From: Mytilus edulis | Lineage: Eukaryota | Assembly: GCF_963676685.1 (NCBI RefSeq) | Contig: NC_092346.1 | Location: forward strand, 45,384,001 to 45,448,000 | Length of the DNA stretch: 64,000 nucleotides | Direction: 5' to 3' | Part shown: piece by piece, positions 1 through 64,000 of the stretch | Numbering within the stretch: the stretch's first letter is position 1 | Layout: every line of letters begins with the position of its first letter | Made by a program: the position numbers and the translations under genes | The notes under the pieces: model-generated | Told to the model about the DNA's origin: nothing | Database searches by the model: none | What the model saw: only the letters and a program-made list of their open reading frames with translations

Positions 1-1225
1 TTGAGTTTATTTTAACTTTGAGTATGCATCTTCATTTGCTTTGATGAGTTAATTTCGTAAATCAAGATCAACTAAATGTACACATTTTTTTTAACAAACT
101 TTTAATCTCATCTAAACTGATCCATATCATTGTATATACATCAATATTGGTCATTGGTCAAGTTACGCAGTAGCTACAATATGCCGATGCACAATCTAAA
201 GAATTGTACGTTGTTGCATTGGTTTTGTTTGATATTTGTCTTTCATAACGTTTGCAAAAATACACTTTTGTTTTAATTTTTACACAGAGTGATTAGTTTT
301 TAGAATTGTTAGTTGCACTCTGCCTTTTTTTTTAGTTTCGGTATAGATCTTTGCTAAAATGTGATCAAAACTAAGTCTTACTATCCATTATGTGCTGATT
401 GTTATCTTTTTCCCAATATGTTTTTTAAAACATTTTTTTCCTTATAACACCGTTTGTATGGTATCTTGCCGATGTGTTCTCATCGGTAAGGTTTCTCAAT
501 TTGTCTTCATAATGTCATCTGTTCAGACCGTGTTCCAATATTTACAATGTAAATCAATACCATAATTTTGACTTGGCTCGCGATTCCAGGAAATAGAAGG
601 TCTTCCTGTATTTTTCCCCCAGTCACAACAGGAAATATTTAACCTCCAAGGCCACAATTATAAAAACTATGCAAACTTCATCTTATTTTCTATAAACTGA
701 CAAATAAAGGCAAAATGAAAGCGAGTTGTAGTAACGATCCCAAACGTAAATTTAGGGTATGTTTTTAAAATTTTCTATTATATCTAAATAGATATAGGAA
801 GATGTGGTATGATTGCAAATGAGACAACTCTCCATCCAAATAATGTGTTTATCTGTTTGTTTTTTTTATATTATTTTACGGTTTTATAGTCTTCCATATT
901 TATTGAAGGTATTAAACTGTTTTCCTAATTCTTTGTTCTGACAGTTAACTTTTGCATTAAAAACATGATATCAAAGTGGGAAATACTAGTCAACAATTTT
1001 TCATAAGAATCGTCAGTGGCACTCGAATTGAGTCACTGGTAGGCCAACAAAATGAAACCATATTCAAGGAAAACAAAGTTTCTTTTCGTCTTTTTAGACT
1101 AAGAAATATTCCGAAAAAAGTGTGTTTTAAAAAGTTGAGCAGTATTATTTAACTACTGAATTGCTTTCCTATATATATATCAGTTGCAAACACAATTCTA
1201 TTCTGAATGTTCCGTGGTTAACCTT

Positions 1226-1254
1226 GTCAAGACAAGACAAGACAAGACAAGACA
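1226..1254. repeat. (CAAGA)n microsatellite, about 6 units
   Basis: caagacaagacaagacaagacaagacaa read directly. Confidence 0.9.
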
Positions 1255-2450
1255 AATACTTTATTAAAGTCTCACCACTTGTTACATATAAAATATACAG
1301 CTTTTTAAAACACAAATTAACAACAAGAGCCACTCTATAAAGAGTTATGAGAGACTATAAAACAATTTTTTGTCTGTGTTTGGTCATTAATATAAATTGA
1401 TGTAATTAGCGATTATAAAGGATTAATTGAAAGGTTAATGTGAAAATAAATGTATCCTGTATACATGTTAAGAAACTCATCAATGATTAAATCTTGCAAG
1501 TTTTGTGGTAAATGTAACTAAAGATTTTAAGCAGGTTAATCAAACTAACACAATGCAAAAAAATTCTATGGGAGTCTAGTGGCTAAAAATGAATGCAAGA
1601 CTGTTTCATGCGAATTCATTTCTTACAGTATTAGTCATACATGTACTCTCAAGCCATAAAGATCATTAAACAGGTATCTTTGAGGATGGTAGAAGCAACA
1701 ACCAACAACAGAAACAAACCTACAGTCCTAACAATTAGTATTTTATTGAAACATGGACATTTGTTGGGTTTTGAGTAGTTATCTGAACATTAACCCACCC
1801 CCTCTTTATTAATTTTAGCTTTGGACCAAATCAGATCATATCAAAATAGAAACGCGCTATATTATTGTTCTGTATCAGAAAATTACATTTACATATTGTT
1901 ATCTTTGTAAGTATAAATAATTGTAAAAACTTAAATGTGTTATTTGCTCGCAGACGACAGATCGTCGAAGGTTTGTTTTCTTGTCGCATGTAGGAAATTA
2001 CTTTGTTCAGTGATGGCTACATTTACTTTTTCACAGCTCCCCAGGAAATTAGAAAGAATATTTCACTACGATATCATCACTACAATCGATTTTTACTTTC
2101 AAAAAGCAATTTGTGAAACGATTTTAGTTTAGTGTTAAGTGCTGATTTAAATTTTTGTTATAGGGAAATATAACACAACAAACTAGCAATTTTGTAAATA
2201 AATCTTGAAAATCATTTTTAGACTTCGACGGTACAAATTAACGATAGTGTGGGTTATTAACATAATATACATTTTAAACTAAAGATTTTCAATAGAGTTG
2301 TTACACAATGAAAAAGAGGCTGTGGGTGCCATTAAAAAACTGGAGAATAAGAACGCATGGTATAGACTGATTATAAAGGTGTACATTGTAAAAATCAATG
2401 TAGTGTTTTAACTATCTCAATTTAAAATGTGTCTGTTCAATGTGTTTCAA

Positions 2451-2564
2451 TGTCCTCTATATACCATATAAGAATATTTTTTTATTTCTGTCCTCTATAT
2501 ACCATATAAGTATATTGTATATTTCTGTCCTCTATATACCATATATTAGTATATTGTATATTTC
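2451..2564. repeat. Short tandem repeat, 3 x ~37 bp
   Basis: tgtcctctatataccatat...atatt...atttc occurs three times head to tail. Confidence 0.85.
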
Positions 2565-3995
2565 TTTTATTTAGGTGTCATGATACATTTGTCCGCTTTG
2601 TTCATATGCGTTCTAAAAGGGTATAATTAGATATTTGTGAAAAACAACAAAAAGTCAGAACAATTCCTCATCATTCATGGTAATGTTATTACTATATATT
2701 ACTTTTTTTTCCGCTTGCTGTATTCTAAAGACTATGCTTTCTTCACTTTTTTCACGGTATAACGAAAATTGTTGAGCTATTGTGACACACCTTTTTCTTC
2801 GGATCACATAACAGTCTCATCTGAATACAATGACCCATGGGTAACTTCTAAGTAATTTGCTCTCTGGAGAGTTGTCTCATTGACAATAATACCAAATCTG
2901 CCTTTTTTTTGTATTATACAATACAACAAATACTTCAGAAATAAATGCACATTTATACAATCAAAACATCTTGTTTGGTATATATGTCATAAAAGTAATC
3001 AACATGTCATATAACATTTAGCAGTTTTTCTGTTTTAATTGAGTTAAATAGATTTCTGGAACTACTTCACATGATATATCTGGTGCTATCTATATTAATT
3101 CCGTCATAGTTTATTAAAATTGCCATAAATCATGTAGGAGGTCTACCTGTGGACAGGTGCACATTACTAATCATCAATATTTATTAGAGATTTTATCACG
3201 ATTAAGTAAACAATAATAAATACCAATTATGGTCAGTATGGACAATAAGTCGATTCCGCCAAGCCTTATTGGTATTTTTGTACAGACGACAATACAAATT
3301 GCTATCTGCCTTGACACTGTATTATTACACCTTTTCAGTTAGCCAATGCAAACAGTTTTATTCATTTATATTGCTTAAATTTTCATTTTTTTTAATGACA
3401 CTATATAATCACTTCTTTTCTAAGCCATTTGAAAAAGTTCTATTTATTTAAATTGCTAAAATTTTCAATTTTTCTAAAACATTTGTTGTCCTCCCACGTT
3501 ATGGCTATTCTGTTTACACGATTCTGCCATTATCAAATGATTCTTCTGTGACATGGGGTTACAATTATCTTATCTGTAAACGCTTGCCATTTCCTAATGA
3601 TGACTTGTTTTAATCTTATTTAAAGAGAAAAAAAGACTATTTTATAGCCTACATACAAATACAAAACTAATAAACAAATTCAGAGGAAATCATTTTTTAC
3701 AGATAATTTCAAATTATGATTATCGTAATCGGATCAGTGGGTGTTTGTTGTCTATCGTGCTTACGTATTGTTTTCTTAAATTGGCTTCAAGTTCGTTCGT
3801 AATGTGATTGTGTTGAAAATGTATGATAAGCTATTTTAAATGTGTTTAATGTCCAAATGTAACATATGTTTTTTTTTTAATCTTGAAAAACCCCACCTAA
3901 ATATATTAAATAATCTAACACGCGGTATAAAGATATTGACAAATATACTACCAACAAATGTTATTAATATTAACATGTATATAGAGCATGGCATA

Positions 3996-4473
3996 AAAAG
4001 GCGAAAGATACCAAAGGTACTTTCAAACTCATATATCGAAAACAACCTGACAAAGCCATGACAGAAAACTATCAACAGACAACAACCTGACAAAGCCATG
4101 ACAGAAAACTATCAAGAGGCAACAACCTGACAAAGCCATGACAGAAAACTAAAACAACCTGACAAAGCCATGACAGAAAACTATCAACAGACAACAACCT
4201 GACAAAGCCATGACAGAAAACTATCAAGAGACAACAACCTGACAAAGTCATGACAGAAAACTATCAAGAGACAACAACCTGACAAAGCCATGACAGAAAA
4301 CTAAAACAACCTGACAAAGCCATGACAGAAAACTTAAACAACCTGACAAAGCCATGACAGAAAACTAAAACAACCTGACAAAGCCATGACAGAAAACTAT
4401 CAAGAAACAACAACAGTAAACAAAACACAACATAAAAAACTAAAATCAGTTCAACACGAATCTCACCAAAAAC
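3996..4473 (-). mobile_element. Diverged 3' tail of Naiad family B containing an expanded minisatellite
   Basis: Flanks (cgaaagataccaaagg...caaactcata and acacaacataaaaaactaaa...caacacgaatctcaccaaaaa) match the reverse complement of the family B tail at about 17370-17526. Confidence 0.8.
4042..4408. repeat. Minisatellite, 10 units of 32 or 40 bp
   Basis: Core acaacctgacaaagccatgacagaaaact starts at 4042, 4082, 4122, 4154, 4194, 4234, 4274, 4306, 4338 and 4370. Confidence 0.95.
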
Positions 4474-6343
4474 AGTCATATTTATTTTATTTATATGAAA
4501 TAAAGATAAAAAAAAAAAAAAAAACATAGGAAAATTCCGAAGTACAATTTAAAGAAATAAGTCTACGAAAGACATACAGATGATAATACTAACAAAAAGA
4601 AAGAAAAAAACAATGAAATAACACTATATAAATTTTTTATGTCTGAAATCATGTCTTCTTGTTGTTTCTGTTGTTTGTTGTTCTTGTGGATTAGTTGATA
4701 TAACATTTAAGGATACTATAATTTGAAATAATAAGCTATGTTATAGGATTTTGACGAAACTAAAACCATATAAGATTAAGAAAGAAAGTACACTTTTTTA
4801 AAGATTTGATTTTATTCGGCCAACAGAACTTGATGGACATTTTCAAATATACTCCGTCAGTATCTTAAAACTACTGATCCAAATAAAAGATGATAAGTTA
4901 AATTCTACGCGTATTATCGAAGAAATATTAAGAGGATAAAAAACCCAAGCATATCTTTGAAATTGATATGTTTTAATTAGATTGCAAGATATTGAAGTAA
5001 GAGCACACACATAGATGACGTAAACATACTGTGTGATATATCAGTGCAACCTTATATATCAAAGGAACTTTTTTTTTAATTGGAAAATTTAACATCGGTA
5101 TAAATATTGACATTCATTTGAATAACGTATTAACTGAAAAACTATTAAAAAAATATCAAATCACAAAAATGATTTATTTTATTTGCTTTCCGGTATAGCA
5201 AAGGATATATTAATACTGGACAATATGAGCATGTACTTTGTTTTACGAATAGGGTCATACAAGCACGGTATGGGTTCTTATTTTCCAGAGTAAACCATAT
5301 TTTGGTATATGTAGATGTGGCTACATGGAAGGATTATATATATTTATGTGTAATGACTTATATTTTTTTTTTACTTCATCCTGCTATTAGTGTGACAGAT
5401 CTCATGAACATTTCTTGCAAGAAAAGATATAAACAAATATTCATGAATTTTAAATTCAAATTGTATGTACAATCTTGAAAAAAAAGCAGAAAAAAAACGA
5501 TATGAAGAACATTGAGTTAATCATGATATAAACTAAATTCTGTAAATATCAAATGGTATTTTATGTTTACTTTTTAGCTATGTATGCGTAGACAAAAAAA
5601 AAACACCAAATAATGTAATGGTAAAATGGGTTCGGCTTTTAAGTACACGGGGGAATAAAAAAAACAATTAGACTATTGACTTCCAAAGAGAATAGAATGT
5701 CGGCAATCTAGATTTGGAATCGAAATGCTAATTTTTTTGGAAAGATTTAATTTATGCGTTTTATTGCGGATAACCTTAAGTTTATATTTAAACTGTATGC
5801 ATTGACCCGAACCTTGAAACTTATCTATGTGTTCGAAATTCACATATTGCTTCGAAAAGCATTTTAAGTACACCAACTAATCTTTTCGAGTCGTAAAGAG
5901 TTTTTAGCGCAAACAATCTTACTTTTGTAATATCTTACATAAAGAAATAGGGTCTGAAATATTTTATAGAATTACCAACTTATTACGAAATAATCGTTTT
6001 CAGTGACGGACGAGTCATCGGGAAAACGAAACCGCCCCTAATGAACATTATGAAGTATATGTGTATCTCTCTTTATAAAATGATATTTAAAAGGGAATTG
6101 GAATGAACAAAATTAATATCGAATTAAGGTAAACAACATAACAGGCAAAATCTGAGGATAAGGGATAATAAATCGTACATTGAATTTCAGATGAATTCCT
6201 AAGAATTTTCATGGAAAATATTACAGTTGTGGAACTTTGGAAGACGATAGATATTATGGATTTTACACATTGTTACAATAATCAATTCAAACATATGTTT
6301 GTATTATGATTAAACACAATCTGATTTACAACATAGAACATAC

Positions 6344-6517
6344 CGGCGATACAAAATTGAATCCTGTTCTTTTGGCCACTGCTTTAGCGGCATCGATGCC
6401 ACCTTCACCGTCTAACTCCACTAGCCAGTTGTTTGTAAGTACTTCAGTTCCACATGCTAGATATATGTTGATAACAATTGATACAATAATTGAAGTCCAT
6501 TTTCCAAGATTTACCAT
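6344..6517 (-). CDS. PCSK2: Prohormone (neuroendocrine) convertase 2, first coding exon: signal peptide and start of the S8 pro-domain
   Basis: MVNLGKWTSIIVSIVINIYLACG is a hydrophobic signal peptide. It is followed by TEVLTNNWLVELDGEGGIDAAKAVAKRTGFNFVSP, matching the convertase pro-domain pattern TNxxxVEL..GG..A..VA...GF, where LVEL is PC2-like. ATG context is GAAATGG and a phase-0 donor CCG|GTATGT starts at 6343. I found no downstream exon in 1-6343. Confidence 0.82.
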
Positions 6518-6716
6518 TTCAAGTTGTCCCTAAACCGTTATAAATATTTTTTGTTTTCTTTATTAAATTCCAAACACTTATTTGTTTCTGTTTTATTTGT
6601 GTATTTTCAAAGATCAAATAAAAGAATTGAAAATTTAGTCCGTTTTAACATATGATAAACACGATTCCTTGTTTAGATAACCATTTGTGGAATAAATAGA
6701 GAATATGGAGGATTCG

Positions 6717-6740
6717 ATCACGTGATTTCTATCTACGTCA
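6717..6740 (-). promoter_or_regulatory. Candidate PC2 proximal promoter motifs: palindromic E-box and CRE-like site
   Basis: ATCACGTGAT (6717-6726) and TGACGTAG (6740-6733) lie about 200 bp upstream of the ATG. Function is inferred only. Confidence 0.4.
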
Positions 6741-8314
6741 CAGAAGCATTTTCAGGTTGTGTGCTCATCTCATCAGTTTCTGATAAATCGATGAAAATAT
6801 GGCGGAGCGAGAAGCCATGATAATACCGCTCCACATGATATGTTTCCATGGAGGAATCAGAAGATATTGATTACATGACAATTGTCTCTCTATTGATTGC
6901 TTTCATACTTTCTTGTCAAATTACGATTCATTTGCGGATATGACCAAATAGGTCAATGAGAGTCGAACTATCTATTAACGAATAAATAATTAAACGCAAA
7001 TTTTCCAAAGTCAGACTATAAACGTCATCATACAATGTTTTCTATTGAACAACAAATATTTTAGCATGTTATTAAGCTTTCTGCTGTATTACGGTACAGT
7101 ATTGTTCGTTTTCAATTATTCATATCGTTTATTCATTAGCAATAAAATGAATATAACATGGAATTATTTAATTATTTGAGTTAATGATCATAGTTATCCT
7201 GAAAAATTGCATACATTGATGAGGCTATTTTACTTAATGTACATGTATATACATTTATATATTTTTCTGCAATGACTAGAAATCGCTGAATTTTCAACGT
7301 CACAAGTAAAATAAAAGGATTCTACAGAGTAAAAGTGACTGTTATATGATTATGTACTGCCAAGTTCCTTAAAATCTAGAGTCTAGTTTTGTAGAATCAA
7401 AAATGACGATTTTGTCAGTATAGTATAATAAGAATGTTATTCAGATTTCAACAAATACTAACTGTATTAAATGTTGTTAGTAAACGCTATATATATCATC
7501 ACATAAACAAATGATAACAAATTATTTTTTAAAAGACCTTCCTAGGAATTCTTTAAAAAAAGTAAAGAAAAATAATACAATGTTTTAGAATGGCACTTTG
7601 ATTTGTCGTTGAGAGTATATAGTTTGATAAGGACTTGTCAAGCCTCTGCACAAAAGCGACAAAATTCTGCATTAAATTGTCAATACTCTGCATCAAACTG
7701 CCAAACCTGCATCAAGGCCGTCAAGTCGCTGCATCAAAGCTGCTACGACTCCACATCGAAGCGTCAAGACTGCATTAAAAGTCGTGAAGTCTCTGCATCA
7801 AATTAAGCCACCAAGACTCTGCATCAAAACATGGATATACGGAGAAAGACTCGTTGACATTTTGATATAAATATCTTTTTATGTTATAAGTGGGGGTAAA
7901 GTCGTTTATGTGATGAATATGAATAAAGGAAACAAAGCCGTAAACATTTTGTGAAACACATAATCGGTTATCGAGCCAACAAATGTCAAATTAGTAGCAA
8001 AATATCGAATAAGAGAATTTAATCTCCAATAATCTTGTGTTCAACACATTCTGAATTTCGATATTTTCACAGATCTGTATCACACATATCAATTGCTATC
8101 ATGCCGACCACACCTGTCAATATTTAATAGATATTATACGCCTTTATTTCTATAATTATATGACATATCATATCCATCATGTCCATTGTGGTTTACTGAC
8201 GAAAGTAAAGAAATCACATTGATTGAAGATCATTCGTCTTTAGTCTCGGCGTACGACATTTTAGCGCATTGATAGGACATTTGAGCTTTAGAAAAAAATT
8301 GACGTTTTAGCCAG

Positions 8315-8401
8315 AGGCACTCGTCTCAGAATTTTCTCCCCTATATACCTTTATATAACACATTAAGGTATATAGGGGGGAAAAATCTGAGACAAGTGCC
8401 T
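8315..8401. repeat. Inverted repeat/hairpin with ~36 bp arms
   Basis: aggcactcgtctcaga...cccctatatacctt / aaggtatatagggggg...tctgagacaagtgcct. Confidence 0.85.
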
Positions 8402-9526
8402 GTGATTTTAGCGTCTGATTTTTAACCCGTTTTAGCAAAAATTAAATCGTCAATGCCTATTTTAGCGAAATATGTTTAACCTATTATAATATATAATAGA
8501 TAAAAAAAAATATACCTAAGACAGCACAATATAAAATATAAGGTGTCCAATAAAATACAGCACTAAATGTCTAAAAAATGAAATCAAATGTTAAAAGTCC
8601 GTTCTAGTTTGAAATTTATATCCTAGAGAACGTACATAATGGGCTCTAGATATACCCACGCGGTGTTTATACCCCTCTTAATAGCCTGAAAAAACTTCTG
8701 TTTTTATTAATCCCCTCTCATTAAAAACTCTGTTTGTTCCTCTATTGAATATCACGAAGACCCAAATCCAAATAAAACAGTAATAGAAAAATAAACAATA
8801 TAAATCTCAAAGTAAACATCTAAAGGTCAGTATGAAACAGCATCTTCTAGGTACGACAAATAAAACAACAGTTGCTAAGAATCTAAGATATGTTAGACGA
8901 GCTTTATTGAGTAACAAGAATGAACACCTGTCATTTTTGTTAAAGCAAGAAAGGCAACACTTGACGAAAAGTGCAGGCAGCCCTTAAACAGTGTAGTGGT
9001 ACCATTTATAATATATACTTGTTGTTTTTTTTTTGGTACATTTCGTTTCATGCCATGTCGTTGTCAGTCAGTTGGTATCGTTCGGCTCTCTTTTTAGAGG
9101 TAATATTGAACACACATTTCAGTAAACGCTGTATGTAAATTCAGATAATTTGTAAATAGATGACGACAAACATTAACAAGGATGCCAAAAGCACGAATAA
9201 AATAAGTTCTTTATACAATAATGTGATCATGTATGATTGCTTATAAGATAACCATCATCAGAGACTAAATGGCGTACATGGTATCAACTGTAGGTCATCG
9301 AATATAGCCTTCAAAAACCAGTAAAACCTATACCGCATCGTAAGCTATTAAATGACCCTGACATTACAAAATGTAAAACAATTCCATGGAGAAAACTCTC
9401 GACCGATTTACGTACAAAACAACAAACGAAAAACAAATATGATATGCAGCAACAAACGAAAACCACAATCTTATTGAACTTGATAATTCTGATTTACAAT
9501 TGGTAATAACTAAGAAACAATCATAA

Positions 9527-9805
9527 GGGAGCAATCATTTAACTTTAAAAAAAAAAAGAGGGTATGTTTTTTTGTCTGAGTATTTTTTTTGCGCGAACTT
9601 ATTTTGTTTTCAGTCTCTTAACGCTATCAATCAACTTATTTATTTCAACATTTATCACTCTAAGTTATGGGGGAAATCTGGAATCAGAATAAATGTTTTT
9701 GTCATCTCCATGGCCAGATTTTTTTTTTTTTATCAAATTGGGTATCAGAATATTTTTTAGAAAAAAAAACCATATCCCCTCTCTTGAAGTTAAATGGTTG
9801 TTCCT
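9527..9805. mobile_element. MITE, possibly PIF/Harbinger-type
   Basis: Imperfect TIRs gggagcaatcatttaactt / aagttaaatggttgttcct, with TAA on both sides. Confidence 0.7.
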
Positions 9806-10507
9806 TAAGTATATAAAAGACACGACTAATCAAATAAATCCGGCATAAACTATGCAGACGATATAAAATACAACGACACAAACAATCAAAGTTAAAATGT
9901 TTATGTCCGATAAAGTAACAACTGATATCTATCACCGTTTAATAGCAAAACATTTAAAACTTTGTGATGTCCCTAACCCAACCCATCAAACACAAAAATA
10001 TCTCAGCTGTACCCAGACCACAACAAAACAACACCAAAATACGACACCAAAAAGCACACATTAGAAAAAAATGCATGCAAGCAGAACGCATCGACAAAAC
10101 TTGAAAAATTATTCCATTTATTGATGAAGTATGGTCCAGAAGAAATATTTAATTCATCTCAATTAATTATTTTTTAACTGGTGTTGGTTTTTCTCTTTTT
10201 TAAATAAAAAATCTTTCAGTGAATCGAAAAAGGTTTAAAAAAAAACATCATCACGTTAATTTGTAAAATGAGGTCAATTGATAATAGCAGTTTACAATAA
10301 ACATGACAAAATCAACATAAATCGAGATGATATTATCCAGCCGCAAATCAATTTATTTCTTGGAAACAAATCAAAATAATTGTTATAAAAAAATCCAGTG
10401 ACAGTTTAAATAATGATAAACCGATATGATATAATGAGATAAAAGTTACTAAGATCTTGGAAGTTCACGACTTCTTGATCTGAATATGGTCAGATCAACC
10501 GTTTTAA

Positions 10508-10738
10508 GATTGATTGATTCATTTATTGTTTTTTTACGCAACTTTCAGCGCCATAGGCTATTTCGTGGTGGTTTATTTAAATGGCAGAGGAAGTCAGAGT
10601 GCCTGGAGAGAACCACCGACCGTCAGTATGGAACGAATACAGATAGGAGTCGAGCGCATCTGCCACGGGCTGGATTCAGTTTTGACAGGCTTGCGATACT
10701 GTTGCCATCTAGACCACTCGGCGACCGAGCCGAGCCCC
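10508..10738 (-). mobile_element. tRNA-derived SINE with V-domain-like core (degenerate)
   Basis: Minus strand has an A-box-like tcgccgagtggtctaga, a core ggtcggtggttctctccaggcactctgacttcctc and an (aatc)n tail. Related to the copy at 44691. Confidence 0.7.
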
Positions 10739-11691
10739 TTGTAAGATTAAACCATTTTAAGTAAAAATCAAAATCTTGCCATAGCTTCTAACAACATAAC
10801 ATGAAAGTATTTGTTTTATATACGTTCTTCATTCCATGCTTCACGATATGATTTGAAATGGACTGCATACTTCATTATGCTGGAGCAATTCCCTATTGAC
10901 TACAGCTGTGTTAAAAACAAAATAACAAATTACATGTCATCACATATTGTTCTGATTGTGACCTTTGGAATCGACATGCGGTTCTTTTGATCTGACTAAA
11001 GACAAAACCAAACAAACTGAAACGACGTATTCATATTCTATATCAGAAGTAAATGTTCAGAATTATATATTTAAAACTTATAAATAGTATGATGAATTAC
11101 GTAATGAATTACATAATGTATTTAAGACTCTCAAATTTCACATATAAATATGATCTTTAAACACTTCTTAGAAATCAACAATATGTATTTCCCATTTTAC
11201 CTGTTTAATGAATCGAAACCAAGGATAGTGCTTGCTTGATTTGTTAATTCGTTTCCTTTTGTTGGTAAACTACTTTGATTGATTGCTGAATTGCGTTATG
11301 ACTAAAGGAAGCTGTCAACTAATTTTCAATGAGCACATTGCGTGACCAGAGACGACAAAGGTTGTTTGCTGAGGCTAAAATAGAAATCGTGCACTCAACA
11401 ATCGTATGCCATTTTGTTTGTTTCCAAATAATGCCAAAGAGACAAAGGCAAAAAGTGAAACAACATATTTTATTCAGATATTGTGTGACAACATTGTTAA
11501 TTGCAGTAGGCGTTATTCCTTTTAAATAACAAGAGCGTGTTATATCGACAGGAAGGAAAGTCATAAGCGACAACAAGATATGTTCGAACGAACAAAACAT
11601 ATTTAGTTATCTAATTGCTGCGTCACAAAAAGACAGATGTGTTCACAATTTTTCTGTAAACAATATTTCTGTAGAATTTTGTATTAAACAA

Positions 11692-12076
11692 ACTCATCAC
11701 AGATACCAGGAAGAAATTTTGTATTTACGCCAGATGCGCGTTTCGTCTACTAAAGACTCATCAGTGACGCTCGAATCCAAAAAAGTTAAATAGGCCAAAT
11801 AATGTACGAAGTTGAAGAGCATTGAGGACAACAATTCCTAAAAGTTTTGCCAAATACAGCTAAGGTAATCTATTCCTGAGGCAGAACAGCCTTAGTATTT
11901 CAAAAATTGAAAAGTTTTGTAAATAGTAAATTTATAAATATGACCATGTGAATGATAAATGACTACTGGGCTGGTGAAACCCTCGGGGAATTAAAACTCC
12001 ACCAGCAGTGGCATCGAACCAGTGGTTGTAAATTAACTCATCACAGATACTAGGATTACATTTTGTATTTACGCCA
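11692..12076 (-). mobile_element. Non-LTR retrozyme copy: one 344-bp monomer plus about 40 bp
   Basis: actcatcacagatac...tttgtatttacgcca is repeated at 11692 and 12036 (period 344). The unit contains a minimal hammerhead. Confidence 0.85.
11727..11770 (-). ncRNA. Minimal type I hammerhead ribozyme with a stem III mismatch
   Basis: GCGUCA-CUGAUGA-GUCU uuagu AGAC-GAAA-CGCGC-AUC-UGGCGU. Core and stems I/II are intact. The triplet is AUC, against GUC in the 24373 copy. Confidence 0.85.
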
Positions 12077-12187
12077 TAAGATTGATATCGTTTTTATAAG
12101 ATTTTTGATCATCCATTTTCAATATAAGATCAAGTATGTTTCAAGTTGTCATTATCAAGGACCTTGAAAAATAAAAGAACGTGGATT

Positions 12188-12500
12188 AGTTTAGCCCCGC
12201 CACATTATGTATGAATTTGCTTGTCCCAAGTCAGCAGCCAGTAATTCAGTGGTTGTCGTTTGTTTATGTGTTACATATTTGTCTTTCGTTCATTTTTTTT
12301 TATATAATTAGGCCGTTAGTTTTCTCGTTTGAATTGTTTTTTCATTGTCATTTCGGGGCCTTTTTTAGCTGATTATGCGGTATGGGCTTTGCTCATTGTT
12401 TAAGGCCGTACGGTGACCTATAGTTGTTTATTTCTTTCTCGTTTTGGTCTCTTGTGGAGAGTTGTATCATTGGAAATCATACCACATCTTCTTTGTTATA
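12188..12500 (+). mobile_element. Retroelement 3' tail, family D (ends ...ataccacatcttcttt)
   Basis: The same sequence occurs at 31780-31930 and 42143-42333, with fragments at 796-840 and 40930-41010. It begins with the 3' half of the twister-like motif (ccccgccacatt...tgtcccaagtcag). Confidence 0.75.
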
Positions 12501-13062
12501 TTAGAAAAAATTTTCAATTCGTCTTTTTTTACTACTATAAATATATAAGAGTCACGTCATAGCCTTCTCTCAATAACGCGTTATGCTTACCTTTCCAAAC
12601 CACCTCAGATTATCCCCGTTTTTTGTTGTTGCTGACACCCATAATGAAAAATAACCGTTGTAAGACACGTCGCTTATTCACGGGTAATATGTCTACCCCA
12701 AACGTTACACATCCATTTTCAAAAATCTATTACGAAAGAAAAAAAGTAACGTATTTAGAGCCCTAATTGACTTCATTGCTAAATAATAATAAAACACCGT
12801 GATTTTTCAAATATAATGAGAGAAAATCTTTTAAAAAAAAGCAAATTTAATCGTAATAGTAAACTTCGAAGTAAAAATAATAATTAAAACAAACGTCTCG
12901 TAGTTACTACACGAACTCCAGTAAAAGACAATCAATATTAACAATCGTATCCATCATCTGCAACTTGTTGTGAGTATATCGTACATAAACTACCAAAGAA
13001 TGATAATGTTGCCCAAATACTTAATGTACAGACAACAATACGATAAGAATATAAATAACAGA

Positions 13063-15208
13063 TTTTTGTATTTGCTTTAAACTCTTCTAAAAAGGTCATG
13101 TACCAAGTCAGGAAAATGGCAGTCGTTTCTTTGTGTGTTGCATAGTCGTTTTTGGTGTTGTTTTGTTTTAAATTCACATCGGTGTTTCTGTTGTTTCGTT
13201 GTTTTCCTCTTGTAGTTGATGTGTTCCTTCAGTTTTAGTTTGTAACCCTGATATTTTTGCCTTACTTACATAATTCGTTTGCAGTGTTTTGTTCAGCGAC
13301 CAACTCGATGTTTGCTGTGTCCAATGGAAAAAAACCATACATTGTAACTATCTTTTTCAACCCGTTTTACAAAACCAATACGTAAATTGGTTGAACCAAA
13401 TGATCAGCTATCTGCCCTTACAAATATGATAGATCTGTCAATAACATTATTTGGTAAGGAGACAATGGTTTAACAAGAAACGAATACATCAGGTTTCTTG
13501 AATAACTTTAATGTGTTATATTTGTCTTCTTGATGAATATCATGTATATCGATCTGACGTTTATATTAAATGTTGACCCTTTGTCCTATTACATTTGCTG
13601 ACCACGTGAATTTCCACCATACTGTTCTTATTCTAAGTATTCAAATATCGATCACATATATTTTAAAGGAATATTTCCTCTTAGAATCTCTCGTAGTCCC
13701 CATTCTAAACTAAAAGACAAATTAAAAGAGTTGGTATTGCTTTGTTTCATAAAAAAAGAATGGTCAACGTAGATACAAGTATCTTGTCTTCGGGAGGGAT
13801 ACATCACACTTTACAAAGGATCACACTGATTCAAACAAAAACAAAATCTCTGAAACTGACAATATCAAGATGCTTGATATATTGATTGACAACATATTTG
13901 TTACGTTTGGAGGACGTTTTTTTGAAAAGACTATCGGCATTCCGATGGGAATCAATTGTGAACCTTCTTGCCGACTTTCTTTTTTTATTTTTTATAAAAC
14001 ATTAGATTCGATCATAGTGTTTTGGTCAGCAAACAACTTGTTAGACGTTTGTTGTGTTCAATGAAAACACTCATACACCAAAACTATCTGCTTCAAATCG
14101 TTTACAAAAAACAATACGTTAATTAATCAAACCAAATAATCAGCTTATTCTTTTATTCTTAGTTTGTTTTAGATTATAACTTTCATCTAAGGTAGATCAA
14201 CGAACGATCTGACTTTACATATATGATAGATCTGTCAATAACATTATTAGGTTAGGACCATGGTGTAACAAGAAACGAATACATCAGGTTTTTTGAATAA
14301 CTTTAATGTGTTATAGTTGTCATCTTAAAGAATATGATGAACATGGATCTGACGTTTACATTAAAAGTGTACCCTTTGTCCTATTAAATTTGCTGACCAA
14401 GTGAAAACGGTCTTGATTCTTAGCATTCAAATATTGATCACATTTATTTAAAAGGAATATTTCCTATTAGAATCTCGATTTCAGATTTTGTCATGTTTTC
14501 TCAAATAATCAACTGTAATGACCGAAAAAGTTCCACAAATGTTTCTTTGATGTTGCTGTTTTTAAATGCAATTTTTCAAAATTTTTTGTATTTGCTTTAA
14601 ACTCTTCTAAAAAGGTCATGTACCAAGTCAGGAAAATGGCAGTCGTTTCTTTGTGTGTTGCATAGTCGTTTTCGGTTTGTTTTTTTAAATTCCCATCGGT
14701 GTTTCTGTTGTTTCGTTGTTTTCCTCTTGTAGTTGATGTGTTCCTTCAGTTTTAGTTTGTAACTCTGATATTTTGCCTTACGTACATAATTCGTTTGCAG
14801 TGTTTTGTTCAGCGACCAACTCGATGTTTGCTGTGTCCAATGAAAAAAAACCCATACATTGTAACTATCTTTTTCAACCCGTTTTACAAAACCAATACGT
14901 AAATTGGTTGAACCAAATGATCAGCTATCTGCCCTTACAAATATGATAGATCTGTCAATAACATTATTTGGTAAGGAGACAATGGTTTAACAAGAAACGA
15001 ATACATCAGGTTTCTTGAATAACTTTAATGTGTTATATTTGTCTTCTTGATGAATATCATCTATATGGATCTGACGTTTACATTAAATGTTGACCCTTTG
15101 TCCTATTACATTTGCTGACCAAGTGAATTTCCACCATACTGTTCTTATTCTAAGTATTCAAATATCGATCACATATATTTTAAAGGAATATTTCCTCTTA
15201 GAATCTCT
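13063..15208. repeat. Recent local duplication: ~630-bp direct repeats flanking a copy of 19983-20860
   Basis: 13063-13691 matches 14584-15208, and 13698-14580 matches 19983-20860. Both pairs are nearly identical by eye. Confidence 0.9.
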
Positions 15209-15370
15209 TAGAATCTCGATTTCAGATTTTGCCATGTTTTCTCAAATAATCATCTGTAATGACCGAAAAAGTTTAAAAAATAAAACTGTTTCCACATTAA
15301 ATTACATCCACAGTCTTTTACCACTTGGATTTTGATTCATATGACATTTGAACAGATCTCTTTATATAAT

Positions 15371-15487
15371 ATACAATTGAGAGAGGGAATGGGGAATGTG
15401 TCAAAGCGACAACAACCCGACCATAGAGCAGACAACAGCCGAAGGCCACCAATGGGTCTTCGATGTAGCGAGAAACTCCCGTACCCG
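15371..15487 (-). mobile_element. Short 3'-end fragment related to Naiad family A
   Basis: aattgag...aatggggaatgtgtcaaagcgacaacaacccgacc resembles 16508-16625. It is absent from the paralogous segment near 20950. Confidence 0.75.
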
Positions 15488-16024
15488 TATATATGTATAT
15501 TTTCAACATTGAAACGGAATGCATATAACAATTTTCACCCAAAAAAATCAAACCAAATAACAAAAATGTTTAAAGATACACCGGTTTACAAATAAAGGAT
15601 TCACTTTAGCTATATATACACATTTTCAGTTGATTTAATTTAATTATAACGATTAGACCCGTTGTATAAATCTTTATCGTTGACAACTGAGATTTTAGAT
15701 ATTTAAATAATGGATTAATTTCATTATTTATTTAATAGGAACATTAATACAATTTATCACATGTAAAACAATTCATTGATTTTATTATCAGTACCCGATG
15801 GCATCATCAGCTCAGCAGTCAGTACTTCGATATTGAATTGATTTATAGCTAATCTCTCTGAAATTGTCCCATTATGAATTTCTAGAGGTTTGAACTTCTT
15901 CAGATAAAATTGACCTTAGTTTGATCTAGCTATTTTTTTTATCTTTTTTTGGGGGGTCCTATAGCTTTCAACTGTTTCGGTTCTCATACATCCTTAGCTT
16001 ATAAATATTCAGCTTTGGGCCTTT

Positions 16025-16505
16025 TGCAAAACACTTGTCCTACCTCCATGCCAAATATGTTGTTGTCTCCGCATGCAGAAAAAGCCCCAAACAACATCGT
16101 TTTCGTGTGTAAACTCATTACATAAACTGCTTGATAAATGAATTAGGTATTGACAATTTACTCGGAAACACAACATATACCCTCACGACACTTACCAATG
16201 AGGAAATCCTGGATAATCAGGTATGTTCTTCCATCACTGTATTGGATACCAAAACTACGTAAGTGTTCTTACAAACAACGGTATATTGCTGGGTCTTCAA
16301 AGTGCTCCACGAAACCTCTTTCTAAATTATTAACATCTATTTTATCAGCAATTAAAGCCGGGCTTCAAAGTTATTGTGAAACTGCCTATTTTAGAAGTGG
16401 CGTGAACCAGATGTTTTAGAGTACATGCAATCTAAGACTCTTTCATCTTCCAAGTGTACTAGTATTAAAACGTATGTCTTTTTTTTTTTACACTTTATAC
16501 AAGTA
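16025..16505 (+). pseudogene. Old Naiad family B RT remnant, continuing at 19984-20280
   Basis: Frameshifted motifs KAPNNIVFVCK and LYWIPKL..RYIAGSSKCSTKPLS. It resumes after the family A insertion with LIDNIFVTFGG..GVPMGINC. Confidence 0.85.
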
Positions 16506-16698
16506 GTAAAATTGAGAATGGAAATGGGGAATGTGTCAAAGAGACAACAACCCGACCAAATAAAAAACAACAACAGCAGAGGGTCACCAACAGGTCTTCA
16601 ATGTAGCGAGAAATTCCCGCACCCGGAGGCGTCCTTCAGCTGGCCCCTAAACAAATATATACTAGTCCAGTGATAATGAACGCCATACTAATTTCCAA

Positions 16699-17526
16699 GA
16701 TAAGAAAAATTTCAAAGATAAGAAGTTAGCAATATCCTTTAACTCTACTTTCCGCTATATAGATGACGTTCTTTCACTAAACAATTCAAAATTTGGTGAC
16801 TATGTGGAACGCATCTATCCCATCGAATTGGAGATAAAGGATACTACAGATACAGTTAAGTCGGCTTCATATCTTGACTTACATCTAGAAATTGACAATG
16901 AGGGTCGATTGAAAACTAAACTTTACGACAAAAGAGATGATTTCAGCTTTCCAATTGTGAACTTTCCATTTCTAAGTAGCAACATTACAGCAGCACCTGC
17001 ATACGGGGTATATATCTCCCAATTGATACGATATTCCCGTGCTTGCATTTCCTATCATGATTTTCTTGATAGAGGGTTACTGCTCACAAGGAAGCTATTA
17101 AACCAAGAGTTCCAAATGGTGAAGTTGAAATCATCCCTTCGTAAATTTTACGGACGCCATCACGAGTTGGTTGACCGTTATGGAATAACCGTTTCACAAA
17201 TGATATCGGATATGTTCCTTACGTCGTAACTACAATCCCCTTCCCTTTCATGAATGTGACCTATTGAATTAGACTATTTACCGGATTTATAATCACATAA
17301 GCAACACGACGGGTGCCACATGTGGAGCAGGATCTGCTTACCCTTCCGGAGCACCTGAGATCACCCCTAGTTTTTGGTGGGGTTCGTGTTGTTTATTCTT
17401 TAGTTTTCTATGTTGTGTCATGTGTGCTGTTGTTTTTCTGTTTGTCTTTTTCATTTTTAGCCATGGCGTTGTCAGTTTGTTTTAGATTTATGAGTTTGAC
17501 TGTCCCTTTGGTATCTTTCGTCCCTC
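16699..17526 (+). mobile_element. Young 5'-truncated Naiad family B copy nested in the family A tail
   Basis: Encodes FRYIDDVL...YLDL...LYDKRDDFSFPIVNFPFL...YGVYISQLIRY with a stop at 17229. Flanked by a 7-bp TSD TTTCCAA (16692-16698 and 17527-17533). Confidence 0.9.
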
Positions 17527-17578
17527 TTTCCAAATTGTACACAAGAAACTAAAATTAAAATAATACAAGACTAACAAA

Positions 17579-17669
17579 GGCCAGAGGCTCCTGACTTGGG
17601 ACAGGCGCAAAAAAGCGGCGGGGTTAAACATGTTTGTGAGATCTCAACCCTCCACCTATACCTCTAACC
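17579..17669 (-). ncRNA. Twister-ribozyme-like RNA (P5 permutation, P1 replaced by palindromes)
   Basis: GGUUAGAGG UAUA GGUG GAGGG U UGAGAUCUCA C AAACAUGUU U^AA CCCC GCC GC(U6)GC G CCUG UCCCAAGU CAGG A G CCUCUGGCC. One P2 mismatch in this copy. Confidence 0.65.
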
Positions 17670-17860
17670 AATGTAGTAAAGTAAACGCATAACAATACGC
17701 ACATTAAAATTCAGTTCAAGAGAAATCCGAGTCTGATGTCAGAAGATGTAACCAAAGAAAATAAACAAAATGACAATAATACATAAATAACAACAGACTA
17801 CTAGCAGTTAACTGACATGCCAGCTCCAGACTTCAATTAAACTGACTGAAAGATTATGAT

Positions 17861-17934
17861 TTCATCATATGAACATCAGGCACAATCCTTCCCGTTAGGG
17901 GTTTAGTATCATACCATCATAACATATATGAGAA
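17861..17934 (-). promoter_or_regulatory. Type II SECIS element
   Basis: Helix I UCAUAU/AUAUGA. Core AUGAU (17920-17916) / UGAU (17878-17875). Helix II GGUAUGAUACU/AGGAUUGUGCC has 10 of 11 paired, followed by apical AAA and a CCC/GGG mini-helix. Starts about 50 nt after the TAA. Confidence 0.85.
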
Positions 17935-17982
17935 GAACATAACCCGTGTCATGCCAACAACTGTATTTTAGAATAAATGTGT

Positions 17983-19974
17983 TTAGTTCCGATGCAAAGA
18001 CCTTATCAGTGACTCAATATTAACGCCAACAAATGCAATCTTTAATGACTTGACAACAGTATCGTAATTATATCCCTTCTTAATAAGTCTATTCAAAGGT
18101 TTTGTAAGTTTCTGAGGTGAATACTGACACCTTTGTGCTTTATAAAGAATATTACCATAAAAAATTGGATGTGAAATACCTGAACGTATTAGAAGTCTGC
18201 ATGTTGAGCTATATTTACGAATGATGTCTTTATACCGATGATAAAATTTAGTAAATGTTTTGACTAGTTTGTGATATCGAAAACCCTGGTGTAATAATTT
18301 TTCAGTAATACATAAATTTCTCTCGTTAAAATCGAAAACATTGTTACATACACGAGCGAATCGTACAAGTTGAGATATATAAACACCGTAAGATGGTGAC
18401 AAGGGAACGTCACCATCTAAAAACGGATAATTAACGATAGGAAATGAAAAATCATCCCTTTTATCATAAATTTTAGTATTCAGCTTTCCATTAGTGATAT
18501 AGATATCAAGATCAAGAAAAGGGCAGTGGTCATTGTTAGTATTAGCTTTATTTAAAGTAAGTTCAACAGGATAAATTTCATTAATATACATACTGAAGTC
18601 GTCATTATTGAGAGCCAAAATATCATCCAAATATCTAAAAGTATTATTAAATTTGTTTATCAGATGTTGTTTCGATGGGTCTTTGCTTATTTTTGTCATA
18701 AATTGTAACTCATAACAATACAAAAACAGGTCCGCAATAAGTGGTGCACAGTTAGTCCCCATTGGAATTCCGATAATCTGACGATATACGGAATCTCCAA
18801 AGCGAACAAAAATGTTATCTAGTAAAAATTCAAGGGCATATATAGTATCAAAGCATGTCCAATTAACATAGTTTTTTTGTTTATTGCTACTAAAAAATGA
18901 CCTAAAAGAGTTTGAACATATATATTCACATTCTGATTTTTTGAATGCCCATTTAATTAGGTGTGTGAATTTTTTCTTAATGAGAATGTGAGGCAATGTG
19001 GTATACAGGGTAGAAAAATCAAAACTTTGAACAGATTCAAAATCACCAATATAAGCATGCAATTTATCAAGTACTTCCAACGAGTTCTTGACACTCCAAA
19101 AGTAATTTATTCCACTATTTTCGAAGGCCATATTTGAACAATTTATTATCAGGTTTTTAATTGTACCAAGTGTGCTGGTAAGAAGAATAGACAATTTAGT
19201 AGTTGAACAATGGCTTGAAGACGAAATAAATCTATATTTGTAAGGGGTTTTGTGTAGCTTCGGAAGCCAATACATAGTTGGGACTTTCATTGTATTTGGC
19301 TCTGCTTGTAAAGCGGTGGCTAACAGTTTATGTTTGTTACAGATTTCGTTTTCTGAAAATGGAGTCAGTTGGAATGTTGGTGAATTGGTGATTTCCTTTT
19401 TCAGAACCTCAATGTAAAATTTACGTCAAACAATAATAATATTATTAGCAGCTTTATCTGCCGGGACAAAAACAAATTCCTTGGCTAGTTCTTTTAGTTT
19501 ATGTTTGATACGAGAAATAGGTTTATTGTGGTTATTGTTTATAGTAAAATGTTCTTTAAAATGTTGAATACGTATATCAACTATCTTCATTACTGAATTA
19601 AAAAAAGAGTCCAAAGATTTTTTGTCAGCTTTTTCCCGTTTTATCCATTTCATACAGTAAGTATGGAGTGAGTCGTGGATGATATTACGACACTCATTCC
19701 AATTAATAATTGACGGGGGACGATATTTAGGTCCTTTACTGAGGAATGATTTTAACTCTCGGTCTTGAACGATGTTAAGATCTCCTGTAATAACATGGGA
19801 AATGGGTCCATAAATATATTCGGAATTACTGCAATTACATGAAGTAGGTGTATTTTCACTGATATTAACATCTTTACACAATTGACTATAATTAAACACA
19901 AATTTCCGGGTAGATTTCTTGTAAATATAACAAATAAGAGGTAGCTCAGTATTGACAAAATATCCAGGAATTTG
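17983..19974 (-). CDS. Naiad PLE polyprotein fragment (CxC linker + reverse transcriptase), 663 codons with one in-frame UGA read as Sec
   Basis: ORFs 19426-19899 and 17983-19290 share a frame and are joined by TGA (19428-19426) plus 45 open codons (RKFYIEVLKKEI...EPNT). RT motifs are SFDFSTLYT, GIPMGTNCAP, FRYLDD and FLDL. The native start and N-terminal endonuclease are missing through truncation. Confidence 0.85.
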
Positions 19975-21085
19975 TTATTTAACCCCATTCCAAACTAAAA
20001 GACAAATTGAAAGAGTTGGTATTGCTTTGTTTCATAAAAAAGAATGGTCAACGTAGATACAAGTATCTTGTCTTCGGGAGGGATACATCACACTTTACAC
20101 AGGATCACACTGATTCAAACAAAAAAAATCTCTGAAACTGACAATATCAAGATGCTTGATATATTGATTGACAACATATTTGTTACGTTTGGAGGATGTT
20201 TTTTTCAAAAGACTGCCGGCGTTCCAATGGGAATCAATTGTGAACCTCTTCTTGCCGACTTTCTTTTTTTATTTTTTATAAAACATTAGATTCGATCATA
20301 GTGTTTTGGTCAGCAAACAACTTGTTAGACGTTTGTTGTGTTCAATGAAAACACTCATACACCAAAAATATCTGCTTCAAATCGTTTACAAAAAACAATA
20401 CGTTAATTAATCAAACCAAACAATCAGCTTATTCTTTTATTCTTAGTTTGTTTTAGATTATAATTTTCATCTAAGGTAGATCAACGAACGATCTGACTTT
20501 ACATATATGATAAATCTGTCAATTATTAGGTTAGGACCATAGTTTAACAAGAAACGAATACATCAGGTTTCTTGAATAACTTTAATGTGTTATATTTGTC
20601 ATCTTAAAGAATATGATGAACATGGATCTGACGTTTACATTAAAAGTGTACCCTTTGTCCTATTAAATTTGCTGACCAAGTGAAAACGGTCTTGATTCAT
20701 AGCATTCAAATATTGATCACATTTATTTAAAAGGAATATTTCCTCTTAGAATCTTGATTTCAGATTTTGTCATGTTTTCTCAAATAATCAACTGTAATGA
20801 CCGAAAAAGTTCCACAAATGTTTCTTTGATGTTGCTGTTTTTAAATGTAATTTTTCAGAAATTTAACTGTTTCTACATAAAATTACATTCACAGTCATAT
20901 ACTATTTAGATGTTGGTTCATACTACATTTGATAGATCTATTTATATCATATGTATATTTTCCGTATTAAAGCATAATGCATTAAACAATTTTCAACCAA
21001 ATATATCAAACCAAATAACAAAAATGTCTAAAGATATTTAGATTTACAAATTAAGGATCCACTTCAGCTATATACAATGTAAATA

Positions 21086-23117
21086 TGTGAATTTGTATAA
21101 TCAGGGATTATGTAGAATCCCTGATTTTTCAGGGATTAATAAAATCACTAAACTCATAAATGATTATATAGAATCTCTGAAAATGACCAGTGATTTTATA
21201 TAATCACTGAACATTTTAATACTTGTTCTACAAATACCCTGAAATTATTTTAGGGATTATCAATAATTCAAAGATCCTTTGTTTGATAAATATGGACAAA
21301 ATCATACTTTGTTTGTTCTTATTCTTAAAAAGTTTAAGGACAGTAAGTCATGATTTAAATGGTGTAAAGATTCCTACCATCTACTATATTTCATACACAT
21401 TGCACATCGTTATTATTAGTTACATAGTGTGCTAGTGACCTAATACGGTATATATGGGGTCAGTAAATTCCATATGGGGTGAGAGCGAAGCTCGAATCCC
21501 CATATGGAATTTACTGACCCCATATATACCGTATTACGTCACTAGCACACTATGTAACGAATTTATCTTACCGACTATCTGAACGTGTGAAATTAAGACT
21601 AACTGATTCTAAAAATGAGCATGTCTTCAATACTGTTAGCATTAAGAAAATACTTCCATTGATCCTACAAAAACAGATGCTAACAATAACGACTTGTAAG
21701 GTTTAAATGTGTTTTATGAATTTATTTCAATCTTAATCATCAATTTCTTCGTCTGTTGGAACTTTTAAGATTTTTTCTCAGTACCGTTTTGTTTTTATAT
21801 AAAGGGACATAACACCATTACTAACCGTGTATGAAATAAGCCCCGCCCCCTTCTTACCTTATATGGAATATAAAGGGACGTAACTCCACTACTAACCGTG
21901 TATGAGATAAGCCCCGCCTCCCTACTAACCTAATATTAAATATACACGGTTTGCACGCGGACGCTTTTAACCAATCATATTCCTGGAAATGTATAGGAGG
22001 TAAGATAAATATCAATATTGGATGTTAGCTATTGGGTATTGATAATAAAAAAGTCTAAAATATTTGACGAACATTTTTTTGTGATTAAAGCAAAAGTAAT
22101 AAAATCTAGATATACAGTTTTTTCTAAGTACTATTTATCATTATGCACATTTCTGCGATTAGCGTCTCATTTGTATACTATTATTTTGGTCAGGTTTGGG
22201 ACGACTTGTTGTTGAACCAAGGATTTGTATGGTCTTACTAGACAGATCCTTGGTTGAACCTATTGTTCGCAAAGAATTTAATTTATGTAGACACATTTGT
22301 TTGGTTGATATGCAATCTAGTTAATTTCAATTTTAATCCATCATGGTTTACTAAGATAATATGACAAAAACTCAAGTGTAAATCCATAGTTCATGTTATG
22401 TGTGGTTTAACAAATAGTGAATAAGGTTATTGAACATCTGTTCTGTGTATTTTGTGTTTTAATGAACAAGAAATTCAAACTGAGAGAATTGCCGCAACTA
22501 AATGTATAGAAAAACAGACAGAACAAATGATTGGCAGTACCTGTTAGGATTTTTATTTATTTCTACATGATAGCCTCTAGTTTTGGTACCTCAGATGTTT
22601 GTACTGAACACTTCATTTTTCTTCGAAGTGTAAAATCTGATTCGATATGTGAAGGACAATATTTGTTAAAATGCGGATGTTGTGGTAAAAACATACATGT
22701 TATGTGATTCAAATAGATGTGCCTGTAGAAAAGCAGGGCAAATGGGCAATAGTCGATTTCATCCAAATTTATTTGTGAAAATAGATGATTGTTTTTGAAA
22801 TAGTGTTCTTAACATTTAAATATAACTATTGTGCTAAATATTTAATTATATCATTTCTAACATTTTAATGTATTGATGTTATCATTCTTATACATGTACA
22901 TGTATAGTGTGCTTAACATTTTACAGCTTTTGTTTAAAATTATGTTTTAATATTAACTAAAGTTATTATGTATAATCCGTGACAATTTTTCTAGTGATTA
23001 TACATAATGCCTGAAAGTTTAAGTGATTATATATAATCCCTAAACTGACCAGTGATTCTACATAATCCCTGATAATTTCAGGGATTCTACATAATCACTG
23101 ATTATACAAATTCACTG
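21086..23117. mobile_element. Non-autonomous DNA transposon with long repetitive TIRs (Tc1/mariner-like)
   Basis: gtgaatttgtataatcagggattatgtagaatccctga is inverted at about 23078-23115. Both ends carry ~29-bp subrepeats and the right end is cactg|ta. Absent from the paralogous segment near 15615. Confidence 0.75.
21411..22010. mobile_element. Palindrome-headed non-autonomous element (Crypton-like, tentative)
   Basis: Hairpin with 61-bp arms at 21419-21558, a 12-bp IR atttatcttacc/ggtaagataaat (21561 and 21999), and an internal 2 x 71 bp repeat. A related inverted copy is at 44385-45005. Superfamily is inferred from architecture only. Confidence 0.55.
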
Positions 23118-24309
23118 TAACATAAACACATTCAGTTAAATTAATCTTATCATAACGATTAGACCCTTTATATAAATCTTTATCGTTGACAACTGAGATT
23201 TTAAGATTTTTAAATAATGGATTAATTAATAATTTAATGGAAAAATTAATAGAATTTATCACATGTAAACTAATTCATTGATTAAATTATCAGTCCCGGA
23301 GGGTAACATCAGCTTAGTAGTCAGAACTTCGATATTGACTTGATTCATAGCTTATCTCTCTGAAAGCGTCCCATTATAAATTTTTAAAGGTTTGAACTCC
23401 TTCAGATCAAATTGACCTTAGTTTGATCTAGCTATTATTTGATCTTTTTGTTTTGGGTCCTATAGCTCCTCAACTGTTTCAATTCTCATACATCCTTAGC
23501 TTTCAAATATTCAGCTTTGGACGTTTTGCAAAATAATTGTCCTACCTTCATGACAAATATGTTGTTGTTCCCGTAGATAAAGCCCCAAACAACATCGTTT
23601 TTATGTGTAAAACTCAGTTCATAAACTGCTTGATAAATGAAAACCTGATCTTCCATCTCTGTATTGGATACCTACACTACATAAGTGTCCTTACAAACAA
23701 CGGTTTATTGCTGGGTCTTCCAAGTACTCAACGAAACCTCTTTCTAAATTATCAACATCTATTTTATTAGCAATTAAAGCCGGGCTTCAATGTTATAGTT
23801 AAACTGCCTATTGTAGAGGTGGCGTGAATCAATGTGGATACTAAAAAATTCCAAAGATCTTTTAGAGTACATGAAGTTTAAGACACTTTTATCTTGCAAT
23901 AGTATTAAAACATTTGACTTTTTTTACACTTTACACAAGTATTCCCAATTCCAAACTAAAAGACAAATTAAAAGAGTTGGTATTGCTTTATTTCATTATT
24001 TCATAAAAAAGAATGGCCAACGTATATACAAGTATCTTGTCTTAGGGAGTGATAAATCCTACTTTGTAAAGGATCAAACTGATTCAAAAGAAAAAATCTC
24101 TGAAACTGACAATATCAAGATGCTTGATTTCTTGAATGACAACATATTTGTTACGTTTGGAGGACGCGATTTTCAACAGACAGTCAGCCTTCCAATGGGA
24201 ACCAATTGCGTCCCTCTTCTTGCCGGCTTTTTTTTTATTATTATTATGTGGCTGACTTCATACAGGAATTTCTTAGAATGAAATATAAGAAGTTAGCAAT
24301 ATCCTTTAA

Positions 24310-24454
24310 TTTTGATCCTTAATGCTCTTCAACCTTGCACTTTTTTTACCTTTTTAACTTTTTTGGATTCGAGCGTCACTGATGAGTCTTTTAGATACGA
24401 AACGCGCGTCTGGCGTTTATACAAAATTTAGTCCTGGTATCTATGATGAGTTTA
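24310..24454 (+). mobile_element. 5'-truncated retrozyme insertion with 6-bp TSD
   Basis: Homologous to 11692-11830. CTTTAA is duplicated at 24304-24309 and 24455-24460. It interrupts the family B RT. Confidence 0.85.
24373..24416 (+). ncRNA. Minimal type I hammerhead ribozyme with palindromic stem III
   Basis: GCGUCA-CUGAUGA-GUCUUUUAGAUAC-GAAA-CGCGC-GUC^UGGCGU. Predicted cleavage after 24410. Confidence 0.88.
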
Positions 24455-24673
24455 CTTTAACTTAACTTTCCGCTATATATGATGTTCTTTCACTAAATAA
24501 TTCTAAATTTGGTGACTATGTTGAACGCATATATCCCATCAAACTAGAGATAACGGATACAACAGATACAGTTAAGTCTGCCTCATATCCCGACTTACAT
24601 CTATAAATTGACAATAAGGGTAGGTTGGGGAAAAAAAAAGAACGACAAATGAGATGATTTCAGCTTCCCAATT

Positions 24674-27329
24674 GGGGCAATATGCGCAATTGTTTCTCCA
24701 TAGGCCGTAATGGTAACGTTTTCTTCTGTTGCTCAGCCCATATCGTAAACTTGTATATGTATGATGGCTTGTTTCGAAGCTGAGACATTTTTACATATGT
24801 GGTTAAATTTTCGGGGTACGAAGTGTGATTCATTTTTCCGTAATTTAGCAAACCCCGAGTATCCTTTTGCGATGTCGCTCCTAATGGTAAAAAATCCCAA
24901 TTTTAACACAATAAGTTCTTTGAAATTTTAATACTTTGAACACATTTCATAGCTCCATGGTTTTTACACATTTATTCTGTGTTCCCTTATTTTCTAAATT
25001 AACACTAATGGTTCAGCTCAGTCATTTGTTTATCATAGAAATGTGTCAAATATCACTACACAGAGATTTTTTGTTTACACGTGACTTTTGTGTTCCTCAT
25101 TTCAAGGTGCATTAGGGGTATTGTCCCATATTGAAATCCATAGTTCTGATTTTTCCAAATATTTTTAGGTGATCTTCATCGGTATGACATTCTGAATAAA
25201 TCTGTGTATTTTTGTCCATTTCTGAAAAAAAAATAAAGTCGTTTCAGCGCTATATGGCAATGACACTTTTATCGCTATATTCATTTATTTTTAATACAAC
25301 GTGTATGTATAATTAATTTCTTCCAGTATACCTTTACTAGTCAAAACAAGGACAAAACTTCTGATGATAACCTTAAATTACAATACACAGACCCTATTAA
25401 AGCATTCTATAACATTTTCTTGTGTCTTAAAGTGCATTTTGACAGAGAAATTATGCAAAAATGTAGATTTCATAAAAAAAACCACACCAAAATAACTATT
25501 CTTACTAGTGGACATCTGGTATATAATACTGTGGAAACCCCTCAAAACTACTGGGAAAGTCATTCTTATCATGTAATTAGAGTGCAATGAAGTGCAAATT
25601 TTCAAAACTTGTCCATTCACATAATTCTATTTGAGAAAAAAAGGCTTTTTACATGTATTTCAGTGAAAACCCTTTATCAATGAGAAATCCACATGAGGTA
25701 TTAAAGGAAACATTGTGACATCACACGTATTATGGCGTCATTAAATAATGACAGATCAAAATAGTGCTAAATAGAGTTTGCAGTGTTACATGAGAATCAG
25801 TTGCCGCAAGATTTAACTCGACATGTTGAGTCGAAAAGATCAGTAACCAAGCCTTTTCATTTAATAGCAAGACCATAGCAACAGTTTCCATATAAGCATA
25901 TTTCTAACATACCGACTGTAATTTCATTTGCACAAATACCATAAATAAATAATTTAGAGCTTACCTAATAAATCAAAATGCTTACCAGTTATTCAGGGCT
26001 TTTTAAAACCTTTAGTTTGTCATCTCATATTTAAAAGTAATGATATGTCTGGAACTGAAATAAGACAAAAAATTTAACTCAAACTGTGTTATCATTTAAT
26101 TTAAATACATAAGTATTATTGAGAGAAAAAAATCTAATTCTTGAAAGTTTTATCACAAAGAAAGAAAAATGCTTCTCCTTTGTGGCTTAGCCACCTTCAT
26201 TTAAACTGTTTATATTAGAAGCAATGAGTAGTAGCTAACTAGCTTAATACATGTAGTTGAATAGCAATATTGTTTTCAAGAAGGTTTGACCCTCCCCCTT
26301 TTTCACTGAGAAATGACAATATCTTGTGTTTTGCTCTTGTGCATTAACAATAGTAATTCGTAATTTTCTTAATACATGTACATGATTTTTTTCTGTTTAT
26401 TTGCATATGATATCTACTGACCAGGGTCAAATTATTGGATAAAAGCAAATGTATGATGTATCTCACTTTACTCGTGTGAAGTGTGTTATCTCCCTTGATT
26501 ATCAGCTATTCCTGTAGACCAGAGTGATAATTGCATAACAAAGACTATGTTGTGTCATGTTTACTTACAATTTATTTATATTACATGTAAGTTTTTTCTT
26601 GCCTTTTTCAATTGAATAAACAATTCATTTCGGATCTCTCGGAGGTAAACAAAGTTATGATTGTGCCTAAAAAAAGTGTTCAGCCCCGTGCCAGTAATGC
26701 ATTTAAAAGTGAAAAATTTATTGAATTTTTGCTGTTCTTTATCAATAATATTTATCAGAAATCATTTATGATAACTAGGTATAAATAAAAAACTACTAAC
26801 CATCATTTTAACAATTTTCTGTGGTGTACAAGGTGAAATTAGCTTACGATATCTCTGGATCCTTTCTTACAAGATGGGGCAATATGCGCAATTGTTTCTC
26901 CATAGGCCGTAATGGTAACGTTTTCTTCTGTTGCTCAGCCCATATCGTAAACTTGTATATGTATGATGGCTTGTTTCGAAGCTGAGACATTTTTACATAT
27001 GTGGTTAAATTTTCGGGGTACGAAGTGTGATTCATTTTTCCGTTATTTAGCAAACCCCGAGTATCCTTTTGCGATGTCGCTCCTCATGGTAAAAAATCCC
27101 AATTTTAACACAATAAGTTCTTTGAAATTTTAATACTTTGAACACATTTCATAGCTCCATGGTTTTTACACATTTATTCTGTGTTCCCTTATTTTCTAAA
27201 TTAACACTAATGGTTCAGCTCAGTCATTTGTTTATCATAGAAATGTGTCAAATATCACTACACAGAGATTTTTTGTTTACACGTGACTTTTGTGTTCCTC
27301 ATTTCAAGGTGCATTAGGGGTATTGTCCC
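24674..27329. mobile_element. Composite DNA transposon: two direct 454-bp TIR units flanking 1.75 kb, with AATT TSD (Sola-like, tentative)
   Basis: 24674-25127 matches 26876-27329, and each unit is bounded by GGGGCAATA...TATTGTCCC. AATT lies at 24670-24673 and 27330-27333. Removing the element restores the RT sequence ttcccaattgtgaac. Confidence 0.8.
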
Positions 27330-30300
27330 AATTGTGAACTTTCCTTTTTTATGTAGCAACATTCCAGCAGCTCTTGCATACGGAGTATATATCTCCTAAT
27401 TGATACGATGTTCCCGCGCTTGTATTTCCTATCATGATTTCCTTGAAAGAGGGTTGCTGCTCACAAGGAAACTATTAAAAAAAAGAGTTCCAAATGGTGA
27501 AGCTGAAATCATCCCTTCGTAAATTTTACGAACGCCATCACCAGTTGGTTCAACGTTATGGAATAATCGTTTCACAGATAATATTGGATATGTTTCGAAC
27601 GTCGTAACTACACTCCCCTTTCTTTTTCATGAATGTGACCTACAGGATGTGTAATAACATGAGCAACGCTACGGGTGCCACATGTGCAGCAGGATCTGCT
27701 TACCCTTCCGAAGCACCTGCGATCAATCCCTGTTTTTGGTGGGGTTCGTGTTGCTCAGTCTATAGTTTTCTATGTTGTTTATTGTGTACTATTATTTGTC
27801 TATTTGTCTTTTCCATTTTTAGCCATGGCGTTGTCATTTTATTTTCGATTTATGAGTCGACTGTTTCTCTGGTATCTTTCGCCCCTCTCTGGTGAAGAGA
27901 TATCGAGAGAAGTGTTTCCTATCATAATAGCCCTTTGTATTCAATCGATAGTGTATTTCCGGCCTGTTTCCTTATTTGCTTTTTTAGCCATGATGTTGTC
28001 AGTCTATTTTCGATTCATGAGTTTAAATTTCCCTCGGGTATCTCCCGCCTCTTTTTGTACACAATATGCTTTCAATAGTATATAAAAGAAATAAACTAAC
28101 TTTACATAGATCCAATTTTAATGAACAATTAAAAAGAAATAATTATGTGACGTAGTGAGACCATAAAATAGTTTTAATACTTATGATAAAACAAAAGTGA
28201 TTTAAACTTCAAATGAAAACAAAATCCAACAACAATGCAGAAGCAAAAAAATACAAATCGATGAAACCAATGAAAAGAATATCATAGACATATGGAGGTG
28301 AACAAACGGTCTTCAGTAATAGACAACCATTTACAACAAATGTCACGTACTGAATCGCGTCTAGCCTGGATAGCTTATGGTAATATCTAACTACCAAAGA
28401 ACTGTCATCATTATCAAAAACATTAATGAACAAAACATTCTATGGATAGAAATAACCGTCAAAGAGGTGGAAGATAACAATAGGATATCAAAACCCAGAA
28501 GTTAACGAAAAACTGTAAACGGCATGATTAAAACATAAAAAGAATGGAAAGACAAGCGAGAGTATACAAAGCACAACATAGAAAACTTATGACTGATCAA
28601 CACAAACTCCACTAAAGTACGGTTGTGATATCAGGTGCTTCGAAAAGTTGACAGACCCTGCTCTATATGTGACACTATCATGATTCTCACGGTTTTGTTT
28701 TCAATCGTACCTGATTGCTCATTTATTATTGGAAAGCTAAACGGATTTTCTGCCTTTGCAAATACATGTATGATGAATTTGTCAATAACATTCAGTAATG
28801 AGACAATGGTTCAACCAGAACGCATATATCAGGTATCTTAAATAACCTATATATGTTATGTTTGTCTGATTTATAAACATAGTACTTTACATGGGTCCAC
28901 CGTTCAGATTGAAATTTCATAGAATTTCAACAAATAATTAAATGTGGTATTCTAAGTATTCTAATATGGATTATATTTTCTAAAAAGACAATTGTCTTTG
29001 AGATTTCTGATATCAGATTTCGTTCTGTTATCTTAAATGATGAACTGTAAAGTCATATTTGAGAAATTGAAAACGTCTACACTTAAATTTATATCATTGA
29101 TCTATTCCTGACTTTAATCGACCTGGGATTTGCTTATATATCTTTCGGGTTTCCATATAAATATAGTTGTCAAATACAATATATATATATATATTTTTTT
29201 AACTATCTTGGAAACAGTTGGTGTATCTTTTGACTTAAAAAAGGGCAATCTATTCGAATGGAAAAGCAATAAAAGGTAGTCTAATGTTTCGACTGTGATA
29301 AAACTAGCAAATTGTCTGCTAATTGGAAAATATGAAAAATAAACAAACTTTGAAATGATACCAATTTCAATGGATAATGTAAAAGGACAACGTAATATTT
29401 CAAGACTCTTTATTGGCTTCTTATAAATTGAAAAAAACCTCTATGACATCACAATCAAAATGAGTGTATTCCACAAGACAATGCAAACAATGAATTATAA
29501 ATAGAAAAAAAAGAAACACATAGAATGTAACATATACAAAATATATGTGAAATTAAATTAAATTATCATAAATAACATAAAAAATAATCAAATGAAAAAA
29601 ATGAATTAAAAATAAAAATCGACAAATGAAAACAATACAATGAAGAAGATAGAATAAATAATGAAAAACGATAAGTGAAATAAATAAAATACAAACAAAT
29701 ACAATAATAAAACAAACATCTAGAGGTTAACATACGGCCAGCAGTAATAGACAAGCAATTACAGCAAATGTCACGGACTAAATTGTATCCTGCATAGACA
29801 TGTTATTATATCTAACAAAGCCTATCAAAGAACTGCCAACATCGCTAAATATTTAGTGTACGAATATCAAGATATACACAAAAATAATACAATGTTTATT
29901 TTGTTGTATACGGGCAAATAAACATTTTTGATAAACTTCTACATTGTACGTTGAAAACAAAATACAATCATTTAAACTTTGTGTGTTTATAGACCCTTTC
30001 TGAATTTACTTGATTTGAGAGTTTTTGTTATACCTTATAAACATTCCTTAGATTACATGTTAATAACCTTACCGTTTATCGTAAGTTTGTTTTCGATCAT
30101 TTTTTCTTGCGTGGACAAGTCATTGAACTCTCTGTCCATACAAACACGATGCATATGTCAATAACATTTACGAATGAGACAATGGTTCAATCAGAAACGA
30201 ATACATCAAGTATCTTAAATAACGTGAACGTGTTATATTTGTCTTCTTAATGAATATAATGTACATGGATACGACGTTTCAATTGAATTGTTGACCGTAT

Positions 30301-31779
30301 GTCCTAGCAATTTTGCTGACAAGTGAATGTCCACACTTCTGTCTTTATTATTGGTATTCAAGAATCGATCAAATTTACTTTAAAGGATGACTTTCTCTTA
30401 GATAATTGAAAGTCGATGTTAGTATGTGATATATTACAGAACTGTAATGAGCGAAAATATGTCTTCAATTGTGATTTTGATTCTAAAGTTTTCAATCGTA
30501 ATGTTTCAAAATTAAGACAAATAGTAAATGAAACATTAAGGATATTTTTTCTGTAAAATAACACACATTTACCCACTCTACACACTATGGGTACGTACGT
30601 TTTAGTCCAAAATGTTTGAGCTGATATACACATCACCAAATATTCACTATACAAAATCCATATCGGTACACTAACATGAAAATTACTGAATGCAAGTGAA
30701 CGATAACTTGTTATGAAATAGTCGTGTTAATACACCATTATGAAACTAGTTTAAAACATAGAAAAAAATACACTCGAAAAAACAAGGACGCACTCGAAAA
30801 AACACGGACCGCTCTCGAAAAAAATACAGACATACAAAAATAATTTACTCTTCAAAATGTCCTTTTCAATAAAAAAAACAAAAAAACAACCCAATAATTT
30901 ATGTAAAGTGTCTGTAATTCTAATGATATATACACATTTGCATTGGTATGCATATAAAAATAGCGATACTCTATATATCCTGGAATAAAGCATTATAAGG
31001 CTTAATGCACATTTTAAAACAAAGTAGTGTAGGGTTAAAAATATCTTTTTATTTTTATCAAAAATACTTATGAACTTGCATATGTTTTTTTTTTTTTTTA
31101 TCATATTCTCTGGAAGAAACGTGGTCACACTCGAAAAACCACGATCCCAGCCGGATACTTAACCTACCGTTGAATTGTGACAATTTCGAAATTCATGCCA
31201 ACCATGAGAATTATGAGCAAGATATACCCAACAGGACCTAAGCTCACCTTAATTCTTCAGTTGGTCACTGTATCTTATTTCTTAGGTTTCGTATGTAGCC
31301 TTTTTTGGGAATTTATCTATATGTTAGTTATTTTGCGTCTTTTCCCATGGCTTTGTCATTGAAAAATTTGTATGTCTTTTTTGTCTCATTTTTGTAATGT
31401 CGAACAAGATAAAATGTATTGCAACAACTTGATATCATCATGATTAAAATAAATTATAACAGCTTTGATTTACAAGTTCAGATAAATCAAAGGATAGTAA
31501 TTAAAACTGTTCATAGGACATGTAGTTTTTGAATTCTTTCAAAAACCAGGAGCCTAGAAGTTGTTTTTGAAAAGGAAAGCTTGGAACACATTTTTACATC
31601 TTCACAAAAGGTCATAAGAATTCAAAGGAATATTGAAATTTATAAAGAATAAAGCAACGACAAAGTAAAACAAACAAATAAATAAACAACTTTACATAAC
31701 ACAATCTGATTTTGTTTCAAATGTGGTTAATTAAATACAGATAGTTAACCCTTTACTGGCCTAATAATATAACCTGCTC

Positions 31780-31930
31780 ATTTCGGGGCCTTTTATAGCT
31801 GACTATGCGGTATGGGCTTTGCTCATTGTTGAAGGCCGTACGGTGACCTATAGATGTTAATTTCTATGTCATTTTTTGGTCTCTTGTGGAGAGTTGTCTC
31901 ATTGGCAATCATACCACATCTTCTTTTTAT
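31780..31930 (+). mobile_element. Family D retroelement 3' tail
   Basis: Near-identical to 12350-12500. Confidence 0.8.
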
Positions 31931-32731
31931 ATGTATTACCTAAAACAAAATAGGTAGTTTTAAGTTTTGATGTTATATAGTTTTATAGATGTTTGATGTT
32001 TCCTCAACAGACCCAAAAGTTGCTTTTAAAATGTATTGGACGGCTTAACTCTAGAATTATTTTGTTGTTCGTGTTGTTGTTCATTTACTTTTTCTGGTTT
32101 GTTTAATTTAAATTTATTGATAACATGCATATCCTATTTGCATTTAAATTAAATATCTGTTATTTATCTTGCATTGAACGTGGTTCCAAAATACAATTAC
32201 GTTATCTTACACTATGTCTTTACTCGAATTTTTTCCATCAAAAACTGTTTTTGGTATATTGATTCAATTTGTCTGCATGAACAAATGTTAAAAATTCCGT
32301 CTGATCAAATCAAGAGCGCAAGGAAGTGATAATGAAGTAGGAATATGCTGCATTTCTAACGAGAGTAATGACTATACGGATATATCATTTTCAGGATGAT
32401 TTATAAATTTAATTTTACTACGTCAGTTAATAGTTTAAAATGAACAAAATATTGAAAACCATTTTGTATACATGGTTTAGACATGATTTAAAATTGATGA
32501 GCAATACCACTTTCTGTCACTCAATAACAAGCATTTAAAAATTCCACAGATCAAAATAAATTTAAAAAAAAGATGAAATCCCTAAAACTTGGCAAAATAA
32601 ACGCTTGACTAAATCAACCAAAGAAACGAATGAAAACAACTATTATATCATATATCAAAGTGAAGACTAAGGAAACAACCAAATTAGAAGGTCTGCTTCA
32701 TTATGGTAAATTTCTTCTACATTGAAAACTT

Positions 32732-32940
32732 CAATAAAGACAGCAGTAGTATACCGCTGTTCGAAAGTCATAAATCGATTGAGAGAAAACAAATCTGGGA
32801 AAAATAACGAAACAACAGAAACACTTGAATGCAACAAAAAAATAATCGGCAATGCAACAAACACAGAAACGAACTACAAGATAACAACTGCCATTTTCCT
32901 GATTGTGTACAGGACGTTTAAAGAAAATATGATGGAATTG
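32732..32940 (-). mobile_element. Family C2 retroelement 3' tail
   Basis: caataaagacagcagtagtataccgctgttc matches the terminus at 60323. Related fragments are at 13090-13255 and 14610-14775. Confidence 0.7.
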
Positions 32941-33206
32941 TTGACAAATTAGTTGATTTAAATGTTCCGATTATCAACGACCCATTTTTCAGTAAGAACA
33001 TTCCTTTTGTCAAATCATAAAACGTTTACATATGTTAAGCTAGTGTATGTTCAAAATATATAGACCTTAATAACAAAGGTTTGTTTCTTGCAGAAAAAAA
33101 TACCAGAACAGTATCTTTTATTCTTTTTCTAGACTGAGTGTGAACTAGCAGAAGACAATATGTTCCAGTTGTCGTAACTAAATTCTCTTGTATTGGAAAA
33201 AAAATA

Positions 33207-33420
33207 AAAAGTAAAATCACAAAAATACTGAACTTAGAGGAAGATCAATTGGGAAAGTCCATAATCACATGGCAAAATCAAATAACAAAACGCATCAAAA
33301 ACGAATGGACAAAAACTGTCATATTCCTGACTTGGTACAGGCATTTTCAAATGTAGAAAATGGTGGATTAAACCTGGTTCTATAGCGCTAACCCTCTCAC
33401 TTTAATGACAGTCTCATCAA
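33207..33420 (-). mobile_element. Family C retroelement 3' tail containing a twister-like fold (33315-33412)
   Basis: Related copies at 43636-43880, 48865-48966 and 51400-51540. P5 ACUGUCAU/AUGACAGU, P3 AUUUUC/GAAAAU, P4 CCUG-UACCAAGU-CAGG. Confidence 0.7.
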
Positions 33421-33889
33421 TTTCATGACATCAGCGAGTAAGAATTTTCACCTGAATTGTTCTTGCATTAGGTAGCCCTCCACAGTAATGTGTGTGGTTT
33501 CGAATGTTTGCACCGGGGGCGTTTTTTCGATAGATAAATGTCAATGGTTCCAGAAAAGGTATCCCACATTGAATTGAAATTCTACTTTGAATCAAACTTT
33601 GGGGGAATATGTGACGTTTTCATGCCCGTTTTTAAATATTTGTGTTAATGGCAAAGCAATATATTTGTATGATATTTTAACTATTGAAAACAATGTCATG
33701 AAATAGATCGATTACATCAATATGCACATTTATGAAACAAAAAGTAAACAGAAAGCTAGGAAGAGAGCATGGTTAAAGCTTTTTTTTACGTCAATATAGT
33801 TTTTCCTAGCTTTGGAGTGTTACCTTATTGTACCTCAGAAAGTACAGAATGTCATTTATTGAGATAAATTATGCAGCAAAAACTATTAA

Positions 33890-35632
33890 GGCCACACCAA
33901 TTTAATTTCTTGTCCTACGGATTTTTGGACTCCAAAATTTGGGGCGAGCGAGCGATTTGAAAATTTTAATAAAAAAAATATTTTATTTGCAATTTTTTGA
34001 GGCGAAGCTTGAAAAATAAAGGCGAGCGATTACATTTTTTTTTTCATAAACATAAAATAGTAGGTTTTGACAATATTAAAACATGTAAAACTTGATTTAT
34101 CACTTGTACTTTGACATTTCTCTAATTTCTGAAGTATATTTTCCCTGTTCACCAAGAAATAATAAAATCTGGTCTATGTATGTGTGACTGACAATGAGAC
34201 AATTCTCCATCCAAGTCATAATCAGTTTGGGGGCAACCCCTTAATGTTATAAATATCCCTTTTACATGTTTTATGAGGGATCAATATAAGTTATAATATA
34301 TTTGTTTGTACAAAAGCGCTCATATTTTCTCAAAGAACTATATATCTATCTGGTATTAAATGGTCAAAACATGTCCAAGAATTAAACTTTTTGTAATATT
34401 CCTGGACTTTAACCATGTTAAATTAACACATTTACTTTAACAGTATAATATTATTCAAAATAAGTGGACCCCTCTTTTAGAAAAAAGTTGTTTAAAATAT
34501 GCTGCAACTCTCCTCTTTTTGAGGACAAAATTCTAAGTTTTCAAAGGTTTTGTATAGAAGAACTATACAAATCCTTGGTATTTCTGTTTTCTTTTCTACA
34601 TCAGTAAAATGACCCCTTTTCTGAGGGAGGGTTGTTCTCAACCTGATAATAACAAACAAAGGTCAAAGTACGGCCTTTTACACAGTGATTTGATACAGAC
34701 CAAACAGCAAGCTTTAAAGGATCCCAAAATTATTAGCGTACACAATTCGAACAGGAAAACCAACGATCTAATTTATATATCCAAACGGGAAAATACCAAT
34801 GAACAACATAAACAAACGATAACTGCTGAACGACAGAGCCCTGAATCAATCAGGATAGGTGCATAAACATGCAGCGGCTATAGATAGTTTTGTTTCGCCA
34901 GCATACAATATAATTGCAGTTGAAGATCGTTGAAGGCAAATCCTTCAGAAGTTCTTTGTACTTTATTCTATTACTCGATTTATTTCACTTGACTGGGCGG
35001 AGTTTAACCGGCCGTTCGCTCATAATAAACCAGTCCATCTATAGATAGGTGTTTAAGGATAAACTCATCTATGAAGTGTCCAGTCATTCTTTTGTAAATT
35101 TCTTTGATGACACTGATAGGTGATTAGAAATCAGTAAAAATTATAACGGCAATCATCCTAATCACACACATCATAAAGTAGACTGTCCTTATGCAAATTA
35201 AAACGTAAGCTCCGACCGCCCTATCAGTTGAAATAACATTGGTATAACAACGAACATTTTTTGGTAGGGAATATAAGTAAGAGGGAAAGAAACCAATTTG
35301 TTGTTTTCCGCTGATATAAATTTATATCGCAGCACTCCCACTTTGGATAAATAGGTTTCATGCTGAAAGAAATATTCTCATAGATATGAACACAGTGTGG
35401 TGGGGTGCTTTTATGTTTAAAATCGTTATATACAGGTTTATAGACTGTGATTTTAAAAACAAAAGTTGATATCTTTTTATAATATTTACTAAAAGAAAAA
35501 CGGTGCGGGAAATGGACATGATTACATTTCCGGATGCGGGAAGCGGGAATATAAAAAAAAATAAAAAAATTCTGTTTTGAAAAAAATAGGTGCGGGCGGG
35601 TCCGTCGAACAAGGAATCAAATTGGTGTGGCC
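33890..35632. mobile_element. Non-autonomous PIF/Harbinger-like DNA transposon
   Basis: TIR GGCCACACCAATTT / AAATTGGTGTGGCC, with TAA at 33887-33889 and 35633-35635. No transposase ORF. Confidence 0.78.
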
Positions 35633-37366
35633 TAAGTTTTAAATTCGTATTCTATATCCACTATGAAGGCAATACATGTAAATTTTATTGTGTATTGTCC
35701 TTAGCAAAAGACAAAAATTGATTAATAAACCTGACATTAACGGCAAAAAAGCAAAAAATAGGATTTCCATCATCAAAGTAATAACATACCTCCCATTACC
35801 GACCAATCTTTTCCTTGAAACATATTGGACCATTTATTAAAACTAAAGTAAGACATGGAAGTATCTTCAAAGATATCTCTTTGCATGATTTGTTTTATCT
35901 CACTTAATTTGTTCTGAAAATCTGACCTCAACTTGATGTCATTTTTTGGACCAGAATCAAAGTAACAATACTAAGTTTGTATTCAATTGGTTTGGAAAAC
36001 AGATACTAAATCTAGACCAATTGGACACTTGTGAGTCCATTAAAAGGCATATAAGAGTTTTCCCCAAATTTCACACTGGATGAAGTATAATCTTTAAACC
36101 TATTACATGATGAAAGGGACACTGATTTCCTATACTCTGATCAGTAGGTTTTTTTCTTCTTCATCAAACAACTGCATCCGAGAACCATCTGTTTTAATGT
36201 GATTCATTGTAACTCGAATAGCCTATTTTGTTTACTGATAAAAACACTTTAAGGAAGAGAGTTCCTTTAAGTAGTTGCCAGTCCTAGAAATATTCCTCTC
36301 ATGATTTGCATGTACACAGCTTAAGGTTATAAATCTTTATTTAGAAATTCCAAAGGAAAATGGAACAGAACTATGATTATCCAGGATATTATCTTTTAAC
36401 TTATTTTCTCTGAAGTAAATGTTTGGTTTATTAGTAAATTTTCAATTTATAATCCATTTATTAAAAGGAATAATTACAATGTGTGATATAATACATTTAA
36501 ATGCATCAGTACCTTTTACTATGATTGAATGATAATTAAGAATAATAAAATTATCGGGTATTAATGTGTTTTTGTAGAGATATTGATTAAACAACGAATC
36601 TTATCATTAATTACATTGCAAAAATAATTCAGTATGGTTCGAATTTGACAACTGTTGTAAACTTATAAATCAATCTAAAATGAAAACAAACTACAGGAAA
36701 TAAATTCCGTAATCGGTTTTTATCGACATAGAACTGTGAATATCAAATTATAACCAAAGGATGAATAAAGAGAACATTGGCGTGCTGAAGCAATGGGTTC
36801 GTTTTATCTATTGGAACTAAAAGTAAAGAGAGGACTCCAGCTGTTGTTTTCATTGTGTGTGTACCGTTTAGATATGATTGTGACGTCGAAGAGAGTACAA
36901 TTCTGAAGTGATTGATATAATGGAGTCTTTTCCACCCCGCATGTGTTTTACCAAGCAAATACATTTATAATAAGACATATATACAACATACTAGTACAAG
37001 GTTTTCATTTTTTGACGTGAGCCTTAATATCGATAGAATGAAAGCTTGATTTAATCAGAAAGACAACAAATATAGATAATTTGCAACAAACAACAATAGA
37101 TCGCCACGTTAAGCATTCTATAAATGCATAACCTGTCTTAAGTCCTGAATATTCACTAAAGGGCGAAAAAACAACTGTCCATACCAGTAACAGTCATTCT
37201 ACGGCTGATAATGTTTGTGTAAGTTATAACAGTTGGCCGTTGTTAAATTTCACTGTTGCAATTTTTTTGTAACTGTTTCAGCTTTGAAAGTGTGTGCCTC
37301 CTACATAAATCGAATGCAACAACGATAAAAATAGCTGGCAAAGTCATTAAAGGACTTATAAAACTA

Positions 37367-38955
37367 CCGGTGTTATATTGCCATTCTTCCCCCATGCCAG
37401 TTTTTTCCCCGGGGAGATTTTGGATCATTGTCATTCTTCCCCTGCGGAAAGTTGACAATACGTATACATATAGTAACTTTTCACCCATGCCAATCTTTCC
37501 CCCCATGATATAGATTTCAATATATGTATATGCATGTCTGGAAATTAAACCGAACAGTGTTAGAATTATATTTAGTTGTATACAAATTTGTTGTTCATTC
37601 AAATTTACACAAGTCTGTCTACGATTTTATCAGTCTGACAATCTGTCTGTCTATATGTCCACAAGTCTGTCTACATATTCATCAGTCTGTTTACATGTTT
37701 ACCATTCTGTCTTTGTCCCCTAGTCCGACTAGACTACATTTTTACTAGCTTTGAAATACCTTTCAGTGTAAAAAGCGAATACTTTTTACTTTCATTTTGG
37801 TGCTTTGTGTCTATTGTTTTTATGTAAGTGATTATGGTGCACCGTACTAACATTTTAGTGAAGTCAATTGCCGATGATATTTTACAGTTTTTCTTGCGGT
37901 TGGAGGAGGGTTGAGTTTAAGGCCGCCACATTATGTATGTGTTATTCCAAAGCCAGGAACATGTGACAGTGATTGTTGTCGTTTCATGTCGGTCATGTTT
38001 TTTTCGTAAATTATTTTCTTATAAATAAGTCCGTTAGTTTTGTTTCAATTTTTTCACAATTTTATGGTCGGGCCATTTTAGCCGACTATGATTTATGATG
38101 GTTTCTCATTGTGAAATGCCGTACGGTACCAGCGGCCTTTAATTACTTACTACCACGTCGAATTTGTATCATGAGTGCTGGAAAGTGTTCGACCTTATGC
38201 ATCTGTAGGGCAGGTTGGATTTTTTTTGTAGATCTTGTACAGCTCAAACTATACTGTGGTTAGTCCTTGTACTTCTACGTCTCCCGTGCTGGCACGAGAG
38301 GGTGTTCATATCTTCTCTGGGTTGGATTAAGTTTCATCCGTATCGGACTTCTTCTCCTGAATTAAAGCTTTAAGTCGACGAGTATGCATCTCTATCCGTG
38401 CTTTTGGTGAGTTCTATTACTTAGTAATTATACTTTGCATGACTTATCATGTGAAGTCATTTCACCATATTACTTTGGAGACATCATAGACGTCTGTCCT
38501 GGGGAAAATCTACTACTTGACCAGAAGTGGTTAAAGTAATTGTATTCATCTAGTTAATGATACCAAGGGTTCACGAAAGAGAATGGATGTGATCATCACA
38601 TCAGATTGTGTTTCTTGTGTATAAATATAACATATATATCTCTATAAATACCTATCAAATGTATAGTCGTACGATGACGCTTTGGTAACTATAAACTGAT
38701 AGAAGAAAAGTGACTATTCTTTTTTTTTCATAAAAAGTTCTTACCGTGACGTCGCCGACGTTATATTACAAGGCGGAAACTTTAGCTTCTCACGCTAACT
38801 GTGGGGGAAAAATTGGCCTGATCCTGGTTTTCCCCCCATAACGCTGAGGGGGAAAAGTAGGATCATGCCAATTTTTCCGGGGGGAAATATTGGATCGATC
38901 CAGTCTTTCCCCCCGGAAACTTTGGCATGGGGGAAGAATGGCTATAGGACACCGG
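37367..38955. mobile_element. Non-autonomous DNA transposon with TA TSD
   Basis: TIRs ccggtgttatattgccattcttcccccatgcca / tggcatgggggaagaatggctataggacaccgg. TA lies on both sides and there are subterminal C-rich and G-rich repeats. Confidence 0.82.
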
Positions 38956-40008
38956 TATTTCCAAGTTGTAACAGTTGGTTTAAAACTGTCCCAACTCGAA
39001 AAACGTTGTAACAGTCATAAATAAACTGTTCCCATTCAAATGCATTGATCGTTAAAAGGGGGGGGGGGGTAACACCACCACTGGAAGCAAAAACGTATAC
39101 ATGATTATGCACAGACTATTCTTCTGTTTCTGAGTGAACTTTACTATTTTTCATCTATTTAAATCCCCACTGGAAGGCCTCTGACAGACTGACTGTGCTT
39201 AAAATCAATAGCCAATGACAAACAAGTTGAAGGTAACTATTTCAGTAACAACATAAGTATAACGGCTGTCTACAATATTATGGGAAAATCTCTATAGACT
39301 TTTGTTTTAAATTTCACACTGACAGTTGAATAGAAAAAAATACTGAATTAAAAATAGCTAATTACAAACTCGGATTTAAACAAAAATAAAAACCCAACAA
39401 ATTCACAATTAAATTTAAAAAGTGAAAGATCACCCGCAAATTAGTGCACAAAGTCAATGCGCATATATCTAGTTAGTAGTTATGCTTTGTTGGTGTCTTT
39501 GGAGAAAAATTCAAGCAACAACTGCATATGAAGTATATTTCTCTAACGGACACGATATTGCGATGTCGTGGTTTCTTACATTAATTTTTATTTATAATTA
39601 ATGTTTTCATACCATAGCGTATTTCTTTTATGTTATCGCACCGCGGGTAAATTATCACGGCATACCACATTGATTTTTTTTTTTTATATATATGATGCAT
39701 TTTGTAGGCCGCTATAGTAACGTCGTAACTTTACGTCATACATTTTTTTTTATTGCCACTTGTTATCGCAATTACAAATAGAATTACTGGGTTGAATTAG
39801 AAATAAATTTGATGTAAAAATACATGAATATTTAAAAAAAATTTACATGGTATTATAATAATGATTTGGCTATTCTGTTTATGTAATTGTTTTATTTAGT
39901 TCCTCTCGTTTCACTCGTATTTAGGCATTCCTTTGCTTTCAAATGCACCGGTTTTATTTGGGCGTTCCAAGTGAAGCGTAATCTAGAAAAGCACTGCAGA
40001 CATGCGAA

Positions 40009-40588
40009 AGGAGTAGGTCCGGTAAGGACCGATTTTGGCCTCAAATTTCAGATTCATCTTACGAAAGATTTTGACCACTTTTTAAGCACTTAAGTGTCTA
40101 TTTAATTTGAATCAATTAATTTATGTGAAAGATTTTAACTGATTTAGTCATTAAAAAGACCCGATTCAAGCTCAAATATGCAAAATCTACCAAATATGCC
40201 GAAAAATGTCACTTTTCAGATGGTTTTTTGTCAAAAATGAAAGTGGCCGCATCCGTGTTCATCGTTAATCTTTATATATGTTCTGTATTATCATAAAATA
40301 CAACTTGCATTTCAATATTAAGGATGAACACGAATGCGGCCACTTTCGTTTCACACGAAAACCGTTTAAAATTTAACTAAAATGCTAGAATTATGAAGAT
40401 TTCAGTAATTTAGAATGACTTAATGGTGCTAGTACCGATATATGTGCATTGTATTGTCAAAAACAGCCCGTATTCATGTAGCAGAAGCATTCTACTGTCC
40501 AATAAACAACTAAAAGTTTACATTTTAACAATTTTGTAAAACTGCTATATTTTGGGGCCAAAAAGGGGTCTTACTGGACCTACTCCCT
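40009..40588. mobile_element. MITE of about 580 bp
   Basis: TIRs ggagtaggtccggtaaggacc / ggtcttactggacctactcc, plus an internal IR at about 40240-40348. TSD unclear. Confidence 0.8.
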
Positions 40589-42850
40589 TATAAAGCGTTT
40601 GTTTCATTTATATTCAAGTCGCAATTAGTAGTTCTGATATCAAAATAGTTGGGATGAGTTATAGACGTAAATAGTGAATATATATACTGAAGCTTTGTAT
40701 AGCTGTTACCCCAGATGCTTAATAAAGAAAAATCCCGTCAAGACTCATGAATTCATTAAAACAAAAATATGACTGAGTATATTGTAGAATTCTCGTCATT
40801 AACGAATCGTAAATATTTTCTAAGAATGGTTCAACTTCACAAATATACGATATCCAAAATACTATATACCATCACTTTTTTACAACATAACTCGATTACG
40901 AATGTAAATTTACCACATCTAAAAAAAATAAGAAGATGTAGTATGATTACGTGTATCAATGAGACAACTCTCCAACAGAGACCAAATGCCATAGAAGTTT
41001 ACAGCTATGGGTTACAACATAATCTAGTTGTTCCTAATATAGGACATAGTTCCTGGTCGTTCCTGCTTTAAATTCAATCAATAATGCAGTTATTTCCATC
41101 TTCAATTAAATGCACATAATAAAAAGTTGTGGTGTGGATGTCAATGAAACTAATATTCATAAAGACCGAAAAACAAAGATATGAACGAAGATATGACCGA
41201 TTACAGCAATTTACAGGTGAACGTACGGCTGCAACAATGAGCAAAACTCTCACCGAACGTACTACAATGCTAAACTGATAAACTTTAAGAATGAAGTTAT
41301 TCAAAGGAACTGCTTGTTTGAATGGATCGTATGCTAATTTTCGAGTTATATAAACAATATCACTGCATACATCAGAATAGGATTTCCAATTTGTTACACA
41401 ATTCCATATTCCATCCGATTCATCAAATTCACGATTCATCATGTTGTAGTTTTTTGTTGCCTTCTGATATGTTATTCAAAATTGATTCACCGTTTCAACA
41501 AAGAGAAAAAAGTATACAATGCTATACAGAGATAACTCTTCGACTATCTACATATTTATTGAAAGGTTAACTCCTATTCTATCCTACTACCTGTCGATAC
41601 TATTATGTTGGTATTGCACACAAGTCATGTCTTTTTTTTATACTGTCCATGACGTCAAAACAATAACTCCCTTGGATATGTTTTAAATAAGGCGATTTCA
41701 GTCTCTGTTGCATGATATTTTATTATCCCGTGTATATTTTTTTTTTGTCTTTTAATTAGCTATCAGTAACTGCAAGTAGCTCTCAAATCATACTGTCGTG
41801 TTAATTTCACCTTTTGTTAACTTGAAATGCATTTTTTGTTATTTAAAATGTTTACTTATTTAGTGTAAATCTCGTTTCACTATTTCTAATAATAACCTAC
41901 TTTGATAGGTGTTTGGTATGACAAAATATTCTAACTTCTGTTCTCGCACTATGAACAACAAAATTATTTCTTTTGTAAAAACATATGTCTGTACTCCATG
42001 TATTCTTTACAACAAAAATTATTCTAAACTATTTTCTTGTGTACGTTATATCATTTGGCGGCATACCACATCTTCTTATATCTTATTAGATTGATTCACC
42101 TTATATGAATCTTGAAAAAAAAACCAGAAAGTTTGTTAATAGATTAGACCGTTGGTTTTCCCGTTTGAATGGTTTTACACCAGTAATGTTGGGGCCCTTA
42201 TAGCTTGCTGTTCGGTGTGAGCCAAGGCTCAGTGTTGAAGGCCGCACCTTGACCTACATAGGTTTACATTTATAAATTGTTACTTGGATGGAAAGTTATC
42301 TCATTGGCACTCATACCACATCTTCCTATATCTATCTATATAAATTTATCAGAGATGGTTGGAGAAAAAATTTCAAAAGATTTCAGTAAAAAAGAAAAAA
42401 ATCGAGTTAACTATATTTTCCTCTGTTATTCGAGAGAAAAATGTGGACTGTTTAATTCAGGACTCACAGTTCCCTTGGTAAGCGATATGTATATCTTACC
42501 ATTGTATGAATATATAAATTATTATTGAATGACGGCTAATGGACTTTTAACTCTCTTAAATAACTTCAAAAAGGTTCAACAGCAATACTACTGTAAAATT
42601 GTCTAGCCGTATGTAGTGAAAGAGATACGATGTATTAAATTTCAAATCATCCAAAAGAATTAAAAGAAACAAAATTTAACGTTATTTATATTATCTCCAC
42701 TTTTTCGCTTTACTAATTTTAATTTGAACTACTGAATTATATATATTCTATTTGTGATCCTCAGCCTTAATCACCACAAAGTACAAAAAGTGTGTATTAA
42801 GCAATTTCAAGTTTCCATACATCAATGAAATTCGAGTTAAAACACTCTTA

Positions 42851-43020
42851 CAGCCGATTTCATTGAGTTTGTAGGGAAAGGTAGAATCATTGGTTAGCTT
42901 GCGTATACTCTCTTACTTTCGAAGTAGTCTAGTCTTACAGACAGATGTATTGGTTATTTTTTTAACAATCAAGCTTACCAAGGATTCTACCTTTCCAAAC
43001 CTACTCAATGGAATCGGTTG
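42851..43020. mobile_element. Small MITE-like inverted repeat
   Basis: Imperfect ~50-bp arms cagccgatttcattgagt...gaaaggtagaatcattggttagcttg / caagcttaccaaggattctacctttc...actcaatggaatcggttg. Confidence 0.7.
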
Positions 43021-44384
43021 AAAAGTTAAAATACAGTATTGAAAAATATGTCTGTTGTAAAGTAGGTCCATGTGGAGTCAAAATAAAAGTATAGTTTATT
43101 TGAAAAGGAACATTTGAAATTGCTTCATACATGTACTAAAATAGTGGTGTTTAGCTCAATTGACTCGAATGACCAGTTTGATCTTTTATGTATATGAATG
43201 GAAAGTTCAACCAAAGTTCAAAGAAAATTTCCCGCTGAGGGGAATAATGATGTTGGACTTTAAACAATGACATTTAAATAACATTTTTTTTGTACTCCAA
43301 TTTCATCTTTGTTTGAAATCTGTGGGCATTATATTGTATATTCAGCAATCCCAATAAGTAGTTTTATATACGTCTGTAAGAAGTTAATCTCTGTAATTAT
43401 CCTTTCCAACTTAGATTTCATAAAATCATTATGGTCGTTTTCAGTATCAATTGTCAATGTTCGAGAACATGACAAAACCGGTAATAATATTCGATGTACG
43501 ATAATGAACATATGAAATGTAATAAAAGATATCATAATAACTTCAGTATGTCTGGTTTAATATTAAAGTTTCATCAAGTACGATCGTGTTCATCTGTTTG
43601 AGAGACAAAGGGCATTTAACGTTTTCGAGTATACAAAAAGTAAAATAGCAAAAATACCGAACTACAAGGAAAATTCAAAACGCAAAGTCCTTTCTCATAT
43701 TGCAAAATGACAAAAACCCACACAAAAGGAAAACAACTGTCATATTCCTATTTTAATACACTGTCAGGCATTTCTTTATGTAGAAAAGGGAAGATTGAAC
43801 CGGGTTTAATAGCTAGCTAAACCTCTCACTTGTATGACAGTCGCATAGAAATCAATTAAGTTGACAACGATGTGTGAGCAAAGCAATGAAACATGTGAAC
43901 AGTATGTCAATAAATATATAATATTCTTCATAAAAATAACGTAAGGTCAAGGAAGAGTAAACTTTGTCAGATTTTTTTGGTGAAATAACGAACTCCTAGT
44001 AAAATTGAGCAACTTTTATAAAAACTGAATAGATAAAACGTGACCAACCAACGTCACCAGTGAAAACAACTGTCCCATTCCTGACTTCGTACACACATTT
44101 TCCGAAGAAAACGGTCGGTTAAACATGGTTTTATAGCTAGCTCATGTGTATGACAACTGTAAATAGTTTTGTTTATATGACAATATAAGGTGAGCGACAT
44201 ACAAATTAGGTTATAATGTGACAAAAAATTTGGACTAAAAACGGTGTACACATACAGACAGACATCACAACTTACTACAAAATCAAACAAGCATACAAAT
44301 TAATATGAGAAAGACTAGAAAATTGAAAATGACAACGATTAAAAAAAAATGACAAATCAATTATAACTATAAAATAAAAAGATT

Positions 44385-45005
44385 TAGCATACTCCCTATA
44401 TGATTGATTAAAAGCAACAGCGTGGAGACCGTGTATATTCCATATTAGGTTAATAGGATTACGTCCCTTTATAAAAACAACACGAGGTCGAGGAAAATTC
44501 TTGAAGGTTTCAACAGACGATGCAATTGAAGATGAACGATTAAAATAAATTCAACAAACACATTTCAAGCTAACAAGTTGTTATTGTTGGCAATTGTTTT
44601 TGTATAGACCTATGGAAGTAGGTTCTGGTTAATACTAACGGCATTGAAGAGTTGTTTACTTAATATAAACCACTTGTCTAAATACCACAAGGAGCCTCGG
44701 TGGTTGAGAGGTCCATGCAGCTATTACTGTAATCATAAGCCAGTCAACATTGAGGTTGTGAGTTCGAACCCATCTCGTGCGGGTGCACTCGACTCCAATC
44801 TTCATTGACTAGGATTGTCAGTATCGAAGGTCGGTGGCTTTCTTTGGACACTCCGGCTTCCTCCACCAGTAAAAACTGACCGCCACGAAATAGCACAAAA
44901 GCGGTCCTTGAAATTACATAGTGTGCTAGTGACCTAACACGATATATATAGGGTCAGTAAATTCCATATTGAGATTCGAACTAGCACAATATGTAACTAA
45001 TAATA
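44385..45005. mobile_element. Diverged inverted copy of the 21411-22010 element with a collapsed hairpin, interrupted by a SINE
   Basis: 44385-44650 is the reverse complement of about 21620-21990. 44914-45005 has one hairpin arm and a partly deleted second arm. Confidence 0.7.
44691..44913 (+). mobile_element. tRNA-derived V-SINE (RUDI-like)
   Basis: A-box tggttgagagg (44701), B-box gagttcgaaccc (44760) and V-like core ggtcggtggctttctttggacactccggcttcctccacc. Confidence 0.78.
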
Positions 45006-45699
45006 CACTTTTTGTACATAGAATCTAACACTCAAAACTCATATTTTATAATTGTAACGTAGACACTAAATATGTATCTATAAGGTATTGGTACTTTCTG
45101 AAGAACTTATTGAAAAAGTGGACGAGACGTTTTTCGACTTAACCATGGTTCATTTTAATGAAATAATTGTTTGCTCAGACACCGTTGAAGTCTTTGAGTC
45201 TTTGAGAAAACTGGAAGCTCCTCATTATCGTATGAATTAAGATTTGAATACTCCATACGCTGTTGAAGTTGGTAAGTATTGCTGCTAAGGTCAGGAAAAA
45301 TTATAATTTAAAAATTGAAATCGCCTTTTGTTATAGATTCTGTTGTTGTCAACTGCAAAGTTAATGTATAGAAACGAGATTGAGGAGGCTGTATATGTGG
45401 TTTCTTTAATCTCTAGTTCATGGGGGATATTATAATGAACACTACCTGAAAAGTTTAGATTGGTAATGAAAAGACCATCATCAAAATACCTATGTGTGAA
45501 ATTATATGATCTTGGTTCTTAATCTATAACAAACGCGACAGTGGAGCTCTCATATGAAGGAAATGTTTCGCAAAGTGGACCTGGACAGCTGCTATGAATA
45601 TGTAAATTTATGCAGCATTGCACTTTTTGAAACAAAGATTATGAAATATTGTTAAAACGATTGGACTGGTAAAATCGCTCCTACTGGTAAACATGGTAA

Positions 45700-46101
45700 A
45701 ATCTCTACCAGAATTAAGGACTTACATTACGATTAAACAGAAACTGTACGAGACTGGACTTTACGTCAAAATGAACAACAAGAAACAAGAACGATCAGTT
45801 ATGGCATAATGGCTGTGGTATACTACATTTTAGAATTGAAATTATGCGATTAAGAAATGAGGCTCCTGATGAACGATTTTGCACTTTCTGCTATGTTGGA
45901 TCTGTCGAAGATGAAAAACAATTCTTATTGAACTGTAAAGCCTACGATAATTTAAGACACTTGTTATTTGAATCAGTGAACCTTGATAGTAATTTTATTG
46001 ATAATAGAACATTTGATAATTTGATGACACTTCATCAAAGACACACGGCAAAATATTTAAATATATTTTTCTGTAAATGGAAGGAACTTCGTTACAAGTA
46101 A
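45700..46101 (+). pseudogene. 3' remnant of a non-LTR retrotransposon ORF2 (clade uncertain)
   Basis: ELRTY..IK followed by the C-terminal zinc-knuckle motif ERFCTFC...VEDEKQFLLNCKAYDNLR, with stops and frameshifts. Confidence 0.7.
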
Positions 46102-47017
46102 CAATCTCACAATACTTATTGAAAATATGAACATTAAGTTTAAGGTACAACGGACCGGGTGTAATTTAAATTAACTATTGTATTTTTATTATGTAATATA
46201 GTAAATGATCTACTTACATACTTACTAACTATATACACGTACGTATCAAAGTATTTCGCTCTCCCATGCATAATGTGCACAATTACTTATTTGGGTTGGT
46301 TTCCCCCCTTTTGTGATATATAACGAACAATGGGACTGTCAATTCACAGCTTTTTAAAAACAAAAGTGATACAAAAATCCAGGGCATTATTTTTCGAGCA
46401 CATATGAAAAGCCGAAAAAGGGGGGATATATTTGATGAAGAAGGATTTTTTCAAGTTTATTAAGATTAAAAAACAGTATAAGATCGTATTGATATTTTCA
46501 CACTTCACTGATTACAAATGAACTGTATTTATATGTATCATCGATTTATTACAATCGAAAAGTCACATAGTTAATAATGGTGCAGTTAGTCCCCTTTATT
46601 TCATCTCGTTTAAATATTTTTGGATACACAAATATGAGTAGATTTATAGCTAACTAGACATAAAAAGTAATAGCATATCAAACGCGTGAAATGCAGAGGA
46701 AAATAAAATATTGTAGGCTCTTTATAACAAAAATAATTGCAAATTATAAAATGTTAAAATACCGCAAATTATGATTTATTTATTTTGCACTAAAGTGTCT
46801 AAATTGTTTGTTGAGGTAACGCTGTACTCTTACCTAATGAAGTTTAACTGAAGGAAGAATACTCTAACGTATTTGATGGAAGACAGTACCATCATTACAA
46901 TTGTGGTTTACTCTTCATGACGAGCCCAAGTACTGGTGTATCCAATGACTGTACAAATCCTCATAAGAAGGTATATTATGGTTGGATTAGTAGAAGATTC
47001 CATGGGTAAGTAGACAT

Positions 47018-47385
47018 NNNNNNNNNNNNNNNNNNNNNNNNNNNNNNNNNNNNNNNNNNNNNNNNNNNNNNNNNNNNNNNNNNNNNNNNNNNNNNNNNNN
47101 NNNNNNNNNNNNNNNNNNNNNNNNNNNNNNNNNNNNNNNNNNNNNNNNNNNNNNNNNNNNNNNNNNNNNNNNNNNNNNNNNNNNNNNNNNNNNNNNNNNN
47201 NNNNNNNNNNNNNNNNNNNNNNNNNNNNNNNNNNNNNNNNNNNNNNNNNNNNNNNNNNNNNNNNNNNNNNNNNNNNNNNNNNNNNNNNNNNNNNNNNNNN
47301 NNNNNNNNNNNNNNNNNNNNNNNNNNNNNNNNNNNNNNNNNNNNNNNNNNNNNNNNNNNNNNNNNNNNNNNNNNNNNNNNNNNNN
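47018..47385. other. Assembly gap (368 N)
   Basis: Run of n. Confidence 1.
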
Positions 47386-48489
47386 GCGAGAGTAAATGTG
47401 AGTTTGAGTAGTTAGAGAATGTGAAAGAGAGAGTGAGTAAGAGCGTGAGAATGAGAGAATGGAACTGAGAGACTAAATAGAGAGAGACTGATTAACTACG
47501 TGGATGAAAGATTGAGTAAGCGGTTAGAGACGGAGTGTAGAGATGTTATTACGCGAATGACAAAGTGAAGTTTTAATGGGTGTGTGATAAGAAATAGTAG
47601 TTCTTGCATTTGAAGAGCTTTTAAAAATATTTTCAAAGATAAAAGAGAAAAAATGCATTATGTTTTCGTTCTCCAATTTTAACACACCATATCGTATTCA
47701 ATGAAGGCAATAGTCACGAACCCAAACTGAGGGAAACACATCAACTTAAAGAGGAAACAACACGTAACAACAGAAAACGACACAATCTAACAAAAATTTG
47801 AAACATGAACTGTTATCTGTAACTTAATCTTAAATAAAAGAATATCCAAAATCGTTTATAAAGATTTTGTAAAATAACAAAATCAACAGATAAAATTAAT
47901 CTATTTCTGAGAATAAAATCTGTTATCATGTAAACATATCTAGCTACATGCGATTCTGAGATACTTTTACTTCAACCATTTGTGATGGCAACCGCAGACC
48001 ATGTGAAGTAATGACATCAGTATCTATATTCTGAGCATTTAGCTGGAGTAGTTTATGTGCTGAGAATTCGTCATTCTTTAGTCAATCATGGAAGTAATAT
48101 TTAATATTACTTCCATGAGTCAATCAACATAATTATGTGCTGCTCTTATGCGAAATCATTCGTTTGTTGTGTTTGAGCTCCTGATTTTCCCATCATTGCA
48201 TCTGGAATTTTCCTTGGAAGTTGTATCTTTTTTTTTTTTTTTAATTTTACTGTTCTAATCACATAGTGGACATTGCTCTGCCCTGAAAAATCTAGAAAAT
48301 TTACTGAAATTGTTTTCATTATTGTATTCCTTCAGCTTATATAGTTGTTAGCTTATTATTATCTTGTCTTTAATCACTCTAGATCTGTGAAATCAAAACA
48401 TTTGAAATAGATTCAAATTTTGCGTTATTTGTGTTTGTCAATTTCTTGAAAAGACAGAGATAAGAAGCAAAAAAAAAAAAGAAAAGGAA

Positions 48490-48780
48490 ACAACACGTTA
48501 ATAATTTGATGAGTCGAAACGCTCTTCTGTATTTACCTTCACCAGGAACGCACTGCGCCCAACATTTGTAAGCCAAGGATGCAGAAGAACCGAAAACAGT
48601 TGAAGAGTGATAAGACCAAAAAGGACATAAAACATTAGCCCCATTCATCTGAGGTCAACTTTACCTGAGGGATTTGAAACCTATGTTTCTTTAAAATTAA
48701 AAAAAAATATATGTGACAATTTCAGAAAGATTTCTTATAAATCATGCCAGTAAGGAAGCACTGACTACTGGGCTGATACA
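48490..48780 (-). mobile_element. Degenerate copy of a second retrozyme-like family with a decayed hammerhead (48511-48551)
   Basis: gcguuc-CUGGUGA-agguaaauaca-GAAG-agcguuuc. Related to 15790-16020 and 23293-23525 (which stop before the core) and to 39905-40005. Confidence 0.55.
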
Positions 48781-48991
48781 ATTTGCTTGTTTCTTCATAA
48801 AAAAAAAAATCTGTATTTCATATTTGCTGATGACATATGCATGCATACACTGAAATATTAGGTAAAAAGTGAAATCACAAAAATACTAAACTCAAATTTG
48901 CAAAATCAAAAGATCAAACACATCAATCGAACGGATAATAACTGTCATATTCATGACTTTGTACAGTCATCAGGTAAAGGGCAGCATCGAT

Positions 48992-49364
48992 ACTGAATTT
49001 TAATGTGCGTATTGTTATGCGTTTACTTTTCTACATTGGCTAGAGGTATAGGGGGAGGGTTGAGATCTCACAAACATGTTTAACCCCGCCGCATTGTTGC
49101 GCCTGTCCCAAGTCAGGAGCCTCTGGCCTTTGTAAGTCTTGTATTATTTTAATTTTAGTTTCTTGTGTACAATTTGGAAATTAGTATGGCGTTCATTATC
49201 ACTGAATTAGTATATATTTGTTTAGGGGCCAGCTGAATGACGCCTCCGGGTGCGGGAATTTCTCGCTACATTGAAGACCTGTTGTTGACCTTCTGCTGTT
49301 GTTTTTTTCTATGGTCGGGTTGTTGTTTCTTTGGCACATTCCCCATTTCCATTCTCTATTTTAT
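48992..49364 (+). mobile_element. Uninterrupted 3' tail of Naiad family A
   Basis: Matches the reverse complement of 17527-17716 joined to 16506-16698. Truncated below the SECIS. Confidence 0.92.
49038..49128 (+). ncRNA. Twister-ribozyme-like RNA, best-preserved copy
   Basis: P5 GGCUAGAGG/CCUCUGGCC, P2 GGGG/CCCC, GAGGG, U49081^A49082, GCC, P3 GCA/UGC, P4 CCUG/CAGG with 8-nt loop UCCCAAGU. Confidence 0.72.
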
Positions 49365-52300
49365 TCAAAGGAAGATAACTTTTCTGCTACTAATTAGAAA
49401 TTAAAAAATGACTGTTATTGGTGTCTGGATGAGGAGGTATTCATATCTCTATTTTTAATTATTTATTCCATTTTTTTATATTTTTTTTTGGTCCTTTCTT
49501 CCTTTCTTCCTTTCTTTCTTATTTTAAGTCTTTTTGATAATCATGCAATCTGTAAACCTTTCTGGATCCTCTAAATTCAGAACGTTTGTCATTTATTTTT
49601 GTTTTAAGTCGTTTATTTTTGTCAATTTCTAGTTAAACAGAAATAAGAAGCAATCTTCTTTGGTTTTTTTTAATTTTTTATAAAAGTGAAACTTTAGATC
49701 AATGACTACTAATAACAGATACATGTACACACTGACGTATTGATAAAAATGAAACCATCAATATCTTAAAGGGATATAACATTCTCTGTTTTTAGTCAAA
49801 TTGAAAATTGAATGAAAACAGTTCAGGATTAGGAGGTCTCGTTTCTTTATTCTCTAATTCTTAATGTCCTTTTTCTCTATCCTGTACATTTTACCCATTT
49901 TGCCCATTATCTTTATCCTTTTTATATTTTATCTTGTGATTTTCTGCACTGAAACCCCGTTCCGATCCTCTGGAATCAGAACGTTTGTCATAGATCCTAG
50001 TTTTGAGTGGTCTATTTTGTAGAAAAGAATTACAAAGATAAGAATTATGATGAAAATTACCTTTATTTCAAGAAATCTGATATAAGATACATGCACACAT
50101 TAAACTATTGAGAAAAAGAACATCATCAATATTTAATGCGAGATAAAAATTATATTTGTCAGGATGTTAACTTTTCTTGCCATAGCGATCTTGAGCTGAG
50201 TATACACCGGGAAATATGATGCAAGATTTGTAATGATATAAAACAAAATTTTAGAAAATATTGTAATTATAGCAAAGAATTATATAAATCATGAACATCT
50301 TATCTAGTCTTGAGATAAAATATATTTTCAAATTCAGACTAAAAAGTCAACTAGTCTCATTTGAAGCCATCAATTAACGATTTTTCAACATGTATTTACA
50401 AATATGAATATGAAATAAATTGCTTCGCCGAGCGCAGCTGGATACGACCGCCGCAGAGGTCTAACCCTGAACAGTTTGGGCAATTTTTTTTTAATTTATA
50501 CAATTGCCTATATCAGTGGTATCATTTGTAACATACTTGAATGAAAAAGTTCTGTTCTTTTTGAGGATAATTATTGTTATATCTTATCATACACATGTTT
50601 TTGTGACATTTGTCTTATGGTTACTGCCAAGAGGTGTTCTGGAACGAGCTCGTGTAACCATATTTGATTCACTAATGCAATACAAAATTTCTTAGATGTA
50701 TTTTCTATTATTCATTTTTGGATATTATCAAGATTATTTTGAACTCTTTTATATTAAAATACCATAATAATCATAATCGTTATAGTATTGAGCTATTCTT
50801 CAGACAGGTTATTACAAATCCTTATTAGTTTTGATTATATCTCATATAAATAACATGGATAGGTGAATGTACGTCTCTTTTAGATCACTTGATAATTCCG
50901 ATTAATTTACTCTTTTATCATCGAAATATGGAATTGATCTATTTTATTTTGCCTCATTTAGTTGAACTTCAAGTAAACTTTCAAATTAAATTCGAGTTCA
51001 ATCAACAGAAGTGTTTGAACTCGTTTTTCATGTTTAAATGAATAAAAGCCCTTCGTTAAGTTGAATGACATGAACTTCAATTTAAAGCTATAATTATTCT
51101 CCGTATTATAAATCAAAAAAATAATGCAAGTTGTCAATAGAACACAGCAGCCCACACTAGTCGCCAACATCCTCCACTCCTCCGATAAAAACACACATTT
51201 TACAGGTAGGCGTAAACTGTGGTTGGGAAGTTTTATGTGAACACAAAAACTTGGTCTTTATCATTTGAAAATAACATATTCCAACTAATTCCTTCAAAGA
51301 TACTCTTTTATAAATGAAGTTTTGATGTTCTGGGTGGTAGGATTGACAAGTACCACTTTCACCTTCCGTAAAATATTTATGAAATTTGACGAAAGTTCGG
51401 TATATTCCTGTACCAAGACAGGAATATGGCAGTCGTTCCATTGGATAATTTAGTTGAGCGTTTGGTTTAGTAAGTTTTCATGGACTCCCTACTTTTTTAG
51501 TTTACTTTCGAGGTCGGTATTTTTGCTCATACCTTTTTTTCTATACATCATATATTTACTACACACAAAAACCAAGTGTACGCTTGACCATTGTCCAACA
51601 ATATGTGTAGTCCGTAAAGACTAATGATTATTAAGGACACAGATATTCCATAAAGGTCAACTAAATCACAATGTCCTCCATTAACTGTCGTAAAGATGAT
51701 ATCAACTTAATTATTAAGTGATTTACTATCTGCTATAGAAGGTATTATCAACACATAATGTGTCTGCTTCATTATAGTTTTTTTTTTTATTTGTAATGAC
51801 AAAAAATACTACTGCTTATAATATTTATGTGGTCGAAATGTAAAATAGCTGCAGATGTGATTTAATGCATTTTGAGCTCATTCAATCACCGTTTTTACGT
51901 ATTTTTACGTACCTATTCTCTTTAATCGAGAACATGCTATATATATATATATAATTATATCGAAAACTGGAGTATAATGCTGCACATATATATCGCAATT
52001 TAGTTTATTTCTCTCATAGATAATCTGTTAACATTTCAGCCAAAGAATCATTGCCTAACTTCAAATAACAAGGGTTTTTTTGGAAGAAAAATAATTGCAG
52101 CGAATAATTTTGTGATGGATTTCCTTTTAAGTTCATGCATTTTCTGTTGCCATGTATGCTTTCAACAAGTTTTAAAATATTGTGCTATAAACGGGTTCTT
52201 TATTTTGGGGTTATATTTTGAGTGTATTGATTAAAGTTTCAAAGCAACTGCTTTCATCATCGGTTGTATTGCGGTATGTGTTGACTTTTTTCCAGTTTTT

Positions 52301-55300
52301 TGTGTAATTTTTCGGTGCCGATTGATTGTCTTTTTCAACTTTTGAAAAGGTTTAGTCATTATGTTTTGTTTTCAAATACCCTTTCAGCATCCTTATTTTA
52401 AAAAAAATGATCTTACTAAGACTTTTTGGCGCAGATAACAAGTGCAGTGGAAGTATTAATAATAATCTGAAGAAATAAAAAAAACTATTGATACCGTTCA
52501 ACACGCGCTTTTCAGCAATTTATTGTTGATGGTTATGGAAATTCATGCATAAAACATTACCATCATTCGCCAAGAAACAAAAAGACATTTAAAATCGAGA
52601 ACATATTAATCTCTCGAGACGAAATATTATTCGGATTTACATTTACATTCCATTTACACTTTATCGACATCCATTATCTCAAATCCTCAACCTTTAACAA
52701 AATAAATACTTAAACTTGCTAACGACTAGTTTTTATTTAGAATATCAACAAATTCAAAATATCTTTATAAATCTTAAGATGTTTAAATTTAAAAAAAATT
52801 ATACATTCCTGTCAGGAATATGACAATTGTTTTTCAGTCGTTGATAAAGTTGAGCATTTGGTTTAGTCAGTTTTCAAGGACTTCATTCTTCGGTTCGCAA
52901 TTTAAAAAAGTATGATAAACGTTTTTGGAATAACTATGCAGTATGTGCTGTGCTGATTGTTGAAGTCCGCACAGTACCCTAAAATTGCTTAAATCTGCTT
53001 TATCTAGACTTTGGTGGATAGTTGTTTCATAGGTAATCATACCATATAGCCGTATCTTTGATAAATAATAAATAAGACAATGACAAATAGTTGATAATAT
53101 ATTCAATAATTTTTAGACATATCTAATCAAAAACAAAACAACATCGTTTAGAATTAATGATGTTTAATTCTAAAATCCTAAGCCAAAGTTAATCACACAT
53201 AAATCACATCTTCACAAACGCAGTTATCAAGCTGATCTTCTCATTTATTAGTTAAATTGAAGTAGTTACTACAACTGCATCATAACTTGAACAACATAAT
53301 GGGTATAAAGTGTTTGATCAGCTGAGTCAAACGTATCTATTCCCTGAAAGCAAGATTGCATTTCACAATCGAAGGCCTCTAATCTCTGTTAATAGAACTT
53401 AAATTGCACAATTTAATCAGTTACTTTCAAACTGAGCAGCTTAAAGCTTAAATGAGATTTATTGCACTAGAACTTTTACTTTCCATATTAATTACTTTTT
53501 ATCGACGGGTTTAAAAATAGAAATATAATCTGGACCTCTAGTTTTGATTGTGAGTATTCATATGTCGGTTAAAACATAGACAGTAGAATACCCTTGTCCG
53601 TCAACGCATTAGGTTGAAACGATTCCCTCAGTTTTAGTTAGTAATCTTGATGGTCGTATGAATAAATTAATGCGATTTGAACTTCAGTTGACACCTGCTG
53701 TCTTAATCTAAGTCCTCTGTTAAAAAAAAATATGATTTAGATGCATATAATGCATACAATCAGTTAATGGCTACAGTTTTCAAATAATTCTCAATCGTTT
53801 GTATGCATATGATCTGTGTAAATCCGTTTTTAATTGTATTGATTGTATATTTTCCCATGCAATTCAATGCTGCGTGATTACCTCTTCAATGTAGTATGGT
53901 TTCTTTTCGAAATTAGGATTTCAACTTTTCATTTGTCAACTTCCAGCAGTAGTTCTCAAATCCAAGTTCAAACGTTATGCGTTTGTTTAGACTTCGTTCT
54001 TTGTTAAAGACAGACAGCAGATACCAAAGGCACATTCAAACTCATAAAATAAACTCAAAACGCCATTATAAAAAAAAGAAACCAAAAGATAAACAGTATA
54101 CAAAAAAAAAAACATATGAAACTAAAGAATGAGCAACACGAAACGCCTTAAACTGATTGTGATTTCGTTAACAGGTGTGTGTTTCTTACACAAATCATGG
54201 TAATGAGAAATACAGACTGAAATCTACACTATATATAAAATGTTATAGTAACAATCACGAAGTTGTTGACCGAAACATGCGTCGGTGTCTGAACACACTA
54301 TCACTATTGACATATTTCGTGGTCTAGATGTTGAGAAACCAGTAAAGTAGTCTGATTTGTAGATTTATTCGTTTTAACCAATTTTCTACTGTGACATTTT
54401 GACCAAGTGCGGATACGTCTTAATCAATTTACCAGATTTGAACATTGGTAAACCTCTATCGCCTTAATTTGCGGTTATAACATTATAACAGCTAATGAAA
54501 TACGAGCACATTAAATACGTAACAGGGTTTAACAGGCTTGTGATTGGCAATCCTCCTTTTAACATAGACAGTTAAAAGGGAAACGGATTTATGTAAGCTC
54601 TTCTTGTTTCTGAATCCCTGTATTTCTATTGAATAATTGTATTTTGTGCATTTTTAAAAAATAAAATATTGTTTAAACTAACATAGACAGTAGCAGAAAT
54701 AGGACAACATTTAAAAAAACCCTTAAATTAAAGGCAGCAGTTGTTTCCAAAGATACAAATTAAGTTATAATAACTTTGGAAATATAAAATGGGAATTTAA
54801 ATTCATTTCAAAAGGGCTAAAACATACATATATGATGTCTTATATATATGAGGGATTAATATAGATTCTACCACTGCATTGAGTGTGATACGATATTTAT
54901 CTACAAATAAGAAATTTAGAGGAAATAGTTATCAAAGGTACCAGGATAATAATTTAATAACCAAGAAAATTCGACGTCATAATCGGATTTTAACCAATGA
55001 AGAACTGAGATCAAACGAACAACACGTTGATTGAATTCTTTATATAATGGGTGCAGAAAGGGGTAAATTGACGCAGAATTAGAGAAACTAATGTATTTCA
55101 AGTTAAATCATTCAACTTTAATAGAATATGTTTAAAAGGAAAGTGGATATCTTAAAATCTTTTAAAATATGCTTATCACGAAAACTATAAGATCCCTTAG
55201 TTTTTTCTGTACTGTTGTTTGTCTTTCTTTTTGTCGCTTTTCGTGTTTTGCCTTCACACTATCAGTGTGTTGATCAAATGTTGTTTTGTTTTCGTTTATA

Positions 55301-56750
55301 CGGTAGATCATGAAATTAATTTGATTTCTTATCAATTCTATGAGGTATCTTTTGAATTACCGATCCATTATTTTAAATAAGCATAAATGTGAAGGTAAAC
55401 AATTTCACAGTATAAAATTCTGGGGCAATCGTACTAATACATTAGAATTGCAATGTGTTATATCTTCATGTATTATATGATATTTTTATTTATCAATGGT
55501 TATTTATTAGTAACATACTAAGTATGCAGTTTCTGAAACCCATAACTTTCAACTACTGTTTTTTTTAGAAAGAAGACAAATTATTGGAAACCAAAAATTC
55601 GTGCAAATAAGACATGAACACGAAATTGGCAAAACAGGTAATTACGTATGAACGTCTCATCAATATTACCATGCAAAATTATTCATGATATCTGAGATAT
55701 GAAGAATGAATTGAACTTAATTGCAGAGGTATAGACACACAAATTATATGTTGAGAGAAGTTAATGGTTTTCTAAGAACTGAGTTGGAGCCAAAGATAGC
55801 TAAAATGATAAGATGCCTTAAACTGAATGTACTTTATATGAATGTACTTTATATGTATCGTCTTCCTCCTTCTAAAATAGATATTGAGAAAAAGGGAATT
55901 ATAGATTCCGTGACCTGCATTATCATTGCAAACTTAGACTGCACCTGGTCAGCTTTTTAGTCGTATAGATTTTGTGTAGACTTTCAAAAATTGAATTCTA
56001 AAGACTAAAATATTTCATATCCGATCCCTCGGTGACACGCTGTGAAAACTGAAAAGTGCAGTCTCAGCTGCAATGTAGTTGATTTTTAATTGTTTACGAA
56101 AAAGAAATGCATACGACATATTTGTCATTATTCTTCTTCTTTGTCTTGCTGTCGTTTTCCTTTTTTTTTTTTTGGCATGAATTTGTCAGTTTGTTTTGAC
56201 TTATGAGTTTGACTATCCTTAAGGTATCTTTCGTCTCTCTTTTCAAAGACATCGACATATTGATTGGTTGGTGTAGCCAAAATAAAATGTCATAAATATG
56301 TCAATGTAATGCGTATGTGATATATTTGTTTTCTTTCATAAGAGCAAAAAGTAGGAATAAAGCAAATGTGAACGACACACCAATCAAATAACAAAAAAAG
56401 ACACAAAAAAAAAAGCTTTATATGTAAAGATTCGATTTCAGTGTAGTTTTTTTTATATATATGCCCCATTGAAGTTTATAGACAAAGAATTTGTTCGAAA
56501 ATATAATAATCGCTTTAATAAAACAGACCAACTTTAAAAGTGGACGTCGAAAACACGTTTTATTAAGGTCTGTTCCCATAAGAAATCAAAAGGGTATCAA
56601 AAATGTTACTCTGGCATTACGTATTTTTAAGTGTGCTCATAACAAAATACTTCAAATTCTCTGTATATTCTTTTTTTATGATACGAAGGAATGAAATAAG
56701 AAAAAAAGAATAAAAGAATAAAAGAGGTGTGATCGAGTGATGGTTCTTTT

Positions 56751-56960
56751 ATGTGGAGCAGGTTCTGCTTACCCTTCCGGAGCACCTGAGATCACCCCAA
56801 GTTTTCTGTGGGATTTGTGCTGCTTATTCTTTAGTTTTCTATGTTTGTTCATGTGTACTATTGTTTGTCTTTTTTATTTTTTATTTTTAGCAATGGCGTT
56901 GTTAGTTTATTTTCGATTTATGAGTTTGACTGTCCCTCTTGTATCTTTCGTCCCTCTTTT
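56751..56960 (+). mobile_element. Naiad family B 3' tail
   Basis: Matches 17320-17526. Further degenerate tails are near 27960, 28450-28680, 54020 and 56150. Confidence 0.85.
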
Positions 56961-57840
56961 ACTGGGGAGTAATTTTGAAATAAAATAAACGTTTTAACCT
57001 GAGTTGCTGATCTATCTTTTCCCCCTGTAAATCACAAGCACCTCCTCATTCTGAATCTTCGTAAGATAAGTTTGTTTTCGTTTACATGTATTCTTGCAAT
57101 TAAAACACACTCTTACAACGCGAAAACAAAATAATTTAAGGAAAAAATAATAAAGAAATAAATTTTAAATATTATTTCTTTGATAGTAAATGATGTCCAT
57201 GCATGCTCTAACCGCCTATTAAAACTTTTGTTAATTTTGTGTTCTAGCTACATAATCTTAATTTCACTTTCCAATTCCCTTTATTTATCTTTAATCATAC
57301 AGAACTATTAGACTCGTGATATCTCTGGAATATTGAGACTAGTAAACTTGTTTGTTCTAAATTAATTTAATAAAATACTTCGGAGTAAAAGAACGATAAC
57401 TCTTATGACAATTATCTCTTCGTTAAAACATATACATGATTTTATAGATTTTTCATTTACTTCAATTGGTAATTGTTTATTCATATGGAGGACATATTAA
57501 ACAGTAAAGCTGATTAGAAAATAAAGAACAAATTAATATGCGAAAATGTCCATAGGAGTTTAGTTTTGGATAACAGAAGAGAGGAAAATCGGAGTTAAAT
57601 TTACTGTAAAAAGGGTAAAATAATGAGGAATAGAGGGAAATAGGTAAAAACGATAGGAAATAGAGAACAATTATCATCTGCAATAAAATAACGAATGAAG
57701 AAAAAATGTGGTTCTGAAATAAAACGATAAGAGAAAAAACACCATGAAGGAGTACCATCAACTCTTTTGTCCCTGTCATTAAATATATACTGTCGTCCTG
57801 TACACAATGTTTAATTCTGATAACAATGTCTCAATATATA

Positions 57841-57991
57841 ATTATCAAAGGTATCAGGATTATAATTTAGTACGCTAGACGCGCGTTTCGTCTGCATAAG
57901 TGACGCTCTTATCAAAATAAGCCAAACAAGTACAAAGTTGAAGAGCATTGAGGATCCGAAATTCAAAAAAGTTGTGCCAAATACAGCTAAG
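57841..57991 (-). mobile_element. Retrozyme fragment with the hammerhead core deleted
   Basis: acgctagacgcgcgtttcgtctgcataa|gtgacgct lacks the gactcatca segment. The remainder matches 11790-11865. Confidence 0.75.
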
Positions 57992-58189
57992 AAAAATCAC
58001 CAAGAGTTCACGAATGTCTTAAATGAAGCAACTGAAAATCAAGATTTATACAAAATTTTACAAAACCCTGTCAAAAAGAAAGAAAGATGGACAGACAGAC
58101 CATAGTTCACAAAACACTGTATGCAACTTAATATTCAAAACCGAAATTTCATCAATCTGAAGAACTGTTTATTGTTAACATACATAACA

Positions 58190-58833
58190 TGTATTGTGTT
58201 TTGATGACGTATAAAACGTTGGGTAAATGACAATGATGACAAAATATGCCACGTCACCAGATTATTTGATTTATTGTTTCGCAACCGTTTGTTATTACTT
58301 GTAAACACACAGAGACAACATTTACACTATAAAAATGTTCTATAAACATTCAAATACGCTTTTTGGTAATTTTTGTATCATTGTAGCATCCCCCTAATTT
58401 CGATATTTTTAAAGTATGGAAAGCCATTCGTGTCATAATTTGCATACATAATTTTTGATACTTGTCGAGTTTTCAACACATTAAAAGCTGTACACACCAT
58501 TTTTGACTCACAGTTATGTTACCAAACTTGATATATTGTTAATGCATTTATTTTTTATCTGAATGTATGGAACACAATTAGGGTCATAAGCCAATTTTAT
58601 ATTTTTGATTGATAGGTTTTATATTGTGTTTTTATTTGTTCTTTCAGCTTTTTACCGTTCACTTTGGATGTTATACTTACATCATTTGTAATCATTCATT
58701 GAACACCAGCATACCTTTGTTATTCATGCTACATTGTGTTAACAGAGTGGATTATATGACAATAAATAAAATGGTTATCTTTAATAAAGTCCATTAGTTA
58801 ATGCCCAGCAAAGAATAGATGGGAGTCATTACA
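58190..58833 (+). repeat. Candidate 5' LTR
   Basis: TGTATTG...CATTACA termini, AATAAA near the 3' end, and gag ATG at 58890. The second LTR is not in the window, so the left boundary is unverified. Confidence 0.5.
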
Positions 58834-58889
58834 GTAAAAAGACTAAGGAGATTTACCTGGCTAGTGATATAACTTATCCGGCATTCCAG

Positions 58890-61800
58890 ATGGCTGGTAT
58901 GAAAGACAATATTGACTCTGCGTCAAGTACTACATCTGAGATGATCAACACTGCGGATACAGATAAAAGATTTTGCACACTTACCGAGAGTGGTAAAGAA
59001 CTTTTTGAAAACAAACAAAGAAAATTTTTGTTAAAAATGGAAAATGTAAAAAGTGACCTACAGCTTTTAGCAAGAAACATTGATCCATATTCTAATTAAT
59101 TAACACCATTACAGGTGCTCAAAACGAAATTTATGAGTGGAACTGTCCGTTATGACACAATTTGTAAAGAATACCTAGATTTTCTTTCGAGGACTAACAC
59201 TGCTGAAGGCGTGGATGAAGTTCATAAACTATCAGGGGAAATGCAAGATTTAACACACTTTGTGGAAACAGAAGGTAGACGAATGAACACAATCATTAAT
59301 GAGTAACGTGCTATATAGAGAGAAAATTCCTTAGCTAGCAGAAGTTCTAGGAGAAGCCACTCATCCAGAAAAGCACATAGTTCCTCCTCTTCATCAGTCC
59401 TTGCAAAAGTAAGGGCCAAAGCTGAAGCTGCAAAGGTAAAAGTTCAATTTGCAGAGAAAGAAACTTTGTTATTGAAGGACAAGGCGTTTCTAGAAGAGAA
59501 AAAGTCGATAGAATCAGCAAAAGTAGAACGCAAGAAGGCCGACATTGAAGTCGATTTAGACCTGCTTTCTAGACAGAAGGAAGCAGCAGCAGTTGAAGTA
59601 GAGACTGAAGCCTTGCAAAATGAATGTGATGAAAATATGTCACAAGTGTTGCCTGATCAACCACCACTTGATTCGAAATCAAAAACTGCAGCATATATTA
59701 ATCATGTTCAGCAACAAATTGGTTCAATTCATATCGACAAAGAAAACACACATTCAATTCAAATCGACAAAAAAACACACATTCAACTCATGTCGATCAA
59801 GTGGACTGGTCCTAGTGGTCTAAAACACAAGTTCAAAGTATCAAAGCTGTGAATACTAACAATCCGTCAAGAGCTCTAGAGCTAATCTGGGAGAGACAGA
59901 ATGAAAGGTATTGTAGCCCAGAGCTTATCGACAGTGCACTCAAGACAAAGCTAGCAGCTTTTCCTCGCATTACAAACAAGGATTATTTTAAGTTGTATGA
60001 TCTATCAGACATCTTATCAGAGATATCATCTGTCAAAGAAAATGACAATTACAGGGTTTAATTTTTCTATTTTGACTCGTCAATTGGTGTAACGCCAATC
60101 GTAGCTAAGCTTCCATATCAGCTTCAGGAACGATAGACTACTATGGCCGTTAATTATAACGACAAAAACAAAACAATATATCCGCCATTTCATTTATTTG
60201 CTCAGTTTATTCAGAAACAAAGTAAGGTAAAGAACAATCCGAGTTTTTTATATGACAGTCAACAGGCAAACACTGGTTTTAAGGATAAATTACCAACAAC
60301 AAAAGGGAAACTTAATGACGTTCAATAAAGGCAACAGTAGTATACCGCTGTTCAAAACTCATAAATCCATTGACAAAAAACAAAATCGGGGTAACAAACT
60401 AAAACCGAGGGAAACGCATTAAATATAAGAGGAGAACAACGACATAACACCGAAACGTAACACACACAGAAACGGACCAAGCATCAGACAAAACACCACG
60501 AGAATAACAAATATAACATGAAAACCAAATACATGAATTTGGGATAGACAAGTACCGTGCCACGTCTTATCTCAATTTCATAAAATAAGAGAAAACACAA
60601 ACGACTCAACGTTAAAATGCAACACACACAGAAACGAACAATAATATAACAATGGCCATCTTCCTGACTTGGTACAGGACACTTTTAAAGGGGAATAAAA
60701 GTGGTGGGTTGAACCTGGTTTTGTGGCATGCCAAACCTCGCACTTTAATGGCAAAGTTAAATATAACATTGAAATGACAACATAATATTACAGGACTACA
60801 ATACAAATTAATAGAACATATTAGACAAAGAAAAACATGATTAATAGATAACAAAAAGCATCAGGTTTAAAATTCAATACGCCAAAAACGCGCCTTGTCC
60901 ACACAAGACTTACAAGTGACGCCCAGATATAAAAGATCGAAAGTGAAAATAGTACAAAGTTGTACAACACTGAAGATCAAAAGTTGAAAAGGTTTCGCCA
61001 AATACGGCATTGTTTTTATGCCCGGGATAAGAACATTCTTATTATATAGAACAATTCATGCTATTGCAAACAGTAAATTTTATCAAATGAATATGAAAGG
61101 GATATACATAAAGAAACTGAAGTATTAACTAATTACAGAAAACTAAACCCGAATACATAACGCCCAGATATAAAAGATCGAAAGTGAAAAAGGTACAAAG
61201 TTGTACAGCACTGAAGATAAAAAGTTGAAAAGGTTTTGCCAAATACGGCATTGTTTTTATGCCCGGGATAAGAACATCCTTATTATATAGAACAATTCAT
61301 GCTATTGCAAACAGTAAATTTTAACAAATGAATATGAAAGAGATATACATAAGGAAACTGAAGTATTAACTAATTACAGAAAACTAAACCCGAATACATA
61401 ATGCTATTAAAGTTTAACACAGAATAGACACACCCGAATCAGTCCAGGCGTCAACGTAATTAAAAAAAATGTGACGTCAGACTTTGCTGAAACAAAACAT
61501 GAGAGAAGCCAAAGTGTGGATCCTAGTGAGAAATGTTTGATTCATGTAACATCTAAATTAAAGTCAATACAAGAACGTAGGCAATTTTTAAAGTTGAACA
61601 AATTATGTTTCGGATGTTGCTTGTCGGTATCATATTTTAAACGCAACTGTCCTAACGCAATAAAATGTGGGGATTGCGGGAAAACAGATCACCCTACAGC
61701 ATTGCACATAAAAAAATCGAGAGCAACGATCTACAGAGCCATCAGATTAAGATTGGAGCGTTTTGAAGAGGAAAACAAAGTTCAAACTCCTATACAATCA

Positions 61801-62750
61801 GCATGCACACAGGTTTGCATGGATAAATTTGGTGGCAAATCATGCACAAAGATCATACCAGTAGAACTGTATCTTAGTGACAATCCGGATAGAAGGCTAA
61901 AACTATATGCTTTAATGGACGATCAATCGAATAGGACTTAAGGAAAATCGGAACTCTTCGATTAGTTTTGATCAACGAGTGTCTCGGATTTTATCTTGTC
62001 AACATGTTCCGGAAAATCTCAAGCATCTGGTCGAAAGCTTAGTAGACTAATCGTCGAGTCATTAGATAAACAAACTCAATTACATGTGCCTGACATTTTA
62101 GAGTGTAACCTCATTCCAGATTCAAAAGACGAAATACCTACTCAGGAAGTTGTTTTGTTTCATCATCATCTCAGTGATCTCGTGGATTTTATTGAACCTC
62201 TTGACGAAGAGTCAAAAATCTTGCTCTTAATTGGACACGATCTCATTTCTGCTCATCATGTGCTTTATCAAAGAATTGGATATGAGAATGTGCCTTACGC
62301 ACAGAAACTTCCTCTGGGATGGACAGTTATTGGTGAAACTTGTCTCGGAAAACTACACTATCCAGACGACCCTCGTGTTAAAAAGACATACTTACTTTCT
62401 TCGGATAGAATATCAATATTTCCAGCGAGTACAAATAAAATTAAAATTAAGTAAGTGCGTACACTTGAAGTTAATGAAACTGCATACGAAAACATTGGAA
62501 AAGATGTGTTTATTCGCCGTGCTGATGATGATAAACCTGGACTGTCTGGTGATGACAGAGAATTGATTGAATCTATGGATACAAACTTTTGGAAGGACTC
62601 GAGTGGTAATTGGTCCCCCTACTACCGTTTCGACAAGATCGTCAACTTCTACCAAATAACTGGAATCTAGCATGGAAAAGAGCCAAAGGTCTAAATGCAA
62701 ATCTTCGCAAAGATCTTCAGAAGCGTGAACATTTCTTCACTTTTATGAAC
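58890..62750 (+). pseudogene. BEL/Pao gag-protease region, disrupted
   Basis: SSRSSRRSHSS..AKAEAAKVK, LCFGCC...CGDC..DHPTALH, YALMDDQSNRT and YAQKLPLGW. Multiple stops, frameshifts and a 1.15-kb insertion. Confidence 0.88.
60323..61480 (-). mobile_element. Chimeric non-coding retroelement inserted in gag: retrozyme-like head plus family C2 tail
   Basis: 241-bp tandem duplication at 60919-61401, hammerhead scaffold at 60879-60923, twister-like fold at 60655-60752, and a terminus shared with 32732. Right boundary approximate. Confidence 0.75.
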
Positions 62751-62752
62751 AA

Positions 62753-64000
62753 TGGTATTTGCCTATATTCGGGGTTTATCACCCCAAGCAACCTGGGAAA
62801 CTTCGTGCTGATTTTGATTCCTCCGCACAATTTGATGGCGTGTCTCTCAACAATGTTGTGCTTAGAGGACCAGATTTGACGAATAATTTAATCGGTGTTT
62901 TGCTCCGCTTCCGAAGGGAGCAAGTGTCCATTATGGGCTATATAGAACAAATGTTTTACAGTTTCAAAGTTGATGAAAAACACAGAGACTATCTACGATT
63001 TTTCAGGTACACCGACAATGATTTTGACAAGCCTCTAACAGTGTATCGCATGTGTGTAGACGTATTCGGCAATAGTCCTAGTCCTGCTATTGCATCATAC
63101 GGACTCAGAAAAACTGCCATGGAAGGGGAAAATGAGTTTGCCTCCGATATGCTTGATTTTGTCACTAGAGACTTCTACGTTGACGATGGGTTAACTTCAA
63201 AACCTTCTAGCGCCGAAGCAATTGATCTCATGAAGAGAACAAAGTCAGCTTTAAAGTCTATTGGTAACATTCGACTACACAAGATATCTTCAAATGTTGA
63301 GGAAGTCATGCATTCATTTGACAATGAAGATCTTACAAAAAGTCTTAAGGATCTCGACCTTAGTTACGATATTCTTCCAGTACAACATAGCCTCGGTATG
63401 AAGTGGGACCTGGAAACTGATACTTGCACGTACTGCATCGATAGAGTTGTCAAACCGTATACACTTCGAGGATTATTGTCAACAATAAACAGTATATTTG
63501 ATCCTCTTGGATACTTAGCGCCAGTAACTATTAAAGGAAAAATACTGCTCGGGTCAGTTATGACAGGACATATCATGTGGGATGAACCATTACCGGAAGA
63601 GGTTTACAACGCGTGGGAATCTTGTAGAACGTCACTCTTTGATTTGGAAAAAGTAAAATTCAAAAGGATGTTTGTACCTACTTCATTTAGTTCAGCGAAA
63701 ACAAGGAAGATTCACATTTATTCCGACGCATTAGAGAAGGCAATAGCCGCAGTTGGTTACATACAACTAGATGACGATAAGAATTTTGGTTTTGTTATGA
63801 GAAAATCAAAGGTTGCACCCAATCACGGTCATACGATTCCACGCTTAGAACTATGTGGAGCTTTGCTAGCAACCGAAATAAGACAAACAATATCCGACCA
63901 GTTAGATATACCTTTGTCTGATATTCAGTATTATACCGATAGTAAAGTTGTACTAGGGTACATCTTCAATTCATCACGACGATTTTACAATTATGTTTCA
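62753..64000 (+). pseudogene. BEL/Pao pol (RT + RNase H), frame open to the window end
   Basis: WYLPIFGVYHP, GPDLTNNLIGVLLRFR, FGNSPSP, FYVDD (YVDD 63176-63187), FDPLG, YSDA, TIPRLELCGA and YTDSKVVLGYI. The first catalytic Asp is replaced by Tyr (62939-62941). Confidence 0.92.

Follow-up and report, generated by a model that had tools for sequence, protein, structure and literature searches.

The window, by which we mean the whole 64,000-nucleotide stretch of Mytilus edulis DNA that was analysed, carries at 48992-49365 on the plus strand a 5'-truncated 3' fragment of a family-A Naiad. The fragment is ~370 nt long, contains no ORF, and was delimited by BLAST to the copy at 17.5 kb and to a tandem unit. 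Within it lies a 91-base motif (49038-49128, plus strand), in which direct reading of the sequence identified every core segment of a twister ribozyme, arranged in the type-P5 order. The general base was numbered as the first nucleotide of the 3' L1 strand, following PMC11662667, which places it at G49055 and the predicted cut between U49081 and A49082. The segments were assigned as follows.

49038-49046 (+): 5' strand of P5, GGCTAGAGG, also given as GGCUAGAGG; the fold opens here, as in type P5, and the strand pairs with 49120-49128
49047-49050 (+): junction UAUA, occupying the place of GUAAA in type-P1 twisters
49051-49054 (+): 3' strand of P2, GGGG; its partner is 49084-87
49055-49059 (+): 3' strand of L1, GAGGG, taken from the Rfam alignment; G49055 is the general-base position and 49057-59 take part in T1
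49061-49070 (+): UU, then palindrome 1, UGAGAUCUCA, where the 3' strand of P1 would be
49072-49081 (+): C, then palindrome 2, AAACAUGUUU, where the 5' strand of P1 would be; its last base is U-1 (49081)
49081-49083 (+): U-1, A1 and A2, with the predicted scissile bond at 49081/49082; the UAA of Rfam Twister-P5 aligns here
49084-49087 (+): 5' strand of P2, CCCC, followed by the T2 dinucleotide GC at 49088-49089
49090-49101 (+): P3 hairpin, C-GCA-UUGU-UGC-G (C-GCAUUGUUGC-G)
49102-49117 (+): P4, CCUG/CAGG, with loop UCCCAAGU; 49107-09 pair with 49057-59 (T1) and 49112-13 with 49088-89 (T2)
49118-49128 (+): A (49118), then the 3' strand of P5, GCCUCUGGCC (49119-28); P5 appears in the MFE fold

The core pattern matched four times in the window and not once in 100 shuffles. 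Among the parsed family representatives, the counterparts of the UAUA junction are UAAA, ACAA, CAA or UAA. Further copies in the window, which represent three families and different stages of decay, are listed below.

17579-17669 (-): second family-A copy; predicted cut 17626/17625
33314-33413 (-): family-B copy with loop UACCAAGU, L1 GAGGG and palindromes UAGCGCUA and AACCAGGUU; predicted cut 33370/33369
60653-60755 (-): family-C copy with C at -1, palindromes UGGCAUGCCA and AACCAGGUU, and a weakened P2; predicted cut 60711/60710
43746-43832 (-): decayed family-B copy with an insertion in the P4 loop (R1 model, 39.8 bits)
44079-44149 (-): decayed family-B-like copy without the GAGG segment (R1 model, 23.5 bits)

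Weak R1-model matches at 51331-51423(+) and 12174-12236(+) (16.5 and 12.7 bits), which keep CCUG-UACCAAG-CAGG and little else, are likely to be very decayed copies. An inverted family-B tail fragment, consisting of a decayed P4 loop and the 3' side of P5, occupies 48900-48970, ~20 nt upstream of the family-A fragment and head to head with it.

The second family-A copy, at 17579-17669(-), lies ~310-400 nt downstream of a 435-aa ORF (17983-19290) with PLE-type RT motifs. According to PMC8557442, Naiads are marked by DKA, in place of DKG, and by a CxC motif. The former, as FVPADKAANNIIIV, ends the ORF just upstream of the window RT ORF and reads PADKASNN in locus L063; the latter reads SCNCS in family A, in the ORF just upstream of the RT ORF, and SCDCIS in L063. 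Cysteine-rich, endonuclease-like ORFs precede the RT of L063, no ORF follows it, and Pfam returned no GIY-YIG match there. Neither RT nor GIY-YIG was matched by Pfam in the window ORFs or the upstream ORFs, and the Naiad motifs were read by eye, Pfam giving no match. The DKA and CxC motifs, together with a C-terminal RT following an endonuclease-like region, thus speak for a Naiad as the host. At 19291-19428(-) in the window, a stop separates the ORF ending in ...ADKAANNIIIV from the RT ORF, which starts with MKVPTMYWLPKLHK.

The motif follows Naiad-type RT genes at a distance of ~300-600 bases and on their strand, both in this genome and in marine metagenome contigs that derive from other hosts. 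The element continues for ~250 nt beyond it, and that region makes the pseudo-LTR. Locus L041 begins with an element tail, followed by the full element, and L050 carries the motif both upstream and downstream of the ORFs (L050:1-82 and L050:4181-4263), the two copies being identically oriented and separated by ~4.18 kb. At G000:C1:6233300-6243118 (L123 covers 6233300-6238600), units of 4,749-4,750 nt follow one another head to tail, and every unit contains a family-A twister motif. The internal part of these units is unlike the autonomous element in L041, and their ORFs are broken. A much shorter unit of 207 nt is repeated 2.8 times at 99% identity at G000:C1:5262219-5262797 (L126:919-1497, minus strand); each unit comprises a complete family-B twister motif and a tail of ~105 nt, without an ORF. 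By analogy, this array resembles a twister-bearing counterpart of the hammerhead retrozymes. In the family-A copy at 17.5 kb, ~830 nt of other sequence is inserted ~50 nt after the motif (window 17527), and the tail resumes at 16698-16507.

The 17-base core of P4 and its loop occurs 36,526 times in the 1.37-Gb genome, compared with 0 for the reversed control. Near-complete motifs number 11,649 for family A (12 in the control) and 6,897 for family B (18 in the control). The genomic copies are for the most part dead fragments, and thousands of near-identical copies belong to a single family.

Comparison with Rfam models located both the resemblance to twister and its limit. When 106 bases were scanned, Twister-P5 matched 49051-49117 over model positions 1-58 with 23.2 bits (E 0.0025), below the gathering cut-off of 37.6 bits. 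P2, GAGGG, UAA, GC and the P4 loop are all part of the alignment, and the P1 hairpin alone has no counterpart, its 20 model positions facing 21 unaligned bases. This match surfaced only with the 106-base input, for which the search filters were laxer; the entire window and a 301-base stretch around the motif gave no match when scanned. A search of the whole genome with RF02684 returned no match at E<=10, with only 79 of ~31,000 candidates scored. Family B gave a weak, partly misplaced match to twister-P1 (18.4 bits, E 0.074), family F, from a metagenome contig, a local twister-P1 match over P3-P4 (19.6 bits, E 0.031), and family C no Rfam twister match. The stretch after GAGGG does not pair with the stretch before U-1, and the P1 helix criterion is therefore unmet. 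By Rfam's own threshold the motif is not a member of the family, and the shortfall is located in P1. That helix is reported to be dispensable in twisters (PMC11662667; PMC8501958); the 2024 survey in PMC11662667, in which only type-P1 twisters were tested, found imperfections in P1 and P2 to be tolerated.

We parsed 21 family representatives and counted pairs position by position. The closing pair of P2 occurs as C-G, U-A, A-U, G-C and G-U and is paired in 20 of the 21, and the first T2 pair occurs as G-C, G-U, A-U, C-G and U-G and is paired in all 21; in neither case did any of 2000 shuffles score as high. The P4 hairpin of this copy has the twister loop pattern U-N-C-C-A-A-G-Y; both partners of P4 pairs 1 and 3 vary between families, and the P3 pairs also covary. 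The third T1 pair is C-G, A-U, G-U or U-A in 14 representatives and U-U in six. A compensated first T1 pair was detected in L045, L046 and L055, where GAAGG accompanies loop UCCUAAGU and GAAGA accompanies loop UUCUAAGU. A1, A2 and the general-base G are invariant in all 21 representatives, with U or C at N-1, and the leading G-A of the 3' L1 strand is kept throughout, including in the GAAGG and GAAGA variants. An abundant family-C subfamily has a mismatched P2 closing pair.

A covariance model was then built from families B-J only, without any family-A sequence. It recovered family-A copies at E ~1e-7 and aligned 43 motifs from 85 sources; in the metagenome loci oriented by their RT, all of its motifs lay on the RT strand. 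Pair statistics were taken from the model-based alignment of 36 distinct sequences, with T1 and T2 added by hand. The nested helices belonged to the model, so that their statistics lean towards it, and the pseudoknots T1 and T2 did not. In this set, 94.5% of cells were paired, compared with 73.3% after shuffling and 33-43% with slid partners, and the covariation score was 0.451, compared with 0.139 in shuffles (0/500 as high) and 0.04-0.06 with slid partners. P2, P3, P4, T1 and T2 all covary in these 36 sequences. The P2 closing pair appears as GC, UA, AU, CG and UG, with three of the 36 unpaired. P2 consists of 3 bp and one bulged nucleotide in most families, and of CCCC/GGGG at this copy. 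All seven P3 pairs of the model vary on both sides across families. Within T1, columns 12-195 hold GC 31 times, AU twice and GU once, columns 13-194 are invariant, and columns 14-193 hold GC 11, UA 5, AU 3, UG 2 and other combinations 13 times. Within T2, columns 85-199 hold CG 13, AU 10, GU 7, GC 1 and other combinations 3 times, and columns 87-198 are an invariant C-G. For P5, cognate flanks form an average of 7.3 contiguous bp, compared with 3.7 when flanks from other families are substituted. These observations show that the fold, comprising P2, P3, P4, P5, T1 and T2, and the catalytic nucleotides are conserved, with covariation, in many families of Naiads, from this genome as well as from other hosts.

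The wider distribution was obtained by aligning RT homologues, which yielded 80 marine metagenome contigs with RTs 40-99% identical to that of the window; the motif was sought in them with a simple descriptor, a palindrome scan and the covariance model. Nearly all contigs with enough 3' flank and an RT at least 53% identical carry the motif downstream of the RT and on its strand, and it is also found in family-C-like elements with RTs 43-45% identical. In this genome, a single occurrence of the P4/loop core of families D-K was counted, from which it follows that the D-K contigs derive from other organisms. Long 3' flanks in which neither the motif nor an Rfam family at gathering score was found are present in about seven contigs whose RTs are 40-47% identical, and in L058 (53%). 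These motif-less contigs (L085, L086, L101, L103, L104, L108 and L058; RTs 40-53% identical) could belong to another type of element, carry a very different motif or be chimeric.

In place of P1, two palindromes that are self-complementary through their centres occupy fixed places in 19 of the 21 representatives. In every family, palindrome 1 begins 2-3 nt after L1 and palindrome 2 stops 0-1 nt short of A1. Seven versions of the four bases at the centre of palindrome 1 exist among the 21 representatives, all of them self-complementary, and 12 or more different palindromes are found at this place in other families. The versions of palindrome 1 are GAGAUCUC, GGGAUCCC, GGCGCC, UAGCGCUA, UAGCUAGCUA, UGGCAUGCCA, GGUGCACC and GGGCGCCC, and further GGGGCCCC, UGUGCGCACA, ACGCGCGU, UGAGCGCUCA, UGGGCCCA, UGGAUCCA and UGAGUACUCA. 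Those of palindrome 2 are AAACAUGUUU, AAACUAGUUU, AACC(A/U)GGUU, AA(A)CCGG(U)UU, AAUCUGAUU, AAACGUUU and AAGUCAGACUU. Two close relatives, L045:4164-4235 and L046:2121-2192, differ by two central changes in palindrome 1 and both remain palindromic (UGGGCCCA and UGGAUCCA). In this genome, the compensated palindrome versions form many-copy families, and the broken versions are singletons. Cofolding of the palindrome segments gave ddG values of -12 to -18 kcal/mol in most representatives, with two weaker values of -10.0 and -6.8, compared with ~-7 for shuffles.

Three other arrangements of this region were considered and rejected. A reading of the palindromes as hairpins was set aside, given that the central four bases are themselves self-complementary in seven versions; a hairpin loop would not need such centres, and pairing between two strands is therefore the natural reading. 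A hidden P1 between the two palindrome regions was excluded, no complementarity having been found. A closed two-strand duplex with both palindromes paired would be topologically crossed, with linkers of only 1-3 nt. How the copies would be arranged in space, whether as a symmetric dimer or in a chain, remains inferred, without experimental data.

Several claims of the preliminary description, which had been made from the sequence alone, can be judged at this point. Its statement that all twister core positions are present held, each piece being confirmed by direct reading, as did its comparison with the rice twister core: segment by segment, the motif agrees with the published S. mansoni twisters in the table of PMC8501958. 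It had also reported that two perfect 10-nt palindromes replace P1, which held (49061-70 and 49072-81), and had named different palindromes at this place in other families (UAGCGCUA, UGGCAUGCCA and UAGCUAGCUA), all of which were found. The dispensability of P1, which it took as known, agrees with PMC11662667 and PMC8501958. It had proposed a check with the Rfam twister models, in which Twister-P5 aligned below threshold with P1 unmatched, and had named the absence of T1, T2 and P2 covariation, together with the absence of site-specific cleavage, as grounds for refutation; all three covary. Its assignment to twister is supported by the full-length Twister-P5 alignment, the covariation and the invariant catalytic nucleotides, with cleavage itself still inferred.

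We looked for traces of cleavage in public raw RNA-seq of the same species label, aligning four runs to 17450-20000. The element in this interval is covered on both strands, with depth climbing towards its 3' end, and the consensus G at 17654 is present in >90% of the RNA reads. Near the predicted cut at 17626/17625, neither read starts nor read ends piled up to the threshold of a fifth of the depth in the four runs. Across the cut, depth drops by 37-49% in the first-mate-on-plus class and by 20-29% in the other class. This strand-biased step is possibly a sign of partial cleavage, with which it is compatible, as it is with other causes, and we claim no support from the reads. In reads carrying the consensus core, depth is high on both sides of the site, and reads therefore probably run across the predicted cut. 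Any signal from cleavage ends is blurred by the use of ordinary libraries, by dead copies and by passive transcription of both strands. Most RNA reads pass straight into the element tail despite the ~830-nt interruption in the 17.5-kb copy. The self-cleavage at 49081/49082 predicted in the preliminary description thus remains an inference, with no end pile-up in RNA-seq and no biochemical data.

The MFE fold of the monomer (-37.1 kcal/mol, z -2.64) contains P5, P3 and P4. It exchanges P2 and T1 for a pairing of GGGUUGAG with UUUAACCC, which would bury A1 and A2; this alternative helix was not conserved in detail in the other families.

We assign the motif to the twister class because Twister-P5 aligns over its full length except for P1, the helices and pseudoknots covary, and A1, A2 and the general-base G are invariant. 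The most likely explanation, to which we give a probability of roughly 0.7, is that it is a self-cleaving ribozyme of this class, in the type-P5 permutation, located in the 3' region of Naiads that forms the pseudo-LTR; self-cleavage is the inferred part of this statement. The RNA would cut itself between U49081 and A49082, leaving a 2',3'-cyclic phosphate and a 5'-OH. Cleavage would trim tandem or read-through transcripts to unit length, and the unit-length RNA might be circularised and then copied by the RT of the element. Twister would in this way do the job proposed for hammerheads in other PLEs, a substitution already suggested in the preliminary description and retained here as inference only. 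Against this reading stand the lack of a cleavage assay, the RNA-seq reads without a pile-up of ends at the predicted cut, the sub-threshold Rfam scores, the absence of a match for family C and the mismatched P2 closing pair of its abundant subfamily, the U-U third T1 pair of several families, the competing MFE fold and the short linkers, which do not let both palindromes pair in a simple duplex.

The role of the palindromes is a separate and weaker inference. Each missing P1 strand may have been replaced by a self-complementary stretch, so that two copies, either two RNAs or two ribozymes of one tandem transcript, would have to pair for full activity. We rate the chances of this proposal a little below one half. 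For the earlier suggestion that the ribozyme is "possibly dimer-activated", the conserved palindromes with their seven centres supply comparative support, and dependence of activity on a dimer is still an inference. A bolder version, which we consider less likely than not, would have Naiads use a pairing-gated twister throughout the clade, the active site being stabilised only when two copies dock symmetrically, whether as two RNAs or as two pseudo-LTR copies of one transcript. It would constitute a second, independent invention of the dimer-dependent design of PLE hammerheads, and short tandem units consisting only of twister, such as the 207-nt array, would be twister retrozymes giving circular RNAs.

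The best surviving alternative, which we consider unlikely, is a twister active as a monomer, with P1 dispensable and the palindromes serving a separate purpose, such as joining two RNAs of the element to allow packaging or template switching, or keeping the ends of the unit-length RNA together so that they can be ligated. Several points favour it: imperfection or loss of P1 is tolerated in twisters (PMC11662667; PMC8501958), both palindromes would form the extreme 3' end of the upstream product after cleavage, and partial tandems are typical of PLEs. Against it, the palindromes sit exactly at the positions of the two P1 strands in every family, which is unexpected if they are unrelated to the active site.

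Still less probable is a twister-derived or twister-like structured RNA that no longer cleaves and that, at the template's 3' end, serves the Naiad RT as a module for recognition or dimerisation. This reading could account for the lack of a read-end pile-up at the site, for Rfam scores that are below threshold or, in family C, missing, for the absence of P1 and for an MFE fold in competition with the active one; PLE hammerheads likewise cleave poorly in vitro (PMC4209133). However, A1, A2 and the general-base G are invariant while the surrounding pairs change freely, and a mere scaffold would have no need of them; compensatory changes have also preserved T1 and T2, from which the active site is built. 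The last alternative, that the resemblance is due to chance or that the motif is a relic under neutral decay multiplied by a single successful element, would suit the predominance of dead fragments and the thousands of near-identical copies of one family, but is all but excluded by the many distinct families, the presence in at least two hosts, the compensatory changes in five helices and the near-zero control counts, the covariation already refuting it.

Naiads outnumber all other Penelope-like elements in many invertebrates, and PMC8557442 describes them as lacking canonical hammerheads, as the preliminary description had stated, without mention of twister; the reported lack of the hammerhead, which every other endonuclease-bearing PLE has, was taken there to mean that the ribozyme is optional. 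Bivalves are among the new twister hosts in PMC11662667, where no element is named. In the literature searched on twister and Penelope-like elements together, PLEs were tied to hammerheads only, and no link between twister and Naiads was found in the open-access literature searched. A prior description in papers outside that search is not excluded. The earlier suggestion of a candidate for an undescribed system can be kept in this form: no prior description was found in the literature searched, and the twister class itself is known. What is new is a variant of that class that lacks P1, bears palindromes and resides in a new host element.

If Naiads do carry a twister at the place of the hammerhead, self-cleaving RNA would be a general requirement of PLEs, met by two unrelated ribozyme classes, and both classes would show a palindromic replacement of the closing helix. 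Two independent systems would make the long-debated function of PLE ribozymes directly testable with regard to tandem processing, circular templates and dimer dependence. Tens of thousands of natural type-P5 twisters without P1 would be added to those known, having been missed at current Rfam thresholds, and their new T1, T2 and P2 variants offer material for work on the twister fold.

Compared with the type-P5 twister (RF02684; the class of Roth et al. 2014), the Naiad motif has the same order, P2'-GAGGG-[P1]-UAA-P2-GC-[P3]-G-P4 with loop UCCCAAGY, the same T1 and T2 pseudoknots, and the catalytic A and G. It differs in having two tandem palindromes instead of the P1 hairpin, in the P2 of 3 bp with one bulged nucleotide in most families, and in its T2/T1 letters (AC/GU, CC/GG) and loops (UACC, UUCC or UGCC). 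Twister and T-variant ribozymes are also known from the 5' end of Perere-3/RTE non-LTR retrotransposons in Schistosoma mansoni (PMC8501958; PMC7761336). The S. mansoni twisters (PMC8501958) share with the present motif a retrotransposon-borne core with P3, a weak or missing P1 and UU after GAGGG, and their P3-P4 module is close enough for matches to the twister-P1 model. Unlike the Naiad motif, they are of type P1, lie at the 5' end of a different class of retroelement and have no palindromes.

Metazoan non-LTR retrozymes (PMC7229834; bioRxiv 10.64898/2026.07.22.740005) are similar to the 207-nt units in forming short tandem repeats with a ribozyme in each, but theirs is a hammerhead. A parallel is offered by the minimal hammerheads of canonical PLEs (PMC4209133; Lunse et al. 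2017, cited in PMC6765202), in which a short helix III has a palindromic loop cap; they show activity in dimeric form and only poor cleavage in vitro (PMC4209133; PMC6765202). They occur in the same kind of host element and at the same place, the 3' region that forms the pseudo-LTR, ahead of the end of the element. In both systems the closing helix is reduced to a palindrome and dimeric action, favoured by tandem copies, is proposed, although for the Naiad twister this is inferred. The ribozyme classes differ, as does the arrangement: in the hammerheads a single palindromic hairpin gives rise to a shared helix III, whereas here two palindromes take the places of the two P1 strands.
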